This document shows, piece after piece, positions 1 through 64,000 of a stretch of 64,000 nt of DNA. Made by a program: the position numbers and the translations under genes. Position 1 is the stretch's first letter. Every line of letters starts with the position of its first letter. Source of the stretch: Vermamoeba vermiformis (taxonomy: Eukaryota); contig JBEWZL010000166.1 of the NCBI GenBank assembly GCA_045837725.1, positions 124,001 to 188,000 on the forward strand, given 5' to 3'. The notes beneath the pieces are model-generated. The model saw only the letters and a program-made list of their open reading frames with translations, was not told the DNA's origin and did not search any database.

Positions 1-67
1 CCACATATACACGAGAATATGGTACTATTAATATGTTAGCAAAAAGGAATGCTCAATAATCACTTAC

Positions 68-182
68 CTTGAGCTGTAATTTGAGATTTGCGAAGAACGA
101 GCAAGTTCCCCGCAGTTAATGCTGCGGAGCTCGCAACGGATACAAGCAGAGCTAACGCTAAGCTCAGTAGTATAGCTTTCAT
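68..182 (-). CDS. First exon of a secreted protein; gene continues beyond the left edge of the window
   Basis: ATG at 182 reads MKAILLSLALALLVSVASSAALTAGNLLVLRKSQITAQ, a signal peptide, and ends at a G|GTAAGT donor at 67. Confidence 0.65.
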
Positions 183-1522
183 TGGAGTGTTGACAATTTG
201 ATGCGCGCGTAAAAAGATTTAACAGGCACACAAAAAAAAATTCTATTTCTGGTCTTAACCAAATATGGCTAACAGTTTTTCGGCAAGGTCCTGGAGGAGT
301 ATCCACGAAAGGGCCGAAAATGGTGTCCATTACTGTACTGTCGCATTCAACACTAATTGAAATACATGGTGCATTAGCTCCTCTATCGTAGTCAAGTAAA
401 TGACTTGCCTAAACTAAACGTGTTGGTATTCTTTTCCACGCATGGGAGAGAAAAAGCAGCACGCCACTCGAATTGAGTCATGAAGACACTTAAGTGCAAG
501 TCCGCAGAAGAACGATTCGCCAAAATATCTCGCGTGGTAGAAGTTCGGAATCCGAGGTGGGTAGGGATCCCATCCAATCAATTCAGTCTAACTAGCGATT
601 ATATTTTTATTTAATTACCTTATTTAAAGAATAATACTATTTTACTACCTAAATTGATGGATTATTATCCCTTTTTTGAACGATCAAAAATCGTATCTGC
701 GTTTTGGTTAGCACAAAAGGTTTAAAATAATCGGCAAAACCTTGTTAGATATTAATTATATATTAACATAAGAAATTCAGAATTTATTCGCGTGTCTCAA
801 CAGTTCTCCAAATCTATCGGATTGGATTTGAAGAGACAAACCAATTTGGAAGCAATTAGACGGTACGAACCTTTCCAATTTCACGTCATTAGAGATATAC
901 CCGACTGGGATATTACACCTGGTGTGCGTGTCAGCGATGCTCATCTGTTACAAAAAATCCAAGATCAAAATAACATGGCTATTCAAATGCCGTACAACGT
1001 ACCATCGTTCTTATCAGAATTAACATTAATTTGCCAACTAACGTACCTTGAATGACATCATGCAACGCTTTAACACAACCAAGCGGTAAGCATTTTTCAG
1101 TGTGGCCCTAATTTAGCGGTTAATATTTTAGAGAAATGAGAATTATTTATTTTATTATAGCATTAATTAAAAGGATTATTTATTGCCAATTATTTTAAGC
1201 ATTATGGAGGTGATTCAGGCCTCCAGAGCAGGTTGTATCGAATTAAAATCAACAATGATTACAAAATTCAAGAGAACAACACCATGCGCTAGTAGTAGTG
1301 TATGCCTTATTCGTTCTTTGTTCTCTGGCCGTGTCAATGCGATGCGCTCAAGATGTAGAATAGCAATAGAACCAAACGCGGCGCAATGTTCCATCCAAGA
1401 AGTAATAATAATAATTAAAACATTATAATCGATGATTGCTGCCTGTCAGAGATGACACTTTCGACCCAATAACAGGACCGTTAAATGGTCCGTGAAATAA
1501 TTACACTGTTATCGTCCATTAG

Positions 1523-2871
1523 AAAGATAAGCCTATTTTTTGGCAAACTGCTCGAGATCTTCAGCGTCAAGGTGCCCTTGGCATTATTTCCGAGACTGGG
1601 AGTCGTAAGTTCAGTATTAAATATTCAATATTTGCTTTAAATAACGCTATATTTAACAGGCGTGGCTGGCCGAGGCTTTTGTACATACAACAAAGAAGAC
1701 TACCTTGAAGAAATTTCAATTCCATTCGTCTCTGTCGCGCGTTATGGCTGGGAAGATGTCATAGAACTACTTACTAAAGGAGAGATCATTAACGTGACGT
1801 TATCTTGGATGTGAGGAGGTCTAAAAATTCATATAACTAAAATTGTTCCTGATTAGGAAATTAGACAATATAACTCACCAGATTTACTGCCTGTTCCAGC
1901 ATATATTAGCGCAGCGGAAGTTTACGATTGTTGTACTCGGATTTTTCATTCGCATTCAAGGCAGTCAATTTAATATTCCTCAAGTATGCCTCGGATTAGA
2001 AGTAATCGCCAATATTCGTAAGTTTCATTGAAACATGTTTGACCTGGATCTGACCTCCGCGATAGTGCGATTGCTTTACGTTGCAGTGGATCCGTTTGGC
2101 TGTCATTTCAACCTGCAGAGCATTACTACAAATATATTGGCCACTCTTACTTTGCCCTTCAACGTGGCTACATTCGCGTTAATCACTTTTTATTGGTACG
2201 GAGTAGAAATTTCCTAAATAATTACCCGTTGAAGCTAAATATTGACATTTAAATATGATAGGTACGAAGCTATTAATGAAGCTTCTATCGCGATCTACCC
2301 GTTTCTGAAGAAGCTTCAAATTCCATTCTTCGTCGTTACGTTTCTATTGATTGCCATGGAGTTCATTACGAGTCTTCTGGATTATTTCGAGGGCTTATCA
2401 GATCAAATGGTCAAGTTGATTATTTATACCGCCATACAAGTCGGTTTCTTAATCTTCTACGTCGTTACAATCTTGAAGATCGGCAAAAAACTTCAAAAAT
2501 CGGCGGAGCTTACTGGCGGCAAGAAAACGAATGCTTTGAAAAAGGTGCGTATCATATTATGACCGCAGACAAGATTTTATTAGATCTGAAAGTCCATACA
2601 TTCTAATTGCCTAATTTAGATAAATAAGAAAATGGTTCTCGGAGGCATTGCAAAGCTCGTATTAGTGATCTATGCAGTCATATGGGGTTCGTTGTCATTA
2701 ACAGACATTCCAATGCCTAACGTCGTACTATACGCTCTGCTCTACTTTTTCTTGATGGTCGATAGCTTTTGTCGGATCTATTTGTTCAATATCAAAAAGG
2801 CTGTTAAGTCTTCTTCGCGCCATAATAATACGACAATGAAGCCTGTATCCGATACTATTCGCGCAGAATAA
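1523..2871 (+). CDS. Multi-exon membrane protein: PA-domain-like segment followed by a multi-pass (about 7 TM) region; 5' end unresolved
   Basis: Spliced exons give FWQTARDLQRQGALGIIS...EISIPFVSV...IINVTL (PA-like), then hydrophobic exons in ORFs 1843, 2035, 2242 and 2632, joined in frame by GT-AG introns. Confidence 0.6.
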
Positions 2872-2923
2872 TTAATACTTCGTTAAACTATTGTAACGAT
2901 AAATTTCTATAAAATACAAATAT

Positions 2924-4277
2924 TTAATAACACATGCGATGAACAATTTTAGATCCGTCTTCATCGTACTGCTCCTTCGTCATTAATGTATTGAAGAACT
3001 TTCCAGGAAAATCGGGAAGATAAGTAGCGCCGTAATACGGACCGCGCCCACATCCAGGCGGTGCTTGACATCTTAATTTGTCGTTTTCGGGCAACAATGT
3101 CAATACTTCCTTAGTTAATCTATCGCCTATGCCTGGAGTAACTGCTGGTCCTCCGCAAACAAAAATATTTTGCGTTACTTCCTCTCTGATCTCCGGATCT
3201 ATCTTCATAATGACCTGGTAGATTGCTTTATGCAGTCCCATATCTGCCTTGCCAATTATAGAAGGATCAAAGAGTAGTTCACAGCATCTAAAGCGTTCAC
3301 TTCCTAAAAAGGAAATTTTAGGGTTAGGAAAAACTTGCCAAGTCGTAGCTAAAGACTTACCGACAAAAATATCCATATCAGGCAATTCATATCGCTGTTC
3401 TATTGAGCTTGGATCCGCTTTTGCTTTCGTTAACTCTTCCTCAAAGTCATGAGCGACGTAGCAAGTTTTTTCTTTCAGATCTTTCAGAATATACGGGATC
3501 GTCACTTGAGGCATTAATTGGCCCATATAAGTAGTCAAATCTTTGCCTCCATAATTAAGTTCAATACCATGATGCGCAAGAGCGTGTCCGTTGTAAATTG
3601 GCACGACGCGCGTAGACTCGTAACCCATGTTGATTGTGAGGCCCGTGGTCCGCCATAAAAAGCCTAATCCAGCAACCGCTTCGTCTACAATTCTGAGGCC
3701 GGGACTGCAAAAACTTTCGAAGAAAATTTCGGCCATTTTCTCGCGCTGGTTCTTCGGTGAAAAGGTCTGATCCGTCAAGATCAGCACGGTCTCCTCGGGG
3801 AAAATTCTCATGTCTTCGATCAAAGTCTCGCGCCACATCCTCTCCATAAGGTCCCAATTAACTATGACACCCTTTTCCATTGGATATTCTCTCGAGTAAT
3901 TAGGTCCTCTTCGCAACAAGGTATCGCCAATAAAGTACTGTGTGGGATCCGCATCTGCATCAATGCATCGTCCAAGGACGTTAGGATTAACTGATCGTGG
4001 TCCTTTGCTACCAGGAAAGCCAGCTCGTACACAACCTGCGGATCTAACCGTTAAAGATTTTAATTTGAAATATTAAATTAATATTTGAGGTTATTTTAGA
4101 GGGTAAATAGTTCCTTTAATCGTACAACATTCAATTTGAGAGTAATATCTAATAATAATAAACTTCATTTTATAATTTATTTTAAATTTATCGAGCAGAA
4201 AGGTCTTTATCTCTCGATTTCGACTCGAACTTACTCGTTCCGTTGTCTATAACATTTATAGGAATGTCTTCGGCCAT
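2924..4277 (-). CDS. Divergent actin-related protein
   Basis: Exon 1 MAEDIPINVIDNGT splices to SCVRAGFPG. Actin signatures follow: YPMEKGVIVNWD, REKMAEIFFESF, VVPIYNG, ERFRCCELLFDPS and the C-terminal YDEDGSKIVHRMCY. Confidence 0.9.
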
Positions 4278-4477
4278 GCTTTTCTAATTTTAGATTTCTC
4301 GATTGTGGTGCACCGTTCAAAAATTGAATCGATTCTACGGATCAAGGTCACGACTAAGACTATTTTTGGAAATTTACTTGGGTTCCGAAGAAAGACATTT
4401 TCTTACTGAATGCACTAGGCACAAAACTATATTCTAAACGCGATTTAAACTAGCTTCAGTGTGGATTCTTAAAGCTA

Positions 4478-7000
4478 TTAAATGAACCCGTGATAGGCAT
4501 TGTAGAGAGTGCGCATATCTCGCTCGATATCTCCCACCAACTGCTCGAGATTGTGTTCGAGATCAACAGGCACCCAGCCAAACTCTTCGGACACTTCTTC
4601 TTTCATCAACAAGCACGCGCCATTGATACGAAGTTTTTTCAATGAAACTTGTGTTGCTCGTCGCATACTAAATTAGGAAAGTTAGAACGGGCTTTACTTA
4701 CAAAAGAAAATCGTCGAGTCTTGCCTCGGATTTTGGTAGTCCGCGTCCAAGCCACTGAACTCGAGTCCTCCGTACGGTGAGTGATCGTGGTGCGACAGTA
4801 CTGACAAGTGCAACAATGCTGTCAATGGTGTGCCCGATGGCTTTGACGCATTGCTCTCAATTTCATCACGGGTCAAAACATCCTCTTCGAACAACAGCAC
4901 GTACCTTTAAAGTTACGCGATGAGTTTTTCCTTATTTGGTAAAAGTATATGATGACGTACCGCCTGACACCATTATCCAAGAGCACTTGTGAGGTCAGTG
5001 CCGCAGCATTTGACAGACCAATCAAACTCTTGCAGTCTTCAGCGAGATGTCCAAATATAGTGTGAGCTCGTTTTGCAATGATTTGGTCACCGCTCGAGGT
5101 CAACACAGCGACATCAAACTTCTTTGCCAAATATGGTGTTGAAGTGTACAACACATCCGTGCGGCCTCGCATCATCAGCACCATTTTTCCACTGAAATTT
5201 CCATTTTTTGTAAATATCGGCTCCACAGTGAAATACAAGGTCAGCGGTGAAATGGTCGTGATTTCTTTCTCGTTTTGCCAGTCAATTATCTTGCACGAGT
5301 TTCGTATCTTTTCACCACCGTTCGGGTTGAACGAAAGAAAGAGCAACTTTTCGTCAAAATGAGTGACGCTAACCTGTCACATTCATCATTAGTTCAAGCA
5401 AGTACAACAAGTACGGACTAACTGTGAAAAATAGAATGACACGTGTCATCGATATTTTTCACGTGTCAAAAAATTAAGTATGACACGTGTCAATCGCACT
5501 CAATATGTTCCAATCCCCTTATTACTCACCAAGGTATTGGTGAACTTATTGGTGTTAATTGTTTTCACTACTTTCGGCGTATTTTCTTCCGTGCTCCAAA
5601 TTGTCACGTGACCGCTCTTTTCGCTGCACGCAATCTGATATAAACGTATGATTAGATCTTATTTGGTGACTTAACTACGCAAAATAATACTTACGAGGCC
5701 GTTGTCGGTAATAAACACCCTCTGTACTTCGCTCTTGTGTTGCAACACTTTGACATTTTGACCGTCAAAATCAAATAATTTGTCGTACTAAACAGTAATA
5801 ATTAATACTCATTCAAATCTTACGTAGTATTATCGAATAATTGATACCTCATTTTCGGTGGTGAAGTCGTTCCAATTGGCCAAATAAATTTTAGCCTCAG
5901 GCTTGCCACTCTTAGTCAACACCACGTAATTTCCGTTAAAAGCGTACGCATCGCCGAGCAATTTTTGCTTTTTGATTGGCTTCGCAGCGTTTGTTTTCAG
6001 ATCAAAAATATCAACGATGAACGGACCATTCCTGCAACACTATATGAACAATACTACTACGCTATATTCAATATAATGTTATTCTTACGCAGTTCTAGCA
6101 GAAGGCTCAGCTAAAGTAGATGCGTAATAGATCAACTCCGGATGCTTCGAATTGAACAGCATTCTCGGTTCTTGGGCATACTTAGCAGAACGGGTGCCTA
6201 TTAAAGGTTAATATAATATCAGTAATCTTATTATAGCTTACTAATTTTATATTGAGCCTCGTTCACTGACTTTGGCAGGTTATTCGGATCGTACTTAAAC
6301 ACTAAAACATCGTTGGTGCTAATTCCTTGCGGGTAAATACAACTAAACTGGTCCATCTGAAATGCAAGAAGATAATTTCCCGCCTTTTTGAAGTGCAAGT
6401 CCTCAAAGCCTTCAATTTTCTTGACTTGAAAATTATGCGTGTCCATAATTCCGACTGCGTGGGTGCGTGAAGGCGAATAAGAGCTTTATAAGTAATTATT
6501 ATCGAAAGTTATATTAAAATAGCATCAAATAATTCAAACTGACCTGGAGTAGTGCGTTGTCCAATTTATTACGAGATCTTCATGTGAAATACTATACTCG
6601 ATGCACTGTCCAAGTTTTTCGGCCTTTTCGATGTTTTTCCGAATATACCTAGCATAATAATGATTAAATGCGCTACTTTTTGAAAATATTTTTTACCTTT
6701 TATTTTGCAAATTAATCCAAGGTGCTTTTCCTTCGATAAATACTTGTCTCCATTGTCCATTGTATTGTTTCTGATTTATTGTGTCGACGCCATGAATAAT
6801 TTCGCACAGTGCCTGAAAAAATTGCGGATTGCGTTGAGAGAATTGATTTGCAATCAATTCAAGCTTACCTTCCATATATGATCTTGATATACTACTTGCT
6901 TTATATGTTTACATGCTTTTGCGCAGTTAATTATGGAGCTGACAGGCAATAAAAGCAAGATCTGCGAGAGTGTTTCATTTGGGAGGCTTAAAATCGACAT
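4478..7000 (-). CDS. F-box protein, tandem copy 1 (multi-exon)
   Basis: N-terminus MSILSLPNETLSQILLLLPVSSIINCAKACKHIKQVVYQDHIWK matches the F-box pattern. Downstream exons are linked by GT-AG introns and are paralogous to 7152-9815. Confidence 0.8.
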
Positions 7001-7151
7001 TACGACCAAGTATTAGGCAAAAATACTAATAATATTATGGTACTGACTTGTTGCTCCAAATTAACGTTTAAAACACGAGAAGATTCGTCATCTTTATTAT
7101 CTCCGTAAAAAATCCCCGGTAGAAGTATTGGTCTTATTATTTAAACCAACG

Positions 7152-9815
7152 TCAATCTGAAAATAGATGTATACGTTCCATATCTCGCTTGATATCTCCC
7201 AACAACTGCTCGAGATTGTGTTCGAGATCAACAGGCACCCAGCCAAACTCTTCGGACACTTCTTCTTTCATCAACAAGCACGCGCCATTGATACGAAGTT
7301 TTTTCACTGAAACTTCCGTCACGCGCACCTTACTAAAAAGGCAAAAGATAAATGAGATAAATTCAGTGAACGTGAAAGCCGTCAAGTCTTACTTATTGAC
7401 GGGTGTTGTAGCCCCGCTCAGTTCATTGAACTCGAGTCCTCCGTACGGCGAGTGATCGTGGTGCGACAGTACTGACAAGTGCAACAATGCTGTCAATGGT
7501 GTGTCCGATGGCTGCTCTTCATTCGACGGTGCATCTTCTTCGAACACCAGCACGTACCTGACGAAAATATTATTTCCTAATTTGGTAAAAGCACGTGCTA
7601 AGTGACGTACCGTCGGACACCATTATCCAAGAGCACCTGTGAGGTCAGAGCCGCAGCATTTGAAAGACCAATCAAATGCTTGCAATCTTCTGCGAGATGT
7701 CCAAATATGGTGCGAGCTCGTTTTGCAATGATTTTGTCGCCGCTCGAAGTCAACACAGCGACATCAAACTTCTTTGCCAAATATGGCGTTGAAGTGTACA
7801 ACACATCCGTGCGGCCTCGCGCGTTCAGCACCATTTTTCCGCTGTACTTTCCGTGCTTGGTAGAGAGCGGAAAAACATTGAATGAAGTTGTGCGAGTTTC
7901 ATTGTGCGTCATTAGCATTTGCACGTGCTCTCCTGTTCTCCAATCGTAGATGAAACACCAATGCCGTGGCCGATCAAAAGAAGTTACTTTCGAAGGACAG
8001 AACATGGCCCAAATGAATTTGCCGTCAAAATAACACATCGTGCTCTGCAAGTGTAATGAATTAGAGTACTGCGCGTGAATAATTTAAGATTGTTTAGCGA
8101 AATCGTGAAAAATATGTTTGACACGTGTCATCGAATTTTTTTAAACTGATTTTTGCTACAATATGCAAGTTATTCTGAATTTTAACGTTTTCTTGTGGGT
8201 CGGCGTTTGACACGTGTCATCAACAACAATTTTAACGGGTAATTTTCTTCACGGATATCCGTTGTGGAGATGATAGTAATAGCTTACCGGTTCTTCTGCA
8301 CGTGAAGGACTAGCCAAATCAATACGATTGAGAACTTTTGGTTCATTTTCTTGAACGGACCAAATAACAAAGGCGTTTTTTTCTTCGCACACGACCTAGA
8401 TCCAAAACGAGCCAATCAAATCAGTTAAATTCCTCTCATATCATTATGCATTATATATACATATATTTGTATACTATGAATCGAGATTTAACGTACCAAA
8501 TCACCGTGAATGAGAACATTTTTCACGACTGACGTGTGCGGGAGTATTTTGACCTCTTTGCCGTCAAAATCGAAAAATTTATCGTCGTCGTACTAAATAA
8601 TAATAAAATTAAGCATTAATATTATAATATTAAATAATTATCGTGATTTACCTCGTTAGCGAAATTGTTCCAATCGACGATAAAAACTTCCTTGCCCTTC
8701 TCGACATCTTTAGTAAATGCCACGTATTTTCCTGTGAAAGCAAATGCTTTTCCAAGTAATTTTTGAGATTTAATCGGCGTTGCTGATTCAGTTTTTAAAT
8801 CGAAAATTTCAACTTTCGTTGGTACGGTTCTATAGTTACGGTTTGATTAATTACTCTTATCGTGTTATATTATTGTAATCTACTTACTCGGAATAATGTG
8901 CATGTGGTCTTAAATACGACGCGTAAAAGATCAGCTCAGGATCCTCCGTGTTGAACATCAGGTGTGGCAAATGTGCACCATGCTGTCGAAGAATCGCACC
9001 TATCAATCGATTTTAATATTATAGTAATACTCGATTATATAACTCGTACTTGAAGTAGTAACTTTAAATAGCGCGTCGTTCATGGATGTAGGAAACTTGT
9101 TTGGATCGTATTTAAAGACCGTAAAACTGGATGTAGTAATTCCGTGCGGATAAATATAGCTCTCCGTGTCCATGCGAAATAATAGCAGATAATTTCCCGC
9201 CTTTTTGAAGTGCTTGTTCTCAAAGCCTTCAATTTTCTTGACTTGAAAATTATGCGTGTCCATAATTCCGACCGCGAGCGTAGATGAAGGAGAATAAGAC
9301 CTGCATTTTAATTAGAATATATACGTTAAGTAAATAAGATTAACACTGACCCGCTGTAGTGCGCTGTATAATTTAAAACAAGGTCTTCATTTGAAATGCT
9401 CAACTCGATGCAATAACCTCTTCTGTTTGCCTGTTGAATTGTCTTACGAATATATCTTATGGTTTTATAGTTAGACGATATGACATTGATTTTAATCGAA
9501 GATTTTTTACCTTTTATTTTGCAAATTAATCCAAGGTGCTTTTCCTTCGATAAAGACTTGTCTCCATTGTCCGTCATATTGTTTCTGATTTATCGTATCG
9601 ACGCCGTGAATTGTTTCGCATAGTGTCTGAAAAGAAAAGCAGATTGAGTTGAGAAAATTGAAAAACAAATCAATTGCACTTACTTTCCAAATATAATCTT
9701 GATATACAACCTCCTTTATATGCTTACAAGCCTTTGCGCAGTTAATTATCGAGCTGACAGGAGTTGATAGCAAGATCTGTGCTAGTACTTCGCTAGGAAG
9801 GTATAAAATCGACAT
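7152..9815 (-). CDS. F-box protein, tandem copy 2 (multi-exon)
   Basis: MSILYLPSEVLAQILLSTPVSSIINCAKACKHIKEVVYQDYIWK; similar exon layout to copy 1, with blocks of near-identical sequence. Confidence 0.8.
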
Positions 9816-10974
9816 TATGACTTTATTAGTGCCTGTCGTCTTTAAATAAATTCGTCGATTTAATGCCGGTCGACATGAAAGGCCTGTGTTTATTTGAAAA
9901 ATAAGGGACCGGTAGATCTCATTTTGACAGGCCAAAATCGTGGCGAGCTACAATAACATCAATACTACGATGGATAGCACCAATAATATTAATTGCCGTT
10001 ACGCAGCCAACCGTCAAAAGGGCTGAGACAGGGCATGCCCGTTGATCTGAGATGTAGTCATGCGTTCTCACGAGGAACTAACGAAAAAATCTCTGCAAAA
10101 ATACAAAGCATCTCTTGGCGTAATTGCGACTTAGTAGATATAAACGAATACATGAATGCACAAATTCGAATCTGATCTTCACAAAGCTCGTTTATGGAAA
10201 GGTGCTAATTAATGAAAAAAATTAAGCATTTATTGACCACTTTTTTAAATAGTGCAAACAAAGAAGCCCTACAACGAAGATACGAAATTGAATATTTAAT
10301 TATTATTATTGGTAAATAATCATTGTTAATAAAACGTTGTTGCAAAAACTCACCAATTAATGAAAAATCATTTAGATATTTTTCTTTCCCAACATATCAT
10401 GCTAAGCTAATTGGACTGACCCGCAGATCCGGATCATGCAGTACGGGCTGCTTAGTCACCCATGCACATGATCGCGGAGATTTGATAGGTATGCGAGAGA
10501 AGTGTCGCATAGCAACGTGAACAGCTGTGCGCTGGATGAGTAGGAGTGAATCATCGCACCCTCCATTCGTGCCAACGGACACACTCGAGGACAAGTGCGA
10601 CAAGACTGGTAGATCCACTCTGAGTGTGCAGCACTCTGTTGAAGATGAAGAGAGCGGGCTCGTTGTGTCGTAGCACAGTCCAAGCTGACCAGCACTGCAA
10701 GTTGATCGACTGTTGTTCGTTTCTTTGAATCAATGACGCAGCAGCGCCATTTGGAATCACAACGCGAGGACCAGCAATTCAATTACTCTCCAGACTTGGT
10801 TGCCAACAATGAGAAGAGAGGTGCTTTGCCGCTCTTTTCGTGACGAAAGAAAGCTGCCGTGAAATATCCACGTCCGTGTTCGTAAGTTGGGTCTGCAAAT
10901 TTGGCCTTTATTTACTTTCGTGAGACCAGCACTACAAGCCTACTTATTATTAGCAACTAATAATATTATAAGAA

Positions 10975-13900
10975 ATGTTTCGTCAAGTCATAGGCAGAGC
11001 GTTGCTTGGAATGAAGACTGCTTCGCGCAATCAACGAGGTAATTATTAATTTTGGATTATGCATCAATTATTTATTGTTATAATAGCCAAATAATGCGAT
11101 CCAAGTAATCGTCTATAATTATTTTTCCAAGGTTCTAGTATTAATGCTTTTTAGTTAGTGGTGCCCTTTTTCAACGTGCTTTTTTACACTCGGCGCATTT
11201 CGTGCCACTACACATTGGGGCAAACAAATAAGACCGAATGTATATCCTATGGCGCCACCAAACACCCAAGATATCTTCCAATGCAAAGAAGTACGAATTT
11301 GAAAAATTTTCAGGAAGTTAATTAATTTGCAGATGCAGCCTATTCCATCAAGGTTGATAGACCAGGTCCACGTATGTTATTATAATGACGTTATCTTTAA
11401 CTAATCAACATGTAAGCACTTGAACGACTCATAGAAGCACACAAGCAGTCTTTGAATCTCAATGCACAGAGGCAGGTGTACGGCACTTGTTTGCAAAAGC
11501 CATTGCCACTGCGAGAAAATCTTTCTTTCGAAAACTACTTCATGGAAGATATTGTTGATGCTCCAATTTACAAACCTTTCACAGCCTTTGTTCGTGACAT
11601 CAAGAGTTCAGCCCTTGAGAAGAACAGACAAAATCTTTACCTGGGTGCAATGGTGCAAAGTATGAACAGCCCTAACTGATGTGTCTTTTAATAACACAAT
11701 TTACTTTAGTCCCTGGCTATGGCAAGACACATTTGGCACAAGTATTCACTCGACTGAACAATGCACTGTACTTCAAACTTGGGGACACAACAGACAGCAC
11801 ATTTATTGAACCAATACAGGCTCAGATTGAACTGTTGAAGACAAAAATAATTCCTGAAGGTTTCAACAATGCTGATGCCAGTCAGTACAAAGAATTCACA
11901 GCTAAATCACAACAAGTGGTAGAAGTATTCTTTTTGTGTGCTATCAAACACTATGTGAATTGTTACCAGCACTTGCTTGATCTGGAGTACGATGCAAAAA
12001 CTGCAACAGCAATTTGTTCACAAGTTTTTGACAACCAGTGTGGAACCTACTTCAGAGAACACATGTTGAAAGATTCATGGACACAAATGAATGACATCAA
12101 CTGGCTTAAGAGTCTGTACCTTGAAGTAGCACAGTATGTCCAGCAGTACAACATTCAAGCACTTTTTTGCGATGAGGTTCACTCTCTGCAAGGAAAACAT
12201 GTTGGAGAGTTCAGTCACACAGCCCTCCCTGTTGCAGATAAAGATTGGCCTGAGGTACAAACGCAAACTGCTGTTCACCATTTCTAACACTCTTTAGTCT
12301 CTGATCCCAGCACGTGCTGCCTATGAGCAACATTTTCACCAGCGCAAATGCACCCCTGATGATGTTGTACAAAGAATTATCAAAGCATATGACAGAGCTA
12401 CTTCACTGACTTATCTGATAGTCACTGTACTAGAGACCATTTCACTCAAAACTGCCATAGCTGTAAGTACTAAGTTTATTTGATGAAATTTCTGCTCAAT
12501 ATCATTAATTAACTGTTTGCAGAGCATATTGCTCACCACAGACAAGGATGCCATTAAATTTGTTGAAGGTTCACGAGCAAGCAGAGATAGGGTCCAACTC
12601 AAACAGTTTGAAAATTTTGAAAGGAATGCATCTGAAGAAGCAGCTCGACAAAACAATCTGCTGAAAGAGTACTTTTCGATTGATATTCACAATTACATAC
12701 AGAACACAAATCGAGACTACAAGAAGATCATTGAAACATTTGGCAGTCGTGCAGTGTACTTCAAGCGACTGTTGCAAGCAGTAAGGAACAGTGCTGCTTT
12801 ATTATTTACTTAACTTCAATTGCAGGTCATCAATTATATGGTGACACACAAACCTTCAAAGGAAGCTATCAACAATGCACTTGATGTCATTTGGAGTGCA
12901 ACTACAACGAATTGTATGCTGCAAGCAGGACAACTTGTAGAAATCCTCAGAGCAAACCAAAATGTAAGAAATCACAACTCTAATCTAAAATGAATGCAAA
13001 CTAACAGTGCAGTACTACCATGATGTGCTGTATGGAGCACTATTTCACAATGGTCACTTGCAAAACACCTATCCTCCTGTGCAATTGAAAATGAACAATG
13101 CCTTCATGCCATGTGTGGCAGAAAACACCAGACAGTAGATTCAAACAGCAAATGACTGATTGGTGGGTGTTGAAGTACATCACCTCTTCAACTAGAGCCA
13201 TAACTTACACTAAGGTAAAACCCTATCATACAAAAAATTGTTTTAATGGTGCCAAACAGACGTTAATGCATGCTCATTACCTTGCACCCAACCTTGGCAT
13301 TCAAGGAGAAGATCTCCTCAAACTGGTCCTTATGCAAGCTTATGGTCAAAAAATTGCAGATTTAGCTGTTCAAGGGTCACAGTTCCATCATCAGTCCCTG
13401 GTTCATGGGTTATTCATTGATGTGACAGCATGTGGAGATATTGATGAGTTTGATATGACCCCACTTGAGCTGCTTCAAGACCCACTCAACACTTTGAAGC
13501 AGAAATTCATCAAAATGGCAGACAATGGCATTGTGAAGCCTGATGGTCTAACATTGCTCACTAATGTTATCAATGAATATGTCATTGCAGCATGGCAGTC
13601 AAAGAATTGGAACAAAAGATTGGGTGCTAGGGAGGTGGAAGAAGCATTGAAGTCATTGGACCCAGATCTGTTCTTTTCACAAGATTCAGCTGATCAAAAT
13701 GAATGGCAGAATATCAAAAATCCTCAGCAGTGGATGAAATACATTCGTGTAAGTTGCTAGTCTTCAATGCTAATGAGAGTACTTAACTGTGATTAGGTTG
13801 TATGGGCAAAAGACTTCTCTTCCACTGCACTTCAGCTAATCAATGAATACAACTTGAATAAGGAGAATGTTAACACTCCTATTGTATTGATGACATTTGC

Positions 13901-14127
13901 TCAGTTACCAAAGGAACTGCAACCACAGGAGACCAAAAAGATGCAGCAGAAACCAAGTACGTAGTTGATTCCAAACATCGTAAATTGCAGTGCTAATAAT
14001 TGTAGGAGAAACAAAAAAACAGCCCAACTTTGGCCTATTTGGTGGTGCAACTGCCAAAACAATTGCCAAATCAAGCGTGAAGCTGGCCAAACCAAGAACC
14101 AAGCCAGCCAAATCAGCCAAGAAGTAA
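10975..14127 (+). CDS. Crinkler/CR-effector-like protein: P-loop NTPase plus PD-(D/E)xK nuclease-like domain (multi-exon, possibly decaying)
   Basis: Spliced Walker A MVQIPGYGKT, Walker B ALFCDEVH, C-terminal KPDG...AAWQSK nuclease-like motif and a Lys-rich tail ending at TAA 14125-14127. The 5' exons and one internal intron (about 13079-13121) are uncertain. Confidence 0.65.
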
Positions 14128-14207
14128 TTTTCATCACCCTTCTTTTTCTGTTGTACGAAGCCAATTTGTTCGCATTAAATTTTTCACATTTGAGTTCTTT
14201 TATGTCG

Positions 14208-17127
14208 TCAGTTGTCCAACACAGCCAATGCTTTCCTCGAAAATAAATTCGGCAGCACAAAATGTCGCACAGGCATCAACAGCAACAGGATAATTGGCAT
14301 GACAAGCTGCACGTAGTCGTACGGAAAGAATCCAATCACACAGAGCACTGCGAGACAAATGAACTGCGTCAGAGTGAACAAATGGATCACTCGCTGTTTG
14401 ACGCGGCGAATGAACGATGTCGCGGGGTACGAATTCTGTTCAGTGAAAATGAGCTTCATGCGCTCAAAGAACTGATTGCCATCGAGTGACGTGATAGCCA
14501 TGAATAAGAATACGCCGTAGAGAACAGGAGCCTAAGTTAATGGTCAGATCTCTTCTTTTTTGGATCGGGCTTGAGAACTTACGGGAATGTATTGAAGTGG
14601 AATCGGGACCATTAATAACGATATTCCAATCATCAAATGCGATACTAATAATGTCAAACGAGTCTCGCGTGCCTTGACAACCCTTAAACGTAAGTGTTAG
14701 ATCTGCTAATTGCCCATGACTTGCACGTACCTTTCAACCAAATGTCCTTCAACGACAACTTTCTCGAGGTCAGCCAAAGCCTTAGCGTGAAGGGGTGAGT
14801 GCGGAATTGCTATAAAAGGAAATATGAGTTTTCACGAAAGAACGAAAAAGTGTCACGAACCTGCGTGTACCCAGGGTAAGCCATACAACGAGAGAACGAG
14901 GTTAATGATTGCCACGACGAACAAATCCCAATGATACGCTGAGCCCTTGCGCAGCTTGTTGCTTGGATGATTGGTCAAACGCGCTGAAACATTTTGATCG
15001 ACGAAGAATAAAATGCTGAGTGACAAGCCCAGCGCTGCACAGAGGAATATGGCCCACACTGGTGCATCGAGCAATGGCACAAAATTGAGAGGATTGCCAT
15101 CGCGATACGAGAACGGCGGGACTGAGAGAAAAAATGAGTTATTGCCTTATTTGGAAAGTGTGATACTTACGTGGAAGAGGTGCAAAGACAAATTGCGCAA
15201 AGATTGTTACCAAAATGACACCAATAAATAGTGCGTAATCAGCTAATAGACCTCGTATAGTATGCTTAAGTAGCACGCTGTATCGAAAATAGTATAATCG
15301 AACGCTGATCCAGGTCGTTGCGACTAGCAAGATGAAACTGAGCAAGAACTGGTCTTTGTGACATTCGGTCGTGCAGTTCCAAAACTCCGTCGCAAATTGT
15401 TCTCCGAGAGGTCTCAAACTGTCGTAACTGAACGCGACCACGATAAACATTGCAAAAGTTTCTTCGAGAAATCGTGTTGAAAATCGCATCAACGTGCTTG
15501 CGTCGGAAACACTAAGAATCACCAAAAATATCGAGTTCCATATGCCTGATAATATTTATTAGCAAAATTCTGTACGTGTATGAGTCTCAAAGTCAGATCC
15601 GGCGAGCGTAATTTTGTATCAGATCCAGCTGCATACCTGTCCAAGCAAACATTGGCAAAAACTCTACGCCATTCGAGATTGATATTCCATATATAACTTT
15701 TGTCAATAGAGCCAATGGTGCTGTTGAAAGTAACACGATCAACGGCTGACCGCCAACCAGTGAAAACACAACACCGCCGAACGCTTGAGAAATGATAATT
15801 TTCCGCACATCTATTGTCTTAAGTATTAGACCGGGACCTATTATAAATATACGTGGTATTTACCCATAGCGCCTTCAGTGTTCTGCTCGTAGAGTACGCC
15901 AAAAGCAATGACAGGCAAGAGTGACGCGAAGTACAAGAAAAAGATTGTCGAGATTGTTTTGGAGATTGTTCCTTTGCCAATAACACCTAATATAAAGTAT
16001 AATATTAGTATAATAATATACTAACTTTAAAAGTTAACTCAAAAGTATGAATAATAACATGTTTCGGATCTCTCTTGCGTATTTCTCATATCTTACCTTC
16101 TTTATAATCGGATAAATAATACTTGGCTCGTCGCTTTAAATCTCCTCTAATCCCGCCCAAGAATTTGCCAGTCCTTTTGAGTTCTTGGTTGACATCCACT
16201 TGGTCATGGTCGATCAACAACGTCTTGCTCGGATGTTCTATGCTCCTTAATCTCTTCAATATAACCCTTTAATAGGGCTTCAATCTCTTCAACAGACTTT
16301 GCATGAATTATTCCTCGTCGCAGCTCGTCGTTTGACAGCAACGATGCAAATGTTCTGCCAGTCTCCAGAGCAGACTTAGTCATTTTCTATTTGCACAAAT
16401 ATAAGCACAAATGTGATTATAAGGCATCGATAGTAATATCGTACCGTTTGTGCAGGAGCAGCAATGAAAATGACGGCGTTCACGTGATTGGATCCTTGTC
16501 GCGTGAATGCAGTGCCTTGATTGAATGTAACGAGGGCAACATAACGCTTTTTGAGCAGTATTGAATCGGAGAGAATGATAGAATAAGGCAAATAAGCGTC
16601 TCCTTCTCCGTAAACCTCGATCTGTCTTGAAAACTCTACCAAAAAATAACTAAATTAGGGAAACTGTAAAAATAATTGCAGAAAATATATTGGTGTAAAT
16701 TTCGTAAACTAGTTTCAAATTGTGTAATCACGAGACAAAACACATGTTGATTTGATCTGGCTTAAATACCTTCATTGACGACTAATACGTTGTTCTTGAT
16801 GTCGTCCTGAATATCCACTCCAATTTCCGTATATTTAGCGCCTAGTTCGGACAAGATCAGGTCCAGCAACGATGTCACATCCCGAGGATGATGATTGTGC
16901 AATATCACCGAATTCTTTCCTTCTGCCAAATTGATGACATCCTTAAATGCGCTCTCTTCTTCAAATGTACGAGCACTGATCGCCTGCACAACAAAATTTA
17001 GCAATGAAATGGATCGATCAGATCTTACCTTTTGATGTGTTAACAAATAGTATCTCTTTTTCTCGATATCATTGGTACTTTGAGACTCTGTTTCAATCAT
17101 ATTATCAATAAACAAAATAATCGGCAT
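14208..17127 (-). CDS. SLC4-family bicarbonate/borate transporter (SLC4A11/BOR-like)
   Basis: Family motifs FLYFASLLPVIAFG, GGQPLIVLLSTAPL, TRFLEETFA, LFFVDQN, KLRKGSAYHWDL, VKARETRLT and SLDGNQFFER. Confidence 0.92.
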
Positions 17128-17319
17128 TCACAAGCTTGTTAAAACCGTAAAGAGTACGAGATCTCCGTAGTTGTTATTATTTGCCTAGATTTCTCTGCCC
17201 GGCCGATTTAGATTATAATTTTATTATAAGTGGGGTATATTCACAAGAAGTTGGCCCTCGCTTGATTACTATCATTCATTAAGGGCTCGCTGATTTTGAT
17301 CTACAATTATTATTTGGTC

Positions 17320-19809
17320 TTATGCGGACTAGGCTGCAATAATCGTTGCCAATGCGCCAAATTAATATTCAGCTGCTCTAAGAATTGCGCTGCTTCAGGG
17401 AACTGGCTTGAAAACACCTAATTTTTAATCGATCAGAAACGGATCGTAACGAACAGAATCTTTGAACGTACCTCGTATAACGGGTAAACTAAATATGTCA
17501 AAAACCCTGTTTCTGATTTAGGCAAGTTCGCTGATTCTCGATCCATGAACGGTGACTGCGGAATTTTCAATCGTTTTTCTTCATCGCCCTGAAAATGTAA
17601 CGGCATGAGTATTTATAGGTTGTACTAATATTTATATAATATACCTGATGGAAGAACTCTTGTGTGATGCGATTGCACCAATTAATATGCAATGCACAGC
17701 TCTTAGCGGTGTGACCGAGATCCGCTAACTTCATGACCATAACGAGCACCAATTGAATGTCTTCTTTCTTCGAAGAGCTTAAGCCTGCTGTCGCTGACTT
17801 AGTTTTGAATTCTGATATTAATTTGAAGTGCTTGGTAATGTCCGTCGCTAACACCATTTGAATGATCAACTCGCGGATCTCTTGGTACCTATCATACGCA
17901 ATTATATTAATACATAAGGTGATTATTAATATGCTACTATAATATAGACCGTACATTTGACGTGGCATGCCTGCAAATATGTTACACTCTTTGTCTTGGA
18001 ATATTTTGAACGCTTGCGCGCAATGAAAATTCTCCAATACCTGCATTTGCAACGTAATTAATATACAATATTGAGTCAATGTGATATGCAATATATATAA
18101 CGTACGGATTGATCGTTATAAGTAATAGCCAGGTCGTGATCCGAGTTGATTAAAAATTGGTTGGTGAATCCAGGGTGAAGATAGTCGTGAATAATCGCCG
18201 CTAATAGCGCTGATAATACTCCAATATCACCTACAAATCTATTGTAATAATATGGTTAAGGAAATAAATGAGCTGGTTCAGTAATAAATTTTGACGGATC
18301 CGATCCAGTTTAAAATAAGGATACTCAGCTAAGCCACAATTGTTCAATATAAAGTTAACGCTTTGTAATACGTCACAAGCGTGCATATTGTTGTGATAAG
18401 GATTGCCAGGAGATCGATAGCCTTCCTCTATTCTCGTCAAAAAATTGAAAAATTTGTCTTCGTCGATGTTAAATTGTTCTAATAATCTCGCTTTCCTAAA
18501 TATAGCTACTGTAGTATAAAACAACGGTCGTCCTACAATTCAAACGTCAATTATTTCCTTTTTGGCCAATATACTATAAAATTTTTGGTACCTTCAGTAA
18601 TTTTCTCTATTTCAAATACTGGGAAGTCCCATTCGTCTAAATATGGCAATATTTTCTTAATAACATCGTCTTCTTTCCTAATATATTATACGTATTATTA
18701 AAAGTCCTTTGTTTTAAAGTTTCGCTAGCGATACTTATACTTACAGCTTATTCGGCCTTAGTGTTGGATCGCTTTTACTGTAAATTAAAATACCATTAAT
18801 AAGGGTCACTATAATATAATATGTTGCCTCGATAAAGTTTGGGACTGTATTATTTCAAAATTACTAAGGTCCACGTAACAGTCCCATAAGTTGAATCAAG
18901 GAGCAATAAAGGCTAATAGTGACTTACATTGCCTTGCGCGTTAATTTAATAATATTTTTATCGTTGCGTTGCCATTCTCGCGAGTTGGAATGATAAAGCA
19001 AGAAACTTTTCATGTCTTGATCTGCTAGAAGGCCACGTGAACATCAAATAGGCTGTTAAGGAATGAATAACGGTGTAATAAGATGTGATAATAATGATCA
19101 AGTAATCAATAGATTTTTAAAAACGATAAGATTGCGGATTCGTTGCAAAAGATCTGATCCGGACTTCTCAACGTGTTAAAAAGGATATCATTCGAGTTCG
19201 ATGAATTATTCGATAAGTTCTCGATAATCTTGGGTATGCTCGGTGAGTTATTTTCTGTTGATGAAAGAACACGGATCACAAAGTCGATATCCGCTTCGGA
19301 TTTGACTCCTTCTGCAAAATAAAGCCACGTTAGTAAAATTATATCGATCTGTGTTTCATATATCACTATAATGCTAATACTAAACGTATAAATATCTTGG
19401 TAAAAGTGAAAAGATACGATTCTTGTGACAGATCTCAAAGAAATAATTTGCTATATTTTCAGTCGCTCTTATAATTAACGATCATAGCATCAATATATAA
19501 TACTATGATCTTAGTTAAATTTAATAAGGTTAAAATTAAATTTCACTAAAGATCTAACCGTTACCTGAGGTAAATAAATAGCGCGTTATATTTAAAATAA
19601 TATGACATACCCTTTTTAATTTTTTCTAATATTTCTACAGCTTTAATAACAGGTGAGTCAATGGTAACTGGATTGACATTTGCGCGTGGAATGTTCGGCG
19701 AAGTCCTCGATCTGGGCCGACTAGGACTGCCAGGCCCAGGACTTGTATTATTTGGGTCCATATTTAAATTTAATCTTCTAATATTCTCTATCTCTGCGCT
19801 TTTGCTCAT
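17320..19809 (-). CDS. Class I 3',5'-cyclic nucleotide phosphodiesterase
   Basis: [50 protein letters not shown] and EFFHQGD motifs across exons. Confidence 0.93.
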
Positions 19810-20138
19810 TTTGATGCTCCGGATGTCGGCTAAATATTCAGCGCGACATTACAAGCGACAATAAGAACTATCGCCTTGCGTGATGTTAAATAAATAAAAT
19901 ATTATTATTACGACTGTCGCACAAAGTTTAAATTCACAAAAGATTTTTCTAGCTACTGCGGGGAGCGATAGTTTCTCAAATTTCTTGAAATTTTTCTGCC
20001 GACAATTATTAGCGCAAACCTTATGGCCATTAGGTTATTACCTAGTAGGTCTTAAGAAGCATTACAATAACAATGAGGCTTTATTATCGCGAGCAGATCC
20101 AACACGAACTTTTTTGACCTACGTAACCCTTGTTATTA

Positions 20139-21866
20139 TTACCACTTATCCGTTTTCTTCTGCGCATATAATTTTCTAGTATGCTCGTTCATATGTTCCT
20201 TCTTTTGTGGCCTTTCAAGTCGTGGATCGTACACAACGTACTGGTCTGCATCTTGGTTTCGTGCCATCGGATCCTTAAATTAATATCATTAATAAACAGA
20301 TATATAATTATATGCAATGCGTTACTTACAACGTCCTCAGGGTTAGCTTTGAAATTCAGAGGTTCAAATTTGCCTTCAAACAGATCCTTCTTCAACGTGT
20401 CTTCGTACTTATTCAAACTATTCAACAGCTAAGAAAACAAGATTGTTAATACGATGTATCATGATATAGGTCCCGGTCTTATACTTACATCATACTCGCG
20501 CTCTTTCTTGCCGACTTTGGCTCGTTTGTACTTGGCCATTCGTTCGCGGTACTCCACTGCTCCAGGCTTTTCTTGCTTTTCTCGTTCAACATCGTCTTCG
20601 CGCTCTTTTCTCTTTTTATTCAACTTAGCAATCTCCTTTTTCAACTCTTCTTCCTCCTTCTTCATGGCCTCCCTACAAAAAATTCGTTCGATCAGATCCG
20701 CTATTTTCAGCTCCTCGCGCAATATTTATTTAATATTATATGAAGACCTTTCTTACTTTTTATCATCAACAGGCTCTTCTTCTTTGTGTTCAACAATATT
20801 GTCCGTTTTTTGGCTCTTGTCTACTCGTTTAATTTTTGTTGGATTCGCACTTGCCGCGTGTTTTTCAAACTCCTCGTCCTCAATAGCCGACATTACTTTC
20901 TTCGGTACTGCTTGTTTTACTATAACTTCCTCTTCTTCAGCTTCGTCTCCGAATGACAGCAGTGCCATGTTCCTACCAAAAAATAATCATTAGATGTACT
21001 CATATTACCTTAATAGTATTATGTATTGCACGTACTTGACGCCCTTGACGACTGGTCTGTCGTCTTTAGGTTTTTCTTCGACTTTTTTCTTTAATTGTCT
21101 CGGCTTAATATCTTCAAACGGGTTCCATAAAATTTCTGCACTAATAATCTTTGGCGGATGAATAGGCCGTTCATCTCCATCGACTTCAAGCTCGTTAAAC
21201 TTCAATAAATTGTATATAGTGTCGCCTGTAATCTAAAATAAAATTCATCGTGTCAAATATTTTCTTGAGAAGGCTTTATAAGGTAATAAATATTAAAGGC
21301 ATCGCTTACCTTTCCAAATATGGTATGTCTTCGTTCCAAATCAGGTGTTTTATCGAGTGTAATAAAAAATTGACTGCCGTTCTTGTTGCGGCCACTTGAC
21401 GCGCAAGCTACCAATCCTCTGTGCGTAAATCTTAATCTACTATGAACCTCGTCTTCGAATGTCTTGCCGTATATTGATTCGCCGCCTATTAAACAAATTA
21501 TAAGCTAATGCAAAGAAAAAGGAAATATTTTTCTTTTCGATAATTTTTACAATATTATTAAATACAGTCCAAACGCAAAATAAATGCTAAAATTTTGTTG
21601 TATGTCGCATGTATAATATTAAATTATTTTTGGCGATTTTTTTTACCTTCACCAGTGCCTGTCGGATCTCCTGTTTGCACAATAAATTCTCTAATCACTC
21701 TATGGAATATACAGTCGTCATAATATCCTTCCATACATAACTGAACAAAATTTCTGCATGCTTTTGGCGCTTCTTTTGCCCACAATTCTATATCCAGATC
21801 TCCGATCGTAGTCTTCAGCACTACTTTGCCCTTTGTCATGGGCTCTGTCGTATATACGCTCGACAT
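20139..21866 (-). CDS. CWC27: Spliceosome-associated cyclophilin CWC27
   Basis: MSSVYTTEP..GKVVLKTTIGDLDIELWAKEAPKACRNFVQLCMEGYYD, NPFEDIKPR and LLSFGDEAEEEE. Confidence 0.93.
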
Positions 21867-22028
21867 TGTTGTTTATTGTTACTATAATATTTACTAATGA
21901 TTTTTCGGAGCCTGAAGCAGAAATTTTGTCGCGAACAAAACTCGATCAGGGAGGCACTTGAACTCACAAAAAAATTGGAGTTATTTGTTTATAGTATTTT
22001 GTATATATAGTCCACATAGAATATTACA

Positions 22029-23358
22029 ATGACAGACGTATCGAACGTAAATATTCCAGAAACAAATCCAGATGCTAAGCCACTCAGCAGACAAGATCTT
22101 AAGCTTATGGCACATATAGTAGACCTGTGCGTATCTGATTATACTAAATTATAATTCATATAATCGCTTTAATTCTATTTGTTCGGCCACGATCGCAAAT
22201 TGATAAACTCAATATTTATTTTAATTTATTATTGCCGTTAATTCGTGCCAAACTACTCTTAGTATAATATCTGTTATATATATGTTTTAAATTAATTTAA
22301 AAATATTATTTTAATTATTTTTCGTTGACAGGGCAGCTGGCTCGTGTTGGCGCAAGTGTCCGCGAGGGAAAACTTGGAATGAATGGCTTGAATTTCAAAG
22401 GTAATAATAATGGCTATATATTGTATACTCTATTATTATGGCTGGAATTTGTGCATCACCAGGTTGCAGATTTGATCAAGATCTGAACGTTACACGGACT
22501 TGCTTCGAAGTCTAATCGCTTTCACTATGCTTCAAAGAGTATACGTACTAATGCACTAAATAGATACAATATATTCGGCTTCTGGGCTCCAGATCCAGAA
22601 GAGTTTCAACGAACACATCCCGATCCCTTGCCTGACGATCACGGTGATTGCTTTATGAACTGCCTGTCTAAGTACTCTATATGGCACGATTATGTAAGTA
22701 TATTACTCATCTCTTATTCTCACGTAACAACGCTAATGATTATTCAATTCAGGTACGAAGGAAATTCAATGTCGATTCGAAGTATATGCCACGAGTGGTG
22801 ATGCGCATTGACGAGAAGATTGAACCATACGGTTTGTTGCATCCGAAGTCGTGGGAGACCTTCAGTAAGTAATACACATAAGAACGAGTTGATCGGCCGC
22901 AAGATCGCACTTAAATGTAAATTCCTTTGCACCGAAATTCTTCAACATTGGTGCATATAGAATACATATGCTATATTAGGCTGTTTAATCGCATTTGAGC
23001 CAATATTCTGAACTTTTTGTAACGGATTTGATCAGGAAGCTACTTCACCCGCAAAGAGTTCTTGCCGAACCACTTGAAAGAACGACCAATCACCGAAGAG
23101 GACGTGCCTTTGATGCCCTCAGAAGAAGCAGCATTGCGCAAGAAGGAAGAAGAGTTGGCCATGAAAGAAGCGGTCAAAGAAGAGATGTTCATTCAACATA
23201 TGGCCAACAACAACTTGAATGACCCTGAAGCAACTGCTAGTGATGAAGAAATTGATAAGGAGTTTGAAGCTCTTAAAGAGACGAAGCTCACTCAGTTATT
23301 TAACAATATGAGAGCGAGACAAGCAAAAGAAGATGCGAAGAAAGCCGGCAAACAATAA
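22029..23358 (+). CDS. Twin CX3C (small-Tim-like) protein with long C-terminal extension
   Basis: A five-exon model splices in frame. It contains CWRKC and CFMNCLSKY and an acidic, helical C-terminus (ORF 23062). Confidence 0.6.
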
Positions 23359-23532
23359 ATTTGAAAGTAATTTATTTAATGTAGAAATATTTCTATTATA
23401 ATATACGTATTAGATGCATTTTAATACCGAGACCAAGTGCGCCAATGTTGTCACGTGCCTGATCGGAACAATAACCGGACTTTTTCGTTTGTGTTGCACT
23501 TTCTAGAATACACAACGAACTACACTAGCACA

Positions 23533-25803
23533 ATGGAGATGGAAAGAAGACCGTTATTAGTTATCGATGGCCAGTCAATGACCGTCGATCTGCTCATGGA
23601 ATTGGGCCAAGGAAAGTATACGGTTGATCTCAGTCCCGAAGCATGGGAAAGAGTTTTAAAAGCGAGGAAAATGGTTGATGATATTTTGGCTGGTCATAAG
23701 ACAGTCTATGGTATTAATACTGGCTTTGGAAACTTCGCCGACGTCAAAATCTCGGAGGACAAAGTTGAGGAGCTGCAAGAAAACCTTATTAGATCCCATT
23801 CTGCCGGTATGGGAGAGCCCCTTTCGCCTCAACAAGTACGAAGACTAATGGCGTTACGAATTAACGTGCTCGCAAAAGGTACATCCGACATGTTTCAGTT
23901 TGAAAATTATTTTAAAAATACTAAAAATTATTTAGGCCACAGTGGAGTCAGCGAATCTACATTGAAAAAATATATTGAATGTTTTAATAAGGATTGCCTC
24001 TCTTATGTCCCTCAGGTAAATAGTTTTGCAAAGAGACACGTCTGGATGTCCGGTCAGATCAATTGAATTAAATACTAAATCGTACATTTATTATAGCAAG
24101 GAACATTAGGTGCTTCGGGAGACTTGGCTCCCTTAGCTCATTTGGCTCTCGGTTTATTGGGCGAGGGGCAGATGTGGAATCCAACCACTAACTCTTGGGA
24201 CGACGCTGCCAAGGTCCTTAAAGCGCACAATATTACCCCTATTAAGTAAGTCTCTTATTATCATCCCTTAAATCGATTGCGATTCAGTGACTGAGATCTA
24301 TGTGGATCAAATCTACCAGGGCTCGGACTATTTTTACCCACAAACAATATTTGCAGATAGTACATATACTACTATGACTAATTATCGATACCTATATTAT
24401 GCTTATATAACCTACAATGATTCTTCTGGAAGATTCGGATGCACACCTGTCACATCCGCTAAACTTTTTTACTATACCATGACCTATACTAATACTGTCA
24501 TATGGATAGATTAAAAGCCAAAGACGGCCTCTCATTAATTAACGGCACGCAAATGATTGTGGCACTCGGCGCTGAAGCACTACACCGTGCCGAAGTGGCC
24601 ATCCAAACTGCTGATATTGTTTGCGCGCTTTCAGTCGAGGGTCTCAAAGGTACTTCCTATAATCATAATATACCTATATGACTTTAAGACTATGTGACTA
24701 ACAACAGCTCGCGTCTACTAGGCACCTCCAAGGCTTTCAAACCTGAAATTCAATTAGCACGCCCGCACTCGGGTCAAATTCTGTCAGCCCAAAACGTGCG
24801 CCAATATCTCCACTCCGAGAAGTACCCCTCAGAGATCGCTGATTCACACGCTAATTGCGGCAAAGTTCAAGACGCTTATTCATTACGATGCACCCCTCAA
24901 GTACGTCACATCCGACAATAACTCACCTTCAGCCCTAATAATGGTATTATTATTAGGTCCACGGAATTGTATATGACACTGTTGCTTTTTGCAAGCGAAT
25001 TTTAGAAACAGAAATGAACAGCGCCACGGACAATCCGATGGTGTTTGGGGAAAAACAAGAAATTATTTCGGGAGGCAATTTCCACGGCGAATATCCCTCG
25101 AAGGTAACAGTCCTATTGACCATATAAGGCAATATTTTGTTAACCCCCGACAGGTCCTCGATTACCTCGCCATTGCTATTCACGAGGCTGCAAATATTAG
25201 CGAGGTACGTGTTTGACACTTTGACACCTTTCACTTTGACACGTGTCAATTAACTCACCTGTCATTCACAGCGCCGAACAGACCGCATGATGAACCCATT
25301 GACATCAGGTCTGCCTGCCTTCCTCGTCAAAGCCGAGTTGGGAGGTCTTCACAGCGGCTTCATGATTGCGCACTGCACGGCGGCAGCATTGGTCTCAGAG
25401 AACAAGACACTCGCGCACCCCGCCTCTGTGGACTCAATTCCTACTAGCGCTGGCAAAGAAGATCACGTCAGCATGGGTGGTTGGGCTGCCAGAAAATGTT
25501 TGAAACTTGTCGAGGTACGCAAAACCATCACAACAATTAGTGCTGCATTATCTAACAAATATAACCTTATCGTAGAATGTTGAAAAAGTGATCGCTATTG
25601 AATTGATGGCCGCGTGTCAAGCGATTGATTTCCTGCGTCCGTTGAAGACCACAAAGCCGCTCGAGGCCGTGCATGCGCTGGTCCGATCAAAAGTCGCTCA
25701 TTTGGACAAAGATCGTGTGATGAGCACGGACATGGCTGCAACGCACGAGTTAGTGAAAACTGGTCAAATCTTGGCTGCTGTTCGACCGTTCCTCGACGCG
25801 TAG
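23533..25803 (+). CDS. HAL: Histidine ammonia-lyase
   Basis: [21 protein letters not shown] (MIO-forming ASG), [24 protein letters not shown] and EDHVSMG. Confidence 0.97.
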
Positions 25804-26072
25804 ACCTAAATAAAAATTGCGACAATTTGTTAATAGACAACCACTTTGATAGACGACAACTTCAGTTGAGAAGCAACTTGCAGCAGGCAGAAAGCACCGC
25901 AAGCAGTCAGATTGGCTCTCTTGGTCAAATACGCCAGTCTTCCAGCTCGTGCACTGGTTATGAATGGTTTTGATGTTTATTATCTAGCGCGCTAATGAGC
26001 TATTTTCTGCATGAAATGTATCAAACTAGTAGATATTTATTCCCGATGGGACTAGGCACGGAATAAGCGTCC

Positions 26073-27322
26073 TTACACTCCTTGGTAAGTAGATCTACGT
26101 CTGTTTTTGACGCACAAAGCAATGATTACAATAACGAGCACGACGATCACGATGCCGAATACAATCAGCAGTGCAGTGGCCCATCGCGGGAGATTGTCAT
26201 TAGTGGTACCAGGAGAGATTGAAGGACCGTTGGCGGGCTCGCTGGCTGGTGTGGCAGGAGACGAGGGGAGTTCTAGCGTCGAATGTCAATTACATTGCAA
26301 GACGTCAAATATCTATCGGACTTACGTCTCCAAGTGAGAGTGATATTGCCCGACTTTTGACCAGCAATTCGGAGTGATACGAACTCCGTGCCTTTGACGG
26401 CCACGACAGGGGTGTTGACAGCTGTCAAAGTTAGTGCTTTACACAGACTAGAAGTTTAAACAAGCTTACTTTGATTGGCCGAGATCTGTCCCATCCAATA
26501 GATGCTTTCATTAGTGAACTGCCACGTCGGACAATTGCCCAATCCAGCGACAGCAATTGATACGTCTTCAGTTGAAGTAGCTTCAAGCCCCCAAGATTCG
26601 TTCTCGCTGACGTTCAAGTCCATCAAATAGAATCTGCTAGCAACAAAGCTGTCTTTGCCAGCATCGCCCACATTAATAACAACAGGATTGGTGTATTCAA
26701 ACGCGACGGCGTTTTGTACAAAAGGAACATCAACTATCAAGGTGTCAATGTTGGATGCAGATAAACTCAATGAACTTACTCGATCCAATGAGGCTTGTAA
26801 TGTGGCCTTCCTTAGCATCGGTGGTGCCATTAAAAGTTAGAACAGCAGTGCTGGGTGGTGAGGCAAACACGCACGGATCTGTTGGCCAACAAAATTAGTT
26901 AGTTCGAAGAAATTAATAGAATATAAAAATTATCATTCATTACCCACGACTTGGCCAATGGAGTTAAGAGCAGAGCCTTGAAAATTAACATTTGCGCTGT
27001 CCTGATTTTAAGGGTGATCTGAATTAATTTTCATTCAGATCAACGAACAGATATTTCTACTTGCCATAGAGATTATTAAGCTACTGTAGGATACCACAAT
27101 TTTATCAAGATTGAAAAAGGTGCCACCCGTGACATTTGTTACGATCTGATAAAATACAGCCTGTCTTTTACCGAATTGGTACGAGAGCGAGGGGTTATAC
27201 GGATCAGTCGTATTGTATTGGCTATCAAATGCAGAATCAGTGCTGTTGTAATGCAATTGAGCCCAGATCTGGCCAAATAAGCAGACAGAGGCAATTAGAA
27301 TAAGCTGTTGAATGCGCGCCAT
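26073..27322 (-). CDS. Type I single-pass membrane glycoprotein
   Basis: Signal peptide MARIQQLILIASVCLFGQIWA, several NxS/T sites, a Pro/Ser stalk, TM WATALLIVFGIVIVVLVIVIIALCV and a short tail KNRRRSTYQGV* ending in a YxxPhi motif. Confidence 0.75.
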
Positions 27323-27598
27323 GTGTTGATCTATTGAACTCAACAGAATAAAATGGGTAGTTTTGGAAACACCTTTTTTTGTCCTGTGTTGACATTGACT
27401 GACAGCTAAGGCACCTGACTATTGAATTTTGAAATTGATCTTTAATAAGACAAAATACTGACAGTGCTAATAATCGTAACTAGATCACCTACCATGAGGA
27501 TGCTCAATATCCATGGATATTTGTCGAAGTGTACACGGCAAAACGAAAAATCGCAAATTTACGGTTTTAGATTACAACAACATTATGAAGTTTATTCA

Positions 27599-29467
27599 CT
27601 ACACATTTAATTTACAAACATCTTCGTATTCTTTTTGCAACGTGTGGCCTCGATGCGGACCTTTGTCAATCTGCACGACTGCCTTGAACTTGTCAATCTC
27701 CAAGGACTGCAATACGGCTGTTTCACCGCGATAAGCACCATTGACAATCATCACAGTGCCACCGACATTAGGAATAACTGTCTCGAGGTCCTGTTGGTCA
27801 ATTTTGATCTTCGTGCCGTCATCGAGCATCTCGACCAACGCGACGTACTTGTCAATGACTTCTTTCACGAGGCCTTTTTGTTTGAAATATTTGCCCTTGG
27901 CCAAGTCCTTGTTCATGACTTTAACGATGATATTCGCGTGCAACCAGAACGGTTTTCGACCTTCTTTTTCTCGCTTCAGTTCTTGGTTTTTAATCAAGTC
28001 GTCCATGAAGTTTGTGTTACTGTTGCTGCTTCCATTAGTACCGTTGTGCTCGGTCTTTTGCTTCTTATTGCTAGACTCGTCATCTTTTTTATCCTTAATG
28101 TCATCGTACTTGCGTTTGTGACCACCGTCCCTGCTTCGGTTGTCTCGAGATCTGGATCTTGAACGTGATCGTGATCGACGATCTCGGGATCTATCTCGCC
28201 GTCTTTCTCTGTCACTGCTCTTTCTGTCACGTGATCTTGATCTATCTCGTCGGTGGTGACGGTCTTTAGAACGCGATCTAGATCTGGATCTTGAACGAGA
28301 ACGTCTTGAACGAGAGCGGTCACGGTCACGAGAACGCGAACGAGATCTCTTGTCGCTTGAATTCTTTTCTGATTTGATGCTTTCTGACTTCTCTTCTTTG
28401 ACGCCATTAGTGCCATTTTGTTGAGTTTTAGTGGCAGCTTCAAACGGACTAAAAGAATAGATTAGTATCGCATCAATAAAGTATTAACATATTGTTTGTA
28501 CTTACTTTACAGCAGCGACAACTTTCTTAGGCTTGGCTACGTTCAATGCGAGCTGGATCTTCTGACTGTCGTCTTCACGCTTGAATTCATTTGCAGGAGT
28601 AACCTCTTCTGCACCAACGGCACCCTCGCCTTGAGAATTAAGGAACTCCAATTGTTTTTCAATTAACTTCTGGTTACGCATTTCGTCGTCTGCATCCATG
28701 CGCTCCTTCTGCTTGATCATTTCCTGACGAGCCAATACTTCTGGATCACGTTCGATATACTTAATGTACCATCCTTTAGGTGTTTCATCGACGTGGCATT
28801 GGCCAGTCTTGCCGAGGTACATCACAAAGCCTGACAAACTCTCCCAACGAGTACCGTTCATGTGAATGTGCTGCTTGTCTGCAATATATTCCTGGTACAC
28901 TTTGTTCGCGAATACTCTCTTAGTTCGCCACCTATATTAATAATTATGAGTATCTACCTGAAGGGTTATGTATCAATGGTATCCTGATCGCGTGATCTGG
29001 GCACGACCAAATAATTTTAAAATTGTTGTAAAGCGTTGATACTTACTTTCTGCGCACAATATCCATAAAACCCTTCTCGAATTGCTTTGAGAAGTCATCA
29101 ATAAAGCTCTTTGGATTTTCTGAAAACACTTGCATCATGCGCATATGTCCATCTGACGTCAAATGACACTAAAAATTACAATATTAATATTCCATGCGTT
29201 ATAATAATTATAATATAATAATACGCTATTTTGAAATAATATAGAATTTACAACATTTTCATAACTTTTTCAATTTTACAGATCGTCCTTCAAGCCAAAC
29301 GAATAATATTCCGAATAACTCCAAATATTGTGATAACTTACTTTAAATCCGTTTTCGTCTCGACATTGCTTTTCGCACATCTGACAGTACCAACGCAACT
29401 TCTGCAAGCCTTTGGCCTTCATCTTGTTGGCCAGAGCTTTCGGTGAGAACGCGTCGTGCTTACCCAT
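27599..29467 (-). CDS. KIN17: DNA/RNA-binding protein KIN17
   Basis: KAKGLQKLRWYCQMCEKQCRDENGFK, HIHMNGTRW and C-terminal KOW repeats (DQQDLETVIP...VNGAYRG). Confidence 0.96.
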
Positions 29468-29730
29468 CGCGTTAATACAAACGATTCGGTGTTGTGGTTG
29501 TTCCTACTAAAAATTCAAACAAATAACGCTGCCAACACAATTCTCTAATTTTGAGATCCAGAATCGGACAGGAAGGTTCAAAAACTGCAACTTCGCACGA
29601 ATACTAAGTTGTTTCATAGTCAAGCGCAAAAGAAGGCACAAGGATTATTATCAAACTTTTTTTACTGGACTAAAAGTCTAATTAGACGGCTAACTATCTA
29701 CACAATTTACATTGAGTTCGCGAATCTTGT

Positions 29731-31461
29731 TCACAACTCAGTGGAGCATACGTAGTAGCACTTGCTCAAGGCAAAGCCGTTGAAGGCAGAAGCGGCAGCC
29801 TTAGTGTAGGCACCCATGTTCGGGAAGTACATCCATTCGCCGACGTTAAGCTCGGGCAAGGGCATGTCTTTGCCGATGCAGTCAAGACTGTCGCAAGTAG
29901 GGCCGAACATAGTCGCATTGTAAGTGACTGCGTTGGGTCTCTTGTCCAAGAGCACAGGTTGAGGGTGAGCGTGGTCGAACATAATGTTGTTGAACGAGCC
30001 GTAAACACCATCGTTCACATAGTAGCTGAACTTGAAGGCGTTTGAGTGCTCAGCACCAGAGCGGCGCGTGTCCGGGGAACCGGGAGGAGTACCAGTGGCG
30101 GATGTACCGTCACAGGCCAACTCCACTTCGAACTTGCGCACACCGATGACGCTGACGGCAAGAGTGTGGCTGCTGGCGACCATGTAGCGACCAGGTTCAC
30201 CAATCAAGCGCACGCGACCGCGAGGGAACAGCTGGTCGAGCAAGGGGTTCATAGTGGAAGCGATCTTGGGGAAGGTGATGCCAGAGCCATCATCTCCCAT
30301 AGCAGACCAAGAACCAGGGAAACCACCACCAATGTCCAAAAGGTTCATGTTGAATCCGAGTTCCTCACCCATTTGGAAGACGCGGTGAGCACTGCGGAGA
30401 GAGGACTCGTAGGTATCCAAGCTAGAGCAGCCGGAACCAACGTGGAAGCTATAGAATAATATTTAGTATTTGTGATTGCAGTCAGAAGAAAAGTTGTACG
30501 AAAAAAAAACGGATGAATCCGCTAAAGTAGAAAAATTCCCTCAGAGACAAGAAATGAGAAATCAATGCAGTAACATCGAGTAAAACGCTACTGCGTCATA
30601 CGCAAATTACCTTTGAATCATTGAGAATTTGGGTATGAATAATAAAAATTGTCCGAATTTCGGAGTGCGGTTACTTACCTAACACCAATAACTTGGAGGT
30701 CCAACGACTTGGCAACATTCAAGAGGCGTTGCCATTGGTTTTCTCTGGCACCAAACTTGACAGAGAAAGCGCACATGGAGTTGCGATCGTCAGTTGCGAT
30801 TCTCATCAGCAACTTGCAGTTAGGATGGCACTCCTTGATCTTGTAAAGCTCGGCTTCACCGTCGAAAACAGACATGTTGACGCCGACTTCACGAGCGTAG
30901 TTCAAATGAGCTTTAGGTTTGCAAGGGTTAGCGTAAATGATGCGATCTGCAGTCACGCCAATGCTCATCACCAGGTCAATTTCTCCTCTGCTTGCGCAGT
31001 CGAAGTTGACACCCATTACGGCCAAACACTTGATAATTTCAATATCAGGGTTGCATTTGACAGCTGAAGAAAGGATCAGCGTTAGAATTTTGATCGGCAG
31101 ATGTAGATTGAATTCTATCCCAAAAAAGATGTTTCTAAAATGTGAACTTACCGTAGAAGGGCTCTACACGAGGAAGACAATTGTTCCATTGCTTCTTCTT
31201 ACGAATAATGTCCGAGAGGTTAACAATGAAGAAGGCATTATCTTCGGTTTGTTGGGAGATCTTCTCTCGGATCTGTTGCTCGACATCGATGGGCTGTCGA
31301 AGCAACTCGACACTACTGAAGTCGAGTTGAGGCTCAGAGGCAGCCTTATTGGTTAATAAATCAGGTAAAGCTGATTTATCAACACAATTAAAGTAATTGT
31401 AAATCGAGTTTTCGCTCAAAGCATTGTAGAGGGTGTCAGACAATTCCAAGTGATTGAACAT
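29731..31461 (-). CDS. ODC: Ornithine decarboxylase (3 coding exons)
   Basis: PFY|AVKCN (PLP lysine), FDCAS, KFGA, FHVGSG, DIGGGF, EPGRY and FGPTCDSLD (catalytic Cys retained). Confidence 0.96.
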
Positions 31462-31890
31462 TAACGGACCGTAGAAAACTCTCTGTGTAAAATGAGCGTA
31501 TTAGAATCCGTTCGCGTCTGCTGGATGAGATGAGGTATGAAAACGGTTGTAAATTACGATTTTCTTCAATTTCTTTGATGATTAAGAATTTGTTCCATAG
31601 TGGTATTCGTCAGTAGCGAAATCGGCAACGAAAAAATAGTGATCCTCCTAAAAATGAGAATTTGACTGAAGAGACAACTAACCTGATCCGTTCGCAAATC
31701 GCATAAAACGCAGAAAAGCAAGTGCTAATCGACCAACCTCCGGTTATAGAAGAGTTGGTGGTGCTGAAAAGGATGGAATGATGTAAAAAAAAAATCGATG
31801 CGGTTGCAAAAGTTTTATGTCCGATTTCGGCCGCCCAAACTTTGCCGCCCAACGAAAAAAATAGAAAAAGATAAAAAATGGAGTTACGCG

Positions 31891-32005
31891 ATTGGTCGAA
31901 TTTTTCATCGGATTGAATTTTCACCAAGAAATTCCGCTTCGATTACAAGCACGTGGTCCGTAAGCTCTGTAATTGGCTGTCCATATTGCGCACTTTTCTT
32001 ATTGG
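31891..32005 (-). promoter_or_regulatory. Putative ODC promoter: three CCAAT boxes and a CACGTG E-box
   Basis: ATTGG at 31891, 31972 and 32001 (CCAAT on the ODC strand) and CACGTG at 31950-31955, just upstream of the inferred first leader exon. Confidence 0.4.
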
Positions 32006-32390
32006 CTAAGCTTTGAATCTCCCATACGTGGAAGAATCAACTAAGATCTGCGACGCTCGAATTAGATTTTGCAAAGGTTGTTGCCCCTGGTGCCTCTCTG
32101 CTTCGTACGCTCAACCCTGCCTTCTCATCTCCTCACAAGTCTTGAGGTTCCTTGCGTGTCATGTATCACCTGAAAAAGATAGCACTATCTTCTAGTGAGG
32201 CCTCTCGTTTTCCGCGTAGCCGTTCACCTTGGGCCGCCGATGAGACAAACTGAATCCTAGAGCGACTGCTTTTTGCCTGAATTATGCCTCGTGACTTACA
32301 TGATTTTGCAATAACTATTGCGCGGGCCGGTATTTAATTTAATTTAATTTTAAATTCCGTAACTCAAATCAATTTATTTCCTTTTGTAGA

Positions 32391-32762
32391 TCATTTAGCC
32401 GTCAGACTCAACTCTGGATTAGCAATACTTATGGCAGTAATATCGCCGTGGAAGTTCTCCTCAATTTTATAGGTTTTGTTTGCGTCTTGCACGATCTTTT
32501 CGGAAGATGTCGATCCCTCTCCTATGTTTGCTCGAAGCCAATTTTCATCCCTTTCCACAACTTCAAATACGACGCTAGTGTTATGATTTAACGGGGCATT
32601 TTTCTGTAATATTTCGATGGAGACTAGTCGATCCTGATCGTCATAATCCGCAATGACTCCAGGCACTATTTCAGAGGAGACAACAGTGCATCTCGAGGCA
32701 GAGGTAAATCTAATGACGTACGCGTTGACATCAGGTGAATAAGACGATGTTAAGCTGTTCAT
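32391..32762 (-). CDS. DUF2283-like protein, intronless
   Basis: YSPDVNAYVIRF...SSEIVPGVIADYDDQDRLVSIEIL matches the prokaryotic DUF2283 pattern YD.eaDalYi.....sEEi.pGiivDyD..GrivGIEIl. Confidence 0.8.
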   Translation of the reverse strand: MNSLTSSYSPDVNAYVIRFTSASRCTVVSSEIVPGVIADYDDQDRLVSIEILQKNAPLNHNTSVVFEVVERDENWLRANIGEGSTSSEKIVQDANKTYKIEENFHGDITAISIANPELSLTAK

Positions 32763-33070
32763 TCGGAAGTACTTCTGTAGCGCAGTACAGATCTAGCAAA
32801 ACATTTTGTATTTATGTCTAGCAAGCCCACAAATAGCTTGTGGGTGTTAGGAATAAGAGAAGAATTCTTAGAAGGAACCTGCAAGCAGTGCAAATAGAAT
32901 TTATTCCACAACGACATCAATTGCGCAACTCGCATCAGCAATGCAATCGAATTCTCGAGTTAGCTGATCATTTGCTGAGGATATTCTGGACGGAAGCTGA
33001 ACAAATCACCGGAAGAACTATTAAGGCCTGCAAGAGGAAGTCAGTACTGATACAACATAATCATTCAACT

Positions 33071-35062
33071 CTCACGGGTGGTAGAATGACAGAGTAGCTT
33101 AGTTGTGACCAATCATGCTTAAAATACGTACTATCGTTGTTAGTGGATTCGATGATGACTTTGAATGGCTCAGCTTGTTTTCGTTGCTTGTACTGCGTGT
33201 CGAAGATAGTCACGTACAGACTACCAGTGCCTTCAACTACTAGTGACTTGACGTTGCCTTCATTAGCGCTGCATCATATTCAATAAATTAGTCAAAGTAG
33301 AATAAATACTCGTAGCAAGCGCTTACATTAGATCTGCGTCACCTAATATTGGGAACGGTCTATCTCGTCGGATTATCAGTGTAGCATCGCTAGATTTTAA
33401 CTTGACAGTGAACTTTGGCTCCGTTTCGGGTAGTGTCGTAGCGAAGAATTGATAAGGAACCTAAGCAAGCCAATTGAGATCTAATCGCGGTAAAAGTTTT
33501 TACGATTCGCGAGCTTACCTGTTGCGTTAATTGCCCTACATATGGTATGTCGACATGTAGTGGCAGCACTTGCTCAGTTACAATTGGAATTACAACTAAA
33601 CGAGAAGCAGATGTAAGATCAAGTTTCCATCACTATCTCATGACTTACCATTGCCGTTTATCGTATATGACCTCTCAATTAATGTTGTGACATATTTGGG
33701 ATTGCAAACAGCGATGTTCCAACGTCCAGGCTCCGAGATGGTCAATTGTTTCGAACCTTGCAGTTGCGCATCTGTGATTCCTTTGACGTCCGCCGATGAT
33801 ATGGTCGGGAGGTTAGGTGTTTTGGAGGCAATTAATAGAAGATCTTCTCCCTAAAATCGTCAATTCAATTTCGGTTTCAATTTCAACCGGTAAGTTGATC
33901 AACCAACCTGTAATTCAACCGAAACGCTGGATTGCAATTTAAGTTTGTGCGCAAACGCCGACGATTCAGGAATGTAAACTGAATAGTAGTGATAGGCTTC
34001 ATTCGGTGCTAAGTTAACTGACTTGTTTTGGAGTTTAGATATTTGATCCGATTTCAAATGGGAAATCTTGGGGGTTAAAGCTAATTCAATTAAGTTAGAG
34101 CAATAATGAGGCAAGTGGTTGCGTAAATGAAACTTACAAGTTATTTTCAAGGTGCTCGAAACGGGTTTGAGGTCAAACCAACCCGGATTTGTTAGCGCGA
34201 TGATGTACGAGCCCTAAATCGAAGTAAAGATTAGAAATGCTCGTTAAAAATACTACAAAGGTGCACTTACCACGCCTTGGAGTATATATTGTCGCAACTC
34301 TTCTTCATCGGGCAAAGCGATAAGCTCTTGACGCGAGTTCGAGGCCTGATCAGCGCAGGATTAGTGAATAAGGCATTCTAATTAATACAATACATACATC
34401 AAATACATGGAGAGCCAAGACATCTTTTGGCATTGTAAGCAAGAGCCCGGGTTGTAAATTCAGCAGTTTTAATTCCTAAGCAATGGCTTAGTAAGCGATA
34501 AAGGCTTCCATACGGTAATAAACTGACCTCATTAGGATATTCAACGTTTATAGAATAGATCTTGCAAGATTCTCGAGGCGCAAAGTCAACGGTAAAGTTT
34601 ACGTCCAAAGGCAGAGGTAAAATTTCATTGTCAAAGGTAGGCACAAGAGCTGTTATCATATTAATACAATATAGTGGCTTTATATAGCATGTTCATACCT
34701 CTGCAAGTGAGTGTGAACGAGAGTGGGGGCTGATCTGGAACTGGATTGTACACGGCAAGAGAGTAGCGCCCACTGCCAACAATGGATGTATTCGAGGTCG
34801 TATTATCAAACTTATAGGTATGGTTGTGCCAGTCTGCTTGTATTAGGGTCGTTACACCAGCATTGATCTCCAAGACAAATAATTCTAGTCGCTGATCGGA
34901 TGTGCATTCTGCTTCAAAAGTGAATTCCAATCTGCTTTGTAGTCCAGATTGGAGCAGCAATAATGGTGGTTCAGGCACAACAATTTCGAATCTTTCATAG
35001 CACAATGCTGCTACTTGACCACGACACTTTGTTTCGAGATCGAGCTTTTTCACTCCTATCAT
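33071..35062 (-). CDS. Multi-exon hypothetical protein with repeated beta-rich modules; ends uncertain
   Basis: Coding-like exons (ORFs 34661, 34399, 33899 and others) separated by short GT-AG introns, with recurring GRYSLAVYNP / GRWNIAVCNP motifs. Confidence 0.45.
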
Positions 35063-35480
35063 TTACAATAATTTTAATATTCATTAAACTAATTACCAAA
35101 GCTATAGTTGATCATATTGGGATCATAGAAGATATTCTTTGATTTTGAGTAATTAAAGGAATATTATTTTGAACCAACTCTGATTTTACGCCAGTTCATG
35201 TTCAAATGCGTTATAACAAGTACCTGCTGATTCTATAGGTTGTGGAAATCGTGTCTCTACAGTGACTAAATCAGATAAGATGGCGTTCTTGTAATAATTA
35301 AAGTCGTTGGAGGCAGTTCTGTCGCTCAGCTGTTTGAGATACTCTTCGAGCTGTTTCGGATCTGTAGGTACATTGTCGTAGATTGCCTTTACGGCGTGCT
35401 TAGTTTGTGCTGCTCATATCATTTACAAATAATTAAAGAGGATTGGTTTCAGATCAAGTTATTATTTTTGATTTGAACCA

Positions 35481-38143
35481 ATGAGCGACTACAAGAAGGA
35501 GCAACGTCGGCTAGCTCTCGAACAAAAGAAAGCTAAGCTCGAGGAGATTAAAGAAAAGAATCGACGTCTTTCTTTGGCTCCTACAGGCAGCTCATCTGGA
35601 TCAAGTGCTGCATCACCATTACCTGATCTGCGCGATGCTGATTATCCTGGAAGAAAATCATTAGATTCATCTGTATTAGATGCATTGGGCACTGGTGATA
35701 TTAATGACTTGTTGAGCAAAATTGAATCTGTGCCTGTCATTAAAAGCAATACACCCACAGTCCTCGTCACCCCAATTGGAAAATAAATATACTGATGATG
35801 ATAGATCAAACAAAAATATTGAAAGGTAAGCTACAGATAATTAGATTATTATTTAGATTTTTTGGTGTTTTATTTTTCAATTTATTCCCACCGCTTTCTA
35901 TTGCAAGTTTAATATCAAAATATTATTCAAATAATAATTAATATATTTAGAGAGGAGAAAAAGAAAGAAATAAAATTATCAATTCAAGTTGGCGTTGTTC
36001 ACGTCGATATTCCGCCCAAGGTAATATTTAGATTAAAATCTATTATACGACCATATTTCATATCTTATTAAGACTATGAGAAATGGTTGTAATTTGATTT
36101 ACTAAATTTCATACGCTAAAGCAAAAATTGACTTGTCGGATCCATGTAGGAAGTTACAATGTACACGAAGGGCACACAAACAGTGCCTAGTCGTACCGAA
36201 GAGATGGGTACGAGCACAGATACTATTGAACAAACGCCAAATAAGCTAAGTAACACGCAACACCGAGATCTCGGATCGGCTGCGAAACGACTTGAGTTCC
36301 AACAACAAGAGCGCGAAGAAGAGGAGGCTAAGCAAGCTGACGAGGAGGCCAAAGAGGTCATTGAAGAAGTAGAAGAACACAAGAGCCAGGTAGTCAAGAC
36401 TGAGCTCGATCCAGAAGAAAAACGACAGATCATCGAGTCGAATGATTTCAAAGAATTCATATTCAAATCTGCGCGTATTGTCGAGCGTGCATTGTTATTA
36501 GAAGAAAACTATAATATTTTGAAGGACTATACTCGCGCTGCTAGCACAAGCCAGTACGTACTTGATAAAAAGCTCGATCCAATTTTCAAAAACTAATTTC
36601 ATATAAAATAATAACAGAGAAACAAATGAACAACACAACGTTACAGTACAATTAAGTTTGTACAATGAACGGTGGTGCAAACACAGATCAATCACTGATG
36701 TTGATTGGTCACGACACGTGAGTACTCGAGGATTTCGTGTTATTAGTACGGCTTAGTAATATTGTATTGGTTAGCACGAGGGATTGGTGGCCTCGTCGTA
36801 CACAACAGGCAACTCGACCACAGACCCTGATGGCTTGGTCTTGTTGTGGGACATCAATTCGCCGCTCAAAACTCCCGAGTTCATTTTCAATTGTCAGGTA
36901 CAGATTTCGCCCCTTAACAACCTCACACTCTATGTATTCTGTATTGTCGGTACTTACGATTCTTAATACAGTCTGCCGTCATGTCGGTGATGATGTGGCC
37001 GTTCTCGCCTACAGTAGTCATTGGTGGCACGTACTCGGGTCAAATTGTCCTGTGGGACATGCGTGCGAACAATCAGCCCGTGATGCGTTCACCGATCTCA
37101 TCCGTCGGACACACGCACCCTGTTTATTGCTTGAATGTCGTTGGCTCCACTAAGGCCAATAACATCGTGTCTGTCAGCACTGACGGTCGCATGGCCGTGT
37201 GGAGCTTGGAGAAGTTGACTCAGCCGCAAGAAGTGTTGGAGTTGCACAGCAAGCAAAAGATGGGTGCTTCAACGGCTGTTGCTGTCACTGCTCTTGCCTT
37301 CCAGCCTGTAAGCCATATTATTTGTCGATTCCTTTTATTTTTTAACCTTACTGTTAGGGCGATGAAAACAAATTTTACGCTGGTTCAGAAGATGGCTCAG
37401 TGTACCTCGGATTCAGACACGGAAGGTAACGTCATATTATGAATCGTTTCGTTGATCTAACGGTGTTTGAACTAACAGCAAGAGCGGCATTATGGATCGA
37501 AGCACGGGACACTACGGCCCTGTCAGCTCAATCTCCATGCACCCACAACTCCCGAACGTGTTCTTGACATCTTCTGTCGACTGGACTTGCAAAGTGTGGA
37601 ACTATAAGGTGCGTACAGGTGTTACAATAGCGTTGGTTGGTTCGTCAATTAACGCGTAACTTCAGACCTCGACGAAGCCTGTCTACTCATTCGAAGACTT
37701 TGGTGACTATGTCTACGATATTAGATGGTAGGTCTTGACACTCTCAATACGCAGGAAGCTAATCAATGCAATAATAGGTCACCCAAGCACCCTGCTCTGT
37801 TCGCAACTGCGGATGGCAACGGTGTTGTAGATTTGTGGAACTTGAACAAGGATACTGAAGTAAGGAATTCAACCAATTATTAACAATTACTAAAATATAT
37901 ATTGTCTAGGCACCCGTTGCTAAGAAGCAAGTCTCAGAAAAGGCCGTCAATCGCATGTGTTGGAATCCAGACGGCAAGAAGCTGCTGACCGGTGATAGCT
38001 CTGGTGTACTTAATGTGCTCGATATCGGCGAGCTTGCTGTGCCCGAGACTGATGAATTGGCACGATTGGAAAGGACATTGGCCGATCTGGAACTGTTGAC
38101 AAAAGAAGTCGTCGATGAGCAGTCAAGCAGCACCCAAATTTAA
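35481..38143 (+). CDS. Cytoplasmic dynein intermediate chain (WD40)
   Basis: N-terminal coiled coil, YTKGTQT light-chain-binding motif, F..F...[28 protein letters not shown] and [10 protein letters not shown]. Confidence 0.93.
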
Positions 38144-38331
38144 TGAATAAACGCTTTAAAGGTCAAAAACAATCTTTGTTACACGAGGAGGGTAATACTG
38201 CGATGAGTTGTGGTTATGTCTTGTGACGTCTTTACGGTGCATTGAAATGCAGTTCCCGCCAAAAAAAAAGTTTTCGCTTTTGAATTTTTTTGACCGTTAT
38301 GATTTTAATTTAATTTCTGTTGAACACCACA

Positions 38332-39158
38332 ATGGCTTTGGCTGTCGATAACTTCGCGGAGCTTAAGGACCTCCTTTTGGACGCTGCTAACTTTATGCAA
38401 GTTACGACCGAGCGTACTTACTGGAGCGAGACTCGCAGATTGCAAACCTTGATCAACGATCTGCAACAAAAGAAATTGCAATCAATCAAAGACGAGCGCG
38501 ATGGTAATATTTTATTATTGTTAATTATTGAATTGGTTATTAAAGATTTATTTTAGAACTCCAAGAGAGATTAGCTCGCGCTGAAAAAGCAGCGCAACGA
38601 AAAGATCCAAATGTGTTTGCGCAAACAATGAACGGGCTGAAGTCCGACGAAAAATTACTTCGCGATTCTATCGACGAATTACAAGAGGAGATCAAGTACG
38701 TACCTTTTGAAATTTTATTTATTGTTCCGGCTTGTCATTAACGGTATTATTTTAGGAAGCACCAAGACCTCGTGGAGCGATACAAAAAGCAACTTGATGA
38801 TATAGAGCGAAGATTAATTCAAATTGAAGATCAAACCAACACAGATTTGGCAAACCAAAAGTAAGCGGTCTCGTTTTAAACTAGTTTGTGCTAACTAACC
38901 GTACAATTGTAGGCACAAAGTTAAATTATTGATGAATGGAACTAGCGTCCGATTTGATTTCACAGCTGGAGATAAGATCCAAGGAGGTAAGTTTGCCGTT
39001 GCACTTAACTGGATCTCTATTGAGTTTCTAATTTTTTTCATTTCATAGTTGTATTGACTGGTAGCGCGGTAAAGCCCTTCGAATTTGATGCCGCTCAATC
39101 CCGCAGTGAAGTCGCTGACAATCTGTGGAATATGATCGGTGCCGCTCACGGCTTGTGA
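38332..39158 (+). CDS. Kinetochore NDC80-complex subunit Spc24-like
   Basis: Five exons encode a long coiled coil, then LLMNGTSVRFDF...IQG|VV...VKPFEFD...EVADNLWNMI, resembling the Spc24 RWD domain. Confidence 0.7.
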
Positions 39159-39353
39159 GATCGATTAAGACGAAGTAAGATTCGTTTACTTATCGGTCTA
39201 CGACTATGTAATAATTGGTTTGTAAATTATAAATTAATGTTAAAACGCTCTCTTCAGAAGATTAGTGTTGTAAGGTTTGAACTAATTTCGCACAAAAGCT
39301 CACAAATTTAATTCGGTATAACGTCGTATTGACTGCGCCCTTAAAGGTGAATT

Positions 39354-40979
39354 TTATAGTGACCAATCAGGTTCGTCTGCGCGGAACTCCACGTGACATT
39401 TCAAGTCGTGTGGTAGTGGCACTGGTTTGCCGAAGACATTCAGTACCGATAGTTGTGTCAGACGCCGTAAATTTTCGATTTCCTCTTCGTAAAAGTTCCC
39501 TCGTGAATGAAGTCCAGGAATTGTTAGCACGTGGAGATTAGAATTGTCCGTCAGACTTGAAAAGATTTTGCCTGCAAACTGTTCGTTAGCTAAGGATAGT
39601 TGAATGACGTGGTCCTGACCTGCTTGATCCATTTCCGTTCGATGGATGCAAAGTTCTCGCAAGTTGCTGAGTTGTGAATAAACAGCGGTGAGTTCGTACA
39701 ATGGTTCAGGAAGCGTTACGAGTGCTAGTCTCGTTAATTGCGTTGCTTTAGCTAAGAGGCGAGCGTGCTGAGCGGTCAAGTTCATGCCGCATACAGCCAA
39801 GTCCTTTAACGACGGCAGACTGGCCTCTCGCAGCAAATCAACGTCATGGTGGAACACAGCTCTCGTGAGCCTAGTGCAGTCTTTCAAGTCCACACGATGG
39901 GACAGTTCGACTTGCTCAAGTGTGCTCTTGGACGACAACCTCCCGACGTACCGGTGCTTGAGACTGAGTCGCGTCAGTCGAGTGAACGGCAGAATGTCTT
40001 CTTCCCGGAGATCGTTCGCCCATTCACGAATGGTTAGGGCCACCAAATTGGGCAGCTCCGCTAACGTACGCAAAAATGTCGGCGACGGGTTTTTGACATC
40101 TAACAATCTAATCGACGTTAAATGCTTCATTTTTAGCACATTCAAAGCGTCGGGTTCCATAGCTCCGTGCATGCTCAGCTCGCGGAGATTGGTCAAGTGA
40201 CTAAATATAGGACTAGGAGAATAGTGATAGAAATATACCGCCAACGAAAATGACCGAAGTTGAGTGAGAGTTTCAAGACCAGAGACTACGCAAATGAATT
40301 AGTAATATGTTTTAAAGTATTGGTATTGCGTGTACTTGTTTTGCGGTGTTGCCCAAGATTAGCAGGGTTGATTATAGTCAACGAGGTCAAATTCGATAAT
40401 GACGGCAGTATTACTTCAGACAAGTTATTGTTCATTATAGATCCACCGAGGTCTAGCACGAGTGACTGCAAGCGCGTCAGTTCGGGTAACAAGTCGGGCA
40501 CAAGTTCACCAAAAGTTGCAACTGTTAAGTGTTTGAGACGTGTTTGATGCTCGAATAGTTCCTTGCATAATGGTCGTAATGTTTCAGCGGTTTCGACAGA
40601 AAGGCGTTCGGACACAAAGGTTCTCCAGTGGCAGATTCTTGCAAAGAGAAACGAAATTTTGAAACGCCGTAAGCTTAGCAAAGGGCATGTCTATAGATAT
40701 AATCAATTTGCTATGCCATACTGTATTTCGCATAAGTTTTGAGGTCCTTGCAAGGCTGTAAACAAAAATTCTTTTAAAATTCAGTAAATATTTAAAATAT
40801 TGTAGTTTACCTTCGTACCTACCACAATCACGACATTTTAGTCGTGCAAATATTAGTAATTTAATATCTGTTGGAAGTGCATTAATTGGGTCAGGAGTTG
40901 GATCAAGATCCAATCGAGCTTTTTTGGAGTTTAGTTGGTTATTTTCGAGTTCTGCCTCCTCCGCGTTTCGTTTGGCCAT
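39354..40979 (-). CDS. F-box / leucine-rich-repeat protein
   Basis: INALPTDIKLLIFARL...LARTSK F-box followed by many LxxLxxLxL repeats. Confidence 0.85.
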
Positions 40980-41398
40980 TGTGCTATTGATAATCATCCA
41001 AAACATGACTGTTGCACAAAACAAAAAAAAATCAACCTGAATGAAAATGAAATCCGACAACAACCCAAGCACAAGTACAGTGATATTGCGACAATACCAT
41101 GATTGAATAGTCGAGGAGCTATTGAAAGCATCTGAGATCGCTTTTAAAGGGTAACAAAAATTGTAAGTTTCATTTGTTGTAAACAAATATTCAGCGTTTA
41201 CTATTATAAATCATTGAATTTCCTTGAAAAGGCCACTATTACAAGCCCTTATTGTTTTTAAGCATTAATTATCGGGAAAATGCGCAGAACGATATTTCTC
41301 AAACAAACCACAGGGCTATTTTAGTTGCAAAAATTATTTCTAATTTTTCGTATCATTATAGTAATAACCACAAGTGCGGCACTACCAAATTTTTCAAG

Positions 41399-42493
41399 AT
41401 GGAAGATCTAGTTTTCTCAACGCGAGATGCCAACGAGTATTATTACGCTCGTTCCAATTGCAAAGAAGCTGAAGAACTCAGGCAGCATATACAAGGATTG
41501 TACGGCTTGACATCCACCGATGTGGTTGACTTAGCGCCATCTGGAATGGGTGCAATATCAGCAGTTTTCCACATATTATCTCAACGGGCAATTACAAGAG
41601 CCAAAGATCCTTCGCGTGGTCTCTCTATTATCTACGACCAGGAGCTGTATTGCGATACTCCAGCGCTATTTTCTCTGATCCAAAGCCTCCACGAGCCCCA
41701 CATCCAGCTCGTAAAGACAGATTGCACCAACATTGCAGCCATGCGCAAAGAAATTCAGATGCAGCGTGACGCCCATCAAGGGAATACGATCGTCGTATTT
41801 GCGGAGTCTTGCTCCAATCCAACAGGCAGAATATTTTCCTTCGAACACGTGGATCGGCTAAAGAAGGACTTTGACGGCTCGCAGCTGTACTTTGTGATCG
41901 ATAATACTTGGACCACGGCACTGGGCATCAATCCGTTTGATTACAATGTCGATGTAGTCGTTGAGAGCTGCACCAAGTACCTCAGTGCAGGCCGGGCTAT
42001 TGGCGGTGTCGTGTTGAGTCCGTTGTCTGACTTGATGGATGACATTCGCAAGTGGCGCCGCGTCAATGGCATTCACGTCAGCATCGCCAACACGACCGAG
42101 ATTCTGACTGGAATTCAAGACTTGCGCTCTCGAATGCCTGCCGCAAGCAACAACTGCATGGAACTGATGCGAGCCTTGGCTGCCAAAGGTGTTGAACTGA
42201 CGCATCCGTGCGTGGGCGAGCATCCGTCGCGGGCAAGGAACAAGAAACATGGCCTGCTTCAGTTTGCACCGCCAATATTCGTAGCCAAGGTCCGCGCTAT
42301 TTCAAAAACTCAACTTAAAAAGAAAGTATTGGCGATGAAGCATGTAGAATGGAAAACGTCGTATGGATCTGCCATGTTTCGAATAGATTCTTATCCTGCA
42401 GTTCACGATGGCTTCACTCTGATTCGCATCGCAGCTGGTTATGGCGACATCGATATTGCAAAAGTCGCGGAGGAGCTGCAGGTGCTGCTTTGA
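41399..42493 (+). CDS. Cys/Met metabolism PLP-dependent enzyme (cystathionine gamma-lyase/synthase fold), intronless
   Basis: YYYARSN, SGMGAI, ESCSNP, VIDNTW, ESCTKYLSAG (PLP Lys) and LIRIAAG. Confidence 0.88.
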   Translation: MEDLVFSTRDANEYYYARSNCKEAEELRQHIQGLYGLTSTDVVDLAPSGMGAISAVFHILSQRAITRAKDPSRGLSIIYDQELYCDTPALFSLIQSLHEPHIQLVKTDCTNIAAMRKEIQMQRDAHQGNTIVVFAESCSNPTGRIFSFEHVDRLKKDFDGSQLYFVIDNTWTTALGINPFDYNVDVVVESCTKYLSAGRAIGGVVLSPLSDLMDDIRKWRRVNGIHVSIANTTEILTGIQDLRSRMPAASNNCMELMRALAAKGVELTHPCVGEHPSRARNKKHGLLQFAPPIFVAKVRAISKTQLKKKVLAMKHVEWKTSYGSAMFRIDSYPAVHDGFTLIRIAAGYGDIDIAKVAEELQVLL

Positions 42494-42898
42494 ACTGACT
42501 AGCCAAGACGCAGAAATTTAATCGCTGCAGTCCTCGCAATTTGATTGCTTTGCTTTGGCCATTCGAGAGTGACATCAGCGCCGACAATAGAATATGTTGA
42601 TCTTTTTAAAGCTAGGACTTGAATGACAACAGATCAGATCTGATCGTTATCTCGTTACAGCGCAAGACGGTCACATTACAACGGCACTAAGTTTGAATAA
42701 TTAAATAAATGGATTGCCGCGGCGAAAGAAATCTCCCATCACTCTAAGATCCGGAAAAATGGAAATTCGGCGCCAAGATCAATTTCTCCTTTTCTCCTTG
42801 TCGACAATATTTAAAGACAACAAACACGTACTTGAATTTCAACATAAGAACAAGCAAAGAACAACATATAAATATCATCAACCAAGCGATTATTAGCA

Positions 42899-43792
42899 AT
42901 GTCAGCTCCGAAAGTCTACTTCATTACTGGATGCTCAACCGGATTGGGTCGGTCATTCGCGGAATACTTCCTCAAAGCCAATCAGAAAGTGGTAGTTACT
43001 GCTCGAAACGTATCCAAAGTCTCCAACTTCGAAAAGGACTTCCCGAACACTGCCTTGGCTTTGGCTCTCGATGTCACCAACGAGAATTCAGTGAACGACG
43101 CTGTTGAACAAGCTCTCAAAAAGTTTGGACGCATTGACGTGCTGATTAACAATGCCGGCTACGGTCAGTTTGGACCCTTGGAAGAGATTTCGAAAGAGAA
43201 GATTCACGAGCAAATGGACACAAACTTCTTCGGTGTCATCAATGTCACTCAACGAGTGCTGCCAATCATGCGTCAACAGAAGAGTGGTCACATCATTCAA
43301 ATCAGCTCCGTCGGCGGTCAAATAGCTTATCCTGGCTTTGGACTGTACCACGCAAGCAAGTGGGCTATTGAAGGACTCTCTGAAGCTCTGGCCAAAGAAG
43401 TCGCTGCCTTCAATGTGCACGTCACAATTGTTGAACCTGGCTCGTTCAAGTCAGCATTTGTAGACCGTTCATTTGATGAAACGGAGATCTCGTTCAAGAA
43501 TCCAGAATACGAAGCGAGCGCTGGTGCTTTGGTCAAGATTGGTCAAGCTATTAGAGGTCATGAACCCGGCAACCCTTGGAAGGCCGCAGCAGCCATCCAC
43601 AAAGTCGTCGAGTCTGAGAAGCCTCCTCTTCGTCTTCCTCTTGGCGAGGACGCGGTCATTGCCATCATCAAGAAGAAGAAAGATCAGATGGCTGAGCTCG
43701 AGGAGTGGCGTCAAGTGAGCTTGTCAACTGATTTTGACACTTTGACCGATGTCGGAAAGGCTATCAAAGCTCAACTTGCAGCTCAAATGTAA
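42899..43792 (+). CDS. Short-chain dehydrogenase/reductase, tandem copy 1, intronless
   Basis: ITGCSTGLG, NNAG and YHASK motifs. Confidence 0.95.
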   Translation: MSAPKVYFITGCSTGLGRSFAEYFLKANQKVVVTARNVSKVSNFEKDFPNTALALALDVTNENSVNDAVEQALKKFGRIDVLINNAGYGQFGPLEEISKEKIHEQMDTNFFGVINVTQRVLPIMRQQKSGHIIQISSVGGQIAYPGFGLYHASKWAIEGLSEALAKEVAAFNVHVTIVEPGSFKSAFVDRSFDETEISFKNPEYEASAGALVKIGQAIRGHEPGNPWKAAAAIHKVVESEKPPLRLPLGEDAVIAIIKKKKDQMAELEEWRQVSLSTDFDTLTDVGKAIKAQLAAQM

Positions 43793-44226
43793 ATACCCGA
43801 ATAAAGTGCAGTTCAATTTATGCAAGTGTTTCTGTTTTGCGTTAATAGGAAGTAGTCGGATTCGTAAAACTCCAGCGGTCTCTGCTCCGTGTAAACTACA
43901 TGCAATCTCATTTACGAATCTTTGCTTGATCAAACAAAGAGTAGTATAATGCGCAAGCCTTAAGTGTATGAGTGCCTGTCAAATGGCCGCCGTAACTTTT
44001 AGATCCCTGCACGGGGAGTAAAGCATGCTTGTCTCGAACTTGCATTAAAGTTCCAATTCGGAATGATTGCTTCAAAGCGCCGCCTTTGATGAAATCTAAC
44101 TCTAAATTTTCCGATCGGCAAAAAGGCATTTTTGAGTATTTCTCCATTTCTCCGGATCCAAAAAGATTTAATGTCACAATACAATTATTATTTTAAAAAT
44201 CCATTGTAAGCATTACAACGCATACT

Positions 44227-45117
44227 ATGTCAAGCCAAAAAGTCTACTTCATCACCGGATGCTCAACGGGATTGGGTCGTGCATTCGCGGAATACTTCCT
44301 CAAAGCCAACCAGAAAGTGGTAGTTACCGCTCGAAATATATCAACAATCGCTAATTTCGAACGGGATTATCCAACCACGGCATTGACTTTGGATCTGGAC
44401 GTAACGAACGAAATTTCAACGGAGAGAGCTGTCAAAAAAGCTATTGAAAGATTTGGACGCATTGACGTGCTAATTAACAATGCAGGGTACAGTCAAATTG
44501 GACCCTTAGAAGAGATTTCGAAAGAGAAGATTCACGAGCAAATGGACACAAACTTCTTTGGTGTCATCAATGTCACTCAACGAGTGCTGCCAATCATGCG
44601 TCAACAGAAGAGTGGTCACATCATTCAAATCAGCTCTGTCGGCGGTCAAGTAGCACACCCTGGTTCATCTATCTATCATGCCAGTAAGTGGGCTGTTGAA
44701 GGACTCTCTGAAGCTCTGGCCAAAGAAGTCGCTGCCTTCAATGTGCATGTCACAATCGTTGAACCTGGCTCGTTCAAGTCTGCCTTTGCAGACCGTAAAT
44801 TTGAAGAAGTGATCTCGTTTAAGAACCCCGAGTACGAAGCTAGTATTAGACAGATCTTCAAGATTGGTCAAAGCATTAGAGGTCACGAGTTTGGTGACCC
44901 TTCTAAAGCAGCAGCAGCCATCCACAAAGTCGTCGAGTCTGAGAAGCCTCCTCTTCGTCTTCCTCTCGGCGAGGACGCTGTCATTGCCATCATCAAGAAG
45001 AAGAAGGATCAGATGGCAGAGCTCGAGGAGTGGCGTCAAGTGAGCTTGTCAACTGATTTTGACACTTTGACTGATGTCGGTAAGGCTATCAAAGCTCAAC
45101 TTGCCGCTCAATTGTAA
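44227..45117 (+). CDS. Short-chain dehydrogenase/reductase, tandem copy 2, intronless
   Basis: Same motifs as copy 1; C-terminal part nearly identical to it. Confidence 0.95.
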   Translation: MSSQKVYFITGCSTGLGRAFAEYFLKANQKVVVTARNISTIANFERDYPTTALTLDLDVTNEISTERAVKKAIERFGRIDVLINNAGYSQIGPLEEISKEKIHEQMDTNFFGVINVTQRVLPIMRQQKSGHIIQISSVGGQVAHPGSSIYHASKWAVEGLSEALAKEVAAFNVHVTIVEPGSFKSAFADRKFEEVISFKNPEYEASIRQIFKIGQSIRGHEFGDPSKAAAAIHKVVESEKPPLRLPLGEDAVIAIIKKKKDQMAELEEWRQVSLSTDFDTLTDVGKAIKAQLAAQL

Positions 45118-45189
45118 ATATCCGAATAAAGTGCAATTCAAGCATCATTTATCGCAAGGGTTTAGGTCCAGTGCATTAGTCGGAAGAGC

Positions 45190-45720
45190 TTATATATAAT
45201 AGTAGGTCGTCGCTGCCAAATTAATCTGAGACGGAGAGATACCTAAACATTGAGCAACCTTAAGTCTTCGTTTTGTGGAGAGCACTTCAGTTTCTTCATC
45301 ATCCGTTACATAGCCAGAGTCATACTCTTTAATCAAGGCCAAGCTTTTTTGAGCATTCCAGGTATTAATTTCATTAGTGCCCGGTATTCTATCGTTAGCA
45401 GCGACAATTAACATTGCGATTGTCGGATACTGCAAATCACCAGGCATCACTTTCTCTTTTCCGTTTGCATCCATAATTGGGACTTTTTCGAGCACCTCGT
45501 TTTTGCCCTTCAAGCTATTGCTCATTTTGGCCAACCTTGAATTTAAAGATTGTTAGAATTAATTAACAATTTAAAAAATCCATACCTACATTATTTTTTG
45601 CTGGAGTTCAATACGTAGCTTATCGTTAATGGGCTTCAATTGTTCATTTAATATTGTTCTTATTTGTTCGTTAAATAAGTTCTTTATTTGCTCCAAGGTT
45701 ACAGGGTGTTGCTCTGCCAT
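45190..45720 (-). CDS. Small hypothetical protein (coiled coil plus possible Mug135-like C-terminal domain)
   Basis: Two exons: MAEQHPVTLEQIKNLF... and ...LEKVP...YPT...LIKEY...RRLKVAQCLGI. The domain assignment is a pattern resemblance only. Confidence 0.55.
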
Positions 45721-45886
45721 TGTTTTCTCTTATTCAAAACAAAACGGAATGAAAAAAACAAAGCCTTGTTAAATTTCACGTTTTTTCCGTTATTGCCCAA
45801 AGTTCGGTTTCACGTTTTTTTTTTTTTTTTTTTTTTTTAAAAAATAAAGGGAGTCAGTAGTATCTGATTAATATAATACACGTGTT

Positions 45887-48800
45887 TTATTTCCTGCCCA
45901 ACAAGAGCTCTTCAGGCGGGGTGAAGTGAGGCTCGTAAATGTCAATGCGTTTGCGTGTGATGCTCGGTCCGCCGCTGTAAATCGAGATGAAATAGTCCCA
46001 CACCTCTTTCGTCACACCTCTGTAGTCAACTCCGCGCTTCAGGCCTGGCTTGGGTGTGCCATCAGCTTTCAGCAGAATTGAATTGTCAATCGGTCCTGGC
46101 GGCTCTTGTCGTGTTCCTGCGCGGTTGTCGTTAATTAATGCTACGCGTATTATAAAAAATAATTAGAACATACGCCTCAGCACGAATGCGCGCCAGTCGT
46201 CCAGCCACGGTTTGTTGATCAAGTACCAGGCCTCATTCTCGCCAATCTCTTGTCGGTCCAGCAATGTGATTTGTGCTTTTTCTGTGTCACATCGCTTTTG
46301 AATGGTTTGTGCGTCCTATTGGGCATATTAATATCGTTATTATCATTAGCGGGGTTATACGTACTTGACATATATTACAAATAGGCGAATCAATTTTGAT
46401 CTCCAAGTACGACCAATCAATGTTGTCGAGTGTCAATGTCGTGCTGTCCTCGTGGTGCGTGCTCGTGCCGTTCATCTCGTGAGTGTTGTTGTTGGAGTGC
46501 AGGTGCACGTCCTTGTCTTTCTTGTTGTTGATGTGACTCGTACTCTTGCCTGGCGAGCGCGACAGTTTGACTGATTTGCGCGGACTGACAGATCCGCTCG
46601 AGGACTTCAAATCTTTCTTTTTACCGCCACTAGTGCCGTTGATATTAATAGCGCCGCTCGATTGAGTGCCGTCACTGTGTGCTGCAGTGCCATTCATCTC
46701 ACTGCTAGTACTCGTTGGTTTCTTCTTGCTGATCTTTTGTCGGTACTCGCGCCACTGTTGGCTGATCACGCGTGGGTGATACATCGCTGCAAACTGTTTC
46801 AACACTGCACGAGGCACGGCCACGAGTCTCGGCGACAGTCCACTTGAGGCCACGTGACGTGCTAATAGCCCGTGTTTGCAACGAATAGACCGCGCTGAGA
46901 GTGGGCCTGGATTGGTCATAGCTTTCCCACCGCTCGAGCCACACGCGCGGGATCCACGCCAAGTTGTTTGGGTTCTGAATGAGACACGTGTCAATTTCAA
47001 CTGAGAAGAATTCCCATTGAAAACTTACCTTCTCGCGCAGTGCCTGGTCGATGAGTCTGTGCTGTTCAATCTGTTTGGCCGTTGGTTTCTTGACGTAGAA
47101 GAGCAGATAGGCCTCGCGACCTGCCACGTCATCAGCGGACACGTCACTCACGTACTTGTCGTCGAACTCTTGCCACTTGTTTGCCGCACGATTGAAGCAG
47201 TAGGACACGTAGTGACCGCCACTGTACCCTCCGCGGTGATTGACGACAGAGACGAGTTCGTAGTTAGTGGTGAATGGAAAGTCAGTCGGCAAGTCATTCT
47301 TTTTCTTGTCGTCGTCATCGAGCTGGACGCAGAACGGTGAAATGTCCAAGTTGTCAAGTGGAAACACGACTGTGTCGCTGATCTTAGTGCCAAACAGTGT
47401 ATCGTGCTTGAATCTCTTCAAATGAATGCATAGGACCTATGAGTAATGTTTAGTAACGGATTGCTAAGAAAATAAAATAGATTAGGATTAATGTACCTCA
47501 GGAGGCTTGAATATCGATAGAGTCTTCTTAGCATCAACAGTCTTCTTGCAATTATCGCATTTGTATTTGTTGTTACCAGTCAAGTCGTCTGTCACGCAGT
47601 AGCCGTGAAGACAATCGACCAGATCCACTTTACGATTTGTAAGGCTGCGAAGTGTTAGTATATCTGGGACTATAGTATTGATACATGAACATACCCGACG
47701 TAGTTGACTAATGATCCAAACCAGCCTTCTTTCCTCGGTGTTTCAGTTTTTTCTTCGCAGAAGATCTGCTTTCTTTTTGAGACTTTTTCAGAGGTCTTAG
47801 AGTCTCGTGGAATACTGACAGACAGCTCGAAAAATACTTCCCTAGTGTCTGATACCTATACGGGTGGATGGTGAGTCCCATAGTTAATCGCGTACTGGAT
47901 TATTTTGCGCAGAATTTCTTCGGAGAAAATTTGGCTGATAAAATTGAGACTTACATTGCCGCAATTACAGCACTGTACTCGACTCAATAGGGTGCCTTCA
48001 AATATGTCTGAGATGATAGACTTGTAAGATTTCTTCCGTTCTTTTGGTATTTCTTTCTTGGTGTCAATTTCCATCGGAGTTTGTTTTGTACTGGATCTGC
48101 TCGAAGAAGTTGAAGTTGAAGCAGTGCTACTAGAGGACATTGAGCCAGGAGTACGAGGACTAGTGCTATGATTATCTCGCGAGAATTGGGTTCTTCTCGA
48201 AGGAGATCCCGAGGCCTTTGATGGCGACAAGGATCCGGGCGAAGTTGCCAACGTACTGTTCGATTTTTTCTTCCTAGCAATAGGTATGCTAGGCGAAGTT
48301 CCATTATTAAGACTGTTAGTATTATTTGAGCTGTTCTGTTGCGGATCTGGTTCAGTTTTTTCCTCGACTGGATCTATGTCCTCAGCCTCGTCATCAACAA
48401 ACGACTCTTCTTTTAGATATTCATGAAGCACGTTCAAGAATGTCGTCAAGCATTCTTGCGAGTCTTGTTGCGCGTAACCTCTGAACATCGGATTGACTTC
48501 CGCTAGATCTCGGAACAAATTTACAGGACTGACTGAGGAGCTAAACAACAATACCAATAATTAATACATATTCACTATATCAATAACAAAGTGGTTCGGG
48601 ACGTACTAGGTGCCGCTCCAAAGTGCATCCAAGAGGTTGCACCAGTTGTGGACCATGCTCTTGCGTGTTTGCAGTTCAATAACTGGTCGCAGTCGCGTCA
48701 TGAGCTGTGTGAAGGGCGGTGTGTGCGATAGTGCTTGCACCGCTGCATTCATGAAACACGTGTTGCCCAGATTGCTCAAGCCACACGCACCTTAAAATAG

Positions 48801-49701
48801 TCAAAAATTGATCGGTGAGCATATTATTTCGAGTTGTATTGTTATATTAATGTACCTGGTGTATATTTGGTCGTGCCTATTTCAAAATCACCTTCTTTTT
48901 CGGGCTGTTGAAAAGAATTAAAAAAATTATTACACATGGATTTAAATAGGACAATAGTCGGATATTAATACTCTATTTTTAACAGAAAGAATTTTAGAAA
49001 ATTAATTTAATTAAAATATTTGGTGCTGACGTCTAATCAACGAAGTAGATCTGATCGGGATAAATAAATAAAAGACCAGGTGATTACTTACAAGAGGAGG
49101 CACTAGTAGCTCTAATATTCGTTCCATAGACTTGCGTACTTTTTGATTTTGTTCTAATTCTAGTCGATATTCGTCATCGCAACTGTAACACCATATTTGA
49201 CGCGAAGCTAAATTAATGCAAATGCCGTGCTGTAATAATATAATATTAATATGGTATTTATTTTAATATTAATGGTCATATTACGGTATTATTTATTTAT
49301 TTAGTGAATATTTTTTTACCTTTTTCTCGGTGTCATTAAAGTGCTGCAGACAATGTTTGTTTTGTGATCGGCCACAGCCAATAAAATTACAATTAGCCTA
49401 TTTAAAATAATATGGGCGATTAATTATTTTATTGAGGGCTGAACCGAATATAATTTATTTACCTTAAAGCAAGACCATACTAAGGGAACTGACAAATTGC
49501 ATAATTCGCATTGGATTATCTTATTTCGATTTTTCAATAGGTCCTAATATTTATCAAATTAATATGGGAATTAATTATCGAAAATTTGAAAATTCAGTTG
49601 CGATCAGATGCACTTACAGCTACTTCTTTATACTTTTGATATATTTTATCTTCAGCACCTGGCTGATTTAGCTCCAGTGCCACGTGATGACATGGTATCA
49701 T
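45887..49701 (-). CDS. Ubiquitin-specific protease, USP20/USP33-like (zf-UBP, UCH, DUSP domains)
   Basis: zf-UBP exons (CGRSQNKHCLQHF, IWCYSCDDE), GLSNLGNTCFMNAAVQ, QQDSQE, HLKRF, GGHYVSY, AYLLFY and two DUSP-like PGP motifs. Confidence 0.92.
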
Positions 49702-50185
49702 GGTCTTGCATTGAAAAATAAATAAATAATAAGGAAGAAGTTTATTTCGCTTGAATACTTTTCGAGAACACCACACGTGGTGATAAATATTGTTCTGACG
49801 TAATATAATCGCGTCCCTATGCTACTATTGGTTCACGGAGTGCCGTTTCGCTGATCTTGGGAATCTGACAGTAAAAATTTACTGCCCTGTTAATGATATT
49901 GAAATGTGACGGTCACAATTGCTGTCTAGGTTAATTTGGAATTATACTCGTAAAGTTCTTATTTAAACCGTAATCAGAAACTTCGTAATAGAATTTCTAC
50001 GCGGTGATTTATTGTCCGCTTTTCTTAATTACTACCACAAGCTACTTAACACATGGCTGTATTGTTTGGTGTTATTTAGCGCAGTAGTAATCGCCAAGAA
50101 ATTAGCTTGAAACGAAAATATTTATTTTGTTGTCAAATTCTGGATCAAAGAGCAAATGACACATTGATATAGGGTATTTTTTGGT

Positions 50186-50186
50186 G

Positions 50187-50219
<33 letters not shown>

Positions 50220-50220
50220 C
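50186..50220. repeat. G-T17-A16-C self-complementary homopolymer run
   Basis: Read directly from the sequence; ends 16 nt upstream of the ATG at 50237. Confidence 0.8.
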
Positions 50221-50236
50221 GTAATATTCCTGTAAA

Positions 50237-52316
50237 ATGGCAGATTTAAATGAGGTGCATGAAATTAGAAAGCTTGAAGACTTGTTCTACAGCGGTATCA
50301 TTGGCAAAGAAGAGTTGGAGCGTAGAAAACAAGAGTATTTTGAGCAGAAGAAGTACGTATAGTAATTATAGTGTTGGTTATACTATTATTAATTATTAAT
50401 TATTATAATTAATTGAATATTAATAACAATTCTGTTGCAAAAAATAGGCGTCTTCAAGAATTAGCCTCAGATGGATTGGCTAATAAATATTTGGCAAATG
50501 CAGTCGGGTAATTATATTATTTAAACACGATATTTCCTTGGTTAATCATATTTCTCGTCGAACTAAACCACATCCCACTTCGTCTTGTCAAATTTGAGAC
50601 TAGTATTGATTGTAATAATAGATTTGATACACCTATCAAACGAAGAGCATATGAAATGCGTGCGGAGCGACAAGAGAAGTTCAATATGCACGAACTGTCG
50701 GATGTGATGAACGTCAATAATGAGATCTTAGAACAAGAAGCTGCTCAGCAAGCCAATTTCCTTGTAAATACTAAACCTGTATATAGCGACAATAGGATAT
50801 CATTTGGCGAGGCAGTGGTACGTATTTGACTCGAATTCTCAAACTCAATCTGATTTTAACTCAACTTTGTAGCAAATGAACGGCGTTAAAGGCTTGAATA
50901 ATGGTTATGGCGAGAACAATTGCTTCTTGGTAAGCCATTGTCATATTGACACGTAATTATTGGTACTAAGGCGCAATTTCTTTGATAGAACGTTGTGATC
51001 CAAAGTCTGTATCATTTAGAAGGGTTCAGAAACAGTTTTATTTGTTTTGATGAGCACACGCATATGAATCCATGCGTATTTTGTGCACTGAAGGTAATTT
51101 AGCTTAGTTTTATTATTTTTCAATCTGAATGAATTTTCAGCTCGATCTAACTAACTCTTGTTTTGTCTAGACTATATTCACTCAATACGAGTACAGCGAG
51201 TCTATAGTTATTCCGCCTAACGTACTGCGCGAGGCATTGAGTCAGTTGTACAAGCGAGAACAGAAATTTCAAATGGGCGAGTACGACGATGCTGCTGAGA
51301 CCATTGTAAGGCCTTAATAGGCATATGAATGGCTAGATAGTATAGCTATTAATGATTGGTGATATTAGGATGCCTTGTTGATGTGCATTCATGAAAGTGT
51401 AATCGGATCCAAGCGCGGCGAAGACAAGATCTGCAATCCTCGTTGTTTAGTGCACGAACTCATGTCAGTCTCGATATCAGCTTCGGTAAGACAAATATTG
51501 TTATATTAATAGCGCTATAACACCTTATCTAGGCCGATTGTTCGTGCAGCGAATCCAGCGAGCCAATGACTTTCTCAGAATTCATTCATTACGTCTCAGC
51601 TGATGCTGTTTGGTACGATAACAAGCAATATATAATATAAGTCACTAATATAATGCATTACTAGCGAGGCTAAGAAGTCATTCAGCACTTATTCATGGTC
51701 TGAATTGCTGCGTACTGTAACTGAAACAGATCTCAAGACTTGCGGCAATAAGGTGCGTTAAGACATGTACTAAAGTATACTTATATGTATTAATATGTTT
51801 ATATTGCAGAAATGCAAGAAGAGGAATGTAGTTCGGTATTCGATGTTAACGGATCCAGCCATTCTGACTGTTGGTGTTATTTGGTCCTCTGATCAATTAG
51901 AGAAGGCCTTTATTAATTCATTCATGACATCTATCGACTTGAATCTATTCTCTGACCAGTAAGAACATAATTGAAAATCGGATCCATTTTATTAATTTAT
52001 TTTCGAAGGTTATTTACGCGAGTAGAGAAGCCGAGGAAGTATAGATTGAAAGGACTGATTGCTTATTATGGCAAGCACTATGTAGCGTTCTTCAATATAC
52101 AAGACAAGTGGATCTGCTTTGATGACCGACAGATCTTGCAAGTAAGTCGTTACACGGGCTTGAACAATAACTCACCGCGTGTAAATATAACATATACGTA
52201 TATGATACTAATGCAATGCCTAATAGGTCGGAGATAACTGGGAGAGCGTTGTTAACAAGTGCACTGCGGGTCGTTATCAGCCACACATTCTGTGGTACGA
52301 AATGGCTGATTTTTGA
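50237..52316 (+). CDS. USP53/USP54-like ubiquitin hydrolase with N-terminal SHOCT-like motif
   Basis: GLNNGYGENNCFLNVVIQSLYHL, QMGEYDDAAE, YYGKHY, WICFDD and YQPHILWYE. Confidence 0.85.
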
Positions 52317-52429
52317 ATTTCAATTGGATTCAGTCTGCAAGTCTGGGGCGCCCTGGTTTAACTGAAATAAAAACTCGCCGGCGAGACTTTTTCACTCTAA
52401 AAACAAACCCCAATACAAACAACAACTTA

Positions 52430-52633
52430 ATGGCTCAAGTACAACCCGCAAAAGAAGGATTTGGTGCGTAAATTCTTGGTCTACTCTAGTTACCATTGAA
52501 GCTAATTCTCTCTTTAGCACCTTCTCCTGTCCTAACTCCGGAACAATTAGCTGCACTTGTGGAGAAAATCACGCTTAATCAAGGTAAATGTTGGATGAGA
52601 GAAATGGTCGTGTCAAAGGCATCAAATTCCTAA
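52430..52633 (+). CDS. Two-exon micro-protein (32 or 49 aa depending on donor)
   Basis: A/C-rich leader, ATG at 52430, and an intron with branch point GCTAAT and acceptor TTTAG at 52517. Confidence 0.5.
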
Positions 52634-53104
52634 AGGCTGACCACTAACCAATGATCATAATCATAATTGGGGGCTTGGATTGAATTTTAATTCTTTAAAA
52701 CATTTTATTGAAATCTCTCGTAATATGCAAAATCTTGAAACGACAGCACTCACAACGTTGAGTTTTCAATCATTTAAACATATTTAAATATACTGACGCT
52801 GTCGCTAATCTATCACAGCGAATTCTGACTGTAATTCAGAATAGATAGCGTTTATACAGGATATTTCGTTAACTTATTTAACGACAATCCTATTTAAGTC
52901 AGATTGCATAAGATGTATAAACTAAGGCAATCAAGTTGAACTCGCAGTACAATCTGTAGACTATTCGTTGTATTAATTAACCAGTTGTAACGTGATTTTC
53001 GCGGATAAATCATTAACGTAGTGAAGCGCATCAAATGCAATGATTGCGTATGAATTCAACCTGAACCCACCCAATTATTAACATTGTTATCAAAATCAAA
53101 TTAA

Positions 53105-53839
53105 ATGCAAATAGTTAGAATTAGACATTTGAATCTCGAATCAGACACTAAAACAAGTTTAGATCCTCGCTTGCGCGAGACGTACCACACCTTGATAGAC
53201 GACAGTGGACTTGCCGAATCCGTTAAACAGGCGTTGAAGATAAAGAGCCCAACACGGATGCACACTGAAGTGCTAGAATCTGTAGCTCTTGATTCGCGAG
53301 TCAAACCGAACTTGCTCAAAAGTACTTGCCCCAAACGACTGTTCATTACCGAGCCAAAAGGTGCTACGAAACCCTTCATACTTGTTAAGAATCTGAAAGA
53401 TGCAGATCTTGATGATGTAGGATACTTAACAGGTGAAAATTCTGGCCAGGGTATAGACGCACTGGAAATTAGAAAATTGAGCGAATCCGAGTACGACTTG
53501 AATTTTATTCAAATGAAGATGGGTTCTACTCCTGTCAACGCATCCACAGGCAAAAACAATGCATCTAGATCTGCGTATGCAATTGTAGGTCACTTTGCAG
53601 ATCCGGAGAATAACCCAAGCTCTATACTCGCGCAGTACGTGAGAGCGTTTAGAACAGCCTTCGGTCACCCTGTTACATTCAAGGTCAAGAGAAGCGTTTG
53701 GGTAACGGTGCAACCAAATGCTGGTGCAGTGAAGCTATTAAAAGCAAATCACTTCGAAATAACCCTACTCAAAGATATTTGGTCGGATAGCGTTCTGAAG
53801 TACGCTAGAAACGTAAACTTACCCCACATATTCGAGTAA
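53105..53839 (+). CDS. Intronless PD-(D/E)xK restriction-endonuclease-fold protein
   Basis: 244-aa ORF with EVLE, GID and IQMK arranged like nuclease motifs I, II and III. Confidence 0.55.
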   Translation: MQIVRIRHLNLESDTKTSLDPRLRETYHTLIDDSGLAESVKQALKIKSPTRMHTEVLESVALDSRVKPNLLKSTCPKRLFITEPKGATKPFILVKNLKDADLDDVGYLTGENSGQGIDALEIRKLSESEYDLNFIQMKMGSTPVNASTGKNNASRSAYAIVGHFADPENNPSSILAQYVRAFRTAFGHPVTFKVKRSVWVTVQPNAGAVKLLKANHFEITLLKDIWSDSVLKYARNVNLPHIFE

Positions 53840-53958
53840 ACGCCACTGCCTTTATTTGTAAATAGAATAAATGAGATTTGCATCTCAAGTGCGATTACCG
53901 TTGGATCACTACTTTCCTTTCGATTCTTTCGAACGATTTATTTACAATTATTAGTTAT

Positions 53959-56900
53959 CTATTTGACAGGCAGACCTTTCATGGAGCCCCATCGCTTGCC
54001 CATCTTCAAATTGACGGGCAGTGGCACATCCAATTCAATGACGCTCTCCATAGTGCTCTTCAATATCTTCGCGAGCTCTTCAACGTTCTGCTCTTCGACT
54101 TCGTAAATCAACTCGTCGTGGATCTGCAGCAACAGACGTGTGGTTGAGTCGTGAATCTTTTCGTCCACTTTAATCATGGCCATTTTAACCACATCAGCAG
54201 CTGTGCCTTGAATAACTGTGTTCACGGCCTAGTGCTCGTGTCAGTACCGCGAATTAGAGTGGTGATAGTACGTACTTGTCTTTCAGCCTTGTTTGCGTCC
54301 TCGCCATTAATGCCAGGCAACAATCGTCTTCGGTTGGTGATTGTTCTCACGCTCTTGTTCTTGTGGGCTTCCTACGTGGTGAGTGACGCGTGAGAAATGT
54401 GTTGTCGTTTTAAGACAGGGCCTATACTTACTCGTTTGGTCTCTTCAATGAACTCGTTGACTTCAGGATAGGATTGCAAAAAGCTGTCAATGAACTCTTT
54501 GGCCTCTTTCTTCGTCACATCCAAGATCTCGCTCAATGAATTGGGACCCATGCCGTACATAATGCCGTACACAAGTCTCTTTGCTTGCTCTCGCTCTGTG
54601 CTCGTCACTTGGTCCACTGGTTTTTCTGTAATATAATGTCAGTAATGTCGTTAATGACACCTGTAAACGTACTCCTCCAGTGCGAGGCGACGAGTGTGTG
54701 CACATCTTTGCCCGAATTGAAAAATGTTTTCAGAGTCTGGTCCTTGGCAATGTGTGCCATCAATCTCATTTCCAACTGCGAATAATCAGCCGCCAGCAGT
54801 ACGTAGCCCTCGGCAGCTACAAACGCATCACGCACATTGACGACTACTGGCGCAGGTGCTTCTTTGTCTTTCTCTTTGTCTTTGTCGGTAGTGCTCTCCA
54901 AAGAGAACGTTTGTGCTGTGCGCGGCAAGTTTTGCAAGTTCTACACGCGTGTTAGTATTGGTCGGTGCCACGTGCCATCCAATTTCACTTACCGGGTTCT
55001 GCGAAGACAATCGACCAGTCGCAGTGCCAGTGTGCAACAGCGTGGTGTGAATGCGGCCTTTGATCTGTTTCTTGTCGAGTGTCTCAATCCAGTTCGTTAA
55101 CATCTTCTGAATGTGTCTGTGTTGCAACACGATGCCGGGCAACGGATGTTGCTTTTGAAGGGTTCTGGGCAAGTTAAATTAGGATAGTACAGTATTATTG
55201 GCGATAATAATATGAACGTACTTGAGCACGGCCTCATTGGTAGACTGTTGGCCTTTCTTGCCGACTCGTTCTTTTTTCGTCTCCGGCTTGAGTCGCAGTT
55301 TATCGAACAAAATGGCTGAAATGCGTTGCGGACTAGTCAGTGGCACGGATTGGCCTGTCACACGCTCCGCTTCGTTCTGCAAGTCCAACAGTTTCTTTTG
55401 CAAGGTCTGTTCGCACTTGAGCAACTGTTCGTTGTCAAATCCCATGCCCCAGATCTCCATCTTACTCAAAATGGGAACTACAACCATTTCCTAATAAGGG
55501 AAATATCAGATAATGCTGCACAATAAAGGTCAACTTTCTCATACCTGCTCGACAAATATCTTCATGAGGCCCTCTTTCTCGAGCAGTGCCTCCAAGTGAA
55601 CCATCAACCTGAAGCACAGCATCATGTCCTTGAACAATATCGCGTAAGGCGATGTGAATAGCGTGGGCTGTTCAATCTTCTCGGCCAAGTACTTCTCAAC
55701 CAGGCTCAAAAAGTGGTAGCTCTCGTCTTCAGGTGAGTACACCCACGCTGCAATTTGCGGATCCAACAAGTTGCGCGGTCGCACTAAACAAGCGTTAGTA
55801 GATGAAAGTAACTCAAATAAAACTCACTTTTCATATTGTACGAGAACAACGGCTTCAAAGCATTCTTCGTGTCGTAACAGATCTTGTTCTTGATCTTGTC
55901 ACTCTCCAAAAACTCTATCAAAAAGTTGTAGCGCTGTTCTAGTGGCACAAAATCCACTTGATCGTCTTTGGGTGCTGAGGGCTTCAAATTGACAAAATAG
56001 GGCTTGTTGGCCTTGGTCGGATACACCACTATGCCACGAGCCTCGCGCACTGCGACTGACTTCTCGCTGACTTTATGCTGCAGTAACACATTAGCCATAC
56101 TGAAGATCTAATAATGCGATGCTTACCGGTGACTCAATTCGTCTGAAAATATTGCCGTCAACTTTGTCAATGACACTCCAACAGATGTACTGGTGCTTGG
56201 GATCGTAGACTGCTTGTTTGAATGCTTCAAATGCGAGTGAATTAGCGCACGCGTCAATGAACGCGTCCGATTGTTTGGTGGTAGGACTGGTCTTCGAGTG
56301 AGCGGGCGGTGTCTTCTTAGTTTCAGTGCTCACAGGCTTTGTCGGTGTTGCATCGACGAGTGTGTCACTCGTAGCTAACAGTGCAGGGTCTGAGGGGCCT
56401 TTGATGAGTGCTGGCAATGCGCTGCGAGGTGGCTTTGGTGCAGGCTTGGGCTTGCTCTTTTCAATCATCTCTGCAGCCGTGGCATCAGCAGGCACGCTCT
56501 TCTTCTTCTTGTAGGCCTTCTTGCGCTGCACGGGTGCTGAGGGGTCCACGTGCACTGTCTCGTAGCTCTGCGTGGTGGCACCACTCACGTTACCAGGCTT
56601 GGCTGTCTCCATGAAATCATCGCTCGGCTCGTCTTTGTCCTCTTGACTGAACAACGACTCACTCGAGCTCTTAATGCTCTCGCCTTCAACATCGCTGTCC
56701 TCCTCCTTGTTGTTGTTGTTGTTCGTTTCTTGTCGTCGTCTGAACTTTCAAACAACGAGTCGTGCTCCTCGCGCTTGGCTTCTTTTTTCTTCGGAAATTT
56801 AGTGGGCAATCGATTTGTTTCTATAAAAGGAAATCAATATTATTGCAGTCATAATAACAACTTGCAACCTACCTCCTTCGTCGTCGGATCCAAAGAACGT

Positions 56901-57602
56901 GTCCAGAAATTCCTTGTGCGAATTGAGTTCGTCCTCAACAGGTGTCATGTCGATCTCTTGAGTCTATAGTAGATATGATATCAATATTGGTGTTGGATAT
57001 TTAGCAAGTATCGCGAGGTCATGTAGCGGCAGATGGAGAACGTACTTTCTCAGGCGTCTTTTCGATTTTACGTCGTTTAGGACTCTCTTCGTCATCACCT
57101 TCGTGTTTTCTTTTATTGGGGCTAATTGTGTCGCTCACTTTGGTCGGTGTTGATTGAGATTCGCTCTGAGACTCATCCGTTTTCTTCAACAAGATTAATT
57201 TCAACCAAAAAAATTATAGCAATATTATCCTTACTTTAGCTCGCGAAAAAAATGAGTCAATGCTCTGTTGCATGCCTTTAGCCGCGGATGGACTTTTCTT
57301 CTTTATTTTAATATTAGTTTAAAATCGATCAATTTGCTTTATGATGATTATAATTCAGTATTAAAAATATGAATAAAGGAGCAGCTTTGGAAAAAATTGT
57401 TTCGCTCGATCCAGCACGATAAATTGTAGAAAAATCAGCAGAAAATAGAATAATATTGCACTCCCACGACAATAATTTATGACATTACGTTGTATCATAT
57501 ATCACATACAGCAAGTCGTTTAGCAGGCGGAGAAGATTTTTTAGAGGATTGGCTCGCTGGTGACTTTTGTTTTTTAGGCTTTGTAATCCACTCGTCTTCC
57601 AT
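53959..57602 (-). CDS. Family-A DNA polymerase, Pol nu/Pol theta-like, no helicase domain
   Basis: TGTATGRLSS, motif A ADYSQLEMR, motif B AKRLVYGIMYG, motif C LQIHDEL, and a disordered N-terminus. Confidence 0.92.
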
Positions 57603-57935
57603 TTTTGATATATATTTACAATATGTGGTTGTTTTCAGCACAGACAAAAAGAAAAAGAATTAAAAATTCAACAAAACAAGCCAGCAAGAATTTCCGAGAA
57701 CGGATCGGAAGTTCAAAAATAAGAAAACGGTCGAATAGATGTGCATCATTCCATATACCACGGTTTTGCATTTGTTCTCGCAAAAGAAGCAGCAACAAGC
57801 TCTTTAAACGAGATTTCAATTTTTGGATCTGACACGTCATCACGCTCAAAATCTGCTGGTCCAGCGTTCTGTTTCAGTTTTATTTCTCCCTGAGCAACGC
57901 AACAATATATACTATTTAATCACAACGACGGCAAG

Positions 57936-58738
57936 ATGCGATTACTTACGTTAGCTGTTGTTATTCTCGTTTTGGCGCAAATCTGCTTGGAAGTTGAAGC
58001 GGCAGGCAAAGATTACTACAAAATCCTTGGTGTACCGAAAGATGCAGGCGAGAGACAAATTAAAAAGGTAATTTTAATCGTTAAATGACTGTTTTAATTG
58101 ATCGGGAATTTTTTTTACTAATAATCAATAATAAAAATAGGCCTATTACAAATTAGCCCAACAATGGCACCCTGATAAAGCAAGATCTGACGAGCAACGT
58201 AAAATTCATCACGAAAAATATACTGATATTGTCAAAGGTAAGAATTACTACAGGATTCTGATCGTGGATCTGAACTCGCGGTCTAACCCTTGTTTTGCAT
58301 TTCTATAGCATACGAAACGCTTTCTGACGCAGAAAAGAGAAAGAAATACGATATGTTCGGTGATGAAGAACAGCAGCAAGCTCAAGGTGGATTTAAAATG
58401 GATCCGTAAGTATTCCGAATAGAATTCGCGATATTGTCCTAATTTAAATTAAATAACGGCTATTAATACTAACTTTCATTAGCCGCTTTTCTGGCTTTGG
58501 CTTTGGATCTGGTGCGCAGGACATTAAAATCAATTTCGGTTCTGGAGGTTTCAACTTTGGTGGATTTAATTTTGGAGACTTATTTGGCGGCGCTAAGCCT
58601 CGCGCTAATCAACAACAAAAGCAACAGTACTCGCAAAAGACGACCAAATCTAGCAACACTGGATCGACCAGAAAGAACTGCCACACGCAGCGCACATGCA
58701 ATGGTGGTATTTGCGAGACTAGAACGATCTGTCAGTAA
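57936..58738 (+). CDS. ER-targeted DnaJ protein (ERdj4/DNAJB9-like)
   Basis: Signal peptide, DYYKILGV, WHPDK, a G/F-rich region and a short Cys-containing tail. Confidence 0.88.
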
Positions 58739-59353
58739 TTTATACGCTTAGATTGTCCTTTAATCAGTAGATTGGAGTAGAACGCACATCTAGTGGTTTT
58801 TGTCGGATCCTAATTTCTCCTTCGTGTCAATTTCATTTTTGTATTAATTTTGTAAATAACGCTCGATAATATTAATAATAATAGCATCGATTATATAGTT
58901 GAACAGGACACGAAGGAGGAATTTAGATCTGATTATTTAATATAAATTGTACTTTATCTAACTGCTGGCACTTCGCAAAATAAGGCTTGTAGATCCTAAT
59001 AATATGCATACTACTATCTGGTCGGAGATGGTTCGTTGAGTCAACCTAAAGCGTGTTCCATCCGCGTCTTAAAGTGTCAAACCGACGTGAATCGTGCACA
59101 TATTGAATTTCATCGCTATTTGCTCGTTAGCGACTAATGAAGATTCTGTAATGACGTTATAATTTATGAGGTCATATTTCTTGCACAATCTCCGCAACTA
59201 ATTTTGGACCAATCGCGTCACTGGACATTTTTTGTTTTTCCTTTGTCTACACGGGGCCGAGCAAATTTCTCCTTTCTCACAACATTTTGTAATATATACC
59301 ACATATTGTAGATATTCTTTGTATTTATATTCATTCCGTAATCGTAGATCAGC

Positions 59354-60627
59354 ATGACACGTCAACTTCAATTTGTAAACCACAATTACTCTTGGGTGCA
59401 TCCAGCTCTCGAGTTGCGAGAAGCTGCAAGCGGCTTAGGTCTGTTCGTTAAAGATCGGTAAGTGCCAATATTAGTTGATTTAATCGAGTAAATTCTATGC
59501 CATCCACAAGTTTTTCGGTGCCGAAAAAAATAACGGCAATTTCGCGATTATTAGCGAATTATTAGCTACTTAATTACTATCCGTTTCATAGTTTAATGAT
59601 ATCAGCAATCGGCAACAGTATCGATTTTATTTTGACATTTCGCGCGTTTTTCATGAAATCGCCATCTGGTCGCAACCGTATCTCATTATAATTTGTTCCG
59701 CAGCAATATCGAAGAAGGCGAAGTAGTCGTTGGATGGACTGGTCGTGTTGTCAATTACAAGGATGTATTGACTTTGCCTGCAGACGACCAAGACTTCTTT
59801 TTTCAAATTGACGAAGATCTGTTTCAAGTGCCTTTTGTTTATGGCCAGCGCGAACCAGCTGTAAGTTATGAAATTATATTCTTTTATTTATCTCATACGC
59901 TATCTTTAATTTATTTTAAATGTGTGCCAACGGACCACAAATTCAATTTTCACAACAATTTCAAATTCAATCTGCGCGTTCTATTGCAGTTGAAAATTGG
60001 TTTAATCATTCGAATCATTTCTAATTAGTACGATGACGTATGGCGCTTCAAAAGTGTCAAAAAAATTGACAGCTCCGTGTCCAATCCAAAACAAAATCTT
60101 ATCTATATACGCGGTTAGATAGCCCATTATGCAATTCATTATACGACACTTAGCATTTCACATTTACAACGCCCACAATTGTTTTCTGACCTTAACTTTT
60201 TCCTTCGATTTTTCCGTTGTTTTTCGGCGCAACAGATATTTATAAACACGTATGACTGCCGATAACTGAAACTCAATTAAATAGCGGTTTAAATGCTTAT
60301 AGCAGTACTAACGAGATGTAACAATAGGACTTTGTCAATCATTCTTGCGAGCCGACTTGTGGCTTGCGCGGTGAGGCGATATTAGTGGCCATGAAACGAC
60401 TGCACATTGGCGACGAAGTGACATACGACTACGCGATGAGTGATTGCGTGGACTTGGTGGGCTGGGAGTGCAATTGCGGCACAGCTAGCTGTCGTGGTCG
60501 AGTCCAGGGCGATGACTGGAAGTACCGCGACGAGTTGTGGCTCAAGTACGGCGATTATTTCAGCCCGTACCTCAAACTCAAGCGCAGAAAATATTTGAGC
60601 GACATGAATCAGAGCGACACACAGTGA
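59354..60627 (+). CDS. Stand-alone SET/post-SET domain protein (3 exons)
   Basis: GLGLF, FVNHSCEP, EVTYDY and the post-SET motif CNCGTASCRG. Confidence 0.9.
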
Positions 60628-60797
60628 TGGCGAGACTGATTATCACAGTCACAGCGAGCTCAAGATCGAAGAAAGCGAGATGTAGATCTGACACTTGGAT
60701 ATTTCCTAAAAAGGAAGTCTCATGCTGGATCCAAATGTATTTGTAATTGTTTCAAATAACACTCTGTAAATAGTCATTAACATACGAATCGTTGTGT

Positions 60798-62968
60798 TTA
60801 TTTTCTTCGTTTTGGTTGTTGCTTTCTATTTCGAGTCTTAGTATTATTACTACTACTATTGTTGTTCTTGCTCGCTTGTTTCAAATCATATTCAGCAATC
60901 TCTTTAATGACTTTATCAATGTCCTCTTCTTTGTTGTTTTTCTTGCCATTAGTGTTGTTGTTTCTCGCGCCTTTAGTCTTCTGCAAATCATTCATGTCTA
61001 ATTCGCCTTTCTTCAACTTGTTCGCTAAAATATCGTGCTGTCGCTTCGACAATTTTCCGTCCAATTCTTCAAACGTCATTTTTTCCACGTCTTTTTTGCT
61101 CTCTTCCCGCGCTTTATTACCAGGCTTTTCAACTTCTTCGGCGTGCCCATCAGACCCTTCCACGTGAAATTTGTTCTTTTGCTTCCACACGTCAAACAAG
61201 GGCATGATTTCCTAATTTGGAAGTTAGTGAGCTTGTCTTTTTTCAAGAATTCATTAGTAGCGTACGTACATCAATGTCGCAAGTGCTCATGTACTCTTTG
61301 AGCGAAGGCGTTGGCTCAGTTTGATAAATCTTGAGTAAAATTTTCATGGCGTGATCTTTCTCTTGCTTCATGTCTTCCGCGATCAATTTCTTCTGCAACT
61401 TCTCTTTGAACGAGTCGTCCATGATTTCTTTGGCGGAGATAACAGCGTATTCATTCTTATTCTCTTCGAGCGCGTGTGCTGTGCGTCGCAGGGAAGATTT
61501 GACCGTGACAAAGATATCGTCGAGTGTCTTGGCAATGTAGTCGTAGAACTGTTTCACGTGTTTGTACAGTCGACTCCACTGCGGGAAATAGGCCAAGAAC
61601 TCATCGCCTAACAATGAGGTTATATTAACTCTGTAGGCTTTGATAACGAAGCCTTACCTTCGTTGTGCCTGATGATCTCGAGCATGTGTCGGTGATTCAA
61701 TTTTCTTTTGTCTTTAATGCTCAAGTGTGCAAGCGCGACGTACTGCGGGGACTTGACTTTGATGCGATGAAAATCTTTGTCGCAAATGACAAATCCCTCT
61801 GTGACACGTGTCAATCATTGTCATTTTACCGACAATTGTGACTGACCTGCTTGGACCGGATTCAATTTGCCAGCAGCAGCAACAATCTCTTCAATGTTCG
61901 TCAACGGAAATCTGGTCACGACACGCCAGCCATTCTCTTTGGCCACGGGTTCAGGGGCCAGTTCTTTCATCGTCGTCAAGTCTCGACAGCCGTGCAGGGC
62001 AATGAATTCTTCTTTGGGCTGCACAACAATGGTGTGGCTATATTATCATTAATAATAGTTCATTAACAAAATGTTTGAAGACATACGCAGGGGTGACCAT
62101 TTCAAACATGTAACACTTGGTCGTGTCTTTGGGCATTTGATACCGCATCTTCTTCCAAATGGACCAGAACAAGTCACAGAATCGGAGCTGATTCGTAGTC
62201 AAGCTGTTGATGTATATATTAGATTAATTAAATAAGCGTAATATTTGATCTTGACTTACGTTCCCGTGGCATCCGGCATGCCAGACGAAGAGACCCACCA
62301 CTCGTCTTTGTAATAATACAGCACTGCTAAACTGCCGTCTAGCTTCTCATAGACAGCCGCGCTACTCCAATCTAGCAGCATGGTTAGTATTACTGTTAAC
62401 ACAGCGACAACGATTGCAGACGTTACCGATCGGATCTGCCCATTTTTCACCGTAGTTGAAAAACTTGTTGTACGGATACGAAACGACTTTCCAGTTATTG
62501 TCTCGATCCAATATGATTGCTCGACATTCGCGCACAACTGCTACCTAATACAAAGAGAGATCAATTTTTGTGGAAAGGCAATTTCGCTTTAAAGTGAGCC
62601 AAAAAAAGGCGGGTTGTATAAATTTCGTTTTATTAACGATATTGGGCGACAAGAGTACTGAAGCTAATTTTTGGGAATATTTAATGAATTTTTTGATTAA
62701 GAATTATTGAGAAAAAACCCCGATCTACTTTACTTACATCCCAAGGGCTTGAAATCTGATCGTATTTGAATAGCAGCAAATTTTTATAAGTCTTGTGATA
62801 TTTAACTTGAATATTGTAGTCTTGAATCAACGGCCCGATCCCGTTCTCTTTTACAAAGGACACGAGCTGGGGCGTAGATCCATCGCCGGCACTTGCTTGA
62901 TCACTCATGCCAAATGACGATGAGGCCTGCTGCCTATTGTTATTGTTGTATTGTCTCTTGTTCGACAT
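60798..62968 (-). CDS. T4 Rnl1-like ATP-dependent RNA ligase
   Basis: ECRAIIL...YPYNKFFNYGE, motif I YEKLDGS, YMFEMV, EGFV and RIKVKSPQY. Confidence 0.88.
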
Positions 62969-63092
62969 CGTAATTCAAACAAGAATGAAACTCACAGAAA
63001 ACAAGCGCAACTGATTAAATCATGATTATTCATAAATATTAGGGCCTGTTTTGGAATATAATCAGTGCAGACCTTTAGCTGATCAATACAGG

Positions 63093-63432
63093 TGTAACGA
63101 AACACGAACCGCGTACAAGATATGCGTACTGAGGTGTTACGCAAGGGGTCTTACTCCCCCTTTAAAGACAACACGGCGTCCCGCCCTCCACGACTTCACA
63201 CGGCCCCAGATCCCAAGGCCCTAACCCCTCTACCGCGACTACAGCTCCTCCCGAGCCACGCGCTCATAAAAGTGTTTTTAGGGAATTCAGGATCGGACCG
63301 TGAGCTCACCTCAACGGACGATCCCTCTCCTGCCCGAAGGAATGGCCACCAATGTAACGAAACACGAACCGCGTACACCAAAAAGCATATGCGTACTCGG
63401 AGCGTGTTTTACGCAAGGGCAGTTTCATTACA
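63093..63432 (-). mobile_element. TRIM-like non-autonomous miniature LTR retroelement (340 bp)
   Basis: TGT...ACA termini with a 10/11 inverted repeat; 4-bp TSD CAGG (63089-63092 and 63433-63436); direct repeats at 63093-63155 and 63353-63432; PBS-like TGGTGGCC and PPT AAAGGGGGAG on the minus strand. Confidence 0.8.
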
Positions 63433-63576
63433 CAGGTGTGACAAACGTCAACCGCGAAATTGCAACACAAATCCTATTGCGCGCTAAGTGAAGTGCACAA
63501 TAGTGAAAGTTTATAACATAATATATAGCTATTTATTTTGTATTATATATAGTATTATCATTGCACAGTGGAAAAG

Positions 63577-64000
63577 ATGACTGATCCAAACTGTGGGGAA
63601 GATCCAACGGGAGTTGGCATTGGTTTAGGAATTTTTTTAATCGTAGGAACTATTGCTGCCTATATTCCTCAAGTAAGTAACCTCTATAGCGTCATTAAAC
63701 GAAATTATTGCAATTATTTTTTTCAATTTTTCGTAACAATTTTAGGTGCGAAAATTGAAACTAATGCTTATGATGATTCTTTAGGAAATCACCTTTATTA
63801 AGACTAAGACAAACGAAGGCGTCAGTTTATTAGCCACATTATTTGGAAATATAACGAATTTCTCGACTATTCTCAATTGGCTCGTTCAAAATTGGTATTT
63901 ACTGACGAAATGCCACCCAGTGGTATGTATAGTCGAGTTATTATAATAATTAATGCACGATCAACAGAAAATCTTGATCTCGTTCGATCTGATCGCGTTG
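63577..64000 (+). CDS. PQ-loop repeat membrane protein (5' part)
   Basis: GIGLGIFLIVGTIAAYIPQ followed by IKTKTNEGVSL. Confidence 0.85.

What the first reader, a model, noticed from the sequence alone, without database searches (positions are those of the whole stretch)
10975..14127. Crinkler-type NTPase plus nuclease with a possible mitochondrial targeting peptide
Seen: atypical Walker A VQIPGYGKT, Walker B FCDE and a downstream KPDG...QSK motif. A splice model (10975-11038, then 11159-11290, then downstream exons) opens with MFRQVIGRALLGMKTASRNQRVVPFFNVLFYTRRISCH, which is Arg-rich and has no acidic residues. Known: Crinkler/RHS (CR) proteins pair an NTPase with a REase-fold nuclease and have been proposed to be transposon-derived toxins with swappable N-terminal headers. 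Inference: here the header may be a mitochondrial presequence, giving a nuclease aimed at mitochondrial or endosymbiont DNA (defence, selfish or organelle-inheritance role). This is the best candidate for an undescribed system in the window.
Basis: partly seen in the sequence, partly recalled or inferred. Interest (0 to 1): 0.72.

Follow-up and report, generated by a model that had tools for sequence, protein, structure and literature searches.

The report
Amoebal NTPase-nuclease with swappable targeting headers
This is a spliced gene, likely from a free-living amoeba, for a predicted ATPase joined to a predicted DNA-cutting domain; it is one of four copies with different front ends, two of which (this one included) look like mitochondrial import signals, though this copy has a frame break ahead of the nuclease part in the assembly.

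Summary
The gene is real. It has 12 modelled exons at 10975-14127, and four internal introns are skipped in probable RNA contigs. The Walker A, Walker B (FCDEVH) and E...PD...QSK motifs are shared with three paralogues in the genome (28-42% identity).

The paralogues differ at the N-terminus:
- This copy and its closest paralogue (C3) open with Arg-rich, acid-poor first exons like those of this genome's mitochondrial dehydrogenases.
- C2 opens with a SAP-like segment and a basic NLS-like stretch, and lies between two 94-95% copies of its neighbour's 3' end, as after an insertion with long target duplication.
- C89 has no clear header and is subtelomeric.

- No RNA covers exons 1-2.
- The model needs the weaker of two adjacent acceptors.
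- The frame breaks at about 13112-13154, before the nuclease.
- No Crinkler (Ubl) header or CR-family profile matched.

It works like a CR/Medea-type NTPase-REase module, but membership of the CR family is unproven. Mitochondrial targeting is plausible (about 0.5) and untested. Verdict: new variant of a known kind.

The parts
10975..11038 (+). Exon 1, presequence-like header (MFRQVIGRALLGMKTASRNQR; 3 Arg and 1 Lys, no Asp/Glu in the first 20 residues)
   Evidence: GC 0.48 against 0.34 upstream and 0.24 in the intron; donor score 8.0, training median 7.7; hydrophobic moment 0.51; no RNA coverage
11039..11158 (+). Long first intron (120 nt, phase 1); competing acceptor at 11154; possible micro-exon 11087-11104
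   Evidence: C3 has a 134-nt and C2 a 144-nt phase-1 intron after the header. Control mitochondrial genes have 91-, 109- and 285-nt introns near their 5' ends. No in-frame path through the micro-exon.
11159..11290 (+). Exon 2, rest of the header, with Arg-x-Ile-Ser cleavage-like motif at residues 33-37
   Evidence: similarity to C3 exons 1-2 is weak (global z 3.5, local z 1.4)
11333..11659 (+). Exons 3 (11333-11371) and 4 (11417-11659): linker and start of the conserved core up to the strand before Walker A
   Evidence: 47-51% identical to C3 and C2 by tblastn
11710..12254 (+). Exon 5: P-loop (GYGKT, 11715-11729), predicted helical insert, Walker B (FCDEVH, 12165-12182)
   Evidence: Both flanking introns skipped in contigs; AAA_22 only at E 0.025; model pLDDT 60, helical
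12298..12963 (+). Exons 6-8 (12298-12462, 12523-12780, 12826-12963): rest of the NTPase (LLTTD strand, conserved Arg) and helical linker
   Evidence: Joints 12462>12523 and 12780>12826 in contigs; 4 of 4 checked differences in run X2 are synonymous
13013..13214 (+). Exon 9, with a frame break between about 13112 and 13154 (stop at 13136-13138)
   Evidence: five relatives are open here; no read or contig coverage
13260..13956 (+). Exons 10 (13260-13748) and 11 (13797-13956): predicted PD-(D/E)xK-type nuclease, E...PD...QxK
14006..14127 (+). Last exon: Lys-rich basic tail, absent from C3 and C2
   Evidence: inferred from splice signals only

Best explanation
This is a spliced gene of a small, likely amoebozoan family of P-loop NTPase plus predicted PD-(D/E)xK nuclease proteins, in which a conserved core carries different N-terminal headers, and the header of this copy likely sends the protein into mitochondria. 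Shown: the gene, its motifs, four paralogues with different headers, and splicing of core introns. Inferred: the NTPase would gate or drive the nuclease on DNA, as proposed for CR proteins. Inferred: one branch of the family (this copy and C3) gained a presequence once and would cut or police DNA in the mitochondrial matrix (rival mtDNA, plasmids or other invading DNA). Inferred: C2 and C89 would act in the nucleus. Inferred: the family moves and decays like a selfish or defence gene. As assembled, this copy would stop before the nuclease, so it is either mis-assembled there or a damaged copy.
For: Four loci in the genome share the whole core, 28-42% identical, with 77 invariant columns including G162-T166, F312-H317, E645, P676-D677 and Q695-K697. 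Window and C3 first exons are Arg-rich, GC-rich and followed by strong donors; C3's exon 2 frame has no Met, so its start must lie upstream. They resemble this genome's PDH E1-alpha, E1-beta and BCKDH N-termini. A loose composition rule passes both and fails C2 and C89; background 54 of 1101 ATG-opened stretches. Window, C3 and L020 group apart from C2 and C89 at 95/97. In the fold search 13 of the top 16 rows are PD-(D/E)xK nucleases and 2 more are tRNA-splicing endonuclease subunits (labels from my knowledge). C2 sits between two 94-95% copies of a segment found nowhere else in the genome.
Confidence: 0.48

Rival explanations
1. Same NTPase-nuclease family, but the protein is cytosolic or nuclear. 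The basic first exon is untranslated, or acts as a nuclear or nucleolar signal, and translation starts at 11281 or 11011.
For: Stronger acceptor 11154 is out of frame; ATG 11281 reaches the core without the header; the Lys-rich C-terminal tail and the NLS-like stretches of C2 and C89 point to nuclei; the review PMC5289972 (section 11 read) describes CRN proteins as nuclear.
Against: C3 independently has an Arg-rich first exon in frame with the core and no Met in its exon 2 frame. Exon 1 has coding-like GC and a strong donor. The spacing of Arg among hydrophobic residues fits an amphipathic helix (moment 0.51) rather than a Lys/Arg cluster.
Confidence: 0.27
2. This copy is a decaying, still transcribed pseudogene of the family, so whatever its header once did, it now makes no nuclease.
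For: Frame break before the nuclease; out-of-frame stronger acceptor; one-base gap at 12405 in an X3 contig and a possible antisense splice in X1; C2 also broken and C3 lacks two internal stretches.
Against: One break in about 850 codons with all catalytic residues intact; 4 of 4 checked strain differences synonymous; the break lies at a short A run where assemblies can err; a 34-nt GT-AG stretch (13115-13148) could bridge it, though shorter than any of 42 training introns (minimum 39). This reading is compatible with the family-level claim.
Confidence: 0.17
3. A domesticated mitochondrial housekeeping nuclease or NTPase for mtDNA or RNA processing, like Pet127, rather than a conflict gene.
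For: Presequence-like header; mitochondrial PD-(D/E)xK enzymes exist (PMC9014873, listing and passages seen); a distant family member weakly matches RRG7 (E 0.0096, 1 of 13 rows).
Against: Fast divergence, narrow range (10 credible hits in 1.84 billion proteins), header swapping, broken copies, a subtelomeric copy and a copy inside a duplicated target.
Confidence: 0.08

Closest known systems
CR (Crinkler-RHS-type) NTPase+REase proteins (Zhang et al. 2016; not held, seen only through PMC5289972 section 11 and passages, and PMC11342252 passages)
   Same: Variable N-terminal header, then P-loop NTPase, then restriction-endonuclease-type domain; several diverged copies; found in free-living eukaryotes too.
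   Different: No Ubl/LxLFLAK header; no Pfam match to Crinkler or RHS models; only four copies; headers look like intracellular addresses (presequence-like, SAP-like plus NLS-like). The review's list of headers names no mitochondrial one ('mitochondri' occurs 0 times in it).
Tribolium Medea1 element and Wolbachia CifB/CinB REases (PMC11342252, passages)
   Different: The CR-REase7 signature (His three residues after the catalytic Glu) is not seen: here the motif is QSK. No antidote gene found or tested.
Restriction-modification genes inserted with long target duplication (PMC2853133, passages)
   Same: Nuclease gene between two long direct repeats unique in the genome (paralogue C2, 254-289 bp, 94-95%).
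   Different: Eukaryotic, intron-bearing, no methyltransferase seen; no empty-site genome was available; the window copy has no such repeats.
Mitochondrial PD-(D/E)xK nucleases: Pet127 (PMC9014873, listing and passages); MGME1, Exo5, RRG7 (recalled)
   Same: Nucleus-encoded REase-fold domain with a presequence.
   Different: Those are conserved housekeeping enzymes without a fused P-loop NTPase and without nuclear-addressed paralogues.

Membership tests
CR (Crinkler-RHS-type) proteins | N-terminal header that varies among paralogues on a shared core | tested here: met
   Four paralogues, three header types plus one without a clear header
CRN in the strict sense | Ubiquitin-like header with LxLFLAK and HVLVVVP | tested here: not met
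   No Pfam Crinkler hit on exons 1, 2 or 4; the single genome hit to PF20147 (25.5 bits) is a ubiquitin-like ORF with no family member in the 8 kb fetched
CR (Crinkler-RHS-type) proteins | P-loop NTPase upstream of the nuclease | tested here: met
   Walker A and B invariant in 4 of 4; AAA_22 E 0.025; Atlas named hits are AAA/KAP-type at scores 0.75-0.78, leads only
CR (Crinkler-RHS-type) proteins | Assignment to a named CR-NTPase or CR-REase clade | not testable with these tools
   No profiles of those clades are held and the defining paper could not be fetched
CR (Crinkler-RHS-type) proteins | HTH domain between NTPase and REase | not tested
   The linker spans several short exons and was not folded
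CR (Crinkler-RHS-type) proteins | Lineage-specific copies linked to mobility | tested here: inconclusive
   Four copies only (lower bound); one inside a duplicated target, one subtelomeric; no flanking repeats at the window copy
PD-(D/E)xK nuclease superfamily | Conserved helix acid, PD, and (D/E/Q)xK catalytic residues | tested here: met
   E645, P676-D677, Q695-S-K697 invariant in 4 of 4 paralogues; PD in 12 of the 13 rows of A2, the other ending before it
PD-(D/E)xK nuclease superfamily | Alpha-beta-beta-beta-alpha-beta core fold | tested here: inconclusive
Mitochondrial matrix proteins | Basic, acid-poor, amphipathic N-terminus | tested here: met
   Net +5 in 30 residues, first acid at 48, moment 0.51; strict rule background 20 of 1468; 2.55% of 2000 shuffles; rule set after the fact
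Mitochondrial matrix proteins | Header exon is on the mRNA and the protein is imported | not testable with these tools
   No coverage of 10506-11258 in the four runs laid; no targeting predictor on hand

The most novel reading that the evidence does not exclude
An amoebal family of mobile NTPase-restriction-type nucleases has switched compartments by swapping first exons. One branch is addressed to the nucleus and another to the mitochondrial matrix, where it would act as a nucleus-encoded restriction-like or drive factor that destroys rival or foreign DNA in mitochondria, for instance after cell fusion. That would be a CR-type conflict module aimed at an organelle genome.
Probability: 0.27. 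Interest if true: 0.82.

Novelty: new variant of a known kind. Interest (0 to 1): 0.56.

Why it matters
CR-type NTPase-nucleases are described as exported or nuclear. A branch addressed to mitochondria would give a named candidate for how amoebae remove unwanted organelle DNA. In the amoebozoan Physarum the Mg2+-dependent mitochondrial DNase behind uniparental inheritance is still unidentified (PMC8864008, abstract read); no Physarum homologue was found or tested here. The family also offers a compact natural test of header swapping, since four paralogues carry different addresses on one core. Searches that found no description: 'Crinkler REase NTPase header mitochondrial', 'Crinkler, mitochondrial targeting, amoeba', 'Vermamoeba vermiformis, Crinkler', 'CR-NTPase, CR-REase, mitochondria' (one paper, 0 mentions of mitochondria). 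The 2016 paper that defines CR clades and its supplements were not available and may already list this family.

Tried and rejected
Protein searches for full-length relatives: three searches of longer proteins found none (weak evidence).

Locus searches: metagenome scans and the viral scan found no relatives. The genome scan gave 1 locus from 61 candidates (L020), which lacks the 5' end, so no header outside this genome could be read.

Sequence libraries: PDB sequence search gave nothing under E 1.6. Pfam named no family for the nuclease exon or its relatives. Atlas hits were unnamed clusters with low recognition.

Structure: the NTPase-exon model was poor (pLDDT 60) and matched only generic helical bundles. 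The viral fold library gave nothing.

RNA: no listed holder is on record as RNA. Raw-read runs X4 and X5 laid only on neighbouring genes at mostly under 95% identity, plus poly-A matches.

Rejected models: the upstream + strand spliced transcript (about 10140-10410) as a 5' coding extension, because all frames stop before 10975 (my join there was one base off, which only permutes the frames); the micro-exon 11087-11104, which gives no in-frame path; a secretory signal peptide, since there is no hydrophobic core by inspection.

Dropped rows and faults: 3 of 13 hits (P0007, P0011, P0012) are repetitive bacterial-type proteins and were dropped. P0004 and P0008 were left out of the first tree. L020 was mistranslated, so those rows and the second tree of 102 are void; corrected. 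The HMM part did not run.

Earlier scan findings: none returned.

Full report
Setting. The window is eukaryotic DNA with short introns (39-64 nt, median 48, in 42 training introns), from a 43-Mb assembly with TTAGGG telomeres and ordinary mitochondrial dehydrogenases. One relative of the gene, P0010, carries a Vermamoeba vermiformis transcriptome label. A free-living amoebozoan is therefore likely; this is inference.

The gene. Twelve exons on the + strand from 10975 to 14127 give about 850 codons. Contigs from runs guessed to be RNA skip four GT-AG introns of the core, at depths of about 2-12: 11659>11710, 12254>12298, 12462>12523 and 12780>12826. The four differences of run X2 that I checked in exons 7-8 are all synonymous (13 further rows of that table were not shown). 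Nothing covers 10506-11258 or 13016-14270.

A break. In exon 9 the frame that continues the NTPase stops at 13136-13138, and the frame that leads to the nuclease opens separately. C3, C2, C89, L020 and P0010 are continuous here. The break is an assembly error, a real lesion, or bridged by an unusually short intron; I cannot tell which. C2 has a break of its own.

The family. Searches with two exons found four loci in the genome. From Walker A onward the window copy is 42% identical to C3, 38% to C2 and 28% to C89, and 77 columns are invariant. Outside the genome, a profile search of 1.84 billion proteins gave 13 hits, 10 of them credible. Most are single-exon fragments that end at the same intron position. 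One intron-bearing contig filed under a cyanobacterial assembly (L020) gives a stop-free 614-residue model, 44% identical, but lacks the 5' end. The family is narrow and was not found in viral contigs.

Headers. The four copies differ before the core. The window copy and C3 start with Arg-rich, acid-poor first exons of 64 and 70 nt, GC about 0.5, followed by phase-1 introns of 120 and 134 nt. They read like the N-termini of PDH E1-alpha, E1-beta and BCKDH in the same genome, whose early introns include ones of 91, 109 and 285 nt. C2 starts with a short segment resembling a SAP/HeH motif (my recognition; no Pfam hit) and a basic NLS-like stretch. C89 has no clear header, an EF-hand insert (E 5e-5) and a C-terminal KKRRR. 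A possible further 5' exon of C89 was not resolved. On the core tree, window, C3 and L020 stand apart from C2 and C89 (95/97), which fits one gain of the presequence-like header. The tree of the nuclease exon alone leaves this open.

How strong is the presequence case. A strict rule (no acid in 20 residues, at least 3 Arg, moment at least 0.35) passes the window header and BCKDH, fails C3 and PDH E1-beta, and passes 20 of 1468 background ATG stretches. A looser rule passes window and C3, fails C2 and C89, and passes 54 of 1101. Both rules were set after seeing the data. The weak point of the window model is the acceptor: the first AG after the branch-like site is 11154 (score 7.5) and is out of frame, while the model needs 11158 (4.6, still within the training range). 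C3's first intron has no such problem, but its later link to the core uses weak sites. ATG 11281 offers a headerless start.

Mobility. C2 lies between two copies of a 254-289-bp segment, 94-95% identical and found nowhere else in the genome. The segment is the 3' end of the neighbouring TraB-family gene. This matches insertion with long target duplication as described for bacterial restriction genes (PMC2853133, passages), but no empty site was available to prove it. C89 lies under 1 kb from a telomere. The window copy, between an F-box gene and an anion-exchanger-like gene (the latter named from recall), has no flanking repeats.

Mechanism. Most likely the NTPase gates a DNA-cutting domain, as proposed for CR proteins (PMC5289972, section 11), and the first exons set the compartment: mitochondria for this branch, nucleus for C2 and C89. 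Fast divergence, broken copies and the duplicated target favour a selfish or defence role over housekeeping. The target, the trigger and any protection of self DNA are unknown.

Verdict. It works like a CR/Medea-type NTPase-REase; it is not a CRN in the strict sense, and CR clade membership could not be tested. New variant of a known kind; interest 0.56.

Noticed in passing
window 53105-53839 (+): Intronless 244-codon ORF with a G-x-D ... FIQMK motif that looks like a second, unrelated PD-(D/E)xK-type nuclease; no Pfam hit, not in the protein collection.
   Followed up: partly
window about 10140-10410 (+): Short spliced transcript (introns 10202-10252 and 10312-10375) running away from the F-box gene, with ORFs of under 40 codons; not part of the NTPase ORF.
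   Followed up: partly
window 12047-12119: A contig of run X1 skips 73 nt with CT..AC ends inside the NTPase exon: antisense splicing or a template switch at a 4-nt repeat.
   Followed up: no
window 12405: One contig of run X3 lacks a base here, which would shift exon 6: an error or a second broken allele.
   Followed up: no
window 10400-10880: Relatively GC-rich stretch upstream of the gene with no Pfam match in four frames tested and no DNA match elsewhere in the genome.
   Followed up: partly
L006 3096-3383 and 6991-7276: Duplicated 3' end of a TraB-family gene on both sides of the C2 paralogue, unique in the genome.
   Followed up: yes
L007 5152-5577 and 8474-8639: C89 paralogue has an EF-hand inserted after Walker B and ends under 1 kb from a TTAGGG array.
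   Followed up: partly
L005 3197-3606: C3 paralogue has a 410-nt intron where the others have 43-50 nt, and lacks two internal stretches present in the other copies.
   Followed up: no
L020: An intron-bearing eukaryotic gene of this family on a 2.9-kb contig filed under a cyanobacterial assembly; likely a contaminating contig rather than gene transfer.
   Followed up: partly
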